DNA from: a virus
Lineage: Duplodnaviria; Caudoviricetes
DNA length: 64,000 nucleotides
Virus record (IMG/VR): IMGVR_UViG_3300038299_000353
Span: 1 to 64,000 of that record
Direction: 5' to 3' (one strand)
Under the pieces are notes generated by a model, which saw only the letters and a list, made by a program, of their open reading frames with translations, ran no database searches and was not told the origin of the DNA. Shown in pieces: positions 1-64,000 of this stretch. Within the stretch, counting starts at the first letter, position 1, and each line of letters begins with the position of its first letter. The translations under genes were made by a program, and so were the position numbers.

Positions 1-357
1 AACGCTATCATACCAAGACCCGCAGCCGAAGCAGAAAATTGGTATGCTTGGAATCTAACGAATTGGGGTAGCAAGTGGGATGTGAGAGACTTGGTTGTAG
101 AATATGAAGACGATACTCAACTCAATTTATATTTTGCTACTGCTTGGAGTCCTATTACTCCCATCTTTGACGAATTGGTTGAGCGCGGCTTTAAAGTCTT
201 AGCCGAATACCAAGATGAGGGATATATGTTTGTAGGTGAATATGAAGATGGCAAAGAAACAGACTTTGAAATATTAGTCTGCGAGGATTGCCAAGAGCTT
301 GACGAACCGAACAACGAATGCAAATGCGAGGGAAATGGAGTAATCGTCGTGCGATAA
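1..357 (+). CDS. YubB/DUF1281-type ferredoxin-like protein, 5' truncated by the window edge
   Basis: Frame is open from base 1: ENWYAWNLTNWGSKWDV...YFATAWSP...YQDEG matches the WYxWxxxNWGTKW / FxTAWSP pattern. Confidence 0.7.
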   Translation, partial: NAIIPRPAAEAENWYAWNLTNWGSKWDVRDLVVEYEDDTQLNLYFATAWSPITPIFDELVERGFKVLAEYQDEGYMFVGEYEDGKETDFEILVCEDCQELDEPNNECKCEGNGVIVVR

Positions 358-375
358 CCAAACAAAAAAATAATT

Positions 376-549
376 ATGACTACAAAAGAAAGAATGAAAG
401 CTTGGGAGGATCTTGGCTCACCAAAACCAGACTGGGAAACGTTTAAGAGGATGTTAGCATCCTGCAATAATAATCCGTTAGTAGTTCGGACATTGTGGCT
501 GAAAAAGAATTCAAAAAAAGGCTTGACAATCACTCCAGATAATGCATGA
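376..549 (+). CDS. hypothetical protein, 57 aa (not in ORF track)
   Basis: MTTKERMKAWEDLGSPKPDWETFKRML...; A-rich leader; fills the gap between genes. Confidence 0.55.
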   Translation: MTTKERMKAWEDLGSPKPDWETFKRMLASCNNNPLVVRTLWLKKNSKKGLTITPDNA

Positions 550-581
550 TTGAAGATACTTAAAACTAACTAACACACATT

Positions 582-812
582 ATGGAAAACAAAAACATTG
601 AAGACATCATTATCGAATACTGTGAAGGTTTTGAGCATCTAGAATTTAACTATAGCGATTTACCCGAGATGGCAGAGAAGATAAAAGAGGAACTGGCTAC
701 GGAAAATCATCGGCTACGCATTGCACTGCACGAAGCAATCAATCTCCCCAAAGGTATCGTCCCGCACGAAGCCGAGGAGTTTTACGATCAAGACTTCTAC
801 TCCACCACATAG
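582..812 (+). CDS. hypothetical early protein
   Basis: ORF track; ACACACATT-ATG leader; TTGACA near 524. Confidence 0.7.
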   Translation: MENKNIEDIIIEYCEGFEHLEFNYSDLPEMAEKIKEELATENHRLRIALHEAINLPKGIVPHEAEEFYDQDFYSTT

Positions 813-832
813 CCCAACAGGGCGCACACATT

Positions 833-1219
833 ATGAAACCACTAAGCGAAACATACAAAGAACTAGGCATTGCATTTACATTCCCTATTGAGATTAGAGA
901 TGCACACGGTAACTTGACTTACTACGAGAACAGCAAGGGCTACTGCTATAAGCGTGAGTGCGACGCCAATGATAACGAGACTTACCGCGAGGACAGCAAG
1001 GGCTACTGGTGTAAGCGTGAGTGCGACGCCAAGGGCAATAAGACTTACTACGAGGACAGCGGGGGCTACTGGTGTAAGTATGAGTATGATGCCGATGGTA
1101 AAGCGACTTACTTCGAGAGCAGCAAGGGCTACAAGCAAGGAACTCCTCGTTCAGCTAAGACCTGCGAAGGTAAGGTCATTGAAGTTGATGGCATTAAATA
1201 CAAACTAATAGCTCAGTAG
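833..1219 (+). CDS. phage protein with 21-aa YYEDSxGYWxKRExDAxGN repeats
   Basis: About 3.5 tandem repeats in the translation. Confidence 0.75.
   Translation: MKPLSETYKELGIAFTFPIEIRDAHGNLTYYENSKGYCYKRECDANDNETYREDSKGYWCKRECDAKGNKTYYEDSGGYWCKYEYDADGKATYFESSKGYKQGTPRSAKTCEGKVIEVDGIKYKLIAQ
916..1132 (+). repeat. 63-bp coding tandem repeat
   Basis: GACTTA unit starts at 916, 979, 1042, 1105. Confidence 0.9.
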
Positions 1220-1231
1220 GGCGCACACACT

Positions 1232-1420
1232 ATGAAAACAGAAGAACTTATACACGTCGTGACTGATATTTCTGAAGCTATTGTTGAACACAGGATGGGC
1301 GCACACATTGTGTGGGAAGACAGGGAGGATGGATCAGAAGGTTTCACAGAAGAAGCCCAAGATCTATTTTGCGAAGTCTACGACATCATAGAACCCATAA
1401 TACTTAAACACATCAAATAA
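1232..1420 (+). CDS. hypothetical protein
   Basis: ORF track; GGGCGCACACACT-ATG leader. Confidence 0.65.
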   Translation: MKTEELIHVVTDISEAIVEHRMGAHIVWEDREDGSEGFTEEAQDLFCEVYDIIEPIILKHIK

Positions 1421-1423
1421 ATC

Positions 1424-1639
1424 ATGGAACTACTAAAAAATTACTTCGTCGAGCTGATCATTACTATTGGCGAATACGAAACCCATACCAATTATGTATA
1501 TTCAGCAATCAACGAATCTGAAGCGATTAAACTTATAGAGGAGGATTGCAATGATGACAATGATGAGAGGCATACCGAACTAACAAGCATAGTGGAATTA
1601 TCCGACGATGATTTTGCCGTACTAAGTAGATTCATTTAA
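1424..1639 (+). CDS. hypothetical acidic protein
   Basis: ORF track; tight gene packing. Confidence 0.65.
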   Translation: MELLKNYFVELIITIGEYETHTNYVYSAINESEAIKLIEEDCNDDNDERHTELTSIVELSDDDFAVLSRFI

Positions 1640-1658
1640 ACCCAACCAAATAAATAGT

Positions 1659-1871
1659 ATGACTAAAACAGAAGCACATATTCGCGCCTCCAACTTTTAT
1701 CTATGCGAGGCTTTGCCCGAAGACTTCGATAAGCTAGATGAGCAAGAGGTCACAGACTTCATCCGAGATAACAGGTGGGAGCCGTTTGAAGAGTGGGAAC
1801 CGCACGGAATTTGGGAGTTGATTGAAGACCTTGCATCTGAATTTCTTTCGATTTCTAAGAAAAACAATTGA
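1659..1871 (+). CDS. hypothetical acidic protein
   Basis: ORF track. Confidence 0.65.
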   Translation: MTKTEAHIRASNFYLCEALPEDFDKLDEQEVTDFIRDNRWEPFEEWEPHGIWELIEDLASEFLSISKKNN

Positions 1872-1896
1872 CACCGTAGACACCTTGTTATACATT
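1868..1896 (+). promoter_or_regulatory. sigma70-like early promoter TTGACA-N17-TACATT with no ORF directly downstream
   Basis: Motif read directly. Confidence 0.65.
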
Positions 1897-1902
1897 TTTA
1901 TC

Positions 1903-1980
1903 TTTCTGTTGTTACTAGTTATGTTGTAACGTTATGTGGTAGTCGTCCCATCTTGTGGTTAGGGTGGGGCGACATTACCA
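1903..1980 (+). ncRNA. candidate GU-rich small RNA with a GTGGTT-loop hairpin
   Basis: Own promoter; 13-bp stem 1942-1973 with the same loop as the hairpin at 2759-2790. Confidence 0.4.
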
Positions 1981-2044
1981 AATAGTCCAATTTAACTCGA
2001 AATATTCACAAATAACACAATTTAGTGCGAAATAAACCCAAATA
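1980..2044 (+). repeat. phased AAATA array, 10-bp period
   Basis: AAATA at 1980, 2000, 2010, 2030, 2040; AATTT at 1989, 2019. Confidence 0.8.
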
Positions 2045-2046
2045 AT

Positions 2047-2127
2047 ATGATAGGTCAAGAAGAATTATGTATGTGGACTCTAGTTGCAGTGGCAATTGTG
2101 TTTTACTATACTATATATTGTAGATAA
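2047..2127 (+). CDS. 26-aa hydrophobic micro-ORF
   Basis: MIGQEELCMWTLVAVAIVFYYTIYCR. Confidence 0.35.
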   Translation: MIGQEELCMWTLVAVAIVFYYTIYCR

Positions 2128-2190
2128 TTTTTTAATTCTTTTTTTAAAAAAGGTATTGACATACCATCTTACTGAGACATACTGAGAAGC

Positions 2191-2538
2191 ATGAAAGTAA
2201 GAGTATATCGCAACCTAACCAAAAAATGCCTCTCTGTCCAAACCATGACAGACAAGGGCTGGAGAGTAACCAGACACGTTCAATCCATTTGCTTGAGCGC
2301 AGCGTCTTTTAAAGTATCTGAAGCAGGGCGACAAAGAGTGCTGTTGCAGAAGAGGAAGAATGTCCACGCCTGGGTAGAGGGATACGAAACGGATTCATTT
2401 GACGAGTCAACCGCTAAGGGTGTTAGCTACAACCCATATAAATCATCTCATTTCTTTTTGAAGGACGCGCCAAGCATCCCAATCTTCAAAACCCCAGCAG
2501 CCAGAATAAAAACTTCGGGAATCGAAATTAGTTCTTGA
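2191..2538 (+). CDS. conserved phage hypothetical protein, probably leaderless
   Basis: VYRNL...VSEAGRQRV...KNVHA pattern; TTGACA 35 nt upstream of ATG. Confidence 0.75.
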   Translation: MKVRVYRNLTKKCLSVQTMTDKGWRVTRHVQSICLSAASFKVSEAGRQRVLLQKRKNVHAWVEGYETDSFDESTAKGVSYNPYKSSHFFLKDAPSIPIFKTPAARIKTSGIEISS

Positions 2539-2568
2539 CATCGGCATCAACCTATGCATAATAACACT

Positions 2569-2718
2569 ATGACCACAAAAGAAATTAAAGTAAGTTCTAT
2601 TCCATCGCCAGATACTTGGAGAAAGAAAGATGAGCTACTCGCCCAAGGATTTAAACACGTAAACAATATAAGTGTTCGAGGCTCTGATCGATTCACTATG
2701 GTCTTCACTAAAGATTAA
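2569..2718 (+). CDS. hypothetical protein, 49 aa, leaderless
   Basis: TTGACA at 2535, CATAAT at 2557, ATG at 2569. Confidence 0.6.
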   Translation: MTTKEIKVSSIPSPDTWRKKDELLAQGFKHVNNISVRGSDRFTMVFTKD

Positions 2719-2813
2719 AACTTTTTTCTGTTAACGTGTGTGTGTACGCGTGTGTGTTGCCGTCTAGTCTTGTGGTTAGGACTAGGCGGCTTTATGCATG
2801 CCCATACTCCGTC

Positions 2814-2848
2814 AAATAACTTGAAATAACTCTAAATAATATCAAATA
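2814..2848 (+). repeat. phased AAATA array
   Basis: AAATA at 2814, 2824, 2834, 2844. Confidence 0.85.
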
Positions 2849-2971
2849 AAGGAACTAGTCAAGATATATTACTGTATTTGTTTTTTCTGATCTATTTGCA
2901 AGGTAATTATTTTTTTAAAGTTTTTTAAAAAATTGTTGACATATGCTTTTTACTATGCATTATTAGAGATC

Positions 2972-3205
2972 ATGACAAACATAACTATAACACATAAACA
3001 ATCATACGGAAACGACCACTTGTATATCACGGGTGATAAAGCAGACAATTTAAAGAGCTTGCTAGGAAAGAAGACTGTTAATCTATCTGATTTAAAAAAC
3101 CTTCTTAAGCTTGGGGTAAAGTTTGACATTGACGCAAGCAGTCAAACATGCTTAAACATTACTTCCGCAATTAATCACGGTGCAAGCGAAATTATTTTTC
3201 CTTAG
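2972..3205 (+). CDS. hypothetical protein (start revised to ATG 2972)
   Basis: The track's TTG start overlaps the TTGACA promoter at 2936. Confidence 0.65.
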   Translation: MTNITITHKQSYGNDHLYITGDKADNLKSLLGKKTVNLSDLKNLLKLGVKFDIDASSQTCLNITSAINHGASEIIFP

Positions 3206-3243
3206 CACTTGACAAACCACAAAAACCATACATTATAACGACC

Positions 3244-3930
3244 ATGAAACTACTAACTACAAACACAAAACTAGAAAAAGATACCACTTGGCACACGCTA
3301 GGAATTCAGCTTGCGCCTTTTACCCTTGGGGGCTATGGCAATGTTTGCACAAGTGCAAGCCAAGGTTGCAGCGACGCTTGCTTATTTACAGCGGGGCGCG
3401 GTGCAATGCCTAATGTTAAAGATGCGCGTATTGCTCGCACAAAAAAGTTTTTCACTGATAAGAGAGGCTTTATGACGCAACTTTTTGAAGAAGTTGCTAA
3501 AGCTGAAAAAAGCGCCAGTCGAAAAGGTTTGAAACTTGCCATACGTTTAAACGTTCTTTCCGATTTGCCTTGGGAAAAAATTAAACATGAAAGCAAGACA
3601 GTTTTTGAGGCTTTCCCTCAAATCACTTTTTACGATTATACAAAGCATTTTAAACGCGCAATGGCATTTGCCAAGGGTGAAATGCCTAGCAACTATCACT
3701 TGACTTTTTCGCGCAGCGAGTCAAACGAAAACTTGGCTAAAATGATTCTCGAAATCGGTGGAAACGTTGCTTGCGTATTCCGCAATGAGTTGCCAAAAAC
3801 TTGGCAAGGTAAAAAAGTTATTGACGGTGATAAGAGTGATTTGCGATTCTTAGACGATTCAAACGTCGTCGTAGGACTAGCGCAAAAGGGCATGGCTAAA
3901 AAAGACGCAACGGGCTTCGTAATAGGGTAA
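3244..3930 (+). CDS. Gp88-family protein (Cys-cluster, radical-SAM-like)
   Basis: NxKLxK...VCxxASxGCxxxCL, IRLNVLSD, FYDYTK, NYHLTFS, DGDxSDLRFLD. Confidence 0.75.
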   Translation: MKLLTTNTKLEKDTTWHTLGIQLAPFTLGGYGNVCTSASQGCSDACLFTAGRGAMPNVKDARIARTKKFFTDKRGFMTQLFEEVAKAEKSASRKGLKLAIRLNVLSDLPWEKIKHESKTVFEAFPQITFYDYTKHFKRAMAFAKGEMPSNYHLTFSRSESNENLAKMILEIGGNVACVFRNELPKTWQGKKVIDGDKSDLRFLDDSNVVVGLAQKGMAKKDATGFVIG

Positions 3931-3953
3931 GACTAGCGCAAATATAATCAAAT

Positions 3954-3998
3954 ATGATATTTATAATTATTTTGCTTCTATTGATAGTAATAAACTAA
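3954..3998 (+). CDS. 14-aa hydrophobic micro-peptide MIFIIILLLLIVIN
   Basis: Paralog of 10915-10962 with synonymous codon differences. Confidence 0.45.
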   Translation: MIFIIILLLLIVIN

Positions 3999-4006
3999 AG
4001 TAAAGG

Positions 4007-4073
4007 GGGGGTGAAAGGGTTTCGATTTAAATTGTTTAATTTAAAGACGGTGGTTCAACTCCACCCACCTCCA
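4007..4073 (+). ncRNA. minimal tmRNA tRNA-like domain (TLD only)
   Basis: GGGGGTG/CACCTCC-A acceptor stem with G3.U70; GGTTTCGA D-loop segment; 8-bp hairpin TTTAAATT-GTTT-AATTTAAA; GAC; T-arm GGTGG-TTCAACT-CCACC. Confidence 0.8.
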
Positions 4074-4176
4074 TTATTTTTTTAAAAAAAATTAAAAAAC
4101 GCATTGACAATCATTATACGTTAACCTATTGTCATGGCATAAGATTAATTCTGATCTTATAAACCACATAAACCAA

Positions 4177-4398
4177 ATGAAATTAATTGACCAAGTGAAT
4201 CAGATTCAAAAAGATGCCCGTCTCTCTCTTATTAAAAAGTTTGCACGTAGGAAGCGTAAGTTTAGCTATGCCGACGCAATGAAAAGCATTGACGACAATG
4301 CTCCAAGCATCGCAACGGAAAATGCTCCAAGCGATTTGACATTCAATCGCGAAAAAGATGAGTTGACAAAAGATATAATGGAAAGAATTTTCGGTTAA
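4177..4398 (+). CDS. hypothetical protein (start revised)
   Basis: Promoter at 4104, +1 hairpin, AC-rich leader before ATG 4177. Confidence 0.6.
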   Translation: MKLIDQVNQIQKDARLSLIKKFARRKRKFSYADAMKSIDDNAPSIATENAPSDLTFNREKDELTKDIMERIFG

Positions 4399-4466
4399 CA
4401 TATGGTTATGGGAAGCGGTGCTTTTAGGTTGCACTGCTTCCCTTTTCCTATATAACTTTTATTACT

Positions 4467-4712
4467 ATGAAAACACACACACTACCACAAGACATAAAAG
4501 CATTGGTTTTAGATTTGATTCTAAAGAAAACTGATTTTGGCTGGCAACTTTTAAACTATACTATTAGCGCTAATAGAGTTGACCTAGATTTTGGTCATTC
4601 AAACAGACCCGACATAAGTAATAGCTTTTGCTTTAAACTAGATGATTTAGAAGTATCCAGGGCAAATCTAAATATTTGGATTAACCAGGTCAAAGCACCG
4701 TATCTTAAATAG
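4467..4712 (+). CDS. hypothetical protein
   Basis: ORF track. Confidence 0.6.
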   Translation: MKTHTLPQDIKALVLDLILKKTDFGWQLLNYTISANRVDLDFGHSNRPDISNSFCFKLDDLEVSRANLNIWINQVKAPYLK

Positions 4713-4897
4713 ATTCAAATACAACTATGATACAGGCGAAATAATAAAATAGCTTGCAAGCTCTTGTAATTGCCAAGAGCTTTTAAACAGTCTAGACTAT
4801 TTGTCGAGAGAAAACTTAAAAGGTTTTGTTTGTTTTAGTGCGAAAAAAACTTTAAAAAAATGTTGACAAGCCCATCTGTGTAGTAAATTATATACAT

Positions 4898-5074
4898 ATG
4901 AAAAAAGCCACAGACCTAATACCAGAAGCAATTGACTTCTTGACTCAGATGAACTACAACCACAATCGCAAGATGGGTGTTGAATCTAAAAAGTTTGATT
5001 TACTATACGGAGAAAAGAAAGTCTCTGTTATGGAAGAAAACTTTAAAAGGGTATTGACAATCAAAGAAAGTTAA
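4898..5074 (+). CDS. hypothetical protein, 58 aa, leaderless
   Basis: TTGACA at 4863, ATG 35 nt later; MKKATDLIPEAIDFL... Confidence 0.6.
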   Translation: MKKATDLIPEAIDFLTQMNYNHNRKMGVESKKFDLLYGEKKVSVMEENFKRVLTIKES

Positions 5075-5121
5075 ACATACTACTTTAACAACCAGCTCAG
5101 TAGGGCAAAGAGGTAAACTTT

Positions 5122-5304
5122 ATGAGTAAAAACCACTACGATGAATACAGCTTTCATTTTCTCATTGAATGGGATGATGGGCAACAAGTGCAACAGTCAC
5201 TAGATGGAGCATATAAGCGCGATGTTCCTTGGTGTGATATACACGCGCAAAATGACGATGCCGACTCGATTACACTAGAATCCATAAGTAAAAATTATGC
5301 CTAA
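5122..5304 (+). CDS. hypothetical protein
   Basis: ORF track. Confidence 0.55.
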   Translation: MSKNHYDEYSFHFLIEWDDGQQVQQSLDGAYKRDVPWCDIHAQNDDADSITLESISKNYA

Positions 5305-5318
5305 GAAACGCACACATT

Positions 5319-5411
5319 ATGGAATCCCAAGATATTATCGAAACCGCATTTTTCGGTTTCATATTCTTCCTGCTAATTCTTAGCGTGAGTTGTGTTATCT
5401 TAAATAAATAA
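5319..5411 (+). CDS. 30-aa membrane peptide
   Basis: GCACACATT-ATG leader; MESQDIIETAFFGFIFFLLILSVSCVILNK. Confidence 0.55.
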   Translation: MESQDIIETAFFGFIFFLLILSVSCVILNK

Positions 5412-5456
5412 CAATAACACCTTGACAGCCAAACAAAAATAAACATACTGTAAGTT

Positions 5457-5594
5457 ATGAAATCAGCAATTTTAAACAAAGCTATTTGGGTAGAGATCAT
5501 CGAAGAGGAAGGCAACTTATGTCTTGTTCGCGATAAAGATGTAAACGAAGTTTGGGTTCATAAAAATCATCTTGACGCAATTGAAACAGACTAA
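5457..5594 (+). CDS. hypothetical protein, 45 aa, leaderless
   Basis: TTGACA at 5422; MKSAILNKAIWVEIIEEEG...; TAATG coupling to the next gene. Confidence 0.6.
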   Translation: MKSAILNKAIWVEIIEEEGNLCLVRDKDVNEVWVHKNHLDAIETD

Positions 5595-5791
5595 TGAAAA
5601 CTGTAATTATAAATAGCGTTAGAAAGAATGTTATTATAAATAATATTATTTTAATATCATTCTCAACTATTCTATGCAGTTTATTTTGCTTCGCAATATT
5701 ACAAATAGCAGAGGATAGAGAAGTTAAAAGAATTGATTTGCAAGAGAAAGCTTGGAAGCAAAAAGGTTACAATCTAAATAATACTAAATAA
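5594..5791 (+). CDS. small membrane protein
   Basis: One hydrophobic segment. Confidence 0.55.
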   Translation: MKTVIINSVRKNVIINNIILISFSTILCSLFCFAILQIAEDREVKRIDLQEKAWKQKGYNLNNTK

Positions 5792-5980
5792 GACAAATAG
5801 ATGCAGATAAGTATAAACGTTCTACTAAACCAATTCATTGTAACTGAAAATGGCAAAAAGACTATTTTAACATTAGATGAGGTGGCAAATTATTTTAAAA
5901 AAAAAGGTTGACATGAGTTGTGCGCCATAGGATACTACTCGCTCAGTAGTAACTTATTAACCACATAACCAAAAAAACAC

Positions 5981-6223
5981 ATGACACAAGATACAGTAAA
6001 CGAAATTAAAGAACTCGCTCTCGCCAATTACGATGAGGGTGGTCACTGGGTAGTTGAATGCTTTTCCGATCAAGATATACTAGAGCATTTTAATTCCGTT
6101 AAAGACGCTAGAGAGTATTGGCTTCTTAAGCAGGAAAATGAAGATGAGAAACAAGCCGCTCATGAATTTTATAACGACGGTAAATTTTGGGCTGATTTTT
6201 ATAATGTAAAGACAAATGTGTAA
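5981..6223 (+). CDS. hypothetical protein
   Basis: ORF track; promoter near 5908; AC-rich leader. Confidence 0.7.
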   Translation: MTQDTVNEIKELALANYDEGGHWVVECFSDQDILEHFNSVKDAREYWLLKQENEDEKQAAHEFYNDGKFWADFYNVKTNV

Positions 6224-6237
6224 GTAATATGGTTTAA

Positions 6238-6266
6238 GCCGTCACTCGAAAGGGTGGCGGTTTTTT
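6238..6266 (+). terminator. intrinsic terminator
   Basis: GCCGTCACTC-GAAA-GGGTGGCGG then T-tract; same apex as the 6968 terminator. Confidence 0.8.
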
Positions 6267-6522
6267 CCTGCCCAAATACGACAAATAGATCGAAATAGAA
6301 TAGATAGCCCAAATAGTCTGAAATAAAGCAAATAAAACTATCCTGTCTATCCGTCAACATAATCCCTTTATTCATACCCGTGGAAATCGACGGGATTAGG
6401 TAGAATTTAAATTATTTGATTTAGAATCTTTTTTATTTTTTTTTCTGCATTTGCTTGACTCAAGCATTTCGATAGTCATTCTATACGTTATAGCAATTCT
6501 GCTATATTAAAACTAAGTCATT

Positions 6523-6957
6523 ATGAATAAACTAAATGCATTACAAACACTTCGCAAAGGCACATTTGCCATTGCTAGAATCGTCTCTAAAAAGAAGCCT
6601 TTAAAAGCTTTCGCTCAGCACGATATAACTAAAGTCATCCTTTGCACTGTTCGCACTGGCATTGAGTATCGTAACCTATCTGAAGTAAAAGACAATGGAA
6701 TCAAACCTAAGAACCTTCCTTGGGGCGAATGGGAATCCTATCCCTACGCTATTACTCACAAAGGCAATCGCTATTTGAGACTCTACTTGGGACAGTCTCT
6801 TAAAGTGTTTTATCTAGTTGACGGCGTAAAGGTTTCTTCCAGCCAAGCCAAGATCATGCTTCCAAGATCAAGCGGATCTTCAAAGCCGCTTTGCATAACT
6901 GTTAAAGAGGCTGGTTTAGTTAGTCTCAAACAGAAGGGTAAAGAGTTAATTAAGTAA
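6523..6957 (+). CDS. basic hypothetical protein, paralog of 11106-11552
   Basis: Shared LPWGEWExYPYxITHKGNRYLRLYLGQ. Confidence 0.85.
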   Translation: MNKLNALQTLRKGTFAIARIVSKKKPLKAFAQHDITKVILCTVRTGIEYRNLSEVKDNGIKPKNLPWGEWESYPYAITHKGNRYLRLYLGQSLKVFYLVDGVKVSSSQAKIMLPRSSGSSKPLCITVKEAGLVSLKQKGKELIK

Positions 6958-6967
6958 TACAATTTAC

Positions 6968-6997
6968 ATCGCTACTCGAAAGGGTAGCGATTTTTTT
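6968..6997 (+). terminator. intrinsic terminator
   Basis: ATCGCTACTC-GAAA-GGGTAGCGAT plus T-tract. Confidence 0.85.
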
Positions 6998-7101
6998 GTG
7001 TCCAAATAAAATAAATAGATCCAAATAACGGGAATCCTCACAAATAATGCAAATAATATATACGGGCATAGGCATCCAGCTATGTGCATCTGATTTTACT
7101 G

Positions 7102-7151
7102 CTATTAGATAATCTTATTTAGAATCATTCTAAAGTGAATGGCTATCAGGT
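7102..7151 (+). promoter_or_regulatory. conserved operator block with palindrome TTTAGAATcATTCTAAA (Fur-box-like), copy 1
   Basis: Also at 9002-9060 and 10292-10350. Confidence 0.65.
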
Positions 7152-7273
7152 AGCTCAAATTATTTTATCTATTTTAAAACAATTAATTTGACACAAGGTA
7201 AACTGATCTATCTATTGGGCAATGTAGCTATCGTATAGTTACCTTAGATTAAACCATCTAAACCATAAACATA

Positions 7274-8077
7274 ATGAAAACAGTAAATGCAAACGAAGCC
7301 CTCGCCCTCGATATCACTGAAACTGCTTTGAACGTAGAGTTTAAAGAGATTCGTATTAATGGCGAGTATTCGGCGACAGTAGGCAATGATCGCTCGATCC
7401 CAACATTTGACAAATTGCTTGCGCCTTTTGTCGATCTCTCAAACGCCATGCAAAGCGAATTCAATCCGTCGATTAAACTAATGCGTTCAAGTCATGGCGC
7501 TGACGGCACGATCTACTCGATCTCGATGCCTTACAAAATGATTAAGCTAGGCGAGCGCGATACAGAATGCCGCATCGTGCGTCATGGCTCTCTAAACTCG
7601 TCTTGCTCTGATCGCTTTGGTTTGCAAATGCTAGTTCAGATTTGCTCTAATGGCATGATGGGCTGGAAGTCTGAAGGTAATGCCGTCACACGCTTCACAG
7701 CGAACTGGCAAGGCATCTCAAAAGGGCGCATCGATCTTGCGCTTGGCTCTTTCGATTCGATGCAAGCGCATTACATGGAATTGGCTAATGATCTCAAAGC
7801 AATCACTTTGACTAGCGAGGGCGTTACTGATCGCTTAAACCGTATAGTTAAAGGCGAGTCGAAACGTGCTGAGAATATTCGCGAAGAGATTCGCGAGCTA
7901 TTCGTTTCGGGCAAAGGCAATCGCGGGCAAAACTCATGGGATTTGTTTAACGCTGTTACCGAATACGAGAATCACTACAAGGTGTATCGCAACACAAATG
8001 GCGTTACAAGCGACGAGAATCGCGCTAAGGGCGTTTTAGCCCTCGATACGGATAAGCTAGCAAGCTTGGTAGCGTAA
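7274..8077 (+). CDS. DUF932-family protein, copy 1
   Basis: VQICSNGM and WDLFNAVTEYENH motifs. Confidence 0.75.
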   Translation: MKTVNANEALALDITETALNVEFKEIRINGEYSATVGNDRSIPTFDKLLAPFVDLSNAMQSEFNPSIKLMRSSHGADGTIYSISMPYKMIKLGERDTECRIVRHGSLNSSCSDRFGLQMLVQICSNGMMGWKSEGNAVTRFTANWQGISKGRIDLALGSFDSMQAHYMELANDLKAITLTSEGVTDRLNRIVKGESKRAENIREEIRELFVSGKGNRGQNSWDLFNAVTEYENHYKVYRNTNGVTSDENRAKGVLALDTDKLASLVA

Positions 8078-8095
8078 GCGATTCTAAGCCCTCTC

Positions 8096-8124
8096 AAGCC
8101 CTCTCAAATAGAGAGGGCTTTTTT
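8096..8124 (+). terminator. intrinsic terminator
   Basis: AAGCCCTCTC-AAATA-GAGAGGGCTT plus T-tract. Confidence 0.85.
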
Positions 8125-8412
8125 GTGCGTAATAACTAGATAGATCTAAATAACTATAATAGCCCAAAATAAACCAAATAAAGTAATAGCCCAAAATAAA
8201 CAGGATAGAGCGAAATAAACCAAATAAAGGGTAGTGATTAGATAGGGTAGATCATTGCACCATGTGATTAAAAGGATTAATGTAAAACCGATTTACTATT
8301 AAAAAATCTTATACCGAATAAGATTGACACTGTTTCGAAATCGACTGAAAATGCAGGCTGTTCTTTTAACCCGCGCACGATGCGCACACATAAACCACAC
8401 ACACATATACAC

Positions 8413-8781
8413 ATGAAAAACTACATACAAATCGTTCGATCATTCATCCGCTTTCAGAAGAAAGAGGGTTTCAGTCTAATCAGTTCAACCGATGGGACTG
8501 GTTCAGTCCGAAAGGCTGATTGTCATCCAACAGTTTTAGCTGAATGGGTATGCTCATGCGAAGAGGGTGCATTAACCTTTGAGAAAGAGGGGCATCTGAT
8601 CACCGCTTTCGTAGTCCTTGGCAACGATGCCTGTGAGACTGTAGCGGACTGGAGCTGGAAGGCTAATGTCGATCTAGACGTTCTTAAGACATTTGAACGT
8701 GCTTGGGAAGCTTGGGAAGCGCGATGGGAAGAACCTATCGGTGCGGCGACTCTTCCAGAAGGATTCATCTCTTACGGATAA
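8413..8781 (+). CDS. hypothetical protein (start revised to MKNYIQ)
   Basis: (AC)n leader ends at ATG 8413; promoter at 8324. Confidence 0.7.
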   Translation: MKNYIQIVRSFIRFQKKEGFSLISSTDGTGSVRKADCHPTVLAEWVCSCEEGALTFEKEGHLITAFVVLGNDACETVADWSWKANVDLDVLKTFERAWEAWEARWEEPIGAATLPEGFISYG

Positions 8782-8794
8782 GACCAATCAATTC

Positions 8795-8827
8795 ATCCCC
8801 TGTCTGAAATATGACAGGGGATTTTTT
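8795..8827 (+). terminator. intrinsic terminator
   Basis: ATCCCCTGTC...GACAGGGGAT plus T-tract. Confidence 0.85.
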
Positions 8828-9001
8828 GTGTCCAGATACTCCAAATAGATCTAAATAAAGTAGATCAAATAGAACAAATAATCTGAGCCAAATAATAGTC
8901 TGAAATAAGCTTAATAAGAGTGGTCGCAATCAGGGCAAATAATATGGGTGGGCTAAGGCTAGTTATATGAATCTCCCTAGTATGTGCTGTCAATTTATCC
9001 A

Positions 9002-9060
9002 CTATTAGTAAAACTTATTTAGAATCATTCTAGAATTACTGCGTATCAGGTACGCGTTTT
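9002..9060 (+). promoter_or_regulatory. Fur-box-like operator block, copy 2
   Basis: CTATTAGTAAAACTTATTTAGAATCATTCTAGAATTACTGCGTATCAGGT. Confidence 0.65.
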
Positions 9061-9307
9061 TTTTAAAAAGATTTATTTATGCTATTGACAGGCCTTTTCA
9101 AATGCCTTTGTTTATAGCCTGTTCTTTGACATTTCTCTACTTTTCCTCTTTGGCTTTGATCGGCCTTTGATGGGTGAGAAGCGTGAACGTTTAAAAGGTA
9201 AGTCAGGAGCGGGATTCTAGCAATCGCCTGATACTGCTTTTTGAAAACTAGAATTCGCTATTGAGAATCCCTAAAACTAAAAACTAAACACACACACACA
9301 TACATAT

Positions 9308-10111
9308 ATGAAAAAAGTAAATGCAGAAGAAGTACTCGCACTCGACATCACTGAACACGCTTTGAACGTAGAGTTTAAAGAAGTTCGTATCAATGGAGAG
9401 TATTCGGCAACGGTTGGAAGTGACCGCGCTGTTCCTACGTTCGAGCAATTGCTTGACCCGTTCGTCAAGTTGTCAAACGGGATGCAAAAAGACTTTAACC
9501 CTACGGTTAATCTTATGCGTTCGAGCCACGGAGCAGAAGGTACGCTCTACAACATATCAATGCCATTCGGAACGGTTGACCTTGGCGGTCGCTCGACTGA
9601 ATGCCGAATCAGTAGGTTCGGGAGTTTGAATAGTTCCTGTTCCGATAAGTTTGGCTTACAAATGCTAGTACAGATTTGTTCCAACGGGATGATGGGATGG
9701 AAAAGTGAAGGAACTGCCGTCACACGCTTCACAGCGAACTGGCAAGGCCTTTCCAACGAACGCATTCAATTCGCTTTGGATGGATTCAGCGGGATGAAAC
9801 AACACTATATCCAGCTGGCCGACGACTTGAAAGCAATTCGTTTGTCTGCTCCCGAAGTTGACAAACGTTTAGAGAGAATCGTAAAAGGTGATTCTAAGCG
9901 TTCGGAAAACATTCGTGAAGAAATTCGCGAATTGTTTGTAAGCGGGAAAGGGAATCGCGGAGAGAATTCGTGGGACTTGTTTAACGCGGTCACGGAGTAT
10001 GAGAATCACTTCAAGTCTTACAGGAATACCAATGGTGTTTCGAGTGACGAAAATCGCGCCAAAGGTGTCTTATCGATTGATACCGATAAGCTGGCCGAAC
10101 TAGTAGCATAA
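9308..10111 (+). CDS. DUF932-family protein, copy 2
   Basis: Same length (267 aa) and colinear with 7274-8077. Confidence 0.75.
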   Translation: MKKVNAEEVLALDITEHALNVEFKEVRINGEYSATVGSDRAVPTFEQLLDPFVKLSNGMQKDFNPTVNLMRSSHGAEGTLYNISMPFGTVDLGGRSTECRISRFGSLNSSCSDKFGLQMLVQICSNGMMGWKSEGTAVTRFTANWQGLSNERIQFALDGFSGMKQHYIQLADDLKAIRLSAPEVDKRLERIVKGDSKRSENIREEIRELFVSGKGNRGENSWDLFNAVTEYENHFKSYRNTNGVSSDENRAKGVLSIDTDKLAELVA

Positions 10112-10115
10112 ATCT

Positions 10116-10145
10116 AAGGGACTTCTTCGGGAGTCCCTTTTTTTT
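10116..10145 (+). terminator. intrinsic terminator
   Basis: AAGGGACTTC-TTCG-GGAGTCCCTT plus T-tract. Confidence 0.85.
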
Positions 10146-10291
10146 GGCTTAATAATTCGGAATCAAATATCGTAAATAAACTAAGCCAAATATTAGAAAT
10201 AATCTAAGCCAAATATTATGGTTATATTAACGTTAACCTATCACCCTATTGCATCAATCACCCTGGTATCTTATTGCATCGATCACCGCCA

Positions 10292-10350
10292 CTATTAGTG
10301 AATCTTATTTAGAATAGTTCTAGAATTATTGCGTACCTGGTGCGCGTTTT
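10292..10350 (+). promoter_or_regulatory. Fur-box-like operator block, copy 3
   Basis: CTATTAGTGAATCTTATTTAGAATAGTTCTAGAATTATTGCGTACCTGGT. Confidence 0.6.
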
Positions 10351-10455
10351 TCTCAAGTTTAGCTTGCAATCGCTATTCTATTCTATTCTATTTGTGGCAT
10401 GGCGCTGTTGCCATTCTAACCTAAAGGTCGCGATTTCCTTAATCGCTTTTCTATC

Positions 10456-10809
10456 ATGTTATACCACTCGATCCCATCCAAAGACTTGCAAGGTGTTGAC
10501 GTTTCAAAGGAGATCACTTTGAAGGAGTATGGATTCGCCTATCATGTCTTGCCACGTAAAGGTATATACCGCTTTTACATTGGTCAGTCTCACGCTATCG
10601 ATCACAACTCAGATTGGGACAGTCACGACTATACTTGGTTCGAGTGTCTTGAGTTGCCACTCGACGTTGCCATCGAGGTCGAATTCGACTTTATCGATGT
10701 GCTAGACGTTGCAAGCTGCAGCGGTCTTACAAGTGAGGAGTGGCTTAAAACTAGCGCTCCTCGCAAGTTGTATGATGCCATTAATTACTATGGCGCTGAC
10801 AACTTCTGA
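10456..10809 (+). CDS. hypothetical protein
   Basis: ORF between promoter (10364) and terminator. Confidence 0.7.
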   Translation: MLYHSIPSKDLQGVDVSKEITLKEYGFAYHVLPRKGIYRFYIGQSHAIDHNSDWDSHDYTWFECLELPLDVAIEVEFDFIDVLDVASCSGLTSEEWLKTSAPRKLYDAINYYGADNF

Positions 10810-10826
10810 GTCGACAGAAGGATAGG

Positions 10827-10858
10827 AGGAGTCCTGACATTGTTAGGACTCCTTTTTT
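10827..10858 (+). terminator. intrinsic terminator
   Basis: AGGAGTCCTGAC...GTTAGGACTCCT plus T-tract. Confidence 0.8.
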
Positions 10859-10914
10859 CCTGTAAATAATAGCCAAATAATAACTCAATAATAACTCAAT
10901 AATAGCCAAATAAA

Positions 10915-10962
10915 ATGATTTTTATCATCATCTTTATACTTCTACTTTGCATCAACTTATAG
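10915..10962 (+). CDS. 15-aa hydrophobic micro-peptide MIFIIIFILLLCINL
   Basis: Paralog of 3954-3998; follows an AAATA array. Confidence 0.45.
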   Translation: MIFIIIFILLLCINL

Positions 10963-11063
10963 CGTGATCGGCTCTTTTCATACTATATATATGCTATGAT
11001 TTATTTTTAAAAAGATTCATTTATGCACTTGACGCATACATTCATTGCCCTACTGTCATGTAT

Positions 11064-11095
11064 GTCGGGGGGCAATTCAGCCCAAACAACTCGAC
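11064..11095 (+). promoter_or_regulatory. structured 5' leader motif (AATTCA-loop), copy 1
   Basis: Covaries with 11897-11928. Confidence 0.7.
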
Positions 11096-11105
11096 CTTAT
11101 AGCAC

Positions 11106-11552
11106 ATGAACAAACTAACTGCACTCCAAACAATCCGCAAAGGCTCTTTTGCCATTGCTAGAATCGTATCCGAAAAGAAGCCACTCAGCGCTTACTCCGA
11201 TTATAAGATCACTAAGGTTACTCTTTGCACTGTCCGTGCTGGTATTGAGTATTCAAACCTTAAGGAAGTGAAAGCCTTTTCCGATGGTTACAAGGGTTTG
11301 CCTTGGGGGGAATGGGAAAATTACCCATACTCAATCACTCACAAGGGCAATCGTTACCTACGCCTTTACCTTGGGCAAGCGTTGAAGGTTATTTACTTCA
11401 TCGACGGAGTAAAGGTCAGCGCGAACAAAGCAAAGTTTATGCTTCCACTAGCTCGCGCTAAAAGTGTTAAACCTCTTTGCATTACTGTAAAGGAAAGCGG
11501 GCTGGTAAGCCTAAAGCAAAAAGGAAAGGAGTTGATCAATGAAAGCATTTGA
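11106..11552 (+). CDS. basic hypothetical protein, paralog of 6523-6957
   Basis: Colinear similarity over the full length. Confidence 0.85.
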   Translation: MNKLTALQTIRKGSFAIARIVSEKKPLSAYSDYKITKVTLCTVRAGIEYSNLKEVKAFSDGYKGLPWGEWENYPYSITHKGNRYLRLYLGQALKVIYFIDGVKVSANKAKFMLPLARAKSVKPLCITVKESGLVSLKQKGKELINESI

Positions 11553-11670
11553 GTTGATCGCAATCCTAATGCTAGGTTGCTTAATCGGGTATGCGGCATT
11601 CGTTGGATTGAAACTCGACGATCAAGTAAGACAAACTCAAGAAAGCAAATGGCATAAAGCAACAGACTAG
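11539..11670 (+). CDS. 43-aa single-pass membrane peptide
   Basis: MKAFELIAILMLGCLIGYAAFVGLKLDDQVRQTQESKWHKATD; paralog of 12267-12395. Confidence 0.7.
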   Translation: MKAFELIAILMLGCLIGYAAFVGLKLDDQVRQTQESKWHKATD

Positions 11671-11744
11671 GAATATCGGAGAGCGTCGAAATAGTCGGCG
11701 TTCTCCTTTTCTTTCAAATACTCTCAAATAATATATATACATAC

Positions 11745-11795
11745 ATGTTGATACTATCCTTTATAATTGTGATCATACTAATCGTTAGAGATTGA
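11745..11795 (+). CDS. 16-aa hydrophobic micro-peptide MLILSFIIVIILIVRD
   Basis: Same context as 3954 and 10915. Confidence 0.35.
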   Translation: MLILSFIIVIILIVRD

Positions 11796-11896
11796 CCAGG
11801 TGAGCATGATTTGACCGTCTACCAGGTGAGCATCTTTTTTTAAAAAGATTCATTTATGCCCTTGACGCACCTATCCATTGGTATACCTTCGTTTAT

Positions 11897-11928
11897 GTAG
11901 GGGAGCAATTCAGCTCAAACAACCCTGC
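11897..11928 (+). promoter_or_regulatory. structured 5' leader motif, copy 2
   Basis: GTAGGG-GAGC-AATTCA-GCTC-AAACAA-CCCTGC. Confidence 0.7.
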
Positions 11929-11940
11929 CTTATCAAACCT

Positions 11941-12270
11941 ATGAAGACTAAAGCCATACTAATCGATCCGAACCTACCACGCATTTCCGTTGAGCGTGTT
12001 GACGGTTTCGAAGATATCCAGCGCATGATTGATTGCCGCTGCTTCACATGTGTTCGCTTCCCAGATGGCAAGCACGTTGCATACGTTGACGACGAAGGTC
12101 TAATCAATGGCACGAAGCTTGGCGTCAAGTTCATTGACAGCATCTACCCAGATGCTTTGGCTGGCAAGATCCTTATCCTTGGCGATGACGGGCATGGCGG
12201 CGATGCTGACTGCGAGTTGACTGGATCAGACATTCAAGCGATGGTGAAGGGCATCGTTCAATTCTCATGA
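11941..12270 (+). CDS. DUF3846-like protein (start revised)
   Basis: KAILIDP...YVDDEGL...LAGKILILG pattern. Confidence 0.65.
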   Translation: MKTKAILIDPNLPRISVERVDGFEDIQRMIDCRCFTCVRFPDGKHVAYVDDEGLINGTKLGVKFIDSIYPDALAGKILILGDDGHGGDADCELTGSDIQAMVKGIVQFS

Positions 12271-12395
12271 AGGTCTGGGAGTTTGGTGCGCTGATCCTGT
12301 TTGGGTTTATCATAGCGTTAGGAATTCTTTTAGGAATTCAGCTAGATGATAACGCTCAAGAGATTCAGCAAAGCACTTGGCACATCGCAGAATAA
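12267..12395 (+). CDS. 42-aa single-pass membrane peptide
   Basis: MKVWEFGALILFGFIIALGILLGIQLDDNAQEIQQSTWHIAE; ATGA overlap with the upstream gene. Confidence 0.7.
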   Translation: MKVWEFGALILFGFIIALGILLGIQLDDNAQEIQQSTWHIAE

Positions 12396-12400
12396 ACTAA

Positions 12401-12431
12401 CGGGGGGTAATTAGCGTTACCCCCCCTTTTT
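12401..12431 (+). terminator. intrinsic terminator ending the early region
   Basis: GGGGGGTAA...TTACCCCCC plus T-tract. Confidence 0.8.
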
Positions 12432-12567
12432 GCGCTTTGCGAGAAAAAAATAAATTTTTTTTTAGCGGTGGGGGACCCAACTTATACGCTACGAAACGGG
12501 AAAAATCACTTTTATACCCCGCTATTGAATTGACCCCTCATATGGAATCCAAAAAAAACCCGACCCT

Positions 12568-13113
12568 CTATTTTCTCCCAGGGAAATTTTCCATAAACCC
12601 TTCCACATCAACCTCGCAGCTCACAACGTCCCCATAATGGGGCCATCGAATGACATAATCGGCCTTATCTCTCAAAACCTTATCATGCCTCTCCTCTAAC
12701 TCATTTGCTGCAGCCACTCCAATTTTGTCCACATAAACAATAGTCCCACCCATCCCTTTTATGGCATCAATTTCAATTGGAAACCTAACATCTGGTACAA
12801 TGCCGCGAGTGCCTACAGCGGCGATAGCCTTGTCCATCCATATGGTGTCGCCGAACTTCTTCTTCATGGCTTGGCCATATTCTACTAGCATGGGGCGAAT
12901 GAGTTCTTTTTCCAGTGAAATTTCGGTGAAGGCCGAAATGCCAAAGTGTTTTTGGAAAAAGGGTTCGCAGTCTTCTTTCAGCGCCTTGGCGAAGGAGATT
13001 ATTTTCATTTCTTCTCCCCAGTTCTTAAGGAATTTCTGCTGCAAGATTTTTGCGGCTGTGTCTTTGCCCGATCTGGCAAAACCAGCGATGCCAATTAGTC
13101 TAGGTCGTAGCAT
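12568..13113 (-). CDS. deoxynucleoside monophosphate kinase
   Basis: GIAGFARSGKDT P-loop, SFAKALK, DVRFPIE. Confidence 0.85.
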   Translation of the reverse strand: MLRPRLIGIAGFARSGKDTAAKILQQKFLKNWGEEMKIISFAKALKEDCEPFFQKHFGISAFTEISLEKELIRPMLVEYGQAMKKKFGDTIWMDKAIAAVGTRGIVPDVRFPIEIDAIKGMGGTIVYVDKIGVAAANELEERHDKVLRDKADYVIRWPHYGDVVSCEVDVEGFMENFPGRK

Positions 13114-13331
13114 ACGATAAATCCCTTTCCATTCGGCTGAACTCCCATTACATTGTAGTCAATCCACTCGATGGCTTCTTCGCTACTCATTTGTTCACTA
13201 AAATGTTCATACATTTTCTTATATGAGTAAATTAAAACTCCCTCATCATCGTGACCTAGGACGCATTCGTCTAAACCCGTTAGGATTAACGCTTCTTCGT
13301 GCAGGAGACCTGCGATTATATCTATATTCAT
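13095..13331 (-). CDS. conserved phage hypothetical protein
   Basis: GLDECVLG...EEAIEWIDYNV pattern. Confidence 0.7.
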   Translation of the reverse strand: MNIDIIAGLLHEEALILTGLDECVLGHDDEGVLIYSYKKMYEHFSEQMSSEEAIEWIDYNVMGVQPNGKGFIVCYDLD

Positions 13332-13363
13332 AATTTGTTATTATTTTGCTTATTTTGTAAATG

Positions 13364-13828
13364 TCAATCTTTAAATTTCCTCAATTGACCTTGCTCTAGG
13401 CAATATCCTTCGCCATGACCAAGATTTTTAATATTTTCCTTTTTGATTAGGTCCTTTTTAAAGGCCCAGCCTGGAAATGTTACAGTGCTGTCTTCGACGG
13501 TGGCAAGGACATACATATCTACGTCGTCATTAACCTTTAGGGTTGAAAGCAGTTTTCCGTTCTTATATTTGGTAGACTTAATGTCATACCTATACCCCTT
13601 ATAAGTGCCATCCTCACTGCCACTTCTTGGCGTGAGACCAAGGTCTGGAAATGTGTTAAAATGCTTGGAGAAGGCGTACTCTGCCATAAGTCCCATAACG
13701 TCAGCTTCGGAGCCATCCTGGTCTCCCATCTTTGCGTCCTTTACGCCAGCACTTCTGGCAATAAGAGATCTCATCCTGCCAATGATTTGACATACAGTTA
13801 CTTCGTCTGGATTTAATTTTACTTTCAT
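13364..13828 (-). CDS. hypothetical protein, possible PD-(D/E)xK fold
   Basis: GLMAEYA...D...YDIKST. Confidence 0.55.
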   Translation of the reverse strand: MKVKLNPDEVTVCQIIGRMRSLIARSAGVKDAKMGDQDGSEADVMGLMAEYAFSKHFNTFPDLGLTPRSGSEDGTYKGYRYDIKSTKYKNGKLLSTLKVNDDVDMYVLATVEDSTVTFPGWAFKKDLIKKENIKNLGHGEGYCLEQGQLRKFKD

Positions 13829-14034
13829 AGGCCTAGCTTCTCTGCGATTGCGTCTGCACCAAAAATAACTTCTCCAGTATCTGTAACCAAGCTAGGTACA
13901 GACCTAATTCCGTGCTGCATAAAGAAATTGGGATCAACATCCATATCTTTATATTCGACCTTTACCCCAGAACTCTCGATTCTGGCTTTTAATGTTTTAC
14001 ATGGAGCGCACCATGATGCTGTTGCTATTTTCAT
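13825..14034 (-). CDS. thioredoxin/glutaredoxin-like protein (start revised)
   Basis: WCAPC active site, IRSVP cis-Pro loop; the track start lies inside the tRNA. Confidence 0.85.
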   Translation of the reverse strand: MKIATASWCAPCKTLKARIESSGVKVEYKDMDVDPNFFMQHGIRSVPSLVTDTGEVIFGADAIAEKLGL

Positions 14035-14045
14035 ATTTTTTAAAT

Positions 14046-14121
14046 TGGTGGACCCACTGGGACTTGAACCCAGACTCAACGGATTATGAATCCGCTGCTT
14101 TAACCATTAAGCTATGCGTCC
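14046..14121 (-). tRNA. tRNA with CAT anticodon (Ile2 or elongator Met)
   Basis: Cloverleaf; loop TTCATAA; encoded CCA; one G-G mismatch in the acceptor stem. Confidence 0.9.
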
Positions 14122-14141
14122 TATTTTGAATGTTTTTAAAT

Positions 14142-14218
14142 TGGTACTCCGAGCAGGACTTGAACCTGCGACCCACGGTTTAGAAAACCGTTGCTCTATC
14201 CAGCTGAGCTATCGGAGC
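14142..14218 (-). tRNA. tRNA-Arg(TCT)
   Basis: Cloverleaf; ACGGT-TTTCTAA-ACCGT arm; encoded CCA. Confidence 0.93.
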
Positions 14219-14486
14219 ATAAATGAGTGTAGGAACGAGTCTCTCTCTCTTTTCGATATTCGTAAAGGCCCGACCGAATACCGCCTACATAAATTTATAT
14301 TTTGAAAGTTATGTTTTTTTTGTTTTGATGTCAAATGTTTTTTTCAATTAATTGGAATAATGTTATTTAGTCACTCAATCCCTTAACTATTCGCATCATA
14401 ATAGGTTAAAAGGGCCGTTTGTCAAGTTAAATTAAAACTTATTATTAAATTCGTATAAAGCTCTTTTCAGTGTAAATCTACCATAG

Positions 14487-14837
14487 ATGGACACTCTGCA
14501 TACTATACGCCACGACATACATTCTTCTCAAACATTTGAAGCATTTACTTCTGGTAATTTCGTATCGGGGATATTGGATTTTTTCCCTTTATATCCGACT
14601 GGTATTCCTCAAAATTACCACATGTATATCTATGCGATGCAGGAGTACAATAGAAAGCTTGATGGTTTCGGTGGCCAAGTAATAGAGCCAGTTGACGCTG
14701 GGTTTAGACCTATAGATTTTGCAAGTTTCTTTGGTGGCATACCAAGTTCTGGACTAGATGACTACCTGCTAATAGAAGCTGGTGGTTTTTTATTACAGCA
14801 AAATTCTTTTAAGCTTGTTCTAGAGCAGGATAACTAG
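14487..14837 (+). CDS. putative virion protein
   Basis: Late promoter motif; C-terminal LLIEAGGFLLQQNSFKLVLE. Confidence 0.55.
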   Translation: MDTLHTIRHDIHSSQTFEAFTSGNFVSGILDFFPLYPTGIPQNYHMYIYAMQEYNRKLDGFGGQVIEPVDAGFRPIDFASFFGGIPSSGLDDYLLIEAGGFLLQQNSFKLVLEQDN

Positions 14838-14876
14838 TTTTTACTCTATTTTCCTAAATTGGTGTAAATAAATATT

Positions 14877-16217
14877 ATGCCTAAAACAGAATTCAATGCG
14901 GTTAGCAGCATGTTTGAGCTTTCCCATCAGGCTGGGAACATTCCGCATATATTTGATCAAGCAAGTGGGGCTTACAGACCCTTAGTCACTGAGGACTTCT
15001 CTCTTGCTAGTTCGGCTGGTGAAGCGAATATAGACGCATTTAATCGCTTGAGAGTATCTGAGCCTTTAACTCTTTTCGATTCTAGCCATAGATACAGCGA
15101 CAACGATTTATGGTCTGAATTTCACTCTGGCCCAAATAGTTCTGGGGTTTTTAATCTAAATCAAGGTCTCATGGATCTGAATGTAGATACCACCTCTGGT
15201 TCCCAAGTACTTAGAGAGACTACGAAAATTTTCTCATACCAACCAGGAAAAAGTTTATTGGTTATGGCTACACTTGTAATGAGTCCAGCTAAAGAAGGCT
15301 TACGACAAAGGGTTGGGTATTTCGGAGCCGATAATGGGTTTTATGTACAAAAGGATGATTTTGATATCAGTTTAGTCGAAAGACATTCTACTTTAGGAGG
15401 TGTCGAAGAAAATATAATACTCCAAGAAGATTGGAGTGTGGATAAACTAGATGGAACTGGAAAATCTGGAATTACCTTGGATTTGTCCAAAGGGCAAATA
15501 CTATGGTCTGACATAGAGTGGCTTGGCGTTGGGACAGTGAGAATGGGTTTTGTTATTAACGGCCAATTCATTATTTGCCATAAGTTCCATCACGCTAATT
15601 TACTTGATAGAACTTACGTCACTACAGCATCTTTGCCACTTAGGTACGAAATAACGAATAAGACCGACACTTCTGGCAATAGCACTTTAAAACAAATATG
15701 CTCCACTGTTATTTCTGAAGGTGGCTATGAATTAGCTGGCCTACAGCAAGCCATAGGCACGCCGATAACTCTTCCAAAAGACCTTGGTGCTGCTGGGACG
15801 AGAGCGCCAATAGTAACTATTAGGCTCAAAATAGATAGACCAGACGCCGTAGTTATCTTAACAGCTCTTTCGTTATTGGGAGTAAACAACAACACCAATT
15901 TCAGATGGGAGGTAATTGCTTCTGGAATCACTTCTGGTGGATCAGGAACTTGGATTTCAGCTGGGCTTAGAAGCTCTGTTGAATATAAGCTTGATGCAGA
16001 AACTATTTCTGGAGGAAGAGTTCTAGCCTCTGGTTATGTACAAGGCTCTAACCAGGGGTCAGTGCCAGTCGATATCTCGAAAGAAGCTTTATTTAAGTTT
16101 CAACTAGAAAGAAATTCTTTTACCAACGAACGTTTTGAAATATCACTCGTATGTGCTGCCAGTATAGGTGGTGCGGATGTTTTCGGGTCTTTAGACTGGG
16201 AAGAGGCCTCTAGATAA
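14877..16217 (+). CDS. putative virion structural protein, beta-rich
   Basis: DAFNRLRVS, YQPGK, EWLGVG motifs. Confidence 0.6.
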   Translation: MPKTEFNAVSSMFELSHQAGNIPHIFDQASGAYRPLVTEDFSLASSAGEANIDAFNRLRVSEPLTLFDSSHRYSDNDLWSEFHSGPNSSGVFNLNQGLMDLNVDTTSGSQVLRETTKIFSYQPGKSLLVMATLVMSPAKEGLRQRVGYFGADNGFYVQKDDFDISLVERHSTLGGVEENIILQEDWSVDKLDGTGKSGITLDLSKGQILWSDIEWLGVGTVRMGFVINGQFIICHKFHHANLLDRTYVTTASLPLRYEITNKTDTSGNSTLKQICSTVISEGGYELAGLQQAIGTPITLPKDLGAAGTRAPIVTIRLKIDRPDAVVILTALSLLGVNNNTNFRWEVIASGITSGGSGTWISAGLRSSVEYKLDAETISGGRVLASGYVQGSNQGSVPVDISKEALFKFQLERNSFTNERFEISLVCAASIGGADVFGSLDWEEASR

Positions 16218-16766
16218 ATGAGCTACTTATCCGCCCTAATAGACTTTAATGGGAAGGTAGATGGATGTAATGGTATTATTTGCGGATGCAATGAAGTTGC
16301 AAGCGCATTCGATTTAAAGATACAAGGCAACGATTGCGTTGTAGATATCAATTTAAACAAAGAACATTCGCCAGTCTTCAAATATAAAGAGTATCACCAA
16401 TCCTGTATGGAAAATATGCTTATCCCAGCAATTCAACCAGATGTAGATATAAAATATTTGGCAGCTATATTTGACTGGTTCGGGTCTTTCAAGATATTGC
16501 AAGTGGGAGAAAGATACTATCCACAGGTGGTTTTTAAATCTAAGGAAATTTCACACTTCTTATGCGGTCACCTAGGAAAACCAGTTAAGGATACTTTAAC
16601 TTTACATTCAAAAGAGATTTTATATTTTTTAGAAAACACTAAAAATTTTATGTTAAGAAGAACTGAAGAGGCTGAGGTGGTACTTGAATGTGCCATAGAC
16701 TCTAAAAACCCCTATAATAAAGATAGAATGTTTTTATTAAAAGATTATTTAAAAAAAGCTATTTAA
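16218..16766 (+). CDS. degenerate two-motif LAGLIDADG-like protein
   Basis: YLSALIDFNG and YLAAIFDWFG. Confidence 0.5.
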   Translation: MSYLSALIDFNGKVDGCNGIICGCNEVASAFDLKIQGNDCVVDINLNKEHSPVFKYKEYHQSCMENMLIPAIQPDVDIKYLAAIFDWFGSFKILQVGERYYPQVVFKSKEISHFLCGHLGKPVKDTLTLHSKEILYFLENTKNFMLRRTEEAEVVLECAIDSKNPYNKDRMFLLKDYLKKAI

Positions 16767-16803
16767 TGTAAAAGCAGTGTAATACACACTACATACATAC
16801 TGC

Positions 16804-17127
16804 ATGAATATAAACGAAAATAATCGATTAGACCGCATTGAAGAGAAGATAGATAAGATGGCAGAAGCTATTATATCTATAGCTCGTGCTGAAGAGAGAA
16901 TATCTACTTTGGATAACTCTACTAAGATTATTCTTAAGAGGATGGTTGATCAGGATGATCGATTGAGATTGCTTGAGAGAGACCTATCTCACGTTGAAGA
17001 TACCACGCAGACTATTCGGTCTGTAGTATGGACTATAACGACAGCAGTAATTGGAGCATTAGTTGCTGGATTTATTTGGATGTTTGGTACACTTCCATTC
17101 AATGGCAGTAATCTGCCAGGTCGTTAA
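16804..17127 (+). CDS. coiled-coil protein with C-terminal TM helix (holin/XhlA-like)
   Basis: RLDRIEEKIDK heptads, hydrophobic C-terminus. Confidence 0.5.
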   Translation: MNINENNRLDRIEEKIDKMAEAIISIARAEERISTLDNSTKIILKRMVDQDDRLRLLERDLSHVEDTTQTIRSVVWTITTAVIGALVAGFIWMFGTLPFNGSNLPGR

Positions 17128-17249
17128 CAGGTAATTATCTAACAGTAGTTAAGCTACTGCTTAATTAAAAGGCACTGCCTTTAGGTAGAAAATAATCTGC
17201 TTTAATTTTAAAAATTGTTTTTTTAAATAAAAAAACATATATATAATAT

Positions 17250-17570
17250 ATGAAATTTTGTACAGACTGCGGTTCAAAGGTGAAGCCATCTAATGGCTCC
17301 TACCCTAAATTTTGTGCTGAATGCGGAAACGCATTTGGCGTTAAAACTATAAAGAAAGAAGTGTTCGAGGAGGCTGATGAAGTAGATGAGTTCTCTCTAT
17401 CAAGCCTAGACTTTGATTTTTCGAATGAAGATGATTCTGTTCTAAAAATCGAAAACGTTATAGGTTCCAGCGAAAGTGGCGAACCAAAAAAAATAAGTAG
17501 AAAAACGTCCTTTGCAAGTATTGATGAGCTAAGAGTTAGAATGAAGCAAAATTCAATTGACGAAGCGTAA
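17250..17570 (+). CDS. zinc-ribbon protein
   Basis: FCTDCG...PKFCAECG. Confidence 0.7.
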   Translation: MKFCTDCGSKVKPSNGSYPKFCAECGNAFGVKTIKKEVFEEADEVDEFSLSSLDFDFSNEDDSVLKIENVIGSSESGEPKKISRKTSFASIDELRVRMKQNSIDEA

Positions 17571-18268
17571 TGATGATTTTTGAAGACGTTGAGCCGAATA
17601 TAGAGAAACTACTAATTAGATACAGAAACAAGTGGAATCTTGATGTGATTAGACACTATGAGTTTGAAGACTTTAAGCAAGATGTGAAACTTCATATTTA
17701 TCTTAAATTCCAAAAATGGAAGCAATCGGAACCTTTTGACCCTTGGTGTTCTAGAGTTATTCACAACCAACTTATTAACAAGAAGAGGAATCTATTTACC
17801 AATCATAGTAAACCTTGCTCTGATTGTTTTTTTAACAATGGTGGTGATTCATGTGGATTCACAGAGAATAAGACTCAGTCTGTTGAGTGCAGTAAGTTCA
17901 AGCAATGGACAAAAGGCAAGAAAAGTGCTTATGAAATAAAGACTGCAACCGATATTGACTCTGATTTTTTGGAGATATCTAGAGTCGAAGACTTAAATAT
18001 AGATTACGAAAAGTTTCTGTCTTCAATTAGATTGGAGATACTTGATCGGATTAAAAATGCAAAGTACAAGATGACTTCCACTACACTAAAGATATTTGAT
18101 ATGACTTATCTACAAAAAAAAGATGACAATGACATATCAAGAACGCTAGGATATACTACTAGTGAGAGAAATAGGAATCCAGGATATAGGAATCTGTCTT
18201 TACATAGAAAGATAATTAAAGAAATAGCAAAAGAACTTTTAACCAAAGAAGACTACGATTTTGTATGA
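17570..18268 (+). CDS. phage sigma-factor-like protein with Cys insert
   Basis: Region-2-like EDFKQDVKLHIYLK...FDPWCSRVIHNQLIN; C-terminal HTH DISRTLGY. Confidence 0.65.
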   Translation: MMIFEDVEPNIEKLLIRYRNKWNLDVIRHYEFEDFKQDVKLHIYLKFQKWKQSEPFDPWCSRVIHNQLINKKRNLFTNHSKPCSDCFFNNGGDSCGFTENKTQSVECSKFKQWTKGKKSAYEIKTATDIDSDFLEISRVEDLNIDYEKFLSSIRLEILDRIKNAKYKMTSTTLKIFDMTYLQKKDDNDISRTLGYTTSERNRNPGYRNLSLHRKIIKEIAKELLTKEDYDFV

Positions 18269-19350
18269 AAAATAAATTTACATTAACAGATTCTCAGAAG
18301 GAATGGATCAAGAAAAATGCAGAGGAGCTTGAATACGATGTTAAAAGCATTACAATCTCTATAACTGGGGACAAGGCTAAGGACGGAAGATCTTTGGAAG
18401 GCATGGCTGTAAAGAAGTTTTTGTCAGAAGACTTGAACGTAAAGCCTCAGGTTAGAAGCGTCAACAGTGCAGAATACGAAGCCTTTCAATTGACTGATAA
18501 ACAAAAAGAATTTCTTAGATTTAATTTTGAGAAAATGTCAACCACTGAGCTTGCTCTAGAGCTTTTTGAAGAACTTAGAGACATTGAGCTGCGTAGGGTA
18601 GCTTTTAGCAGGCCAGGAGTAGCCATAGCGAGGTTTTTAAATGAAATTGGGGCATCTGCCAACAAACAGGGTAAGCAGGCTAAATTTCAGAACCCTGACA
18701 GTGTATCTTCAGCTTTGATGATTATCAATAAATTCACTGGAGCTAAGCTTGAAGAGAAAAAACTTAAAGACCATCAAATTGAGTCTATAGAAGGTTTGTG
18801 CGTCAACTTAAAAAGAGTGGGCGTTAGACATACTATGGAAAACTTTAAGGAGGAGATAGAAAGGGAGAGATTCTTGGAAAGCTTTATATGCGATACTTGG
18901 GACAAGGAGGATCTTACATCTGGAGAAATATCCCAGTATATTGACTTGGCAGGCGAGAGAGTTCACTTAGATCAAATCAAAAACCATCAAATGGAACTTA
19001 AAGAAATGATGGAGGTTTCGATGCGTAATGATGACAAGATCCAGTATACCTTAGTTGAGAGTATTGACAAGCAGATACAGAATAGGGACAAGTGCATGGG
19101 TCGAATAGAGAAGCTTCAAAAAAGTTTGGAGGGAACTAGAACACAAAGGTTAAAGGACAAGTCTCCAGACAATGTTACAATTCTTTCGATTATTGAAAAG
19201 TTTATGAAAGAAAAGGAGAGAAAACAGATTCTAAAGATGCAAAAGAGAAAAGACGAAATTTTATCTAAAGACATAGATAGTTTAGATGATATGGATGAAT
19301 ATGTATCTAGAGTATTGGGCATAACTAAATCTGAAATTATTAATCAATAA
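18265..19350 (+). CDS. helical hypothetical protein, possible small terminase
   Basis: Position upstream of TerL; coiled-coil C-terminal half. Confidence 0.35.
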   Translation: MKNKFTLTDSQKEWIKKNAEELEYDVKSITISITGDKAKDGRSLEGMAVKKFLSEDLNVKPQVRSVNSAEYEAFQLTDKQKEFLRFNFEKMSTTELALELFEELRDIELRRVAFSRPGVAIARFLNEIGASANKQGKQAKFQNPDSVSSALMIINKFTGAKLEEKKLKDHQIESIEGLCVNLKRVGVRHTMENFKEEIERERFLESFICDTWDKEDLTSGEISQYIDLAGERVHLDQIKNHQMELKEMMEVSMRNDDKIQYTLVESIDKQIQNRDKCMGRIEKLQKSLEGTRTQRLKDKSPDNVTILSIIEKFMKEKERKQILKMQKRKDEILSKDIDSLDDMDEYVSRVLGITKSEIINQ

Positions 19351-20255
19351 TGAGATACTCAGAGTTTAAAACGGAAGCAGAGTTTAAAAAGTACTTGCGC
19401 AGAGAGAAGATCTTGATGGCGGAATACTTTGAAAAATTTGAACCACGATATGATTTGTATTCTAATGAAGTTATAAAGTATAAAGATAGGGCTAGTTACT
19501 TGTCTACATATTTTAATGATAAGAGGAATATGAGCAAATGGCTCAAGATTCAAGATAAAGAAACTTCTTTAAATTTTATAAAAAATAGATTTAAATTTAG
19601 AAAAGAAAAGGACGAGCTGCAGTTCGTACCGTCTCAAGTGGAGAGCAGAAGCTTAAAAGAAGTTCCATCAATAAATGCATATCCTTATATCAAGGAGGAT
19701 ATCGTATGGGAAGGCTTAAACCTAAAACAAAGATTCATTTATGAGGAAGTAGATTATAAATTTGATAATCTGGACGAAGCTATCATAGGAATCGATACAA
19801 GAGAGAAGGATAGATTAGATTTCAAGGGAATTAAAACTATAAAGCATAAGTTTGATTTTGGAGATTATGGATTTATAAATGAACCCTACTTTTGTAATAT
19901 ATTCTTCGAAAGGAAGTCTATTACAGATTTGTGGGGTACAATGTCTAAAGGCTATGATAGATTCTGTAGAGAAATTGAAAGAGCTAAAGATTCTGGAGCA
20001 TATGTCATAGTTATGATCGATTATGCTTATAGTAAAGCTACTGGTTACAACTTCAATAAGAGATACTCTAAATCAACATCTAAATTTATTTTTCATAGAA
20101 TTAGAAAGATGCTGCAGACGTATGATAACGTACAGTTTGTTTTTTCTGGTGGCAGAGATCAAAGTGAATACTTAATCAAGAAGATAGGCTTAATAGGTGA
20201 AAAGGCAAAAATGTATGACCTACAGTATCTTTTAGATACTAAAAAAATAAAATGA
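19350..20255 (+). CDS. ERCC4-domain nuclease
   Basis: IDTRE, GDY, ERKSITDL motifs. Confidence 0.85.
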   Translation: MRYSEFKTEAEFKKYLRREKILMAEYFEKFEPRYDLYSNEVIKYKDRASYLSTYFNDKRNMSKWLKIQDKETSLNFIKNRFKFRKEKDELQFVPSQVESRSLKEVPSINAYPYIKEDIVWEGLNLKQRFIYEEVDYKFDNLDEAIIGIDTREKDRLDFKGIKTIKHKFDFGDYGFINEPYFCNIFFERKSITDLWGTMSKGYDRFCREIERAKDSGAYVIVMIDYAYSKATGYNFNKRYSKSTSKFIFHRIRKMLQTYDNVQFVFSGGRDQSEYLIKKIGLIGEKAKMYDLQYLLDTKKIK

Positions 20256-22156
20256 TTGAAAAAGGAAACTTTGGGCTAGAAGCCCCCGACGTAATAGACG
20301 AGATGCTTAAGGTCGAAGGAGACCTAACTGAAGCTGAAGCTTCTGAGATGGTTGCAAGGCTATTAGCATCAAAACCAGGTCTACTTTACAATATGCTTAC
20401 TGGTGGAGAGAATCTATTTAGCTTTCAAATAGCCAAAATGGCTGTCTTAGCCAAGAGAGACTTCACCTTAGATGTAAGTGCTAGAGGTGGAGCCAAAACC
20501 TTTACTACAGCAGTATTTGCCCTAATATATGCCATTACTCATCCTGGGATTAAGATTCTAGTACTGGGTCCTACCTTAAGGCAGGCTAAGACTCTATTAA
20601 ATTACATAATGGATATATCCAAAAAGCCTAATGCTTTCTTACTGCGACAATTTCTAACCGACAAGAGTTACAAGAGAGATCCAGATAGATATTCCATAAA
20701 AATTGGAACTGGTATATTTGGTCCAGAGTCAGAGATTTTTGCTATGGCATTGGGTGATGGTAAGAAAATTCGTGGAGCTAGAGCGCAAGTAATTATCCTC
20801 GATGAGGCTTTTGCTATTCCTCAAAACATTATTGACGAGGTTATTGGGCCAATGATGATCGTCAATGCAAATATTTCGGAGAGAGTCGAAACCAAAAAGA
20901 TAGAGGACAAGTTGGTGGAAAGCGGGAAAATGAAGAATAGCGAGAGACGTAAATTCGCTAATAATAAGATGATAATGCTATCTTCTGCTTGTTATGAATT
21001 TGAGTCATTCTATAAAAGATTTGAAAGTTATAGGGATAAGATTCTAAACCCAAATATAGATAGAGAAGAAGGGGAGATTACATACGGTATTGTCAACTTG
21101 GGTTGGGAAGCGCATCCACCAGAATTATTGTCGAAGACATTTGTATTAAGGGAACAGGAGTCAATGTCTGAGGATTCATTTAGAAGAGAGTATGAAGCTC
21201 AGTTCTCTCCAGACTCAGCATCTTATTTCAAGATGTCTGTGATGGCGAAGAGAACTTTAGAGCCAGGAGAATATCCTCATGTCGAGATAAAGGGAGATGA
21301 CCCTTCTAAGTATTTTTATATTCTTGGGATTGACCCTAATTTTAGCAATTCAGAAACTAGTGACAACTATGCAATGTCTTTGCTTAAAGTGGAAAGAGGT
21401 AAGCAGAACAAAGGGACTTTGGTACATAACTATGCGGTCGCAGGACTTGAGGCAGAAAATATTATTAATTATATAATTTATTTGATCACCCATTTTAATA
21501 TCGAATATATTTGCATGGATTTCGCTGGCGCTAGACAGTCTTTAGATACTTGGAATAATTCCTCTTTATTTAAAGAGAGGAATCTAAAACTGGAAGACTT
21601 CGAAGCTAAGTTTGATTCGGAAAAAGATGTCAGGAATAGCAAGTACTCTTATGATTTAGGTTCTAGAAAGATTGTGCATATCCAAAACTTTAATACTGGA
21701 TGGATTAGAGAGGCTAATGAGTATATGCAAATGTGCTTTGACAGAGGAAAGCTATTCTTCGCATCTGCTCCTATTGACAGCGAATTTGAGAGTATGGTAA
21801 AGAAAAAGGATATTCCTATGGATAAAATATACTATATATATGGACAGGAAAATGAGGACAACTTCAATGAAGAAGATTGGTTGAAGAAAAAGCAGTATGA
21901 TTTCGTTGAACATCAAGTCAGATTAATATCACAATCTAAAACAGAATGCGCAAATGTTAAAATGACTGCGTCTCCTCAAGGGCATCAAACTTTTGATTTG
22001 CCAGTAACAATGAGAAAGATGAATACGCCAGATAAGCCAAGGAAGGATAGCTATTCGTCACTTTTACTTGCAAATTGGGGCAGAAAATGCTATCAGTTAC
22101 TTAACGAAACGGACGAAGAAGAGGTATCTACTTGGGTTCCTCCTATGATGTTCTAA
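20252..22156 (+). CDS. terL: terminase large subunit
   Basis: SARGGAKT Walker A, IILDEA Walker B, FRREYEAQF, LGIDP nuclease, RKDSYS. Confidence 0.9.
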   Translation: MIEKGNFGLEAPDVIDEMLKVEGDLTEAEASEMVARLLASKPGLLYNMLTGGENLFSFQIAKMAVLAKRDFTLDVSARGGAKTFTTAVFALIYAITHPGIKILVLGPTLRQAKTLLNYIMDISKKPNAFLLRQFLTDKSYKRDPDRYSIKIGTGIFGPESEIFAMALGDGKKIRGARAQVIILDEAFAIPQNIIDEVIGPMMIVNANISERVETKKIEDKLVESGKMKNSERRKFANNKMIMLSSACYEFESFYKRFESYRDKILNPNIDREEGEITYGIVNLGWEAHPPELLSKTFVLREQESMSEDSFRREYEAQFSPDSASYFKMSVMAKRTLEPGEYPHVEIKGDDPSKYFYILGIDPNFSNSETSDNYAMSLLKVERGKQNKGTLVHNYAVAGLEAENIINYIIYLITHFNIEYICMDFAGARQSLDTWNNSSLFKERNLKLEDFEAKFDSEKDVRNSKYSYDLGSRKIVHIQNFNTGWIREANEYMQMCFDRGKLFFASAPIDSEFESMVKKKDIPMDKIYYIYGQENEDNFNEEDWLKKKQYDFVEHQVRLISQSKTECANVKMTASPQGHQTFDLPVTMRKMNTPDKPRKDSYSSLLLANWGRKCYQLLNETDEEEVSTWVPPMMF

Positions 22157-22195
22157 TCTTTCACATAAAGTCACATTAAATGTAATATCTACCAA

Positions 22196-24205
22196 ATGGC
22201 AAAAAAGAAGTACAACTCAAATTCTCTATATCATAAAGATAGAAAAGCATACTATGCTCAGAAAGAAGCGGAAGCTTCTACTCAACAGCCAGAATTAACT
22301 TATAACGACGTCTTCTCTAGCAGAGAAAATATCGAAAAGAGCATTGGGATGGTAGGAGGCAACAGCAGGGGCGGCTCTCTGGGAAGAACTTTCGATAGTG
22401 CTTTGGGCGTTGATAGTGAGTTAGCGGCAAGATTTCCAAACCTAATAGGTAGAGGGACTATTTATCGCAGACACTCAGATGGGTATATTGGCATTCAAGA
22501 AGTTGTATACTTGTGCCAAAAGGCTTGGGAAGAATTTCAGCTGTTTAGAAATACTATAGAAACTATGGTAGAGTTTTCCGTTTCAGAAATTCAAATCAGC
22601 GATAAAAATAGCTCTGCAAAAGCATTTTGCAAAGGATGGTTAGAAGCCGTCAATATGCAAGGATTCTCTGAGCAATTCTATAGAGAGCTTTACAGGTCTT
22701 GTAATCTTTTTATTTATAAAATAGGTGGAAAGGTAGATAAGAAAGATATTACCAGTTTAAGAGATGTTAAAAGCGGCAGTGTCAATATACCAGTAAAGTA
22801 TACAGTTCTTAACCCAGCTCAAGTAGCCCTTGAAGGTGGAGTAACATATGACTCTGCAGTATACAAGATCCTTAGCCCTTACGAAATACAGAGACTTAAA
22901 AATCCAAAGACTCCAACTGAGAAGGCTATTTTCAACAACTTAGACAAAGACATACAAGTTCAAATACGAAATTATAGTGAAAACTATGGCAGCTCTCAAG
23001 AAACTTTGAGAGTAGCTCTAGAAGATGTTGATTCTATCTTCTACCAAAAACAGGATTACGAATACTTTGCTGTTCCTCTATTCTACGGGGTACTGGATGA
23101 TATCGAACTAAAAATGGAAATGAAGAATGCTGATAGGCAGATTATTAGCTCTTTGGACAGTATGCTTCTTCTTCTTACTATGGGAGGGGCTAAGGGCAGA
23201 GACGGAACTGAACTTCCTCCAAATCCTGAGCATATGGCTTATATGAAAACTCTATTTGAGAACAAGAAAGCTCAACGAGTACTAGTGGCCGATTACACTA
23301 CAAAAGCAGAATATGTAATCCCAGATATTGATAAGATCATCGGGAAAGCTAAGTATGAGCAAGTCAACGAAGATATTAGAGAAGGCTTGCAAACTGTATT
23401 TGGAGGAAACGAAACATTCTCTAATTCGGTTACTAAGGTAAAAATATTTTGCGAAAGACTTCAGAAAGGTCAAAACATATTTAAAAGATGGCTTGAAGAC
23501 GAGCTTAGTAACGTCTGCAAGAAGATGGGGTTTAATGCTAAGCCAACTGTAAAACTTTCTTCCGTAAGTCTAGAAGATGATGCTCAGATGTTTAGAGTTT
23601 ATACTAGAATGGCAGAGCTTGGATTCCTAACTCCAGAAGAGCTGTTCGAAGCAACTAAAAATGGAATGCTTCCGAACTCTCATGAAAGCATTCTTTCTCA
23701 GAGAAAGTTTAAAAAGCAAAAAGAGGAAGATATATATTTCCCTCAAATTTTCAACAATAGTCAATACAATCCTTTGGATGCTGACACGAAAAATACTAAC
23801 GACAAGGAGCCTTCTGCTAATCAAGTTGGAAGGCCCCCAAGTAAAGATTCTGGCTTCAATGAAGTTAGACAAAGAAGAGTCGGCAGTATTGAACAGCTTT
23901 CAATCAAGAGTCTTAAAGATGTGTTGTCAGAGTACGACAGCCTTAAGGAAGATACTAATACCTCCTTTGCTAAAAAATACGGGATAGAAGAAGTTAGTGA
24001 GAAGCAAAAGGAAATTACAAAGTCTATAGCTTACAACATATCCAAGAATTATGAAATAAAGGACTGGAAGAAAGCTATTGAGGAAGTTATAGAAAAGAAA
24101 ATCATATTGAGTAATACGGATGTTGAAAACAAGATTGAGAGCATTTGTAATGATTTTGAGCTTAGTGACGACTTTATGGGTATGTTGATTTATCACTCCA
24201 AATAA
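22196..24205 (+). CDS. portal protein
   Basis: Position between TerL and protease; size; helical character. Confidence 0.75.
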   Translation: MAKKKYNSNSLYHKDRKAYYAQKEAEASTQQPELTYNDVFSSRENIEKSIGMVGGNSRGGSLGRTFDSALGVDSELAARFPNLIGRGTIYRRHSDGYIGIQEVVYLCQKAWEEFQLFRNTIETMVEFSVSEIQISDKNSSAKAFCKGWLEAVNMQGFSEQFYRELYRSCNLFIYKIGGKVDKKDITSLRDVKSGSVNIPVKYTVLNPAQVALEGGVTYDSAVYKILSPYEIQRLKNPKTPTEKAIFNNLDKDIQVQIRNYSENYGSSQETLRVALEDVDSIFYQKQDYEYFAVPLFYGVLDDIELKMEMKNADRQIISSLDSMLLLLTMGGAKGRDGTELPPNPEHMAYMKTLFENKKAQRVLVADYTTKAEYVIPDIDKIIGKAKYEQVNEDIREGLQTVFGGNETFSNSVTKVKIFCERLQKGQNIFKRWLEDELSNVCKKMGFNAKPTVKLSSVSLEDDAQMFRVYTRMAELGFLTPEELFEATKNGMLPNSHESILSQRKFKKQKEEDIYFPQIFNNSQYNPLDADTKNTNDKEPSANQVGRPPSKDSGFNEVRQRRVGSIEQLSIKSLKDVLSEYDSLKEDTNTSFAKKYGIEEVSEKQKEITKSIAYNISKNYEIKDWKKAIEEVIEKKIILSNTDVENKIESICNDFELSDDFMGMLIYHSK

Positions 24206-24240
24206 CTTCTCAAGATTGGCGTTACCATGTATATAACTAT

Positions 24241-25749
24241 ATGCGCTCTTCGTTAAGTGATAAATTCAAATATAAAAGTACTTTCCTTTCTAAGGCAAAT
24301 GTAGTATCTCTAACTACCTCTAATCTATCAAAGGCTTCTTTACAAAATTTAAAGGATACTTTGAATGTATCAGAAGGTGACTTTGAGAAAAATCCAGACC
24401 TATTATTTCTTTCTGCGGACTTGTATGTTTCAGACAATGCAAATAAAAATGGAGATCTGGTCGATAGAGAAGGAGCGCTTGAGCTTGCTAAGCAAGTACC
24501 TAATAAATATTTAAATTTAGAACACGAACAAGATATGATCGTAGGATCTCTGATTAGCCCTTTCTACAGAAAGTATTCTGAAGATAGGGAGATGATAGAG
24601 GAGGGTGGCCTAGAAGACTATGACGGTCCAGTCGTAGTTGGAGGCACTGGATATATCTGGAAAAGTGTTAACCCAGACCTAGCTGAATTTTTAGTTCAAG
24701 CTTCCGAAGAGGATAGCGAAGAATATGGAATGGCTTCTATGTCTTGGGAAGTATATTTCAATGACTTTGAAATCTTAAAGGGATCAAAGTATGTTGCCGA
24801 GGGTGACATAGTTTCTGATAAGAGAGAAATTGAAAAAATGAAACCCTTCTTAAGGTGCTATGGAGGAAATGGAGACTATGATGGTTCTCCTATCTATAGG
24901 CTGATAAAAGGAGAAAAATTATTTTTAGGTGCTGGAATAGTAAAGAACCCTGCGGCTGATGTCAAAGGTATAATTACTTCCGAGTCTAAAATTATTAAAA
25001 ATAATAATAAAAAAAATTCACAAACAGTGAAAATAAATGTAAAACCAAATAAAGCAATGAAGATCTCAAATATTACAGATTATAAAAATGCACTAGCTTC
25101 TATTACCTCTGGTGATGAAGTTAATGTAACTACCCTTGCATCTTTGGAAGCGAATTTCGATTCCGTAGTTGATAAAGCTCAAGCTTCCGCTATCGCCGAC
25201 GAAATTCGTGCGAAGAGTGAAGAGTTTGCAGCTTCTATCTCCGAAAAGGATGCACTTATCGTACAGGCCGAAGAAGCTCGTGCGACGTTGGAGACGAAAA
25301 TAGCAGAACTTGAAGCAGCTAAGGCCGCTCAAGACTCCGAACTTTCTGAAATTAAAGAAAAAGTTGAAGCGCAAGAAAAACAAAGAGTATTCGACGAAAG
25401 AATGACTGCTCTAAGTTCTGAATTTAAGCTTGAAGGCGAAGTAGCGAAGGTTGTTGCTGAAGAAATCAAGGATATAGATGAAGAGCAGTATGACGCTTGG
25501 CTTAGCAGATTTAAAATTTTAGCTGGAAGTCACTTGAAGGCAGAAGCTAGTGAAGAAGTCTCTCAAGATGAGTCCGATTCAGAAGAAACCGAAGAGTGTG
25601 TAGCAGAAGCTGCGGCGGAAGAAGAAGCAGAGGCGGTAATCACCGAAGCTTCTAATTCAGCAATAGAAGAAGTTACTAACTCTCAACATGAATACAAATC
25701 CCTTAAAGATGAATTTGAAAACTTCGAATTCGAACTTGCGGGTAAATAA
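24241..25749 (+). CDS. prohead protease-scaffold fusion
   Basis: NKNGD, LNLEH (His), SMSWE (Ser), GAGIVKNPA; acidic coiled-coil C-terminal half. Confidence 0.75.
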   Translation: MRSSLSDKFKYKSTFLSKANVVSLTTSNLSKASLQNLKDTLNVSEGDFEKNPDLLFLSADLYVSDNANKNGDLVDREGALELAKQVPNKYLNLEHEQDMIVGSLISPFYRKYSEDREMIEEGGLEDYDGPVVVGGTGYIWKSVNPDLAEFLVQASEEDSEEYGMASMSWEVYFNDFEILKGSKYVAEGDIVSDKREIEKMKPFLRCYGGNGDYDGSPIYRLIKGEKLFLGAGIVKNPAADVKGIITSESKIIKNNNKKNSQTVKINVKPNKAMKISNITDYKNALASITSGDEVNVTTLASLEANFDSVVDKAQASAIADEIRAKSEEFAASISEKDALIVQAEEARATLETKIAELEAAKAAQDSELSEIKEKVEAQEKQRVFDERMTALSSEFKLEGEVAKVVAEEIKDIDEEQYDAWLSRFKILAGSHLKAEASEEVSQDESDSEETEECVAEAAAEEEAEAVITEASNSAIEEVTNSQHEYKSLKDEFENFEFELAGK

Positions 25750-25773
25750 AAACAAACATAAAAAAAATAAATT

Positions 25774-26364
25774 ATGGCATATAAAGACCTAATCCTAAAA
25801 CCAACTCGCAACGTTCCTCCTCATAAGATCGTTTCTGAGTTCCGCACGGACTTCACTGGTCAGGCTGGTCATCTCGTTAAGGTTTCTTCGTACGATCCTG
25901 ACAGTGACACTTATTACAGCTCGTCCCCAGTAGGAGGTTCCTATGATGGTATCTACAGCAATCAGCAAGTAGCTCCATATTCAGTCGCTAAAACCGCAGC
26001 AGGAGATACTTCTGCTCAGGTTCTTGGCATCACCCTCGAAGGCACTGCTACTGTAGACGCTAACGGGAATAAAGTCGATGGCTTCAACAAACGTTGGGCT
26101 GACGAAAATGGTTACGTTGCTTCTGGCAAGCCAGTTCAAATTGCTACAGAAGGTCTATTCTGGATTGATGCAAATCAACTCAATGGCGGCATTCCTGCTC
26201 CTGGTTCTGGTCTTAAGGCTGGAGCTGCTGGCACATTTGCTCTTGTTGATACATCTGCTATTGTTGTTACAGGCGCTGTTTCTGCTGCTGCTCTGCAAAT
26301 CGGCAAAGTTATCTCAAGCACTGGCACACGTCAGTCTGATGTTCTAATCCAACTGTCACTCTAA
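25774..26364 (+). CDS. capsid decoration/cement protein
   Basis: Between scaffold and MCP; VLGITL, VQIATEG. Confidence 0.6.
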   Translation: MAYKDLILKPTRNVPPHKIVSEFRTDFTGQAGHLVKVSSYDPDSDTYYSSSPVGGSYDGIYSNQQVAPYSVAKTAAGDTSAQVLGITLEGTATVDANGNKVDGFNKRWADENGYVASGKPVQIATEGLFWIDANQLNGGIPAPGSGLKAGAAGTFALVDTSAIVVTGAVSAAALQIGKVISSTGTRQSDVLIQLSL

Positions 26365-26383
26365 AATACAAGTTACTACTAAA

Positions 26384-27523
26384 ATGAAAATTAAACTAAA
26401 AGAAAAACCAGAACAAATCGCCCTTATTAAGGCAATGGGTTCGAGTGACGAGGAAACTTCTGCAAAAGCAATGAAGGTTTTCGCAAACCTAGTTGGCCCT
26501 CTTGCAAGAAAGGTTCTTGACGAAACTAATATCATCGATTCTTTGTATGATACTATTTCCGTTGGAGAGTTTGAGCCTCGCACTATTCCTCTCGATGATT
26601 TTTATAACGTCGATAAGCCAGATTATGTTCGTGTAACATTCTCTAGCCAACCAGGCGATCTTGCATACAGCCAATTGACTGGTGCTGATGACATCCCCTT
26701 CACTACTTTCGTAGTTACAGCTGCTATCGCAATGTATCGCAAGTATCTTAAGGCTGGACGTATTCAACACGCTGAAAATGGTATTCGCAAGATGATCAAC
26801 GAAGTTCGTTTCAAGATGAAGCGCCAAGGCATCCAGCCAATCCTTGATTCGGTTGCTAATGTTCAAACTAACGGTCAGTATCACGTTACTCGTTCGCACC
26901 AAGCTGGCAGATTCGTTCTTGCCGACTTGAACCGACTCGAAACTCTTGCTTCTCGTATCGTTACTTCTGCTCTTGGCGGAACTCCTAACGCTTCGGGCGC
27001 TCGTGGCATTACTGATATGCTAGTTTCTCCTGAAATCGTTGAAGACATTCGCGCTATCGCTTATAACCCAATGAATACTGTTGCTGCTGATGGTGGCGCT
27101 CCTGCTAACACAGAGGACGGCATTGCTGCTCCTGAGTCGCTTCGTAACGAAGTGTATGGTGCTGCTGGTATCCCAACCCTGTATGGTTGCAACATCATCC
27201 AAATGGTTGAAATGGGCGTAGGTCAGGACTTCAACACTATCTTCGATGCGTTTGCAGGTAATAACGCTTATGTTGATAATGCTGGTACTGGTACTGCAGT
27301 CTTCAATGGTGCTACTGAGCAAATCGTTCTTGGTATCAACAGATCTGTTGATGTTAACGGTCTTGTTAAAGTTGAAATCAACGACAGTGAAAGTGGTTCA
27401 ACATTCAATGCTCTTCCTGACAACCAGTTTGTTGCCAGAGAAGGTAAGGTTGGATTCTACGGAACAACTGAAGCAGGTTATCTTAGCGTTGAGCCAAGAA
27501 ACCTCTTCGCTATCGCGATCTAG
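26384..27523 (+). CDS. major capsid protein
   Basis: Position, 379 aa, strong codon bias, followed by a terminator. Confidence 0.75.
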   Translation: MKIKLKEKPEQIALIKAMGSSDEETSAKAMKVFANLVGPLARKVLDETNIIDSLYDTISVGEFEPRTIPLDDFYNVDKPDYVRVTFSSQPGDLAYSQLTGADDIPFTTFVVTAAIAMYRKYLKAGRIQHAENGIRKMINEVRFKMKRQGIQPILDSVANVQTNGQYHVTRSHQAGRFVLADLNRLETLASRIVTSALGGTPNASGARGITDMLVSPEIVEDIRAIAYNPMNTVAADGGAPANTEDGIAAPESLRNEVYGAAGIPTLYGCNIIQMVEMGVGQDFNTIFDAFAGNNAYVDNAGTGTAVFNGATEQIVLGINRSVDVNGLVKVEINDSESGSTFNALPDNQFVAREGKVGFYGTTEAGYLSVEPRNLFAIAI

Positions 27524-27543
27524 AACTAATAAAATCAAAACTA

Positions 27544-27571
27544 ATCCCGCCAGAAATGGCGGGATTTTTTT
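27544..27571 (+). terminator. intrinsic terminator
   Basis: ATCCCGCCA-GAAA-TGGCGGGAT plus T-tract. Confidence 0.9.
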
Positions 27572-27623
27572 GTGTCTAAGTTTAGAATTTTCCCAAAAGT
27601 ACGCTACACCTGTATATAATAAT

Positions 27624-27947
27624 ATGGAAAAAATTAATGGAAAAATTAATGGCAGCGATACTTTGGTAAGCGCTTTGGGTAATAAAAAGTCAGTAGCAGG
27701 TGTTTCTCAGTTTTTGGATTATAAAATTCTTATTAGTAAGATGCCTATGGAAAAACTATATAGGCATGGTTTAGAAGAATTTGGTATTAAGCCAAACAGA
27801 TCCTTGAAAGGTAGAGAAACTTTTGAAAAAAAATGCTTGGCTGCATTCAGAAAATCTACTGGTCAATTGATGAATCAAGATTTATCAAAAAAGCTGACTA
27901 AGACCAAACAAAAGAAGCTAGATGAAGTTCTGAAGAAGGGGATTTAA
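27624..27947 (+). CDS. hypothetical protein (start revised to MEKING)
   Basis: Late promoter at 27590-27616. Confidence 0.65.
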   Translation: MEKINGKINGSDTLVSALGNKKSVAGVSQFLDYKILISKMPMEKLYRHGLEEFGIKPNRSLKGRETFEKKCLAAFRKSTGQLMNQDLSKKLTKTKQKKLDEVLKKGI

Positions 27948-27982
27948 TTTCTTTGTAGGGTTTTTTAACTGTAATAATAGTT

Positions 27983-28438
27983 ATGTCTACGTACCAATTA
28001 ACAGGAGTTGCTTATGAGCTTCATCAAGAGTTAAATTTCCCTAGCGAACCAAGTCAAAATAGAATAAACCTTTGGCTAGAATATAACGTCGGGAAATTAA
28101 ACAATAAGATTTCTACTAACTACAGTTTAAATTCTGGAGAATATGTACCTCTATTACATCAAGACGAAAAAGACATCTTAAAGTCTCTATACTATGTTGA
28201 GTATTATACAAATCTATCTAGGGATATCTTAATAAAAAGCTCTAGTGGCGGAAACATTATCTCTATAAAGGATGACGAAAGTTCAGTTACTTTTGAAAGG
28301 AGTAGGGACTCATCTGTGGAGATATATAAAATTGCTAGAGATATGGATAACAGGTCTACGGATTTAGTAAATCTATATAAACATAATAGGTCTGGACCAA
28401 GAGACCCTCAAGAGAATTTAACTGGCTTCAAGTATTAA
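27983..28438 (+). CDS. putative head-tail adaptor
   Basis: Position and size. Confidence 0.5.
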   Translation: MSTYQLTGVAYELHQELNFPSEPSQNRINLWLEYNVGKLNNKISTNYSLNSGEYVPLLHQDEKDILKSLYYVEYYTNLSRDILIKSSSGGNIISIKDDESSVTFERSRDSSVEIYKIARDMDNRSTDLVNLYKHNRSGPRDPQENLTGFKY

Positions 28439-28881
28439 TGATAGTATTGACCGACAGTCAGCAAGATAGTGTTAATGATGGAATGATGAGTTTGCATAAT
28501 TTTTTTGCTAGTAAAAACAAATTATTTGCTATCAAAAAAGGTACTACTACTGTTATTAGTGAGAGTAGCGCTCATAACTCTTATTATCAAAATAGCATTG
28601 AGAATAGTAAAACTGTTGAAACTCAAACCAGTGGAATGTTTTTGGCTAGGGCATATTATCTAGACAGGGGTACTGAATTTAAACCAATAGACGGCAATCA
28701 GGGTAGTGTTGCAGCAAGCCCTAGAATTAAGCTAGTAACTGATATAACGGGAAGAGATTTTTTAGAAGACTCAAAGGACGTTTATTGGGATGAAGAGTTT
28801 TATGATTTAATTTCAGAACCAAGAAGACACGGCTTGCTGCAAAACAACTTCTACACTTACTTCCTAGAGAAAATCAACTAA
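28438..28881 (+). CDS. putative head closure protein
   Basis: Position; beta-rich. Confidence 0.45.
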   Translation: MIVLTDSQQDSVNDGMMSLHNFFASKNKLFAIKKGTTTVISESSAHNSYYQNSIENSKTVETQTSGMFLARAYYLDRGTEFKPIDGNQGSVAASPRIKLVTDITGRDFLEDSKDVYWDEEFYDLISEPRRHGLLQNNFYTYFLEKIN

Positions 28882-29447
28882 TGGCAATCTTCAAGGCACA
28901 GATAAATAAGAAAATTACGAAAGCACTAACTGGAAGAAAGGCTAGGTCTAGCGCAATAAAAAAAATGTCTGCCGATTTCAAAAGATCTAAGAGACAGTTC
29001 TTGTCGGAGGTTGGCTCTGATAGGTCGTCACAAATGGTTCAGTCTGATGATAAAACAAGAGGTTACTTCGGCTTAGAGCCATCACAAAATCCAGTACAAG
29101 ATATAAAAGAATCTTTCGAAGAAAAAATTCAACTGAATACTAGGCCTAGCACTACTAGAGATAAAAATAGAGCATTTTACAAGTTTCAAATACAATATCC
29201 ATCAAGGCCAGAAATTTATAATGATGATCGATTGAGTCTACCGTGGACTGCAAAGACTTGGGTGCAAGCGTTGCAGGAGGGGTTAGGAAGTATTGAAAAA
29301 TTCTTATTTAAGCCAGGTGCTGGTAGGTCTGAGCTTGGTTATCAGATTAAAAACTCAATAAACAGGCAGAGCGAGCCAAGAGATGGTTCGTATCTAGACA
29401 GATTAAGAAGTCTTTTTGAAACAAAACTCAGAGGGGGAAATAGATGA
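28881..29447 (+). CDS. putative neck/tail completion protein
   Basis: Position; basic. Confidence 0.4.
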   Translation: MAIFKAQINKKITKALTGRKARSSAIKKMSADFKRSKRQFLSEVGSDRSSQMVQSDDKTRGYFGLEPSQNPVQDIKESFEEKIQLNTRPSTTRDKNRAFYKFQIQYPSRPEIYNDDRLSLPWTAKTWVQALQEGLGSIEKFLFKPGAGRSELGYQIKNSINRQSEPRDGSYLDRLRSLFETKLRGGNR

Positions 29448-30280
29448 TACCGCAATACGATCATAAGCTAGGGTCTTACTTTACTCTATATCTAGAAAAC
29501 AGGCTCTTAGAGAAGGGGCAGGCTTTTACTAATACTACTGGAATCTTTTACCCAAACGATCAAAATAATATTAATGGACTAACCTTTTCAAATAGTCCTT
29601 ATGGTCAGTGGGTTTATGATCACTCAATTACTGGTGCTATAATTCCAAGTGGAGTTTATGTAAATGGTGAAGAGGTGAATAGGGGTACTAGTGGATTGTC
29701 TATAGACTTTTTAAATGGTGGCGCTTATCATGAAGACTTTGGAGACTCACCAGTGTCGGGAGCATTCGCATACAAGGACTTTAACGTATACTTTAAACCA
29801 GAAAATGAAACTCAGGTTTTATTGAGAGAAGCTTTTAGATCCAAGGACCCATTAAACTTTTTAACTGGATCGAATAATTTAAGAATAAATGCCCCATGCA
29901 TTATAGTCAGTTCTAAGAATAGCTCTAGCGAGCCTCTCGCATTTGGTGGCCTAGATGAAGTAACTTATAACTTACAGACTTTAGTTTTAACTGATAATTA
30001 CTATGATTTGGATGGAGCTTTATCTATATTTAGAGATTTGAGGGAAAATTACTTTTCGGTAGGAGGCTTTGAAAAAATACCTTGGGACTTTAAGGGTGAC
30101 TTAAAAGATCCAGAATATAGCTACAATGATATCAACGCAGCATTTAGCGGTGGGTATGAAAAAGCTTATATTGATAAGGTGACTATAAACTCTACAAATA
30201 GTGTAGATAATGAATTTTCAGAGTTTAATATAGGCTATGCAGAATTTTCGATTATAGCCTATAGGTTTCCAAGAAAATGA
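29444..30280 (+). CDS. putative tail terminator
   Basis: Precedes tail tube; APCIIV...AFGG. Confidence 0.5.
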   Translation: MIPQYDHKLGSYFTLYLENRLLEKGQAFTNTTGIFYPNDQNNINGLTFSNSPYGQWVYDHSITGAIIPSGVYVNGEEVNRGTSGLSIDFLNGGAYHEDFGDSPVSGAFAYKDFNVYFKPENETQVLLREAFRSKDPLNFLTGSNNLRINAPCIIVSSKNSSSEPLAFGGLDEVTYNLQTLVLTDNYYDLDGALSIFRDLRENYFSVGGFEKIPWDFKGDLKDPEYSYNDINAAFSGGYEKAYIDKVTINSTNSVDNEFSEFNIGYAEFSIIAYRFPRK

Positions 30281-30337
30281 TTCACAGTCTCGCAAATAAA
30301 ATGTATTAACTATTATAACCCAACCTTTTTTAAAACT

Positions 30338-31567
30338 ATGGCAAAAAGAATTCAAACAAGATATGAAAGTGCTGGCCTCTTTGTAGGCCCTTCGCCAGCA
30401 ACTGGCAGACACTTTGCAGATGGTCTTTACGGTTACACCACTCTATTAAGTGGATCAAGCGGTGATAACCAAATCAGACCACTATTCAGAGTACAGTCGT
30501 TCTCCGACTCTTTCGACAACCCTCTTCAGAACGTTAATCAATTTGGACAAGCTACTACTCTTGCCAAATTAGCTACTTCTGCACCGACCCCAACCTTCGA
30601 TTTCACGTATTTCACTAATAATGGATTGAACGAAGCTATTCTGGGCTTTCCAGTGTCCCTTGATGCTAGCACTGTTGCTGGAAATACAACTGGCTTGAGA
30701 AATTGCCTGTCTGGATTCTTTGATTCTACAAATGATTCCAAGAACTATTTCGCGCAATTCGTCCCAGAAGGTAAGTCCGTTTATGGAGATACCTCTGCAG
30801 ATGACCTAGACTTCGTAGTTTGCCTTTCAAATGGCTTCATTACTAATTATGAAGTTAGCGCAAGTGTTGGCGGGTTCATGGAATCTACAGTTTCTGTTGA
30901 AGGTTCTAATTACGTAGTTAATTCTAATAGTACTGGCAACATTTCTCCAGCAATTTTCCCAGAAAATGGAGACAAGGTTACTGGGTGGCAATATGATATT
31001 CCTGCAATCTCACAAGACTCCACTGGAGCTTTTGCTGGTGCAGGTTCTACAATGCCAGCGGTCATCAAACAAGGTGGAATTAAGCTTAACATCAGCACTC
31101 TTTCGGGTAACATGGGTGTTAACATTACAGAATCGAATATCAATTCGTTTTCCGTTAGCGTTCCAGTTGCTCGTGACAACCTTGAAAGACTAGGAAGTCA
31201 ATTCGTTTTTGCTCGCCCATTGCAAACACCAATTGATGGAACAGTAAGCTTCGATTTTAATGTCACTGATATGACGACAGGTTCTCTTGTTGATCTATTC
31301 AACGGCACATCGAACACTGAGTTTGACTTTAGTATTGTAACTGCTGGAAGTACTGGTAATTCGGTAGATACAGATCAATTCGCTATTGTTGTTAGAGGTG
31401 CTACCTTCGAATCGGAAAATACATCTCTTGATATCGGATCTGCAAGAAACGGTTCTGTAACATTCCAAGTCCCACTTGGTACTGTTGATGAAACTGGAAA
31501 AGGCATATTCTTCAGCGGAGCCGCTACAGAAGCAGATCGTAACGCGAGATACGCAGGTCGTTCATAA
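30338..31567 (+). CDS. major tail (tube) protein
   Basis: RVQSFS, NQFGQ, SFSVSVPVARDNLERLG; precedes tape measure; own terminator. Confidence 0.7.
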   Translation: MAKRIQTRYESAGLFVGPSPATGRHFADGLYGYTTLLSGSSGDNQIRPLFRVQSFSDSFDNPLQNVNQFGQATTLAKLATSAPTPTFDFTYFTNNGLNEAILGFPVSLDASTVAGNTTGLRNCLSGFFDSTNDSKNYFAQFVPEGKSVYGDTSADDLDFVVCLSNGFITNYEVSASVGGFMESTVSVEGSNYVVNSNSTGNISPAIFPENGDKVTGWQYDIPAISQDSTGAFAGAGSTMPAVIKQGGIKLNISTLSGNMGVNITESNINSFSVSVPVARDNLERLGSQFVFARPLQTPIDGTVSFDFNVTDMTTGSLVDLFNGTSNTEFDFSIVTAGSTGNSVDTDQFAIVVRGATFESENTSLDIGSARNGSVTFQVPLGTVDETGKGIFFSGAATEADRNARYAGRS

Positions 31568-31592
31568 ATTTTAAATATTCATTTAAAAAACA

Positions 31593-31628
31593 AAGCCCAT
31601 TGATTTTTTTATCAGTGGGCTTTTTTTT
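31593..31628 (+). terminator. intrinsic terminator
   Basis: AAGCCCATTGA...TCAGTGGGCTT plus T-tract. Confidence 0.85.
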
Positions 31629-31647
31629 AGTGTAATAGTATATAGGC

Positions 31648-34600
31648 ATGGCTAGATCTGATTTAGAAATATTAGCGGAAGTAAAACTCTCAAACACAAG
31701 AGAGTTTAATGCTCAGTTGCGTGGTCTTGAAAAACGTAAAGTTATAATTGACACAAAGCGAAGTGAGCAGGCTTTAGGCAGAATTACAGGCAAGGCAAAT
31801 GAGTTTACTAAATCACTTGAAGCTTCTAATGCCCGTGTCATCGCTTTCGGCGCTTCTGTGGCCGTCATTGAAGGGGTAAGAAGAGCCTTCCTAGAATTGG
31901 CTACCACCGTAGTACAGGTGGAAAGTAGCTTGAATGCTATTAACTCCATCTTCGGAAGAAGTAGCGATACGATATCGAAGTTTGGTGACGAGCTGTTTAA
32001 GGTTGCTAAGAATACTGGTCAGGGATTTCAGCAAGTAGCTGAAGCTGCACAGGAATTTGCCAGACAGGGCTTGAGCGTAGAGCAAACTCTAAAGAGAACA
32101 AATGACGCTCTGATATTAACTCGACTAACAACTTTAAACACAGAGAAAGCAATTTCTGGTTTAACTGCGGTTGTTAACGGTTTTGCATCCTCTGCTATAA
32201 CGACTACTGACGTCATAAATAAGTTGAGAGCAGTTGAAACTGCTTTTGCGGTTTCTTCTACAGATCTAATTGATGCGGTTTCTAGATCGGCATCCGTTGC
32301 TCAGGATGCTGGCATATCGTTTGAAGAATTGCTGGGTTTCATTACTGCGATAAAACAAAGAACTGGTTTGGGTGGCGCTACTATTGGTCAAGGTCTGAAG
32401 ACTGCTTTAACTAGACTTAATTTACCTACTAGAATCGCACAGTTGAAAGAACTTGGGGTCGCTGTTGATGAATCTGCCGCAACCTTTGATAACCTAGTAA
32501 CAGCATCTGTAGCCATTGATAAAGCTCAAAAGGACGGGAACAGAAGTCTTGCCACTCAAATATCTACAGTTGTTGCTGGCCAGTTCCAGGTTTCAAAATT
32601 GTCGGCCCTATTTAGAGATTTAGCATCCCAACAAAGTATTGCTGGAGGAGCGACAGACGCTGCGACCAAGGCAACTAATGAAGCTATTCTAGCCAACTTA
32701 GCTTACAATCAAACTATTGAGGGTGTTAGTAAGCAAATCTCTGCCAATATAAGTCAAATTTTTGCAGGCCTTGGCGAGGCTGGGCTTCAAGACTTCTTCA
32801 AGTCTATTGTAACGGATATAAATGTATTGCTAGAAGCTCTTCAAGGCAAAGATATTGGAGGTGGGTCCTTTTTGGCAAACCTTACCAAGGACGTGCTTTT
32901 ACTAGCTAATGATCTTAAGCTTTTAGCGCCACTTGCTGAAGGGTTTGTAAAAGTCTTGACTGGTCCTGCATTTGTAACTGGCTTGGCAATTATTGCCAAT
33001 ACTTTAAAAAATGTATTCACTCAGGGTGGCGCAAGTTTACTTCAGCTCAGTGGTATAAACAAAGTTTCAGAAAAACGAATAGCAAATCAGAGAGTTATTC
33101 AAAGCTTGTTAGCTCAAGCTACCTCTTCCGAGTTAAAACAGCTAGAATTAGCAACTTCACAGGCACAAAAAGAACAAATTATATTAGGCTTGCTGACTAA
33201 ACAACTTGCTGCGCAAAAAGCCTTAGAATCTAGTTCGATTAGAACTGCGCAAAGCTTGTCGAGGCAGGGTGTATCTCTTGGTGGATCTGTTTTTACTGGA
33301 GATGTAAGTAGGAAAGGAAGAGGAACAAAGGGTTTTGCTGGAGGAACTTTAGGGGGAGCAATAGAAAATGAAAAAAGGGCGATCAGCAATGGCGTTGGTG
33401 GAGCTAGTTCAAACGCGCAAGTAAAAGTAGTAAATTCATTCAATTATGGAAAGGGCAAGATTGGGCCAGCCGTATTGAATAGTGATGAGATTTTAATACC
33501 TAATAAGAGTGGCGACATTGTATTGAATAGAGATATGGCAGGATCTTCTGCTATTAGCTCTATGGGTGGAAACTTTGCCAAAGGCAAGATCCCTATGATC
33601 AAGGGATTGACCTACAAGGCCTCTCAGGATGGCTTTAGCAAGCTTCTGATGGGTAACACCAAATTTCAGTCTGTAAGCTACTACAGTAAGAATTCTGACT
33701 CAGTTAGACAGCTTACAGGGGTTCAGCATTCATCTATGGTTGGTCAGTCATCTAAGGCTGGAAAGCCGCCTCCTAAGGGGTATTCTAGCTGGAAGCAATA
33801 CCAAAGGGAGAATCAGATGGTTACTCTTAGAGGTATGCAGGGTGGCGAACAAGTAACCAAAAATGTAAAACTCTCTAATATAAGAAAGGTTAGAGCTGGG
33901 GGAGCTACCTATATACCTAATTTTGCAGAAGGCAGGGTCAATATTGGAGATTCCGAAATAAAAAGGATGATGAAGAGGCTGAGATCTGGTCAATCTCTAA
34001 CAAACAGAGATTTGAGAAGGATCGAATCTGGTATTGCATCGGGTCAATCATTTAAAATTCCACCCCTTTTAAGGGATGCTGCGGCTAAGCAGGCTTCGTT
34101 TGCAAGTCAGAAAGCTGCTAGAGGTTCTGGTAGAGCTACACCAAAAACTCCACCAAGCGGTGCTGGTGAAAGGACTAGAATATTTCCGACACGAACATCT
34201 TCCGTTAGAGATAGTCAAGGGAGATTTGTTGGAACAGGTGGAGCATCAGATGTAAGCTCTTCAGGTTCCAGAGCTTTTAGCACTAATGATTTTCAGCCGC
34301 CAGCAGTAATACAGCCAAGTTTAGCCGAGCAGGCAAAAAATGCTCCACCTAAAGCAACTGACTTTAGTAAATCTTTGGAAGAGAGGCAGTACAAGCAATT
34401 TAAAAACGATTTTACTGCTGGCAAAATACCTAGCGGAGGTGGCGATGACACGTTCAAGAAATTTAAAACAAGGCTGCAGTTTGATCTTATAGAAGCCGAA
34501 TTAAAAAAAGAGTCTAAAGCTCAGGGAAGACCTGTATCATTTGCTGAGCTTGGTAGGTCAAAAGAAGGTAGGAAGCTTAGGCAAAATATTGTAAAAGCTG

Positions 34601-37302
34601 GACTAGTTAATTTTAAGCAAGTTGAAGCCACAACAGCAAGAGCCGTTCAAGATGCTCTTTTGGCTGATGCACAAACACAATTAGAGAAGTCTGGGAAGGG
34701 TAGATTTGGTCTTGATAGTGGCCTAGACAAAAAAGCAAAAGGCATTTTGCAATCACCTTCTGGAAGAAGACTTTCATCAGAATCTAGAGCTAAATTTAAC
34801 GAATCGGTTGAATCTAGAAAAATAGCTAGAGGACAAAGACTACAGGGGGCTGGATTTGGACTTAGCTTTGCTGGGGCTTTGGCAGCGCCAGTAGTTGGTC
34901 AGGGGATTGCAAAGGCAACTGGAAATGAAAGGGCTGGGTCAATTGCATCTGGTGCTTTAGGTGGGGCTGCGACTGGAGCAAGTGTGGGTGCATTTTCTGG
35001 GAATCCGATTGGTATTGCAATAGGTGCTGGAGTTGGGGGTATACTGGGTGGAGTTAGTGCTGCGCTTGCTACAGCCAATGATGATGCCAGCAAGTATTCC
35101 AAGACTCTGGGCGAGCAGCAAGATTTTTATAAAAAGAATATAGCTTCTGCACAGGCATATGTAAATGCGCAGTTTAGACTAAATGATGCATTTGAAAGTG
35201 GAACTGCATCAGGAAAACAGATAGCGGCCCTGTTCTCTGATATACAAAGAACGTTTAATGATTTTCAGAACGATCCAAATCTTGGCAAATCAGAAAGAGG
35301 GAGAAAGCTTCAGCAAGACTTTGTTACTGCAACTCCAGAGGCAAGAAGAGAGATATTGGCTGACCTCCAAAGGGAGGGGCAGTCAAAAATAAGGACAGCG
35401 TCAACACAGGCGGCTTTCGACGATTTCGCTACAAAATCTAAAGATAGGAGAGCTACTATAGCGGCGGAGAGAACTACTATTAAGGGTGTCGGTCAATATG
35501 CCTTTGGATCGCCAGTATCAAGAGTAACAAACCAGGCGGAACTTAATCTTAGTAAGATTACAAAAGAAGAGGTATCTCTTTTTGTTGGAGGCCTTCTAGC
35601 GGATATAGATCTTGACAATGTTGACTTTTCCACTTTAGAGGCGTCTGGAACTAATCTCCAGAAGCTACTTGCGCTGGGTCTTGAAGAGGAAACTGCAAAA
35701 GCTTTTGCTCTTCAGTTCGACGAAAATAGGCTTCTATCAAACCTATTCCAGCAAGAGATTGGAAAAGGCTCCATTAAGACCAATATAATTCAACAGCAAA
35801 ATACCGCTGCGATAACAGATGCGAACTTTAAAGTTGCAGGAGCTAACAGAGACTCTGATGATGCTTCATCTAATTTGTTCCAAGCTCAGGCTGGCCAGTC
35901 TGCTGCTGCTAGAATAACGCAAAGGGGTCAAGTTAGTAGAGCGTCCAACCTCAAGCAAAATCAATTGGAGTTTCTTTCTGGTCAGGGCTTTGACCAGACA
36001 CGTAATAAGCAGAACCTTCAGATAAGTGATCTGCAAACAGCTCTTAAAAATGGGTTGAAGGATCTTAACTTAGGTGCTTCAGGGGGTGTCCAATCTGCTT
36101 TTAAAGATAGATTGTCCACATTCACACCAGAGCAAAGAGCTGAGGTTTCCCCTATCTTGGAAAAGGTTGCGAATGAAGGAGCTTCAATTAGCGATATAAA
36201 CTCTCTAATAGGAACGACAAAAGATAAGGATTTGAAACAAGAGCTTACAAAGTTGGCAATTAGCCTGGCAGCAAATAGAGATGCTCTTGTCGCAAATACA
36301 AATCAGTCACTTGCGGATACAGTAGCTATCAATCAACAGCGCGAAAATCAGAGAGTGTCTCAAGCAGCATTAAACGATTTAGGGTCAAAGACGGGAGGTC
36401 AGAACCTTTCACAATTATTTGGTGAAGATAAGGCGGGTAGTAGTCTTACTGAAGAAATTAGAAAGGGAATGAGAGAAACTTTCTTAGGCTTAGATAGAAC
36501 GGGTTTGCCTGGAAGAGATCCAATTAGAGAAGTGCTGGCTGATAAAGATTCTCCAGAGGCTCAAGCATTAAAGGGGGCTTCTGATGTACTTAGAGAGCAG
36601 TTCAATCTTGTTACTAGATCAAAAGGCGAAGGGGGTCAACTAACCGATTTACAGAGTAAAAGAGCTAGGAGCATTTTTGAACGAGAGTTGAGTATAGGGG
36701 ATCAAACTCCTGAAGGGCTTGCGGATTTACCTGCAAGATTAGAAAGTGTATTTGACCGTTTATCTGATCAGGGCGTTAAACTGGACTTAGACGAACTAGT
36801 TAAGGTTAAAACTAATACAGGTGAAGAGATTGGTGGCTTTGAAGTAATCAACCAAGGTTTAGCTGCTGTTGTCGAATCCCTCAAGGTGGTCAGCCCAACA
36901 TTAGCATCACTATTGAGTGATGTTACTCCAACCGAAGGTAGGCTTCCTGGAGCGCCACCAGTTGTAGAAGGAGGTAATCAATCTTCCACCGCAGCAGACT
37001 CTGCAGCAAATGTATTAGCTGCACTCAAGGTGCAGGAGGCCGCAGCGTTGGTAAATAGAGATGCTATAGCCACTCTAGTAGAACAATTAAATGCAAATAC
37101 TCTTACTCAAGAGCAATTTATTAAAGCATCTAGTGAGCTAAGTGAAAGGCTTGCAGAGGGAGTAATTAAAACCACTGATGTTGTTACTAATATAGATATA
37201 AAGCTTCCAGACGGCAGCATAGCTAGGTTGGGTTCAGTAGAAGAAGCGGTTGAAGAGTTTAGGAGAAATTTAGAATCAATTGTAGACACGATCAGTGATT
37301 AA
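31648..37302 (+). CDS. tail tape measure protein
   Basis: 1884 aa; TP901-like core (EFARQG, AVSSTDLIDAVSRS, IGQGLKT); Gly/Ala TM-like segments. Confidence 0.9.
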   Translation: MARSDLEILAEVKLSNTREFNAQLRGLEKRKVIIDTKRSEQALGRITGKANEFTKSLEASNARVIAFGASVAVIEGVRRAFLELATTVVQVESSLNAINSIFGRSSDTISKFGDELFKVAKNTGQGFQQVAEAAQEFARQGLSVEQTLKRTNDALILTRLTTLNTEKAISGLTAVVNGFASSAITTTDVINKLRAVETAFAVSSTDLIDAVSRSASVAQDAGISFEELLGFITAIKQRTGLGGATIGQGLKTALTRLNLPTRIAQLKELGVAVDESAATFDNLVTASVAIDKAQKDGNRSLATQISTVVAGQFQVSKLSALFRDLASQQSIAGGATDAATKATNEAILANLAYNQTIEGVSKQISANISQIFAGLGEAGLQDFFKSIVTDINVLLEALQGKDIGGGSFLANLTKDVLLLANDLKLLAPLAEGFVKVLTGPAFVTGLAIIANTLKNVFTQGGASLLQLSGINKVSEKRIANQRVIQSLLAQATSSELKQLELATSQAQKEQIILGLLTKQLAAQKALESSSIRTAQSLSRQGVSLGGSVFTGDVSRKGRGTKGFAGGTLGGAIENEKRAISNGVGGASSNAQVKVVNSFNYGKGKIGPAVLNSDEILIPNKSGDIVLNRDMAGSSAISSMGGNFAKGKIPMIKGLTYKASQDGFSKLLMGNTKFQSVSYYSKNSDSVRQLTGVQHSSMVGQSSKAGKPPPKGYSSWKQYQRENQMVTLRGMQGGEQVTKNVKLSNIRKVRAGGATYIPNFAEGRVNIGDSEIKRMMKRLRSGQSLTNRDLRRIESGIASGQSFKIPPLLRDAAAKQASFASQKAARGSGRATPKTPPSGAGERTRIFPTRTSSVRDSQGRFVGTGGASDVSSSGSRAFSTNDFQPPAVIQPSLAEQAKNAPPKATDFSKSLEERQYKQFKNDFTAGKIPSGGGDDTFKKFKTRLQFDLIEAELKKESKAQGRPVSFAELGRSKEGRKLRQNIVKAGLVNFKQVEATTARAVQDALLADAQTQLEKSGKGRFGLDSGLDKKAKGILQSPSGRRLSSESRAKFNESVESRKIARGQRLQGAGFGLSFAGALAAPVVGQGIAKATGNERAGSIASGALGGAATGASVGAFSGNPIGIAIGAGVGGILGGVSAALATANDDASKYSKTLGEQQDFYKKNIASAQAYVNAQFRLNDAFESGTASGKQIAALFSDIQRTFNDFQNDPNLGKSERGRKLQQDFVTATPEARREILADLQREGQSKIRTASTQAAFDDFATKSKDRRATIAAERTTIKGVGQYAFGSPVSRVTNQAELNLSKITKEEVSLFVGGLLADIDLDNVDFSTLEASGTNLQKLLALGLEEETAKAFALQFDENRLLSNLFQQEIGKGSIKTNIIQQQNTAAITDANFKVAGANRDSDDASSNLFQAQAGQSAAARITQRGQVSRASNLKQNQLEFLSGQGFDQTRNKQNLQISDLQTALKNGLKDLNLGASGGVQSAFKDRLSTFTPEQRAEVSPILEKVANEGASISDINSLIGTTKDKDLKQELTKLAISLAANRDALVANTNQSLADTVAINQQRENQRVSQAALNDLGSKTGGQNLSQLFGEDKAGSSLTEEIRKGMRETFLGLDRTGLPGRDPIREVLADKDSPEAQALKGASDVLREQFNLVTRSKGEGGQLTDLQSKRARSIFERELSIGDQTPEGLADLPARLESVFDRLSDQGVKLDLDELVKVKTNTGEEIGGFEVINQGLAAVVESLKVVSPTLASLLSDVTPTEGRLPGAPPVVEGGNQSSTAADSAANVLAALKVQEAAALVNRDAIATLVEQLNANTLTQEQFIKASSELSERLAEGVIKTTDVVTNIDIKLPDGSIARLGSVEEAVEEFRRNLESIVDTISD

Positions 37303-37310
37303 TTATAAAA

Positions 37311-38921
37311 GTGAATTTTAATAATGCTAGTTTATTAGGTTTTAAAAAAACAAATCAATTCTTAAATTCCAATTTTAGATTCGGTTCAAGAGTTGAGTAT
37401 GAGATAGAAGGGTATTTCATAGATCTTCAAAATGATATTGGTGTAAGCGGATTACTTAGCGCTTCTGAGTTTTTTAGAACTGGTCTTCAAGATTATCAGC
37501 CAATAATACTAAATGGAAATGACTTTGGAAAAGGCAGGGTATTAAGTTTTAGTAATAACGATGCAAACTCTTTACAGTACTCTACTTACAATCTATCAAT
37601 CGAAGGCTTTCAATCTGGAAATTTAAGCAATCTTTCTGGCAAATATTATAGCGGATTAGCTCCCTTAGTAACTGGCAACACCATTTTAGAATCGCCATAC
37701 CTGCTTGAGGATTTTTCTGAAGATTTTAATATTAACAGGGACGGTGATCAATTTTCTTATACGCATAGTATAAATATTAAATATGCTAGTGGCGATGGAG
37801 TGATAATCACCCCTATTCAAAGAGCAAAAGGTTTAGCTGCGGAAATTTTTCAAACAGTAGAAGCGCCCTTTGAGCTTTTAGATAGTTTTCCTGGACACAA
37901 TTTTTTTACTGGGGCAATAGACGAGAAATTTAATGAATCCTACGATTTAGTAAACAACTCGGTTAGTATTTCTAGAAAATTTTCTACATATACTTCTGAA
38001 TTTGAAAAATATTCAGTAAAGCACTCTCAGAATTTCACAAAGCAAACAGACGGGATAATCTCTGTTTCTGAAAATGGCTCAATAAAGGCAAAATCCTTTT
38101 CTATAGAAGTTGATCTATCAGAAGCTATAAAAAGTGAAATAAGCGGATCTTATGGTAGATGTAGTGAAATTTATCTAGCATATGGTAATTCCTCAGCTCT
38201 ACCTTCTGGAGCCATTTCTACTTCTCAAAGTATTGATAATTTTGCTGGCGAGGCTAACTACACAATATCCTTTAACGATGCTGATTCTAATTATGGAGAA
38301 AATTATATTTTGAATTCAACACTCTCCATGCAAAGACTAGGAGACATTATGCAGATTTCTGAGGAAGCAAGTATATTGGGAAGAGGCGACTCTGAGGCAG
38401 AAAAAATGCAAAACTCTGTGAATGGCTACAATATAGAAAAAGAAAATATCTTTGGAAGATGTTATAGTTTTTATCAGGAGCAAGGTGGGATTAAAGATTT
38501 GAGCCTAGAGGATTGTTCTTATAATAAAAAAACGAATGGAAGTTCTATAGACTACGACTATACCTTTTCCGATGACTCTTCTCTGGTAAGCGGAAGAAGA
38601 GTTTCTATTTCGGTTAACGATGACGATTCAATTAATGCATTTGCTAATTTCTCCGCCTTGGGTGAGAAGCAATTTGTACAAAAAATAGATACTACAAGCC
38701 AGGGATCTAGAGACTTAAAAATATCTATAAACGGGCAAGAGGAAGATACGCTTTATGATCTTCTTGACCAGGCAAAGGGTGTAGCTAATGAGCATGTAAA
38801 GACCTATAATGATACTTATATTGATGGCGCAACTTACCAATACAATTTAGAGAAAAATGCATTAGAAGTATCTGTAAAATATAAATTCAACAAACTGGTT
38901 AGGAATAGAGCTACATTATGA
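37311..38921 (+). CDS. tail tip/hub-related protein
   Basis: Follows TMP; beta-rich; resembles the next ORF. Confidence 0.5.
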   Translation: MNFNNASLLGFKKTNQFLNSNFRFGSRVEYEIEGYFIDLQNDIGVSGLLSASEFFRTGLQDYQPIILNGNDFGKGRVLSFSNNDANSLQYSTYNLSIEGFQSGNLSNLSGKYYSGLAPLVTGNTILESPYLLEDFSEDFNINRDGDQFSYTHSINIKYASGDGVIITPIQRAKGLAAEIFQTVEAPFELLDSFPGHNFFTGAIDEKFNESYDLVNNSVSISRKFSTYTSEFEKYSVKHSQNFTKQTDGIISVSENGSIKAKSFSIEVDLSEAIKSEISGSYGRCSEIYLAYGNSSALPSGAISTSQSIDNFAGEANYTISFNDADSNYGENYILNSTLSMQRLGDIMQISEEASILGRGDSEAEKMQNSVNGYNIEKENIFGRCYSFYQEQGGIKDLSLEDCSYNKKTNGSSIDYDYTFSDDSSLVSGRRVSISVNDDDSINAFANFSALGEKQFVQKIDTTSQGSRDLKISINGQEEDTLYDLLDQAKGVANEHVKTYNDTYIDGATYQYNLEKNALEVSVKYKFNKLVRNRATL

Positions 38922-40567
38922 CTCCAACTAAAATAATTTACGATAGCTTTGACTTTGGTGATCAACCAACACCATTCTTGAGTAGTCAGGAGAATTTTTT
39001 AAAGTATGGGGAAAACTTTGGGAGTGAGGAATCGTACTCTCTAAATGGTCAGCTTACTGGAAGGGACTTCAATGATCTTAGGTCAGAACAATTGAAGCTG
39101 ATTAGCGGATTTTCAAAAGACTTTGGAACTTTTATAGTTAAGGATTTTAAGCCTTATGAAGCAGAGGTAATGGTAAGGAGTGGAGTAAAGATTGATTCTA
39201 TCGACTTCGGGCAAAGCAAATATAATAAAATTATTGATTATAATATTAGTTTTACTGCTTACCCAGTAGATTATTTTGGTGATAATTATGGAGTTATAGA
39301 TCCAGCGGAGAGTTGGTCGTTTGAAGAAAGTGATGATGGGATAGTTTCAATTTCTCACCTCATAAGTGCAAGGGGCATAGAAACTCCTCAAGCCGATTCA
39401 TATGACAAATCATCTTCATTACAGAATGCAATAGACTACGTCAAACAAAGGACTGGATCTACTCAAACTTTCATTTCTCCTCATTTTATATGCAAGGATT
39501 CGGACTACTCTTTAAATTTAAATTCTTTGCAAGAAAGTATAGATAGAGTTCAAGGAACTTATAGTGTAACTGAAAGTTACTCTTCTGATTTGTATGGAAA
39601 CTCTGGTATATTAAGATATTCGGCAGATATAGACTCATCTATTGACGCTCCAAATTCTATCTCAATAAAAGGTAGATTAGAGGGAAGCATAGGTGATCCA
39701 ATATCTATAATTAGGGATAGATTTTTAACTTATGATTGGTTCTCTACGGCTAGTGAATTTCTGATAAACCAATTTGGTTCAGCATCTATTGGACAAAAGC
39801 CACTGCAGAAGAATATTACTGAAGACCTATTTAATAACTCTATAAACTTCTCATACTCATTTGGTGATGATGAATCTATACAGGATCAGGTTAGAGTTGA
39901 TACAGACATCTCGATCAATAGTGGAACCTCTTTAGTATCCGTTTCTGTAGGAGGATCTGTAACATCATCTGCCGATAAGTCTGTAAGGTCTGGACTTATA
40001 CAAAGCGCTTTTGAGGAGATAGATATATTCGATATAGCTAATGGAGAGTTTAATGCTTTTTTCGGAGGAAATGCACCAAAGTCTTTAAGCAATAGAGTTA
40101 CTGCTGACTCATTTTCAAGGGACTCTGATACATACGCTATAAATTTCGATCAGTCATTTGATAATAAAGACGCTCCAGAGGAAGTTTTTTTTAAGGAAGT
40201 GAATACATCTCTATCGTTTACTCCGTCTAAGATTTCTATAGCGTCAAGCCCACTTCCAGGCAAGGGTGGAGAATATGATACAATTGACTTGGAGGTTAAA
40301 AACAGAGCATATTTAGACATATCCTTAGATGCTATACTTGAAACTGGAAGTTCTCAGTCTATGGATCAATTGGTATCCTCATTGAAAGATAAGTCGAATG
40401 ATATACTTAGCGAATATGGGCAGCTTCAATCTTTAAATTTAGAAGGAGTATCGATTGGTACTGGGGACCCACTATCGATAACTCTAAATTCAAGATACTC
40501 TTTTGAAAGTAATAATAATCTTTTTACGGCTCCCAACTATTCAGTTGTAAATGATTTTAAGGTTTAA
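38918..40567 (+). CDS. tail tip/hub-related protein
   Basis: Shared features with 37311-38921 (ExWSF, SHxI, ESID). Confidence 0.5.
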   Translation: MTPTKIIYDSFDFGDQPTPFLSSQENFLKYGENFGSEESYSLNGQLTGRDFNDLRSEQLKLISGFSKDFGTFIVKDFKPYEAEVMVRSGVKIDSIDFGQSKYNKIIDYNISFTAYPVDYFGDNYGVIDPAESWSFEESDDGIVSISHLISARGIETPQADSYDKSSSLQNAIDYVKQRTGSTQTFISPHFICKDSDYSLNLNSLQESIDRVQGTYSVTESYSSDLYGNSGILRYSADIDSSIDAPNSISIKGRLEGSIGDPISIIRDRFLTYDWFSTASEFLINQFGSASIGQKPLQKNITEDLFNNSINFSYSFGDDESIQDQVRVDTDISINSGTSLVSVSVGGSVTSSADKSVRSGLIQSAFEEIDIFDIANGEFNAFFGGNAPKSLSNRVTADSFSRDSDTYAINFDQSFDNKDAPEEVFFKEVNTSLSFTPSKISIASSPLPGKGGEYDTIDLEVKNRAYLDISLDAILETGSSQSMDQLVSSLKDKSNDILSEYGQLQSLNLEGVSIGTGDPLSITLNSRYSFESNNNLFTAPNYSVVNDFKV

Positions 40568-40609
40568 CTATTTCACATACTAGTTAAATGTCTGTATATA
40601 GATATAGGC

Positions 40610-40834
40610 ATGGAAGAAAAGGATTTTTATTATTTTGAGTTTTTGGGCGAAAGGTGTATCAAGCATTTGTTCAAGGACTTCCTTTATCAATTAGAGGATA
40701 TACAGGAAAAGTACTCTATAGAGGACGACGATTTCGAAAAAATAAGAAATCGAGTTTTAGATAAGGGTAATGATACTATTCGTTTCTTTAGGGATCAGGG
40801 AGAGAATTATACGAAATTAAACTCAGGAGAATAA
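40610..40834 (+). CDS. hypothetical protein
   Basis: ORF track; late promoter at 40572. Confidence 0.65.
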   Translation: MEEKDFYYFEFLGERCIKHLFKDFLYQLEDIQEKYSIEDDDFEKIRNRVLDKGNDTIRFFRDQGENYTKLNSGE

Positions 40835-41575
40835 ATGAAAAAATTATTTAGTTTTAAGGAAAAGAATAAGGATAAGGATTACGAGTTCACGCTCAAGCAA
40901 CCTAATAGAACCGAGAGAGAGGAAATGGAGATTTACTACGCAGCCATGCTCTCAAAGTTAATGAACATGGGAGTTCAGACGAAAGCTTCCGTAGATAAGT
41001 ATTATGCTGATAATAGCGATACCGCTCTACCAAAGAAAGATCAGACTTATTATTTCAACCTGCAAAAGGAATTGGCAGAAAGTCAAGAAAAGCTGATTAG
41101 AGAAAAATCAAACTCTGAAAAGAAGTTTGAGCTTTACGCTAAAATTGTGCAGATACAAGAAGATATGCGTAAATTCACATCTTATTATTCTGCAATATAT
41201 GATAATACGGCAGAGATTAAAGCCAGAGATAAGACTGTTGACTTCTGTATGTTAAATTACTCTTGTTTGGATGGAGATCCAATTTTTGATGTCGATGAAG
41301 AAGATTTTCAAAAAAGAGCTATATTACAATATGAGAAAGTTGACGATCTAAGGGCTGGAGATGAATCGGAATTTTGGAGTTCAGTTATCGATAGGTTTGT
41401 ATTTTTGTTTACAATATGGTATCTAGATCTCGCTCAGACGGAGGAGGAGTTTCAATCCTATTATGACTCCTACTTTAAAGAAGAGCAAGAGCCTTTGGAG
41501 GAAGCTAAAGAGGAACCTGCAGAAGAAGCTCAAGAGGAACCTTTAGAAGAAGTTTCGAAAAAAAAGGAGGGCTAA
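40835..41575 (+). CDS. hypothetical protein, possible tail assembly chaperone
   Basis: FTLKQPNR N-terminus; helical, acidic. Confidence 0.4.
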   Translation: MKKLFSFKEKNKDKDYEFTLKQPNRTEREEMEIYYAAMLSKLMNMGVQTKASVDKYYADNSDTALPKKDQTYYFNLQKELAESQEKLIREKSNSEKKFELYAKIVQIQEDMRKFTSYYSAIYDNTAEIKARDKTVDFCMLNYSCLDGDPIFDVDEEDFQKRAILQYEKVDDLRAGDESEFWSSVIDRFVFLFTIWYLDLAQTEEEFQSYYDSYFKEEQEPLEEAKEEPAEEAQEEPLEEVSKKKEG

Positions 41576-42478
41576 TTGAAAGAAGAGTCGAAGCTTCGTT
41601 CAGCTCTTTCTGACATATTAAAAGGCTTCTCTTATTATAAAGATGAAAATTTTTATATTAAGCATTTGACTCTAGACGACTATGTAGATTTTGAATGTGA
41701 GTATGATTCTTTCTACGAAAATCTCAGGAAAAAGAAGCTACTAAATAATGAAGAGCTTTTAGCTCAAGCAAAGTCCAAGGATTTGTGGTCTAAGCAAGAG
41801 GATTATGAAATTGAAGATTTAGAGCAACTAATAGATCATACTAGGCAAAGCTCTCAGAAGCTTCTTCTTCACTCTCAGAAGAAGATTCAACTAGATTATA
41901 TTGACGAACTTGAGCAAAAATTGTTTATTTTAATTAATAAAAAAAATTCTTTTCTAACCCATTCTTGTGAAAGTATCGCCGACAGGAGATTGAATGAATA
42001 TTATTTATTAAATAGTCTTTTTAAAGATAAACAATTTGAAGAACCTTTGCTTGGCGAAGACGAGAAGCAGGACCCGTCTTTAGATGTGCAAAAATACTTT
42101 AGAATACAGTCGGAATGTCTTAAAAATATTTCTACGGAAAGTATAAAAATGGTATCTACTAAAGAGTTTTTTACTTCTAGTTGGAGAATATGTAATAATG
42201 CTTTTGAGTATTTCGGAAAACCGATTTGCAAGCTATCCTTCCATCAAACTAATTTAGCTAATTACGCGAAAACATTTACAACAATCTTTGAGAGGTATCC
42301 AAATATAAAAAGCGAAGATCCTGACGAAATTATTAGATTAGCAAATTCCAGGTCCAAGCTAGAAGAAGTGTCTGGCGGAAAAGATGTAGATGTGGTTGGC
42401 ATGACGCATGAAGAAGCCGACAAGATGGGTATAAAGATTAAAGACAGATCTAGGCAATTTTCGCAGGATGCAGAATAA
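41576..42478 (+). CDS. hypothetical protein, possible tail assembly chaperone
   Basis: FYIKHLT; similar architecture to the previous ORF. Confidence 0.4.
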   Translation: MKEESKLRSALSDILKGFSYYKDENFYIKHLTLDDYVDFECEYDSFYENLRKKKLLNNEELLAQAKSKDLWSKQEDYEIEDLEQLIDHTRQSSQKLLLHSQKKIQLDYIDELEQKLFILINKKNSFLTHSCESIADRRLNEYYLLNSLFKDKQFEEPLLGEDEKQDPSLDVQKYFRIQSECLKNISTESIKMVSTKEFFTSSWRICNNAFEYFGKPICKLSFHQTNLANYAKTFTTIFERYPNIKSEDPDEIIRLANSRSKLEEVSGGKDVDVVGMTHEEADKMGIKIKDRSRQFSQDAE

Positions 42479-42496
42479 AAGGTGTAATATAAACAT

Positions 42497-44593
42497 ATGG
42501 GCTTAAGGGGCATAAACTACATTTATTCTGGAATATTAAAACTAGATACAGGCAACATGCCAGTATACTATGACTTTAATAATTTTAGTGATGAATTTTA
42601 TACTCAGCTAGTCACACAGTCAGGAAGCCCCTTAATTACGCAAGATTCTTCTTTTATAGTATTAGAGGACGTCGATGTTTCAGGATACAATTCTGTAAAC
42701 TTTGCTTCTTTTTTTATTGGGCAAGATATAAATATTTTAAGCTCAAACTCTGCTTCTATAATAGGAAACGTTGATAGCTTTACTGGAAATGGAAATTCTG
42801 GAAATTTTAATTACGGATATTTAGAAATAAATAATCAACAAGATTTATTCTCTAGAGACTTTACCGTACTCTTGTCTCAGGATAAGCGTTATACTGGAGA
42901 TGGAGTTTTATTTTCTTGTTTTGACGACAACGTTATAAAAAGTGGATATTCTTTTGGGATAAATTCTGCAAATAAAATGTATTTTGAATATTTTGATAAT
43001 CAAAATCAAAGATACGATATACAAACTAGCTTGTTGCAGCTATCAGATAAAAACTTAATAGGACTAAGAAAGTTCGATGACTCAATTTACTTTTTAGCTT
43101 ATAATAATAGTACGAAATCTTTTGAGAGTGAAATCAAAAGTGTTATATCTGACGAGATTCTTCCTTGTAACAAATTTTTAATTGGTAGTGGGCAAAATCA
43201 AAAAAGCTATTCTGGCTTTATGGACGATTTTGTATACTTAAATCAAAACATTTCAACTGTAGATGCAAACATACTTGCTTCTGGCTTTTGGTCGGACACT
43301 AAGAGTGGGATTCCTTTCTTGATAGAGTCTGGAATTACTGGAGGAGTTAGTGGCTATGAATATAATTTAACTGGAGTAACTGGCATACTTTCTACAAGCA
43401 GTATTTTGACTGGCACTGGATATACTACTGGTTACTCTGACATTTATCAATATGTTATTGAAACGGGAGTTATAGCATCTGGAGAAGAAAAGATAGAGTT
43501 CTTACAAAACTTACCGCAGTATTGCGTAGGAAACGAAGAAGTTCCAATATATAGAAAGGTTGTTACATTAGATTCAACTGGCGTAATTGGGTTGATTCGT
43601 CAATTCTCTGGAACCGATGAAGTTATCAATGGAACGGATATATATCAAAACGTTAACATCACTGGGTTCTTGTCTAGTGGGTTAAGAGCTACTACTATTT
43701 TCAATACTGGAAACAATGACATTTCTGGACTTAAGAATGTTATGAGTGGCGACAGAAGAAGGCTTTCTGAGTATGGAATGAGCGAAATTACTTATCTTGG
43801 CGAGTATTTTGATCAATCGTTTGGTCAAGAACAGACTGGCATAAATAGCTTCAACTCTTTAGCTTTATATGAAAAAGAAGACGATTATTCTAATGAATTT
43901 AGAAATTTTAATTTCTTAAATAAGACATCTCTTGCAAGCTTAGATGGGACTGGATTTTCAATTAATCAAGAGTATGATGGGTCCGAATTTAGAGTCTCTT
44001 CTAATGGTCTTTTGAGATTTTCAAACTCTACCATAACATCAGCTGGTCTAGAAAATTTTTATAAATCTGGTTCAATAGAACTAGGTAAGGTAATATTAAG
44101 CGGTAATAATACTGGCTCAAAAGTATTTTACGATGCTAATGACTTTGCAGTAAAAAGTGTCTTTAGTGGTAGCAATAATATAAGCGTACACGATAACTTG
44201 TTTTTCAAAAAAGGGTATAAGCTAGCGTCTGGATTGGATTATACTGGAGACGCAATTAACAACTCGTTCACCGCAATAAAAGCATCTGACTCAACTAAAG
44301 AAATTTTAGCTATTGGCTTTAGAGTTCAGAGTGGTCAACACCAGTCTAATGTTATACCATCTTCGGGGAAATTCTTTAGAGACTCCTCTACCAATTATTT
44401 TGGTAGGCTGAGACTGCGCCGTGATCTATATTTAGAGACTAGTGAATCTTCAGACCTAACATCTAATAAAAAGCAGCTTATTCCAAGCGGAGTAAAGTCT
44501 CTATTTGTTAATAGAAATTATCAGAGCGAGCTATCAACTGGATCAGTATATAGATCTTATCTAACTGGAGCCAGTGGATTTTTCGATCTTTAG
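42497..44593 (+). CDS. LamG/concanavalin-like tail protein with SG/TG-rich region
   Basis: FLIGS...YSGFMDDF LamG signature. Confidence 0.65.
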   Translation: MGLRGINYIYSGILKLDTGNMPVYYDFNNFSDEFYTQLVTQSGSPLITQDSSFIVLEDVDVSGYNSVNFASFFIGQDINILSSNSASIIGNVDSFTGNGNSGNFNYGYLEINNQQDLFSRDFTVLLSQDKRYTGDGVLFSCFDDNVIKSGYSFGINSANKMYFEYFDNQNQRYDIQTSLLQLSDKNLIGLRKFDDSIYFLAYNNSTKSFESEIKSVISDEILPCNKFLIGSGQNQKSYSGFMDDFVYLNQNISTVDANILASGFWSDTKSGIPFLIESGITGGVSGYEYNLTGVTGILSTSSILTGTGYTTGYSDIYQYVIETGVIASGEEKIEFLQNLPQYCVGNEEVPIYRKVVTLDSTGVIGLIRQFSGTDEVINGTDIYQNVNITGFLSSGLRATTIFNTGNNDISGLKNVMSGDRRRLSEYGMSEITYLGEYFDQSFGQEQTGINSFNSLALYEKEDDYSNEFRNFNFLNKTSLASLDGTGFSINQEYDGSEFRVSSNGLLRFSNSTITSAGLENFYKSGSIELGKVILSGNNTGSKVFYDANDFAVKSVFSGSNNISVHDNLFFKKGYKLASGLDYTGDAINNSFTAIKASDSTKEILAIGFRVQSGQHQSNVIPSSGKFFRDSSTNYFGRLRLRRDLYLETSESSDLTSNKKQLIPSGVKSLFVNRNYQSELSTGSVYRSYLTGASGFFDL

Positions 44594-44642
44594 TTTGATT
44601 AAGTTTAAAATGGATTACAATTAAGTGTAATAAGATAAAGGA

Positions 44643-46769
44643 ATGGCGATAAGAAAAACAGACAAGGTTACTTTGAATGGGAGTACTTCAGCGTACGGTG
44701 GACTAATAATTAGTGCATCTTATTCTATTGGCTTTGGGACGCAAGTCACGCAGTTAACATTAACTGTTTCGAGCGATGATGGCACTTATACTATAAGCGA
44801 AGATAGTTTGAATGTTTTTGATAGTGATAAGATAAGTCTAGGATCAAGAGAACTCAATATGGTTGCGATAGAGTACTCCATAGATAATAGTCTTAGTGGA
44901 AGAATTTTGACCGTCACTTATAACGACAAGTCAATTCTACTTTTAGATAAAAAATTCGTTGCTTTATTGGGGAGAAATTTTGACGAAACGGCAACGGACG
45001 AGTCTTTAATACTAGTTGGCCAAGGATACTTTGCAGTAGAAGAATCGCAAGGCGAAGGAGATACACAATCGATTCCAGTAACTAGATCAACCTCCTCTCA
45101 GGATGCCAGGCAGCTCCCAGATTATTTATATAACCTTAAGGAGCTATTGGAAAAAATTCCAGGGAAAATTGCAAATATAAATACAGCTTTAGTCAGACAT
45201 GATGATGACATATTGAAGGACACTACTGGTACTTTAAGAAGCGTATTAAGTTCTTGGGGTTCCCTATATGGATTTACATTTTTTTTTAATGAGTCTGGTA
45301 AGATACAGTTTATAGATCTTACTGAAAGTATTTCTCCAGTTTTCCCTAACGGAGTTAACTTCATATCTGAAAAAAGCTCATTCTCATTGAGAGATACGAT
45401 ATCAAAAGGTCACTCCGTTTATTTCGGCAAGGCTGGTAAAGATATAAATGCTGGTGGCGGAAATCAAACAACTATTGGTGGAGGAGGCGGAACTACGTAT
45501 GGGGAATTTGAAGAGACATCAGATACACAGATAACACTTTATAGGCCTACTGACAGGCCAGATCAGTATTGGGATAATCCAGGATTTGCTATAAATCTAG
45601 GCAAAGCTGCTGCGATAGGAGAGACTTTTTTTGCTTTCGCTGCTTTGTATTTGTGCAAGGAGTATACATCGGAATATTCAAGTGTATTTGGATATAGTGA
45701 CGTCAATGTTTTGAGCGCTAACCAAAAAAAGGCTTTTGATCCAAAGGATGATTTATATCAGGATTATAACATAATCTCATATATTGAGTCAGATAGTTCC
45801 GATACGGTCACAGTGGAAACTGTAAAGCAAAAATTTGCGCAATTCATGACCTACGAGAATAATCTAGCTAAAGCCCAATATCTTAGATACAATTGGGCTA
45901 TTGGTGCGGATTTAAAGTATGACATAGAGGATACGACTGAATATGTCAATGAGGATCGGAGTAGCAACGCTGAAGGTAATCATAGAATATATGCAACCGT
46001 TCCGTGGGATTTGGCTTTCGACGTTTATGATAGTGTTAGCTCATTAAATTTAAATAAGTCTGTAATATTTTTAGAAGTAAGTAGTGCCGCTAGATACAGG
46101 GCTAGAAATAACGGATATAATCCAAATTTGAAGTTTGCAGCAGTTCTTAAGAATATCAACTTCTCTAATATATTCTCAAGAATAAACTTTAAATACGAGA
46201 ACAAACAGACTCTGAGAGTGGAGGGTCAAAGAATCGATAAAAATGGCAACGTTGGTGGTGGGGGAGGAAACAACGAGAATTTTACATCTGCTGTAGAGGC
46301 ACTAGCTTTTACTCAGCCAAGTTATAGTTCTAATACAATTAGGACTGACGTCGATTTGGACACATCACCAAATCAAGTAGCGGGCTTATCAGACATACTT
46401 CGAGTAGAGGGCGACAATGTAAGGCTTGGTGATACTCCTAGAATAGGCGGATCATTAAATAATTATCCAAACTTGGGATATACTATAACGCAGAAAAAGA
46501 TCGAAAAAACTTTTACAATTAACAATATAGATGTACCAGGTTATACCTCTTCTATAGAAAAGGGACTACAAAGCGTAGATATAAGTATTAGTAGCAACGG
46601 CGTAAAAACTACTTATACGATTGGCAATAGAAACTTTACTTTACCTAGTAAAGAATTACTAACTCAGCCAAGGGGTGCAGTTCTTGTCGGCAATCCAAAT
46701 TCATCACCTCCAAAGAAGAATGTGTATTCAATAAAAAGTTCTTTAAATACCCCAAATAAATTCATCTAA
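44643..46769 (+). CDS. putative baseplate hub/tail tip protein
   Basis: GTLRSVLSSWGSLYGFTFF; LQSVDISISSNGVKTTY. Confidence 0.5.
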   Translation: MAIRKTDKVTLNGSTSAYGGLIISASYSIGFGTQVTQLTLTVSSDDGTYTISEDSLNVFDSDKISLGSRELNMVAIEYSIDNSLSGRILTVTYNDKSILLLDKKFVALLGRNFDETATDESLILVGQGYFAVEESQGEGDTQSIPVTRSTSSQDARQLPDYLYNLKELLEKIPGKIANINTALVRHDDDILKDTTGTLRSVLSSWGSLYGFTFFFNESGKIQFIDLTESISPVFPNGVNFISEKSSFSLRDTISKGHSVYFGKAGKDINAGGGNQTTIGGGGGTTYGEFEETSDTQITLYRPTDRPDQYWDNPGFAINLGKAAAIGETFFAFAALYLCKEYTSEYSSVFGYSDVNVLSANQKKAFDPKDDLYQDYNIISYIESDSSDTVTVETVKQKFAQFMTYENNLAKAQYLRYNWAIGADLKYDIEDTTEYVNEDRSSNAEGNHRIYATVPWDLAFDVYDSVSSLNLNKSVIFLEVSSAARYRARNNGYNPNLKFAAVLKNINFSNIFSRINFKYENKQTLRVEGQRIDKNGNVGGGGGNNENFTSAVEALAFTQPSYSSNTIRTDVDLDTSPNQVAGLSDILRVEGDNVRLGDTPRIGGSLNNYPNLGYTITQKKIEKTFTINNIDVPGYTSSIEKGLQSVDISISSNGVKTTYTIGNRNFTLPSKELLTQPRGAVLVGNPNSSPPKKNVYSIKSSLNTPNKFI

Positions 46770-46781
46770 AAATAAAAAGAT

Positions 46782-49700
46782 ATGTCATTCTCAATTGGAA
46801 CCCAGTCAGGAAACTTTTCTTATCAAGCCTTTGTACGGCCTCAAAGGGACGATCATATTTCATTTGGGTTTTCATTTATAAATACTGGAGATGGCTCTAT
46901 TGAAGATAGGATTGTTTTTAGTGGCGAAAGCGGAAAGCTTTATGATTCTGATAATAACTTTTTCTACTCTTACAAGAATCAAGATACTTTCTCCGTTTCT
47001 GGGAATAAAATTGGGAATTATAATAATTATTTCGTTAATAATGTACTTATAAATTCTTACCATGAAAATGGCACTGGCTACATAAATAACTTTACTGAAA
47101 ATGGAGTAGTTTCGGAACTTAGTTTAATGGGAGTAGAGCCAGTAATTAGTATTAGTGGAATATTCGAAAATAGTAATTTAACTGGAAGTTTAAAGGTTAG
47201 CAATAATTCTAGTGAGGGAATATCATTTAATATATTTTCTGGAAGATTTGAAGAATTATCTAACTTTTTCAATTTCAATACTGGACAAAATACTGGAATA
47301 ATAGAGGGTCAATCTAGTAGAGACTTTTTAATTAATCAAATTTCAAATGTTACTACTGGAACTGGAGTACTGATACCAATATCTTTTGTTTCAGACTTTG
47401 GAACTTTTACAAAAAGCGGCTTAATTAGTTTTACGAGGGAATACGAATACTTATTGAGTTTATTGGGACCAGACTTTTTGGATTCTACTGGAATATTTAA
47501 TTATAATGTTTTATTTTCTGAAAGATACGGTCCAAATCTTACAGATGATCCATTCGGACTTCATTTTACATTTGGTAATATTAGTGGCTATAGTGGTTAT
47601 GCTGACTATGATATTAAAACTGGTAAAATAGCTGGGTCAATTCCAGGATTTGATATTTCTAGAAATATAATAGGCACTGGTAATTTAACTGGAATGATTG
47701 AGTCCAGCTTGGGCGGCGGGTATTTAACACTCTCTGGCTATAGCACTGGTCTTGAAATTAATTATACTGGCAATATACCATCTCAGATTTATACTGGAGA
47801 AACAGTATTTGCTACTGGAGAAATGTCGTATCCCTTTTTAACGTCCTCTAGTGGGATTGTAACTGGATTAGATATTGGATTCATAAGGAATGTTAGTGGA
47901 GGATATAACTTCACTGAAACTGGCGCTATTGCATTCACTGGTCAACAATCTCTATTTCCAAGTTTTACGACTGGAATCATACTTAGTGGAAATAATACTG
48001 ACGGAGATCCGATAGTAACATCGAAAAATGACTCTCTTTGCTTTTCCTTCGACATTCAGTCGTTTACCGCTACATCAAATCAAACAAGAAATAAGGAATA
48101 TGCCAGTAGATTTAGCGGATTTGCAACTGGCGCATTTGATGGGATTGCGTATTACCCAGGAGATCAGGCTGGCTTAGATATAACCACTACTATTAGTGGA
48201 TTTAAGGTTTCTGGAACTCCAGGGGCATTCATAGCGACTGGAACTGGGGTTTTTGACCTCATTGGAACCTTTCCGATGGACACTAAAGATTCCCAAGGAA
48301 ATTTTGTTAATAATGGCTGGACGATAGATCTATCTGACCGAATTTTAACTGGACTAGCAACTGGCTTATTACCAGAAGATCCAAATCTTACTGGATTGGT
48401 CGCACTTGGTACTGGAGTAACTGGCGCTGGATCTAATCAAACTTCTAATGTTTATTATTCTAATATATTTAGCGGGTTTTCGAGTGGACTTTTTGATGGA
48501 CAAATGAGAATTCCTGCTGACCAAATTGGTTTAATTGGAACAAATATTATTAGCGGATTTAAGTTTTCTGGAACTCCAGGGGCATTCATAGCGACTGGAA
48601 CTGGGGCTTTTGATATTACTGGAATCAATAGAATTGATATGAAGTATCCAATACCCGATTACAGTTTGTATGTTAGTACAGAGCTTACTGGACTTGCAAC
48701 TGGAATTTTGACGGAAGATCCAAATTTAACTGGAGCTATATTTAGTGGAATTGGAATAACTGGAATCGAATCTGTATTTACTACTGGAGTTTTGACGGGT
48801 AGCGGAATAATTACTGGGCAAGCTTCTACATTAGCAAGTGGATTTACTGGAATAGATTTTACTTATAATTACATTGCAAAAGGTAATCTTGTGAGTGGAA
48901 TGACTAATGAAATTACTAATGAAGTTACGGGCAAAAGATATGTTGCTACTGATTTGCCAATGCTAGGAAATTATGATTATTTGTTCCGATCTATTCGATT
49001 AGGCTTAGCTTTCAGCGAGAACTTTACTGTTCAAGCACAAGACATTTCTTCTGGATATGTTGATTTTACTGGTCAGTTTCAGTATTCAGGAACTGGCGCA
49101 TATGTGCATCCTCAAGAAATTACTGGTATAGGATATACTGGACTTGGCCTCATAGGCTCAATTTCTGAACCAGTAAAAGATATAATTTTCAATGGGGAAA
49201 GTGGGGTAACTGGTCGATCTCTAACAAACACTGGAGCGCTTATTGACGATAGCATTTCTTTGAATGGAAATTCCTACGGAATCCCCGTTTCCAGCGTTTA
49301 TACAAGATATAATCCCTTTGTTTTTAGTGGGAACAGTGGAATACTTCTATATTCTGATCACACCAACGAAAAAGCCCCTATATTAACATTTTCTGATAAC
49401 GATGCAAGCAGGGGTTCATATATTCATAACCCAGTATGGCTCAATAGAAGATTGCTGAGTGGTACTTTCAATCTTGATCCGTCACCCATGAGAGTTGGCA
49501 TAAGTCCCAAGTACTTTTTATCTGGAACTGGAGTTTACAAAAGCCAAAAAAGTAGAAGCTACAGAATTACTATTTATACTGGGAATAACTTTGTGGATAT
49601 GGTCTATAAAGAAAGTGAAGTCTTAAGCCTTAATTCAAGTACTAATTTCAATCAGTATTTTAGATCTGAGTTTATATCCGAATACGATCCTTTTAATGTC

Positions 49701-52034
49701 TACTTTCTAATAACTTCAAACACCGAAGATTTGGAACCTAGTGGGTTTAATTATTTCTCTTTTGAGGACACCGACAACAGCAAGAATCCACCTCAGTTCG
49801 GCCCTCGTCAGTTTAATACGTTCTTCGATAGCTCTGGGCAGGGATTTCGCAGCTTTTTAACAAATTACTCTTCACCGACTGATGCTAGCGGATATCTACT
49901 ATCTGACGATCAAATATATCCAACTGGGTCTACATCTAATAGGATCGCCATCGCTCTTCCAAACACCATTAGCGTTACAAGTGGCTTGAATGTATTTCAA
50001 ACTGGGTTTAATATGACTGGATATGCTGAAAATGTCAGCGTTGAGGGTACTGGAATGTCTGGAGTTGGCGGTACTATTGAAGCAACTGGTGAAAATGCTG
50101 GATTTTTATATGCCCTTCAAGATAAAAATCTTTTTCCTAATACTTCATACCCCAATGAAATATTCACTCAAACGACTGGAAATTTTAATGGCGAGAAAAG
50201 TATAAATAATTTTGAGATTCCTACTGGAATTTTTGTAGCTAATGAGGTTGGCTTTTTAAGAAAAAGAGTAGACTCTACCAACGTAAAAATCGACGGTTAT
50301 ACATTTGATTTTTATGAGCGAATACAGCGACTAAGAATAGGCTCTTATCAAAGTAGTATTGAAGAGATTAGCGGTATCATGAAAGCATATTGTGATAGAA
50401 TTGGGTATAATGTATATTTTGGAACTGGCAAAATAGGATTTACTTCTTATCCCGAATTAACTTACCCAGTCGGAGGTGCATTAGGTCTTGGTCTTGGCAG
50501 TAGCTCAAGTACTGCTTATGCTCCTTGGAGTAAAGATAAGAAATATGCAGTCAGGCAAAGTGGAGGACTTTATACTTTAGTCGAAGGAGGGCGTGTAGAC
50601 GGTATGCCAACAGGGGGGTATCCTACCCAAGGATCAAATCTTCCATATTCAGGTATAATGTCTGGAAAAGTAGCTGCTGAAATTCCAATTACCTTTGCTA
50701 CTGGATATTCGTTTTTCAATTCTGGAGTTAGTGGAAATATTTATAGTACAGCTTTTACTGGCATGGAAAATACTACTTCCAAATACTTTATAAGTTCATT
50801 AAGTCAAGGAGATATTTATATAAATCCCTTTACTTCTAGCGGAATAATACCCTCTACTGGATTTGGAACTGGAATAGACCAAATTACGGTACTTGCTGGA
50901 CAGAAGTCTGGCGACTTTGTCCCGACCCTTTTAAATATGTTTCCTTTTTCTGGAACTGGAGTAAGGGCATTATCCAATAGCCCACCATTGGGTGGGGATA
51001 ATGACCTTTATGCGGATAACTATATATTTTCGGGCGTTCGTACTGGAATATCATTTGCTACTGGCGATGACAGTACTGGTTCTTTATATAGTATAGCTTA
51101 TACGGGAATCCAAACTGGGCCTGCTAGATGGTATATAGATAATTTAGACTTCAATGGCGATATTGTAGACCTAGATGCTACAGTCACTGGCTATGTGCCA
51201 ACCATAGCAAGTGGAACTGGAATAGACCCTATTACGATCCTTGCTGGACAGCAGTCTGGCGAATTCGACCAAGCCATTCTCAATATGCTTCCATTTAGTG
51301 GAGTGAATTTGCAGACATTAACCTATGACCAACCAGTAGGAGGGTTTGAGGATTCTTATGCAGATAATTTTATATATTCGGGAGTTAGAAAGGGAGTCAA
51401 CTTTGCAACTGGGATATTAACTGGATCGTTCGATTATACTGGGATATTAAACTTCACTCAAAGAAACTTACAAAAAACGGGAGTCAAGATTGGAATTGGA
51501 GTAATATCTGGAAACATTACTGGAATAGTATATCCAGGAAGCGGAGAGTTTAATTTCTCTGGAATTCAAACTGGACTGCCGCAGTTTATAAATTCAGTAG
51601 TACCAACAGGACAGGAGGTATTTTTACTATCTTCTGGAAATGTTCCTATAACTCCATTCACTGGAAACTTAAATAGCTCTTTTATTGGAACTGGATTTTA
51701 TACTGATTTTGTTAATCCTGCTGACTTAGAATCTTTGAGTTACGGCTTCCCTATTCCAAATTATATAAAGACTTTTACTGGAGAGTATGAAATTCTTACT
51801 GGTATTAACAATACTGGATTTGCTAAATGCACTGGTTTCTTTAATGTGCCTTCTATTAATCTAACTGGCTATTCAGGTTATGTTACTCTCACTGGAGATG
51901 ATGACTTAAATATCCAGATGGTAAAGAAGAAATACTTTGCTGATTCTGTAGATTTAAATATAATTAAATATAGTGGTATCGGTACTTTAGATACATCATA
52001 CGATAACACAGGATCTTTAACTTTTATAGGATAA
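46782..52034 (+). CDS. very large TG/SG-rich tail fibre or appendage protein
   Basis: 1750 aa; pervasive x(S/T)G motifs; internal duplications. Confidence 0.6.
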   Translation: MSFSIGTQSGNFSYQAFVRPQRDDHISFGFSFINTGDGSIEDRIVFSGESGKLYDSDNNFFYSYKNQDTFSVSGNKIGNYNNYFVNNVLINSYHENGTGYINNFTENGVVSELSLMGVEPVISISGIFENSNLTGSLKVSNNSSEGISFNIFSGRFEELSNFFNFNTGQNTGIIEGQSSRDFLINQISNVTTGTGVLIPISFVSDFGTFTKSGLISFTREYEYLLSLLGPDFLDSTGIFNYNVLFSERYGPNLTDDPFGLHFTFGNISGYSGYADYDIKTGKIAGSIPGFDISRNIIGTGNLTGMIESSLGGGYLTLSGYSTGLEINYTGNIPSQIYTGETVFATGEMSYPFLTSSSGIVTGLDIGFIRNVSGGYNFTETGAIAFTGQQSLFPSFTTGIILSGNNTDGDPIVTSKNDSLCFSFDIQSFTATSNQTRNKEYASRFSGFATGAFDGIAYYPGDQAGLDITTTISGFKVSGTPGAFIATGTGVFDLIGTFPMDTKDSQGNFVNNGWTIDLSDRILTGLATGLLPEDPNLTGLVALGTGVTGAGSNQTSNVYYSNIFSGFSSGLFDGQMRIPADQIGLIGTNIISGFKFSGTPGAFIATGTGAFDITGINRIDMKYPIPDYSLYVSTELTGLATGILTEDPNLTGAIFSGIGITGIESVFTTGVLTGSGIITGQASTLASGFTGIDFTYNYIAKGNLVSGMTNEITNEVTGKRYVATDLPMLGNYDYLFRSIRLGLAFSENFTVQAQDISSGYVDFTGQFQYSGTGAYVHPQEITGIGYTGLGLIGSISEPVKDIIFNGESGVTGRSLTNTGALIDDSISLNGNSYGIPVSSVYTRYNPFVFSGNSGILLYSDHTNEKAPILTFSDNDASRGSYIHNPVWLNRRLLSGTFNLDPSPMRVGISPKYFLSGTGVYKSQKSRSYRITIYTGNNFVDMVYKESEVLSLNSSTNFNQYFRSEFISEYDPFNVYFLITSNTEDLEPSGFNYFSFEDTDNSKNPPQFGPRQFNTFFDSSGQGFRSFLTNYSSPTDASGYLLSDDQIYPTGSTSNRIAIALPNTISVTSGLNVFQTGFNMTGYAENVSVEGTGMSGVGGTIEATGENAGFLYALQDKNLFPNTSYPNEIFTQTTGNFNGEKSINNFEIPTGIFVANEVGFLRKRVDSTNVKIDGYTFDFYERIQRLRIGSYQSSIEEISGIMKAYCDRIGYNVYFGTGKIGFTSYPELTYPVGGALGLGLGSSSSTAYAPWSKDKKYAVRQSGGLYTLVEGGRVDGMPTGGYPTQGSNLPYSGIMSGKVAAEIPITFATGYSFFNSGVSGNIYSTAFTGMENTTSKYFISSLSQGDIYINPFTSSGIIPSTGFGTGIDQITVLAGQKSGDFVPTLLNMFPFSGTGVRALSNSPPLGGDNDLYADNYIFSGVRTGISFATGDDSTGSLYSIAYTGIQTGPARWYIDNLDFNGDIVDLDATVTGYVPTIASGTGIDPITILAGQQSGEFDQAILNMLPFSGVNLQTLTYDQPVGGFEDSYADNFIYSGVRKGVNFATGILTGSFDYTGILNFTQRNLQKTGVKIGIGVISGNITGIVYPGSGEFNFSGIQTGLPQFINSVVPTGQEVFLLSSGNVPITPFTGNLNSSFIGTGFYTDFVNPADLESLSYGFPIPNYIKTFTGEYEILTGINNTGFAKCTGFFNVPSINLTGYSGYVTLTGDDDLNIQMVKKKYFADSVDLNIIKYSGIGTLDTSYDNTGSLTFIG

Positions 52035-52036
52035 TT

Positions 52037-52384
52037 ATGGCAATAAATAATACAAGTTTAGCAGCATCGTTTATAGAATACGACGTAGATGGAGAAAACC
52101 AAGATGGACATTTAAACTACTCGATTTCCCCATTAACATCTAGCGAAAAACCAACTCTTAGTATGGACGACGAGAAGAAGTTTAATACGTTTAGAATTCA
52201 AGCAGGTTCGGACAATGGATCAAAGATGTTTAATATAGACATGAATCTAGAAGATTTAAAAGCTGTTGCAGATGCGGCGGATAAGGATATAGAGATGAAA
52301 TTTAGAACATTGAAAGTATGCAATAATGGGTCAGAGGCTAACATAGTGGTCCTTTGCAGCCAAGCTTTTAGAGTAGACCCCTAG
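52037..52384 (+). CDS. hypothetical tail-associated protein
   Basis: ORF track. Confidence 0.55.
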   Translation: MAINNTSLAASFIEYDVDGENQDGHLNYSISPLTSSEKPTLSMDDEKKFNTFRIQAGSDNGSKMFNIDMNLEDLKAVADAADKDIEMKFRTLKVCNNGSEANIVVLCSQAFRVDP

Positions 52385-52392
52385 TATACAAT

Positions 52393-54642
52393 ATGGCTGA
52401 CGAAGACGTATACTTTAGAATTCGTGGAAACCCAATAGTCCTTGGGCAGTCCACTAACTCAGGTGGTGACAAATCTGAGAAAGAGGAAAAGTCTAGAACC
52501 GTTCGAGTAAATGTTCTTATTGGAGACACTATGTCTTTTACTTTCGATACGCTTGATAGCGTTGCCAATAATGGACTTCAGGGAAATTTTCAATTAGATG
52601 CTGGTAGAAGTGGAATTGAATTTTACGACCAAGAGGAAGATCAAGTAATAAGCAGCTTTAAGCTTCCAAAGGAGCCTACTGAACAAGATGCAGAAGGTAA
52701 TAGTACTAGGTATTTTGAAAATAAAACTCTCTTGGTAAGAGCAGTAGAAGGTTTAGATCTTGATGGCGCAGTAACGGTAACGGTTCAATTTAACGGAACT
52801 GTAGAAACTCTTAACTCTGGGTTTGATTTTTATACTCTTGATGAGTGTTGCGATTGCGCTCTTCTTCCGAGTATAGATTCTAGAGGTTGCACCGTTTATT
52901 GCGAATGTCCGAAACCTGCTGAATGTGACGACGACGTAGAATGCGATTGCAATAGTATTTGTGATTCATCTGCCCCTATATGGCAAAATGACGCTTATAC
53001 AAATGGAGAAGGGGAGTGTACCCAAGGCTGTGAAGATAATAGCGATTGCTGTACGGATGACGAAAATGATTTTAGGTGTGTAGAAGGAAAATGCGAAATA
53101 GCTACCGAATGCCCATGCCCACCAGGGCAAAAATGTGTAGATCGAAAGTGTGAGGATGATCCTGATAATCCTAACCCTGACCCTGACCCTGACCCTGACC
53201 CTGACCCTGATCCTCCTGGTATTGGACAAGTATACATGATGGTTCAAAAGGTAAGGGTAGAGCTTAACAAGGTTAAATATGGTTGGGATCAAATCGGACA
53301 GGTTGCAGGTGAAGTTTTTTATAAGAACTTTACAGATCAGACTATCATGTTTAGGCGATACAGAACCATTGACGTTGATGAGGGTTGTGCAAATTTTGAG
53401 GGATATTGGTATAGTGAGTACGGAAGGGAGGATGGTGATAGAGGACCCTGTGGAATTAATAATAGTGATCCCGATGGAAACCCAGTAAATGGAGATGGAT
53501 CATTTGCCAGGGCATTTGTACAGCTTGAGGGTACTAATTATAGACCTCCAGATGAATTAATATACGACCAGGGTATTTTCGATACTCCTTATAGGAGCGC
53601 CCGTTTAAAGACTATTATAAGAGGCGCGACTCTCCAGTCTTCATTTGACACTTATAAGGGCTTTCCAAAAAATGGAGTTTTAAAAACAGTAACTTTTAAT
53701 GAAGATGGGTCTAGATCGACTGACGTTAAAAGAGGGGAAAATGTAAATTCTGACGCAGGCTCTAGCTTTGCGACAAATGGTTTTGAGGAGAAGATTCAAT
53801 ACTATTTTGTAAAGGCTATAGAAACTAGTACTTCTAGTTCATCGAGTTTTGTGACAGCAGACGAAAGGGGTGACGATCTTAGTATTAGTCAAACCACTTC
53901 CACTGACCAAATCACTATATCTGAAAAAGATACTTATGTAGATGGAAGAACTTCAAATGAAAATTTTGTTGGTACTACGCCCTCTCAGACAACTATACCT
54001 TGGTCTAGCGTACCCTATGATACTAGAATTGTAAATGTAGACGGAGTGAGTCCTAATGGAACTATATATCCTATTCAACTTCAACAGAAGATAGTCGTGA
54101 CTGATGTGTATACAACTAGTTTGTATGATGAAGCAACCGACGTATACATAAGTGGTCCTGGCAGCATAGCAACATTCGAGACGCCTGATGCTATATTTGA
54201 CCAGAACCCAGATGATGTAGCAGGTTACTGTGAGACTTGGGAAGACTGCAATACAGGTCAGGACTGTAGAAATAATAAGTGCGTTACAACTTTAACGCAA
54301 CCATGTAATAACAATTCCGATTGCCCAGAAGGGCAGAGTTGCGATAGCGGAAAATGTAGGGGATCGCTTGACGTAGACTGTGACGATCCTTCGGACTGCC
54401 CTACAGGGAGCCAATGCATAGATGGAAAATGCAATACGAATAATCCAGATGGTCCAGATGGTCCAGATGGTCCAGACGGTCCACCACCAGTCGAACCTCC
54501 TGTTGATCCTAATGATCCTGACGATCCTCGTAACTGTGACGGACCGTGTCCAAATGGACAGATATGTGTAGATGGTTCCTGTGTGGATGATTGCCCAGAA
54601 GCACAGCCACCATTACCAAATTCAGTAATAGTAATACAATGA
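52393..54642 (+). CDS. Cys-rich repeat protein with PD linkers
   Basis: CxxxxDCxxGxxCxxGxC units; (PD)n and (PDG)n runs. Confidence 0.7.
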   Translation: MADEDVYFRIRGNPIVLGQSTNSGGDKSEKEEKSRTVRVNVLIGDTMSFTFDTLDSVANNGLQGNFQLDAGRSGIEFYDQEEDQVISSFKLPKEPTEQDAEGNSTRYFENKTLLVRAVEGLDLDGAVTVTVQFNGTVETLNSGFDFYTLDECCDCALLPSIDSRGCTVYCECPKPAECDDDVECDCNSICDSSAPIWQNDAYTNGEGECTQGCEDNSDCCTDDENDFRCVEGKCEIATECPCPPGQKCVDRKCEDDPDNPNPDPDPDPDPDPDPPGIGQVYMMVQKVRVELNKVKYGWDQIGQVAGEVFYKNFTDQTIMFRRYRTIDVDEGCANFEGYWYSEYGREDGDRGPCGINNSDPDGNPVNGDGSFARAFVQLEGTNYRPPDELIYDQGIFDTPYRSARLKTIIRGATLQSSFDTYKGFPKNGVLKTVTFNEDGSRSTDVKRGENVNSDAGSSFATNGFEEKIQYYFVKAIETSTSSSSSFVTADERGDDLSISQTTSTDQITISEKDTYVDGRTSNENFVGTTPSQTTIPWSSVPYDTRIVNVDGVSPNGTIYPIQLQQKIVVTDVYTTSLYDEATDVYISGPGSIATFETPDAIFDQNPDDVAGYCETWEDCNTGQDCRNNKCVTTLTQPCNNNSDCPEGQSCDSGKCRGSLDVDCDDPSDCPTGSQCIDGKCNTNNPDGPDGPDGPDGPPPVEPPVDPNDPDDPRNCDGPCPNGQICVDGSCVDDCPEAQPPLPNSVIVIQ

Positions 54643-55001
54643 TTTGCGAAGAAAAAGAAACTATTTGTAATACCTGCCCGTTGAAAGCCAATAAAGTCTG
54701 CATCAAGTGGACTAAGGTTTGTGTGGGTATGAGGTGTCCAATAAATGCATTTGAGGATAAAAGTGCCATAGGAAGGCTAGTGAACTGGTCGATAAAACCC
54801 GTGCAGAAGATTGAAGTTGAGAAAGCTCCAGCGAATTTAGAAGATATATTCTTTGGAATAAAAAAAGGAAAACTTCCTGATAAGTACAAAGATTTGAAAA
54901 TATCATATCTTAACGATAAAAACAATTTGGGCAAAGGCTGCTCACAGTGCAAGCTTAACGGATTGATAAGCCAATACAAAAAAAAGATAGCAAGTATTTA
55001 G
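54639..55001 (+). CDS. small Cys-rich protein (start revised to MICEEK)
   Basis: ICNTCP...CP; GCSQC; ATGA overlap. Confidence 0.6.
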   Translation: MICEEKETICNTCPLKANKVCIKWTKVCVGMRCPINAFEDKSAIGRLVNWSIKPVQKIEVEKAPANLEDIFFGIKKGKLPDKYKDLKISYLNDKNNLGKGCSQCKLNGLISQYKKKIASI

Positions 55002-55016
55002 CTTGCTATCTTTTGG
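54982..55016. terminator. bidirectional terminator at the convergence point
   Basis: AAAAGATAGCAAG...CTTGCTATCTTTT. Confidence 0.8.
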
Positions 55017-55039
55017 TTATTTTTATATTTTTTTTAAAA

Positions 55040-55381
55040 TTATTGCATCAACTTTTTAAGTGTTGCAAATAACAATATTTGCAAGAAGTATATATAGGGC
55101 AAGTACATTGCACTGCCTCCTATAAGGGTGAGTACTACTGATATCCAAAAGCCTATGCAGATGGGACACATTAGTAATGAGGCAATACTGAAATCCGTCT
55201 TAAGAATCTTAAAATCAAACTTCATTGCTATAAACTCATTGATATTTGAGCTATCCAGATCTGTTTTAAATAAAGTATTAATAAAATGGATTTTAAAGTC
55301 GCTTAAAAACCAAATAGTAAGAACTAAGCATCCTGATATGGATAAGTAGACAATTAGGGGGAAATTACAAATAGTATTCAT
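55040..55381 (-). CDS. DUF1360-like membrane protein with CxxC
   Basis: LLMCPICIGFW. Confidence 0.6.
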   Translation of the reverse strand: MNTICNFPLIVYLSISGCLVLTIWFLSDFKIHFINTLFKTDLDSSNINEFIAMKFDFKILKTDFSIASLLMCPICIGFWISVVLTLIGGSAMYLPYIYFLQILLFATLKKLMQ

Positions 55382-55384
55382 ATT

Positions 55385-56086
55385 TTATTGATTTAGTCTT
55401 TTAATTTTAGAAATAAGCTCAGTTGCTTTTACCTTCTTTACGCTTTCCCAATCTCCATACTCAGCCCATTCGTCATATTCGCTTGGCTTAATCCAGGCTT
55501 CTTTTGGATGAGACTTAACTCTGTCCCTAAGAAACTGCTTGAATTCATCGAAGGATGTAATGGACAGCTTCTCCTTGGAGGCCTTTCTCAAGGTGAAGAT
55601 TGGGCCAGTAGGAGCGCCAATAGAAAGAGTCGATGTATCATTCTCTTTTGGAATCTCCCCAATTTCATCAGCTCCAAGCATCGAGATGTTGAAATATGCT
55701 TTTACGGCTCTGACAAAAGAACGATTTTCTGCAATAGGACCTAAGTAATATTTTGCAAAAGAATTTGTATTGCAATAGTGAGCATCACCAATTCCGCTAG
55801 TAACTTTTCCACTTGACCACTTGATCTTACAGCATAGTCCAGTGTAGGATTCATGAGATTGACCAATGGGTTCATAGTCAATTGACTCAAAGCCCTCTTC
55901 GTGCAAAATATCTTTGAAGAATTGCAGGAGAATGATTTTAAACTTTTCGTCAACAGACTCTAAAACTTCCTTTTCCTTTTTCTTGGAAATTTTTTCGCTG
56001 TCTATTTTACCATAGCTCTTGGCCATTTGTTTATTCAGAACCAAAAACTCTGGATTATCTTCTAAGTGTTTTTTCCAATCAATCAT
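55385..56086 (-). CDS. putative single-strand annealing protein (Rad52/ERF-like)
   Basis: GDA...AENRSFVRAVKAYFNI...DEI. Confidence 0.45.
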   Translation of the reverse strand: MIDWKKHLEDNPEFLVLNKQMAKSYGKIDSEKISKKKEKEVLESVDEKFKIILLQFFKDILHEEGFESIDYEPIGQSHESYTGLCCKIKWSSGKVTSGIGDAHYCNTNSFAKYYLGPIAENRSFVRAVKAYFNISMLGADEIGEIPKENDTSTLSIGAPTGPIFTLRKASKEKLSITSFDEFKQFLRDRVKSHPKEAWIKPSEYDEWAEYGDWESVKKVKATELISKIKRLNQ

Positions 56087-56087
56087 A

Positions 56088-56435
56088 TTAACTTTCTAAT
56101 AGTTTCTGCACTTCTTTTTTGCTAAGGAACCAAAAGTCATAAAAAATGCCAAAAGCCTCTTGGGTTATATCATCATCTTCAATAGATGAATCGAAATTTG
56201 ATGAGAAAGCAACAGTTGAGTTGAAAACATCTTCTGGCTCATCCTCGTCTTCATCAAAATCAAATTGAACGCCAACGTCCTCCATTTCAATAATTTTAAC
56301 TAAACATGGAAAATCTTCTGGGACATCCTCAGAAAAGAATACTTCTTTGTTATTTATTTGGCAATCTTCTGCCATCATAAGCTTCATATCTTCGAACTCC
56401 TCTTTACTTTTAACTACTGTGCTATTTTTAATCAT
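56088..56435 (-). CDS. acidic hypothetical protein
   Basis: ORF track; TTGACA near 56469 on the minus strand. Confidence 0.6.
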   Translation of the reverse strand: MIKNSTVVKSKEEFEDMKLMMAEDCQINNKEVFFSEDVPEDFPCLVKIIEMEDVGVQFDFDEDEDEPEDVFNSTVAFSSNFDSSIEDDDITQEAFGIFYDFWFLSKKEVQKLLES

Positions 56436-56457
56436 ATTTATATATTGTTTAGGATTG

Positions 56458-57624
56458 TTATTTTGTCAAGTTTTTTTTGATGATTCTAAAAAATTGTACT
56501 TCTTCCATGAAATCTTCATCCATCTCTTTAAATTTAACACAATTATCTTCTAGAGATTCAATGCTTTCATCGGCAATCATAGATTGTTTAGATGTAAAGA
56601 CCTTGCCGTTACTTAAAATGAACTTATTCGAAATGTAAAAGCAATCAGAATTAAGACCATCGATGCTAACTGAATCAATCTTCTTTAGGTGGACCTGGCC
56701 TATGTCTAAAAACATGAATCTTATTTTGTCTATATTTTCTACATCATCCGACCATAACTTACAATCTATACCAATATTCAAAAGACTTTTGACGTAATCT
56801 TTATTAGCATCAAGCGATACTTTGAAGTTGATATTTGAGACATTGTCTCTACAAATTTTGTACAACCTTATTTCGCTTTCTTTAGAAGTGATGATAGAAC
56901 ATTTGACCTTTTTCAATAAACTAAATAAAACATTATCATTGCATTCATAGTCGCATCTAATTGTTGGCTCAACGTTATTAAGGATATTTGCGTCTACGTC
57001 TAAATTCGGGACAATTTCTATTATTTGTTGCGGATAAAATTTACCAGTAAAGATAGTTTCTTCGTCGCTACTCTTTTTAATTCTAAGAGCTTCGTAGACT
57101 TTATTTACAATGTCCTCTACCTTTATCATGTTAATCGTCTTATCAGGCTCATTAGAAGCGAAGGAGGGGTTGTTCCCATTTCTATGCGAAGAGATCAAAT
57201 GCGTATTTTCAGATTTAAAATAAGGTCCATGATTCTCTGGAGTAGTTGGGCCATATACGGAGACTACGGGAGTTTCGTGAAGTCCAGACAAATGTACAGC
57301 AAAGGAATCATTACCCAAATGAAGGCTGCTGTTTCTTAGTATGTAATTGGTTTGATGCAAGCTAGTTTTGCCAATAAGGGATTTCACGAAAGGGATATTT
57401 AACCCCTCTGTTCCTATGTGCAATATTTCATATCCAGCATCATGCAGATCCTTTTTAATGTATTTTAATACATCAATCCAGTAATCATAATTCTTACTAC
57501 TCATCCCAGATGAGGTCTGTATAGTAATATACTTTTTAGGTGTTGGATAGAAGAATTCTAGCGGCTTGCATTTTCTGATTTTAAAGCCAGAATTTAAAGA
57601 GTAGGTTTTTAACAATGAGGGCAT
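56458..57624 (-). CDS. GT9 (heptosyltransferase-like) C-terminal domain protein
   Basis: LIGKTSL...HLGNDSFAVHLS...PVVSVYGPT. Confidence 0.8.
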   Translation of the reverse strand: MPSLLKTYSLNSGFKIRKCKPLEFFYPTPKKYITIQTSSGMSSKNYDYWIDVLKYIKKDLHDAGYEILHIGTEGLNIPFVKSLIGKTSLHQTNYILRNSSLHLGNDSFAVHLSGLHETPVVSVYGPTTPENHGPYFKSENTHLISSHRNGNNPSFASNEPDKTINMIKVEDIVNKVYEALRIKKSSDEETIFTGKFYPQQIIEIVPNLDVDANILNNVEPTIRCDYECNDNVLFSLLKKVKCSIITSKESEIRLYKICRDNVSNINFKVSLDANKDYVKSLLNIGIDCKLWSDDVENIDKIRFMFLDIGQVHLKKIDSVSIDGLNSDCFYISNKFILSNGKVFTSKQSMIADESIESLEDNCVKFKEMDEDFMEEVQFFRIIKKNLTK

Positions 57625-59549
57625 TATAGTTCTGGGTTGTTGTTTGAAAGGTAATTTAAGTGCTTTTGAGTTGATACTGTTGGCATGATGAATACGTCAG
57701 CTATATTCTTTTCGCTACCTGCTCCAATTACAAAAAGCTCTTGCTCTAATTGTGGATAAAATGGTATCATTTTATCTACAAAGTCGCAGCCAACAAACAC
57801 TTCAAAGTATTTTGGGTCAGTGCAAACAATAATGTTATGCTCTGGATATTGCTTTCTAACTCCCTCTAGAAGACTGAGAGAGATAATAGTATCGCCCAAG
57901 CTCTCCTTGATTACGAACAACACGTTCTTTTTGCCATTTTTAGGCAAGAGATCTTCTATGTCGCGACCCTTGGAAGCTTCTTGTTTTTCAATATTTTGTT
58001 GAGAAATATTACGAAATAGGGAAGCGATGCTACTATGGTCCTCTCCCTGCTCAATTCTTTGCATCCAGTGCCTCATTCCAGCCTCATCTGGATACTCTGC
58101 TCCAAGATATCCCAAGTAGAGACTGCGTATGAAATCCTCTCCAGTTAAATTAAGATTCACTTCAAAGTTTGGATTTGACCCGTCTTCGTCATCAAAAGAA
58201 AAGTCAGTATAATCTACTTCAGGCAAAGAGTCGAAGATTTCCATCCATTTGGCGGCAATAACTTTGCTATCATATCTTTCCTTAGCCCATTTGATGGATT
58301 TGACTTTTATTTCATTCTTATCTTTTTCTGACATTGTTTCGATCTTTTTAATAAATTTAACAATGTCATTGATATTTGGCTCTGCTTTCACGAATCCAGT
58401 TTGACACTCTCCACTTTCAATATGTCTTATTTCGAAAACTGAATCACAGGCAGTATACTCTGACCCACAAGAATAAGAAACAGTAGCAAGCGGAAGCCCA
58501 CACATCATAGACTCTGCGTTACAAAATTCAAACCCACCACTAGTAAAAACTGAAATACACGCATCTGCGACTCCATAAATCTTACACATGTCCTCATCTG
58601 TGACTCCATTCCCAACAGAAGAAGAGTCTACACATTTCTTATTCCCGCAACATCCGCAGTCTTTCTGCTCTCCAACGTACCTACTAATTTTAAACTCCTT
58701 ACATTTATTGCAAACATAAGTGGTTAGAATATCTTCTGGATCAATTTCCAGAGACTCGATGATACGAGTTAGCGGCCAGCCTTCTGTCCAGCTACAATGG
58801 AACAGTAGCTTAGATTTGCTTTTTGGGTTCTGCAACTTATGACTTTTAAAAGCCTTTAGGATAGAGTCGTACTTTTTTCTAAGTTGATTACGTCCAAGGT
58901 AAAAGAATAAAGTACAGTCTTTTTCGATCCCAAATTTCTTTCTTAACTCTGACTTTTGTAACTTAGAAATTGGCTTGTAGCACTCTCCATCTACAGCTCC
59001 ATTAACAGTACCTAGATTATATCTAGAGGAAAAATCCTCTTTATCAAAAACCTTTTTAATTTCTTTTTCACCAAAGCTTGCCCAAGAATAAAAGTTAGAG
59101 TTCTTTGCTTGCTGTATAGCTTCGGGCAAGATTGGAACTGAATCTATAGTAACGTGACTAATTAGATTAAGATGTTTTGCCCACTTAGTATCGCAAAACT
59201 TATCTGGGGGAAAAGCCCAAATATCATCAGAACACCATAAAATATCAGGCTTTTCATCCTTAACTATCTGCTCGACTCTATATCCTCCATATGTAGCCAT
59301 GCGAGAAAGATGTGGGTCAGACTGTATTTTTTGAATATCTGCTGGATTACTGGGAATAGAACCAAGAGTTTTCCAGGGATACTTATCTAAGTTATGATCA
59401 TTCTCGCTAACTCCAGAGCAGTAATGTACTATCTCGTACTTGTCTAAAGGATAAATCTCCTTTAGAATAGCTTTCAAGTTTCGAGATAAACCAGTTTTAA
59501 TAAAAAGAGCGTTGGTGAGGAATATGATTTTCTTTTTCTTCATTTTCAA
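57624..59549 (-). CDS. GT4 glycosyltransferase fused to DUF4214-like and GT9 N-terminal domains
   Basis: KTGLSR, GRNQLRK, GGFEFCNAESMMCGLP; LYLGYLG..PDEAGMRHW; SLGDTII...RKQYP. Confidence 0.75.
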   Translation of the reverse strand: MKMKKKKIIFLTNALFIKTGLSRNLKAILKEIYPLDKYEIVHYCSGVSENDHNLDKYPWKTLGSIPSNPADIQKIQSDPHLSRMATYGGYRVEQIVKDEKPDILWCSDDIWAFPPDKFCDTKWAKHLNLISHVTIDSVPILPEAIQQAKNSNFYSWASFGEKEIKKVFDKEDFSSRYNLGTVNGAVDGECYKPISKLQKSELRKKFGIEKDCTLFFYLGRNQLRKKYDSILKAFKSHKLQNPKSKSKLLFHCSWTEGWPLTRIIESLEIDPEDILTTYVCNKCKEFKISRYVGEQKDCGCCGNKKCVDSSSVGNGVTDEDMCKIYGVADACISVFTSGGFEFCNAESMMCGLPLATVSYSCGSEYTACDSVFEIRHIESGECQTGFVKAEPNINDIVKFIKKIETMSEKDKNEIKVKSIKWAKERYDSKVIAAKWMEIFDSLPEVDYTDFSFDDEDGSNPNFEVNLNLTGEDFIRSLYLGYLGAEYPDEAGMRHWMQRIEQGEDHSSIASLFRNISQQNIEKQEASKGRDIEDLLPKNGKKNVLFVIKESLGDTIISLSLLEGVRKQYPEHNIIVCTDPKYFEVFVGCDFVDKMIPFYPQLEQELFVIGAGSEKNIADVFIMPTVSTQKHLNYLSNNNPEL

Positions 59550-59638
59550 ATTATAGATTTAAACTTTAATTTAACAATAAAAAAGCCAGCCATCTTTCGA
59601 TAGCTGGCTAGTTTTTATATTAACCCACCTTGACCTTA

Positions 59639-60283
59639 TTAAAACGGCAGATCGTCGTCGGAACTAAGCGGATCGCTTGATTCAGCGAATTGATCTGGAG
59701 CTTCCTTCTCTTCCTCTTGAAAAGCTGGTTTGCTATTCCCTTCGAACTGCTCAAAGAATGAAGAGGCTACGTCCCATAGGAAAGTCTCTGGTTCGGACCA
59801 ATCCCACTCTTCCTTGCCACGAACAACCTTTTTGTTCGGAGCGGGAAGGCCATTTGGATTATCTTTCGTATATGCAAACTTCACAAAACCTCCATTTTGT
59901 TTGATTAGCATTACAGGACTCTTATCTTGCTTATCTGGAAAGCATACTAATTCTATTTCCTGAGAGACTTCAATATTTGGAATTCGTTTTACGAAAGCAT
60001 CTCGGAGTTTGGAATTCCAAGGAAGCTTGACGATATACGATTCTTTCCCATCTTCAAGATTAATAGAGATTTGATCACCATAGTCTCCGCTTTCGACAGA
60101 ACCTCCAGAGATCTTACCAGTAACGCTACCGTACTGAAGCTCATATACATCAGAGCCTTCGTTAGGTCCATTTTTAAGGGTGCGAGATACTGCTCCTTCT
60201 GTGCCTTCTGGGACACGTTGTGAAATCTTCCCACCGACTACTGTCAAGTAGGTAGATGATTTAGTTTGTTTGTTTAGTGCCAT
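59639..60283 (-). CDS. putative single-stranded DNA-binding protein
   Basis: Acidic tail DDDLPF; own promoter and terminator. Confidence 0.55.
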   Translation of the reverse strand: MALNKQTKSSTYLTVVGGKISQRVPEGTEGAVSRTLKNGPNEGSDVYELQYGSVTGKISGGSVESGDYGDQISINLEDGKESYIVKLPWNSKLRDAFVKRIPNIEVSQEIELVCFPDKQDKSPVMLIKQNGGFVKFAYTKDNPNGLPAPNKKVVRGKEEWDWSEPETFLWDVASSFFEQFEGNSKPAFQEEEKEAPDQFAESSDPLSSDDDLPF

Positions 60284-60368
60284 AATTTTGTATTATTTTT
60301 TTGTATTATTATTTGTTATTTATTGTTTGTTGTTTAGATGCCCTATGTTAGGACAAAGTTATATAATG

Positions 60369-60800
60369 TCAAGTATTTTTTTGTCTTATATTTGTGCTAG
60401 AAAATCCTGGAATTCGTTTTATGATTCTTACTTCTCCTCCCCAGTATTTACACTCTTTGTGACCAACTACTTTTTCTAGCGGATAGTCATCGCCAACAAA
60501 TATTATTTTGGGTTTAATTTTATTAATCAGGTCTATGGGGCTGTCTTCTATGAACGAATGAATTTCATTTACTCCAAAATTTCTAATCTTCTTTTTTCTT
60601 TCATCAATGCAAGAGAGCAAAAGTCTTTTGTTTTTTATAATATATCTATCTGAGTTAAGAGCAACATGGAGAATATCGCATTGCTCCATAGCTGTCTTTA
60701 AAATATATTGATGACCTTCATGGAATCCATCAAAGCATCCAGCTATAAAACCTGCGATGGGGTTATGAGTCATTAAGCTCTGTTTCTGAAACAGAAACAA
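60369..60800 (-). CDS. HldC/RfaE-II-like nucleotidyltransferase
   Basis: GCFDGFHEGH, VALNSD, VGDDY, GFSST. Confidence 0.85.
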   Translation of the reverse strand: MFLFQKQSLMTHNPIAGFIAGCFDGFHEGHQYILKTAMEQCDILHVALNSDRYIIKNKRLLLSCIDERKKKIRNFGVNEIHSFIEDSPIDLINKIKPKIIFVGDDYPLEKVVGHKECKYWGGEVRIIKRIPGFSSTNIRQKNT

Positions 60801-61563
60801 CTCCTCTCTTTGATACAGCTATTGATGCGACTTGATTTGCGAATGAAAGGCTTTTATTAATATTGGCACAGCGCAAGTATTCTGCTACAAAGCCAGCTAA
60901 ATAGCTGTCACCAGCTCCAGACACGCAGTTAGCTTCGACTTCTTTTGTTTTAATGGTAGAGTCAGTATTGAAGTGATAAACCCCCTTCTCGCCCAACGTG
61001 ACGAATAAGTTAGTTTTCTTGAGCAGGGTACTAACTTGTTTCCCAAGGTCATAAGGAAGAAAATTTTCATCAAATTCTTTTTTATTAATTTTTATAAAAT
61101 CTACATACTTGATCCAGTTTCCAGCTTTCTTTTTTGTATCTATAATAATTTTGCATGAGAATTTTTTACGAATATCATGTATAAGGCTTTCAGTAATAAA
61201 TCCCTTGCAGTAGTCTGAAATTACAACCATATCTATAGGTTCACTGCATTTGCTCGAAGATATTGATTGAATCAAGCTCTCAAGACTAAGGGGCTTGCAG
61301 GGGCTTTCTTTGTCTAATCTTGCAATATGTTGCCCAGAACTTTTATGCACGTATCTGGTTTTAATGATTTCGTTGTCTTGATGGACGAATAAAATTTTAT
61401 CACACCCCAATGACTTTAAGTTGCTTACTACGTTAGCTGCTCCTCCATCATTCTTTTCTCTGAAAATTTCTTTTATTACTGGGCAGCAAGCTTCTGGAGA
61501 AAGCCTGTCGGAAGAACAGTAAATAAATTCGTCCTTTATAAATTCTCCAATAACTAAAATCAT
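60763..61563 (-). CDS. HldA/RfaE-I-like PfkB sugar kinase
   Basis: RLSPEA, GGAANV, ISDYCKG, VSGAGDS. Confidence 0.85.
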   Translation of the reverse strand: MILVIGEFIKDEFIYCSSDRLSPEACCPVIKEIFREKNDGGAANVVSNLKSLGCDKILFVHQDNEIIKTRYVHKSSGQHIARLDKESPCKPLSLESLIQSISSSKCSEPIDMVVISDYCKGFITESLIHDIRKKFSCKIIIDTKKKAGNWIKYVDFIKINKKEFDENFLPYDLGKQVSTLLKKTNLFVTLGEKGVYHFNTDSTIKTKEVEANCVSGAGDSYLAGFVAEYLRCANINKSLSFANQVASIAVSKRGVVSVSETELNDS

Positions 61564-62615
61564 TTAGAGCCTTTCCATTCCAAGAATTCAACAGAGTTTG
61601 TGAATTTTGGACATCCTTGCCATGACTTCTTTTCTACAAGGCTTTGATCCTTATCTTTAAAATCTTCCTCGTCCCTTGTACTTTTTATAATATTGCCATC
61701 TTCATCTTTAAGAGTCCAGTAATCGTATGGCCATTTTTCAGAACATACGTAATATGGCTTGCCTCTCTTTTCTACATTCTTATGAGTGTCTGAATAGGAG
61801 TGTCCAGGATATTTTCCATAACCGCATACGATAGAACCAGAGAATGTACCATCCTTTGGATAGCCTTTGTCTGCTGCCATATTGTCATACATGTTTAGCT
61901 CGTCAAAGTTTCTTAGGTATACGTAAAGATCAGAGAGCCAAGATTCAAACCCCTCTAAAACTTCATCGGTGACTTCTACTCTTTGGTCTGGCTTATCTGG
62001 AAATCTAAGAAAAACAAACTCAACAAAGGCAGTCATATCTTTAGCTTTCTTAGCCCAGAGAATATAGGACAGAGCCTGAACACTGAACTCCAACTCTACA
62101 TCTTGTTTTTTCTGAGCAGAAGATTTATAATCAACAATTCTATATTTTTTGCCACGGCTAGAAGGCTTATCAATCTTGCCTCTCAACTCATAAGGCTGAT
62201 CTTCAGTACCCTTTAAGTAAAACATGGTTTCTAGATTTTCATAGTCAACCTTATAGCCTTTGCAGTAAAAGTCATAATTCAAACCTACGAAAATCATTTC
62301 GCAAATCATCTCAAAATTATTCTGACCCTTATCATCTAGCTCCTCCATGTTGAAGCCAGACATCATAGAATTGATTAAATCAATAAGCTTCTTATCTTTT
62401 AGGATAGACCCTTCTTCTAGAATTTGGTCAACTCTGTCCTTATGCTTTTCTTCGATAAGCATTTCGAAAATGTCATGACATATCGTGCCTCTTAAAGCTC
62501 CATAATTTTCTTTATCTGGAGTCTTGTTCAAATACTTTGCATAATAAACTAAACTGCACTTCTGATATGTTTCAATCTTGGAGGCGCTTAATACATGTTT
62601 TGTTGGCTTATCCAT
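61560..62615 (-). CDS. PD-(D/E)xK exonuclease (RecB/Cas4-like)
   Basis: LSASKI..Y..C, GTICH, LRGKID, IVDYKS, Q..SY. Confidence 0.85.
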   Translation of the reverse strand: MDKPTKHVLSASKIETYQKCSLVYYAKYLNKTPDKENYGALRGTICHDIFEMLIEEKHKDRVDQILEEGSILKDKKLIDLINSMMSGFNMEELDDKGQNNFEMICEMIFVGLNYDFYCKGYKVDYENLETMFYLKGTEDQPYELRGKIDKPSSRGKKYRIVDYKSSAQKKQDVELEFSVQALSYILWAKKAKDMTAFVEFVFLRFPDKPDQRVEVTDEVLEGFESWLSDLYVYLRNFDELNMYDNMAADKGYPKDGTFSGSIVCGYGKYPGHSYSDTHKNVEKRGKPYYVCSEKWPYDYWTLKDEDGNIIKSTRDEEDFKDKDQSLVEKKSWQGCPKFTNSVEFLEWKGSK

Positions 62616-63615
62616 TAGATAAAACCCTTCCTACGTTTATCTCTTTTTGACTCATCCTTTGTTTAGTATCTGATTTTGCTCTAATATATTTTTCTCTGAA
62701 TAAAGTTATTATATCATCTGGATCTGATTTGAAAAAGTTTTTTATATTACTTTTATCATCTGAAAGATCATTGCATGAAGGAGTTTTTATCTCTAAGTTG
62801 TGAGGTTCGAAATACTCAAACAGTTTTGTATAATTTTTTACTGCTGCATTTTGACCATTAAACTTACTATCCTTATTATAGCAGATAGTTATTAGGCTAG
62901 GATTGACTCCCAATATAAAAGACATCATAGGCTTGCTAATATTTAGACCCATAGTTGGAAGTACGTTAGTGATGCCCTCGTCATAGCAAGCAACACTATC
63001 GCTTGGTCCTTCTACAAGAATCAAATGAGAGTTCTTTAAAATAGATTTTAAAATGGGAAACTCATCATTCTTTTTATTGTAAAGTCCAAATAAGAAATTT
63101 GTAGACTTCCCTTCGTGCTTATACTTTACACCGTGCTTTTCAGTAAGATCTCTTCCTGTAAAACCTACAATTCTTTGATGCCTGTCGAAGACTGGCCATA
63201 CGTATCTCTGGTAAAGCTTTCCGCTATGAGAAGCACCGCCTTGAAAGAAGTCTAGCGTTTCTTTAGACACTCCCCTATTCATCCAGTAAGAGTGTTCTGG
63301 CAAGAGATGTAGTAAGGAGTCTTTTGACCAAAACTTTACTTCATTCTCGTCATTGATGATATCCAGATCTAAAGAAGCGATTTTATTTATAACCGCCTTG
63401 TCTGGCTTTTTGCCAGTCATCTTTTCAATCAAAATCTCAATAGGAAAATTCTCGTTTATTGACCAATCTGTAGTCCAGCCATTCTTCAGATTTATAGAGG
63501 CTCCAGAAGGGTTGTCGCTATTTCTATAAGTTGGGCAGAATTGAGCAAAGCCAGAGTCATTAACGCTGATGACTTTTACCCCTATTTCGTCTAAAATGTC
63601 TTTTACTGAGTTCAA
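62608..63615 (-). CDS. DNA primase (Toprim)
   Basis: IVGFTGR, KYKH, LVEGPSD. Confidence 0.85.
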   Translation of the reverse strand: MNSVKDILDEIGVKVISVNDSGFAQFCPTYRNSDNPSGASINLKNGWTTDWSINENFPIEILIEKMTGKKPDKAVINKIASLDLDIINDENEVKFWSKDSLLHLLPEHSYWMNRGVSKETLDFFQGGASHSGKLYQRYVWPVFDRHQRIVGFTGRDLTEKHGVKYKHEGKSTNFLFGLYNKKNDEFPILKSILKNSHLILVEGPSDSVACYDEGITNVLPTMGLNISKPMMSFILGVNPSLITICYNKDSKFNGQNAAVKNYTKLFEYFEPHNLEIKTPSCNDLSDDKSNIKNFFKSDPDDIITLFREKYIRAKSDTKQRMSQKEINVGRVLSNG

Positions 63616-63998
63616 AGTATTGCCTCTCTAGTTGAATTGTTGTTTCCTGAATTGCCATTAGCAAGCAGTTCGAGATACTCTTGAACAGCTCTGCCATCTC
63701 CTCCATCTTCGAATCTAAAGTTGTGGAAATTTAGATTTATCCAATTGGAGCAATATTTATTATTGATCTTAACTGGATTCTCGAACTTCCATCCATCTTT
63801 ACCTAGCTTTCTGAATTTAACTGGTATTAAAGCATGAGTTCCAAATCGATCTACTGGTTGCTCAGCTTTTTCATCCATAGTCTTTTTCTTGATTAGACCG
63901 ACGAAGGTTGATAGTTGTTGAATGTAGTCACTTTCTGCTAAAGATGAGTCGTCATCTTCTCCATGTCGGTTTCGTTGAGCGCCGAAAAGAAATGTTGC
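63612..63998 (-). CDS. DnaB-like replicative helicase, C-terminal part (runs off the window)
   Basis: Frame open to the edge: GAQRNR...LAESDYIQQLS, similar to DnaB motif H4. Confidence 0.75.
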   Translation of the reverse strand, partial: ATFLFGAQRNRHGEDDDSSLAESDYIQQLSTFVGLIKKKTMDEKAEQPVDRFGTHALIPVKFRKLGKDGWKFENPVKINNKYCSNWINLNFHNFRFEDGGDGRAVQEYLELLANGNSGNNNSTREAIL

Positions 63999-64000
63999 AT

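What the first reader, a model, noticed from the sequence alone, without database searches (positions are those of the whole stretch)
4007..4073. 67-nt tmRNA tRNA-like domain with the whole mRNA/pseudoknot part replaced by an 8-bp hairpin
Seen: a tmRNA-type 5' end (GGGGGTGAAAGGGTTTCGA) and 3' end (GAC-GGTGG-TTCAACT-CCACC-CACCTCC-A) joined only by TTTAAATT-GTTT-AATTTAAA. It has a G3.U70 pair and an A discriminator, no D-stem, no tag ORF and no encoded CCA. Known: G3.U70 is the AlaRS identity element, and the TLD is the part of tmRNA that binds SmpB and EF-Tu. Inference: an early-expressed TLD could sequester SmpB and block trans-translation, rescue stalled ribosomes without tagging, or act as an anticodon-less decoy against tRNA-cleaving defences. 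Standard tRNA and tmRNA finders may miss it.
Basis: partly seen in the sequence, partly recalled or inferred. Interest (0 to 1): 0.85.

Follow-up and report, generated by a model that had tools for sequence, protein, structure and literature searches.

The report
Phage tmRNA reduced to tRNA-like domain
A marine phage carries a 67-base gene that keeps only the tRNA-like end of the bacterial ribosome-rescue RNA (tmRNA); this stripped-down form was known from one mycobacteriophage, turns out to be common in uncultured phages, and most likely interferes with or hijacks the host's rescue of stalled ribosomes.

Summary
Window 4007-4073 (+) is a complete tmRNA tRNA-like domain (TLD). It has a 7-bp acceptor stem with G3.U70, discriminator A, a D-loop analogue and a T arm. 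The roughly 308-position interior is replaced by an 8-bp A/U hairpin. Rfam tmRNA (RF00023) matches it end to end at 57.2 bits (cut-off 47); ARAGORN misses it. It lies between genes in a promoter-rich, early-looking region. The 83 kb held encodes no SmpB, integrase, CCA-adding enzyme or full tmRNA.

It is not a one-off. Pattern scans found 42 viral, 27 metagenomic and 5 MAG loci of the same build. Insert lengths form a discrete class: 42 loci at 8-38 nt, 2 at 39-69, 0 at 70-100. G3.U70 is kept in 52 of 52 distinct sequences, and all 7 hairpin pairs covary.

The kind is already in print. Mycobacteriophage DS6A has a "TLD only" tmRNA, and citing papers report that a similar molecule (2014), or the DS6A form itself (2025), inhibits E. 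coli tmRNA, perhaps by titrating SmpB. The window's element is therefore a new, more minimal, CCA-less member.

The most likely mechanism is competition with host tmRNA for SmpB, AlaRS, EF-Tu and stalled ribosomes. This is inferred, not shown. Expression and charging are untested.

The parts
4007..4073 (+). Whole TLD-only (CDS-less) tmRNA gene, 67 nt up to the discriminator
   Evidence: RF00023 57.2 bits, model 1-374; own model R1 75.2 bits
4007..4013 (+). Acceptor stem 5' strand GGGGGTG (G3 at 4009)
   Evidence: Pairs 7 of 7 with 4066-4072
4014..4025 (+). D-loop analogue AAAGGGTTTCGA (the GG and UUCGA motifs of tmRNA)
   Evidence: Aligned to the conserved consensus positions of RF00023
4026..4045 (+). 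8-bp A/U hairpin with GTTT loop, standing where tmRNA helix 2a starts and replacing the pseudoknots and tag frame
   Evidence: The equivalent stem covaries in 7 of 7 pairs across 52 sequences. Folded alone it gives only -1.2 kcal/mol
4046..4048 (+). GAC linker between helix 2a and the T arm (conserved in tmRNA)
4049..4065 (+). T arm: GGTGG / TTCAACT / CCACC
   Evidence: The T stem is paired in 185 of 185 cells in 37 sequences
4066..4072 (+). Acceptor stem 3' strand CACCTCC (U70 at 4070, giving G3.U70)
   Evidence: G.U at this pair in 52 of 52 sequences
4073..4073 (+). Discriminator A
   Evidence: A in 37 of 37 sequences
4074..4091 (+). 3' trailer TTA, then T7 and A8. CCA is not encoded. A possible termination or processing site
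   Evidence: The TTA tail and T run are kept, with length changes, in L004, L065, L067, L069 and L082. A terminator role is inferred; the terminator scan did not call it
3209..3236 (+). Promoter-like site TTGACA-16-CATTAT, the nearest one upstream on the same strand. It would drive the GP88 gene and, by read-through, the TLD
   Evidence: Consensus match only; no promoter-like site lies between 3931 and 4006
3244..3930 (+). Upstream gene, Pfam GP88 (PF17338), function unknown. It may share a transcript with the TLD
   Evidence: 1.4e-47. Synteny with the TLD in L004; a homologue lies about 1.3 kb upstream of the TLD in L008
4104..4132 (+). Next promoter-like site TTGACA-17-TATTGT, marking the start of the following unit

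Best explanation
The element is a phage gene for a stand-alone tmRNA tRNA-like domain, that is, a 'TLD-only' or CDS-less tmRNA. The proposed path has four steps.
1. The RNA is made in the early, multi-promoter region, probably on the transcript that starts at about 3209.
2. It is cut out like a tRNA, by RNase P at G4007 and by 3' trimming after A4073, and the host adds CCA.
3. It is recognised by host AlaRS through G3.U70 and A73, and it binds host SmpB and EF-Tu through its D-loop analogue, helix-2a stub and T arm.
4. As a molecule with no resume codon, tag frame or stop codon, it competes with host tmRNA for SmpB and for the empty A site of non-stop ribosomes. Host tagging and trans-translation are thereby blocked or diverted during infection.
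Shown here: the anatomy, its family, its recurrence and its covariation. Known from the literature: an engineered RNA of the same build binds SmpB and enters the ribosome, and a TLD-only form inhibits E. coli tmRNA. Inferred: expression, processing, charging, and the benefit to this phage.
For: Identity. RF00023 matches end to end above its cut-off. All three helices are intact.

The element is selected rather than decaying.
- The same build occurs in 42 viral-contig loci, 27 of 28 metagenome loci and 5 of 7 genome-contig loci.
- Insert-length census in viral contigs with identical flanks: 42 loci at 8-38 nt, 2 at 39-69, 0 at 70-100, and at least 120 at 290-320 for full tmRNAs.
- The 52 distinct sequences fall into 33 clusters at 80% identity.
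- Structure counts: 95.1% of cells paired against 65.3% in shuffles and 41-57% when slid. The hairpin has 7 of 7 pairs with double changes and the T stem 4 of 5. RNAalifold predicts the same helices.
- With the stem anchored only by the conserved flanks, 212 of 222 positions pair, against a cross-sequence mean of 2.73 of 6; 0 of 10,000 permutations reach this.

AlaRS signals. G3.U70 is present in 52 of 52 and A73 in 37 of 37, although the search pattern did not specify the 3' strand. CCA is encoded in 14 of 37 distinct sequences.

Dependence on the host. No SmpB is found in the own record or in 0 of 42 related records. None of those records holds a full-length tmRNA; all RF00023 hits over the cut-off are 66-86 nt.

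It is not an att site.

Literature, passages read.
- The DS6A 'TLD only' sequence is listed in PMC4131195, which says a similar molecule, chargeable or not, strongly inhibits tmRNA, perhaps by titrating SmpB.
- PMC11915505 says the DS6A form was shown to inhibit endogenous tmRNA in E. coli.
- PMC3929946 describes a 25 + UUCG + 34 nt TLD construct co-crystallised with SmpB, and reports that TLD with SmpB supports template-free polyalanine synthesis in vitro.
- PMC8012679 describes a tmRNA TLD fragment with SmpB and EF-Tu on the ribosome, PDB 4V8Q.
- I confirmed the DS6A element at 28478-28560 of JN698994.
Against: - There is no expression evidence. Marine metatranscriptome contigs covered relatives of the flanking genes but not the TLD, which says nothing either way.
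- CCA is not encoded (TTA), although both tRNAs of this phage encode CCA. Charging therefore depends on host 3' processing and CCA addition, and may not happen.
- No promoter-like site lies directly upstream.
- The hairpin is all A/U and weak on its own, at -1.2 kcal/mol.
- Close relatives are about 94-96% identical overall, so local conservation is only weak evidence: 6 differences in 335 TLD positions against 46 in 904 intergenic positions, from non-independent sequences.
- Why blocking ribosome rescue would help a phage is unclear.
- The record is an estimated 58% of the genome, so a phage SmpB or a full tmRNA could lie in the missing part.
- The key experiment (Mao et al. 2009) was not readable. 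It is known to me only from two citing papers, which describe it slightly differently.
Confidence: 0.5

Rival explanations
1. The RNA helps rather than blocks. Ala-TLD with host SmpB frees or marks stalled ribosomes without the host's tag. It adds one or more untemplated alanines, and release then occurs by other host factors. This keeps ribosomes available while host mRNAs are being destroyed, or it gives a minimal Ala-Ala degron.
For: G3.U70 and A73 are strictly kept, in 52 of 52 and 37 of 37 sequences, and CCA is encoded in 14 of 37. This argues that charging matters, whereas a pure SmpB sponge would not need it; PMC4131195 says inhibition occurs 'whether or not chargeable'. TLD with SmpB makes polyalanine without a template in vitro (PMC3929946). 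Mitochondrial tmRNAs without a tag frame are conserved together with SmpB, and the authors think they still help with incomplete mRNAs. Some bacteria have 2-residue Ala-Ala tags (PMC11915505).
Against: The RNA has no stop codon, so release needs another factor. No RF-1/ArfB-like or Pth gene is found in the 83 kb. The only in vivo result reported for this kind of RNA is inhibition. The window's copy lacks an encoded CCA.
Confidence: 0.22
2. The RNA is a tRNA-shaped element with a role outside trans-translation. Candidate roles are a decoy or bait for a host defence that reads or cuts tmRNA or acceptor arms (for example systems with SmpB-like domains), a processing signal, or a 3' end protector and terminator for the upstream transcript.
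For: It sits at the end of a transcription unit and is followed by a T7 run and the next promoter-like site. CoCoNuT restriction systems carry SmpB-like domains predicted to bind tmRNA (PMC11090510). Several relatives sit inside phage tRNA arrays.
Against: The T run is specific to this lineage; other members lack it. A processing signal or terminator would not need an invariant G3.U70, A73 and the tmRNA-specific D-loop motifs. No defence gene or conserved protein neighbour accompanies the class.
Confidence: 0.13
3. The element is a non-functional remnant: a phage tmRNA that lost its interior by deletion and is drifting.
For: No expression data exist. The hairpin is weak and A/U-only. CCA is lacking.
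Against: Insert sizes form a discrete class with nothing at 70-100 nt. Compensatory changes occur in every hairpin pair. The 33 clusters all keep intact helices and G3.U70. The sequence is unchanged apart from one loop base in five 94-96%-identical relatives.
Confidence: 0.08
4. The element is a leftover of integration into the host ssrA gene, that is, an attP or attachment-site fragment.
For: Many temperate elements integrate into ssrA and carry its 3' end; this rests on general knowledge and is mentioned in PMC9004378.
Against: Both the 5' and 3' strands of the TLD are present and joined by a designed-looking hairpin. No tyrosine integrase or resolvase is found in the 83 kb. Integrase occurs in 3 of 42 related records, and in 1 of the 8 that are at least 90% complete.
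Confidence: 0.02

Closest known systems
Mycobacteriophage DS6A 'TLD only' tmRNA (tmRNA Website tmID 11587; JN698994 28478-28560)
   Same: It is phage-encoded and is a complete TLD with G3.U70 and A73. It has no tag frame or pseudoknots, and the interior is replaced by a short hairpin. Like the window's element it has no encoded CCA (its tail reads CTA) and is not annotated as a gene. The SmpB-titration idea was proposed for it (PMC4131195, PMC11915505).
   Different: DS6A keeps a two-tier hairpin, helix 2a plus a second short helix, in an insert of about 35 nt. It is G+C-rich, has a divergent D-loop region, and scores 43.2 bits, below the Rfam cut-off. The window has a plain 8-bp A/U hairpin, scores 57.2 bits, and comes from an uncultured marine phage. 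The two are 41% identical in the model alignment.
Engineered TLD fragments used for structures (T. thermophilus 5' 25 nt + UUCG + 3' 34 nt with SmpB, PDB 2CZJ; tmRNA fragment with SmpB and EF-Tu on the ribosome, PDB 4V8Q)
   Same: The design is almost the same: 5' strand, short helix-2a stub closed by a tetraloop, then the 3' strand. The window has 27 + 4 + 36 nt (PMC3929946; PMC8012679).
   Different: Those are laboratory constructs with CCA. The window's element is natural, and its binding to SmpB is untested.
CDS-less organellar tmRNAs (jakobid and other mitochondria; about 65-bp Mallomonadaceae plastid genes)
   Same: The mRNA-like part is lost while the tRNA-like part is kept. They are conserved together with SmpB (PMC11915505).
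   Different: Those are the cell's or organelle's only tmRNA, and most mitochondrial forms are permuted. The window's element is an extra copy brought by a virus into a cell that presumably has its own full tmRNA.
Full-length phage tmRNAs (e.g. mycobacteriophage PegLeg 403-nt tmRNA; two-piece tmRNA of Melnitz)
   Same: They are phage-borne ssrA-family genes and are often near tRNA genes (PMC9004378).
   Different: They keep the tag frame and pseudoknots, so they can complete trans-translation. The window's element cannot.

Membership tests
tmRNA (Rfam RF00023, standard one-piece) | Covariance-model score at or above the curated gathering score | tested here: met
   57.2 bits against 47; model 1-374
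tmRNA (Rfam RF00023, standard one-piece) | 7-bp acceptor stem with G3.U70 and discriminator A (AlaRS identity set) | tested here: met
   4007-4013 pairs with 4066-4072; G4009.T4070; A4073
tmRNA (Rfam RF00023, standard one-piece) | T arm plus D-loop analogue (GG, UUCGA) and GAC linker that form the SmpB-binding elbow | tested here: met
   Aligned to the conserved consensus positions. Binding itself was not tested
tmRNA (Rfam RF00023, standard one-piece) | mRNA-like domain: resume codon, tag reading frame, stop codon | tested here: not met
   Only 20 nt lie between the TLD halves, an 8-bp hairpin with a 4-nt loop
tmRNA (Rfam RF00023, standard one-piece) | Pseudoknots PK1-PK4 and helix 5 | tested here: not met
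   308 model positions are replaced by 4 nt
tmRNA (Rfam RF00023, standard one-piece) | Alanylation, SmpB and EF-Tu binding, entry into stalled ribosomes | not testable with these tools
   Needs biochemistry. Engineered analogues do all of this (PMC3929946)
Phage TLD-only / 'standard, no CDS' tmRNA (DS6A type) | Complete TLD whose interior is a short hairpin, with no tag frame, in a phage genome | tested here: met
   It is in the same model family as DS6A: R1 scores 75.2 bits for the window and 57.4 for DS6A
Phage TLD-only / 'standard, no CDS' tmRNA (DS6A type) | Two-tier hairpin (helix 2a plus a second short helix) as in DS6A and most IMG/VR members | tested here: not met
   The window has a plain 8-bp hairpin in a 20-nt insert. 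29 of 37 distinct sequences have 27-35 nt, mostly two-tier, inserts
Phage TLD-only / 'standard, no CDS' tmRNA (DS6A type) | Inhibits host tmRNA when expressed | not testable with these tools
   Reported for DS6A or a similar molecule by citing papers only. The original paper is not held
ssrA-derived attachment site (attP) of a temperate element | Only the 3' part of ssrA, next to an integrase | tested here: not met
   The 5' strand is present. No PF00589 or PF00239 in the 83 kb
tRNA (RF00005) | Anticodon arm and D stem | tested here: not met
   ARAGORN makes no call. Rfam keeps tmRNA as the best match of the clan. The hairpin loop is 4 nt

The most novel reading that the evidence does not exclude
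TLD-only tmRNAs are a widespread, independently maintained phage device aimed at host trans-translation, not a curiosity of one mycobacteriophage. There are at least 33 sequence clusters, found in phages of 30-160 kb and including abundant marine lineages. The device either shuts trans-translation down or converts it into template-free alanine tailing. This would imply that ribosome rescue and tagging is a general barrier to phage growth that phages must neutralise, with the window's 67-nt form close to the smallest RNA that can do it.
Probability: 0.35. Interest if true: 0.75.

Novelty: new member of a known kind. Interest (0 to 1): 0.55.

Why it matters
The kind is known from a single phage, and from the 9 'standard, no CDS' entries among 97,179 in the 2025 tmRNA database (PMC11915505). 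This window and the census made here show that the form recurs in dozens of unrelated uncultured phages. It has strict retention of the alanine identity pair and compensatory changes in the connector helix.

That turns a footnote into a testable question: do phages routinely tamper with host ribosome rescue, and is the aim to block tagging or to use untemplated alanine addition? A natural 67-nt RNA almost identical in design to the crystallography constructs is a convenient reagent for those tests.

There is also a practical point. Rfam-based pipelines will label these elements 'tmRNA', since 40 of 42 records score over the cut-off. ARAGORN-based pipelines will miss them. Phage tmRNA counts therefore mix two functionally different things.

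Tried and rejected
- BLASTN of the element and of 3 kb around it against 50,697 cultured-phage records found nothing. BLASTN with two other members gave only T-arm-sized matches. One set of these (PegLeg and kin) proved to be full 403-nt tmRNAs. BLASTN is too blunt for this RNA.
- Expression: the best public RNA runs are marine metatranscriptome contigs with small word shares (0.05-0.11). Laid on 3000-5000, they cover relatives of the flanking genes at 3154-3854 and 4199-4577 but not 3855-4198. Contigs cannot show absence, so this is no evidence for or against expression.
- Conserved protein partner: all-against-all BLASTP of ORFs within 3 kb of each element found only lineage-specific neighbours. 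The GP88 homologue recurs only in the window, L004 and L008.
- I modelled GP88 (pLDDT 89.7). Foldseek against the PDB gave no hit at E <= 0.001. The VIA-align wide job had not finished after eight collection tries. I draw nothing from it.
- Host: TerL has only matches under 28% identity to cultured phages. The best GP88 match is Pelagibacter phage HTVC115P at 48.6%, which has no R1 hit. L005 has no close cultured relative. The host stays unknown, and 'marine' rests on the metagenome labels of the related records and runs.
- Helper genes in the own 83 kb were all absent: SmpB, RF-1/ArfB, Pth, CCA-adding enzyme, integrase and resolvase. The record is an estimated 58% complete.
- Same-bin comparison in a Saccharibacteria MAG: the full tmRNA and the TLD-only differ in acceptor stem, T stem and D-loop. 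The short form is therefore not a fresh copy of that genome's ssrA.
- Rows dropped before counts: L052 and L053 (genome contigs) and L068 (metagenome), whose 3' strands do not pair; L003 and L031, cut by contig ends; L046 and L047 (60-62-nt inserts), left out of the model alignment; L065, identical to the window.
- The pattern fixes GGGG, GA, GG, TTCGA, GAC, GTTC, A and TC. Conservation at those positions is by construction, and the census is a lower bound; DS6A itself does not fit the pattern.
- Literature searches for other descriptions of phage TLD-only RNAs found only PMC4131195 and PMC11915505. Supplementary tables were closed, for example Table S2 of PMC11915505, which breaks down the 9 'standard, no CDS' sequences. 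They may list further phage cases.
- AcrIIIA1, which binds t(m)RNA fragments (PMC11662646), was read and set aside as unrelated.

Full report
**Observation.** The acceptor 5' strand is GGGGGTG. A tmRNA-type D-loop analogue, AAAGGGTTTCGA, follows. Next comes an 8-bp all-A/U hairpin with a GTTT loop, then GAC, then the T arm GGTGG/TTCAACT/CCACC. The acceptor 3' strand is CACCTCC and gives G3.U70. The discriminator is A. What follows is TTA and a T7A8 run, not CCA.

Rfam's tmRNA model RF00023 matches 4007-4076 from its first to its last position at 57.2 bits (gathering score 47, E 8.7e-20 for the window). In that match 308 interior model positions are replaced by 4 nt. It is the only such match in the 83,210-base virus record that holds the window. 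ARAGORN reports only tRNA-Met and tRNA-Arg, at 14046-14218 on the minus strand. The centroid fold is exactly the three expected helices. The element lies between ORFs.

**Setting.** The record is an IMG/VR contig with no end repeats, estimated 58% complete. The window's first 8.4 kb holds many small plus-strand ORFs. It also holds 13 of the record's 15 plus-strand TTGACA-N16/17-NANNNT sites.
- One such site at 3209 precedes the gene upstream of the element (3244-3930, Pfam GP88, unknown function).
- Another at 4104 follows the element.
- None lies in the 76 bases directly upstream.
The simplest reading is that the RNA ends the 3209 unit and is cut out like a tRNA; this is inferred. The 83 kb holds no SmpB, tyrosine integrase, resolvase, RF-1/ArfB-like protein, Pth or CCA-adding enzyme. 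Both phage tRNAs encode CCA, unlike the element.

**Relatives.** A pattern built from the conserved TLD motifs with a short variable gap found 8 viral contigs, then 42 after relaxing it. The short form is therefore a discrete class and not one end of a decay series.

One representative genome for each of 185,579 prokaryotic species gave only 7 loci. Two of these are false: one is a real full tmRNA and one is non-pairing. All five true ones are in MAGs. Metagenome contigs, scanned with gaps of 8-24 nt only, gave 28 loci, of which 27 are true. Four of those carry the window's own sequence, or that sequence with one loop base changed. L004 is a syntenic relative, 94% identical over the region.

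**Is the class under selection?** I examined 37 distinct sequences from the viral and genome scans. Before counting, I dropped the two false hits and two copies cut by contig ends.
- All 37 have G3.U70, discriminator A and a fully paired T stem.
- 34 have 7 of 7 acceptor pairs.
- The pattern did not specify any of these 3' features.
- With the connector helix anchored only by the conserved flanks, 212 of 222 positions pair. The mean is 2.73 of 6 when the two strands come from different sequences, and 0 of 10,000 permutations reach the observed value.

I built a covariance model from 52 distinct sequences, including DS6A and the window, and realigned them with it.
- 95.1% of cells are paired, against 65.3% in shuffles and 41-57% when partners are slid.
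- Double changes occur in 7 of 7 connector pairs and 4 of 5 T-stem pairs.
- G.U at 3:70 occurs in 52 of 52.
- RNAalifold predicts the same helices on its own.
Two caveats apply. The alignment is fitted to the model, and related sequences inflate shuffle tests. The flank-anchored count does not depend on the model. The 52 sequences form 33 single-linkage clusters at 80% identity, and the window clusters only with L004.

Among the five closest relatives the TLD shows 6 differences in 335 positions, against 46 in 904 for the flanking intergenic DNA. This is weak support, because those sequences are not independent.

**Architecture within the class.** Most members have inserts of 27-35 nt (29 of 37) that fold as a two-tier hairpin. 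The window, L004, L005, L002/L009, L033 and many metagenome members have a plain hairpin of 12-24 nt. CCA is encoded in 14 of 37 distinct sequences, and in none of the six copies of the window's lineage. Several members sit inside phage tRNA arrays.

In the records behind the 42 viral loci:
- Integrase occurs in 3 of 42, and in 1 of the 8 records that are at least 90% complete.
- SmpB occurs in 0 of 42.
- RF00023 scores the short element over its cut-off in 40 of 42, and no full-length tmRNA is found.
- No protein neighbour is shared across lineages.

**What is known.** Hudson, Lau and Williams 2014 (PMC4131195; passages read) list 'Mycobacterium phage DS6A (TLD only)'. They state that a similar molecule, chargeable or not, strongly inhibits tmRNA, perhaps by titrating SmpB, and cite Mao et al. 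2009.

[quoted passage not shown] It counts 9 'standard, no CDS' sequences among 97,179 and 79 bacteriophage sequences in all. It searched RefSeq viruses and rejects 'truncations' in its pipeline.

I located the DS6A element at 28478-28560 of JN698994, between gp33 and gp34. It scores 43.2 bits, below the cut-off, and has a two-tier hairpin. Mao et al. 2009 itself is not held.

The Himeno review (PMC3929946; passages) describes the crystallised TLD construct, 25 + UUCG + 34 nt bound to SmpB, and template-free polyalanine synthesis by TLD with SmpB. PMC8012679 describes the ribosome structure with a tmRNA TLD fragment, SmpB and EF-Tu. Seven full-text searches found no other account of phage TLD-only RNAs. 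Supplements were closed.

**Mechanism.** The best-supported reading is that the RNA is a competitor of host tmRNA. It keeps every part needed to be recognised by AlaRS, SmpB and EF-Tu and to enter the empty A site. It lacks everything needed to resume and terminate translation.
- What is shown: the anatomy, the family, the recurrence and the covariation.
- What is borrowed from the literature: that such RNAs bind SmpB, enter ribosomes and inhibit tmRNA in E. coli.
- What is inferred: expression, processing, CCA addition, charging and the benefit to the phage.
The invariant G3.U70 and the frequent encoded CCA suggest that charging matters in nature. This keeps the rival reading of tag-less rescue or alanine tailing alive. 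Decay and att-site readings are poorly supported. A role as terminator or decoy cannot be excluded, but it does not explain the tmRNA-specific conservation.

**Verdict.** This is a real, well-formed, probably functional phage TLD-only tmRNA.

Noticed in passing
window 523-8352, + strand: 13 of the record's 15 plus-strand TTGACA-N16/17-NANNNT sites lie in the first 8.4 kb. Most have an ATG only 6-9 nt after the second hexamer, which suggests near-leaderless early transcripts.
   Followed up: partly
window 3244-3930 (+): The GP88 (PF17338) protein has 3,299 relatives at E <= 0.001. C35, C42 and C46 are invariant in a 29-sequence alignment. The AlphaFold model is confident (pLDDT 89.7), but Foldseek finds no PDB match at E <= 0.001. 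Some records call homologues 'Gp37/Gp68-like'. Function is unknown.
   Followed up: partly
window 14046-14218 (-): tRNA-Met(CAT) and tRNA-Arg(TCT) stand in tandem. Both have an encoded CCA followed by ATTTAAAAA, in contrast to the CCA-less TLD.
   Followed up: yes
L055 (G044:C62:368-449) and G044:C75:1308-1667: A Saccharibacteria MAG holds both a full tmRNA (118.7 bits) and a TLD-only element (61.3 bits), with different acceptor stems, T stems and D-loops. A second Saccharibacteria MAG (G043) and an Achromobacter MAG (G045) show only the short form. Whether these are binned phage contigs was not checked.
   Followed up: partly
L014, L051, L054, L035, L046, L047: In several lineages the TLD-only gene sits inside arrays of 7-12 phage tRNA genes. 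This fits expression and processing together with tRNAs.
   Followed up: no
L037 1042-1390: ARAGORN calls a 349-nt 'tmRNA' with an implausible tag. The call borrows the 3' end of the TLD-only element at 1311-1390 and is a likely annotation artefact for this class.
   Followed up: no
L046 889-997, L047 8937-9043: Two viral contigs carry TLDs with 60-62-nt branched inserts and no evident tag frame. They are intermediate in size between the short class and full tmRNAs.
   Followed up: no
L017, L018, L020, L021, L024, L031, L041, L042: In one lineage an upstream ORF runs 13 nt into the 5' end of the TLD-only gene.
   Followed up: no
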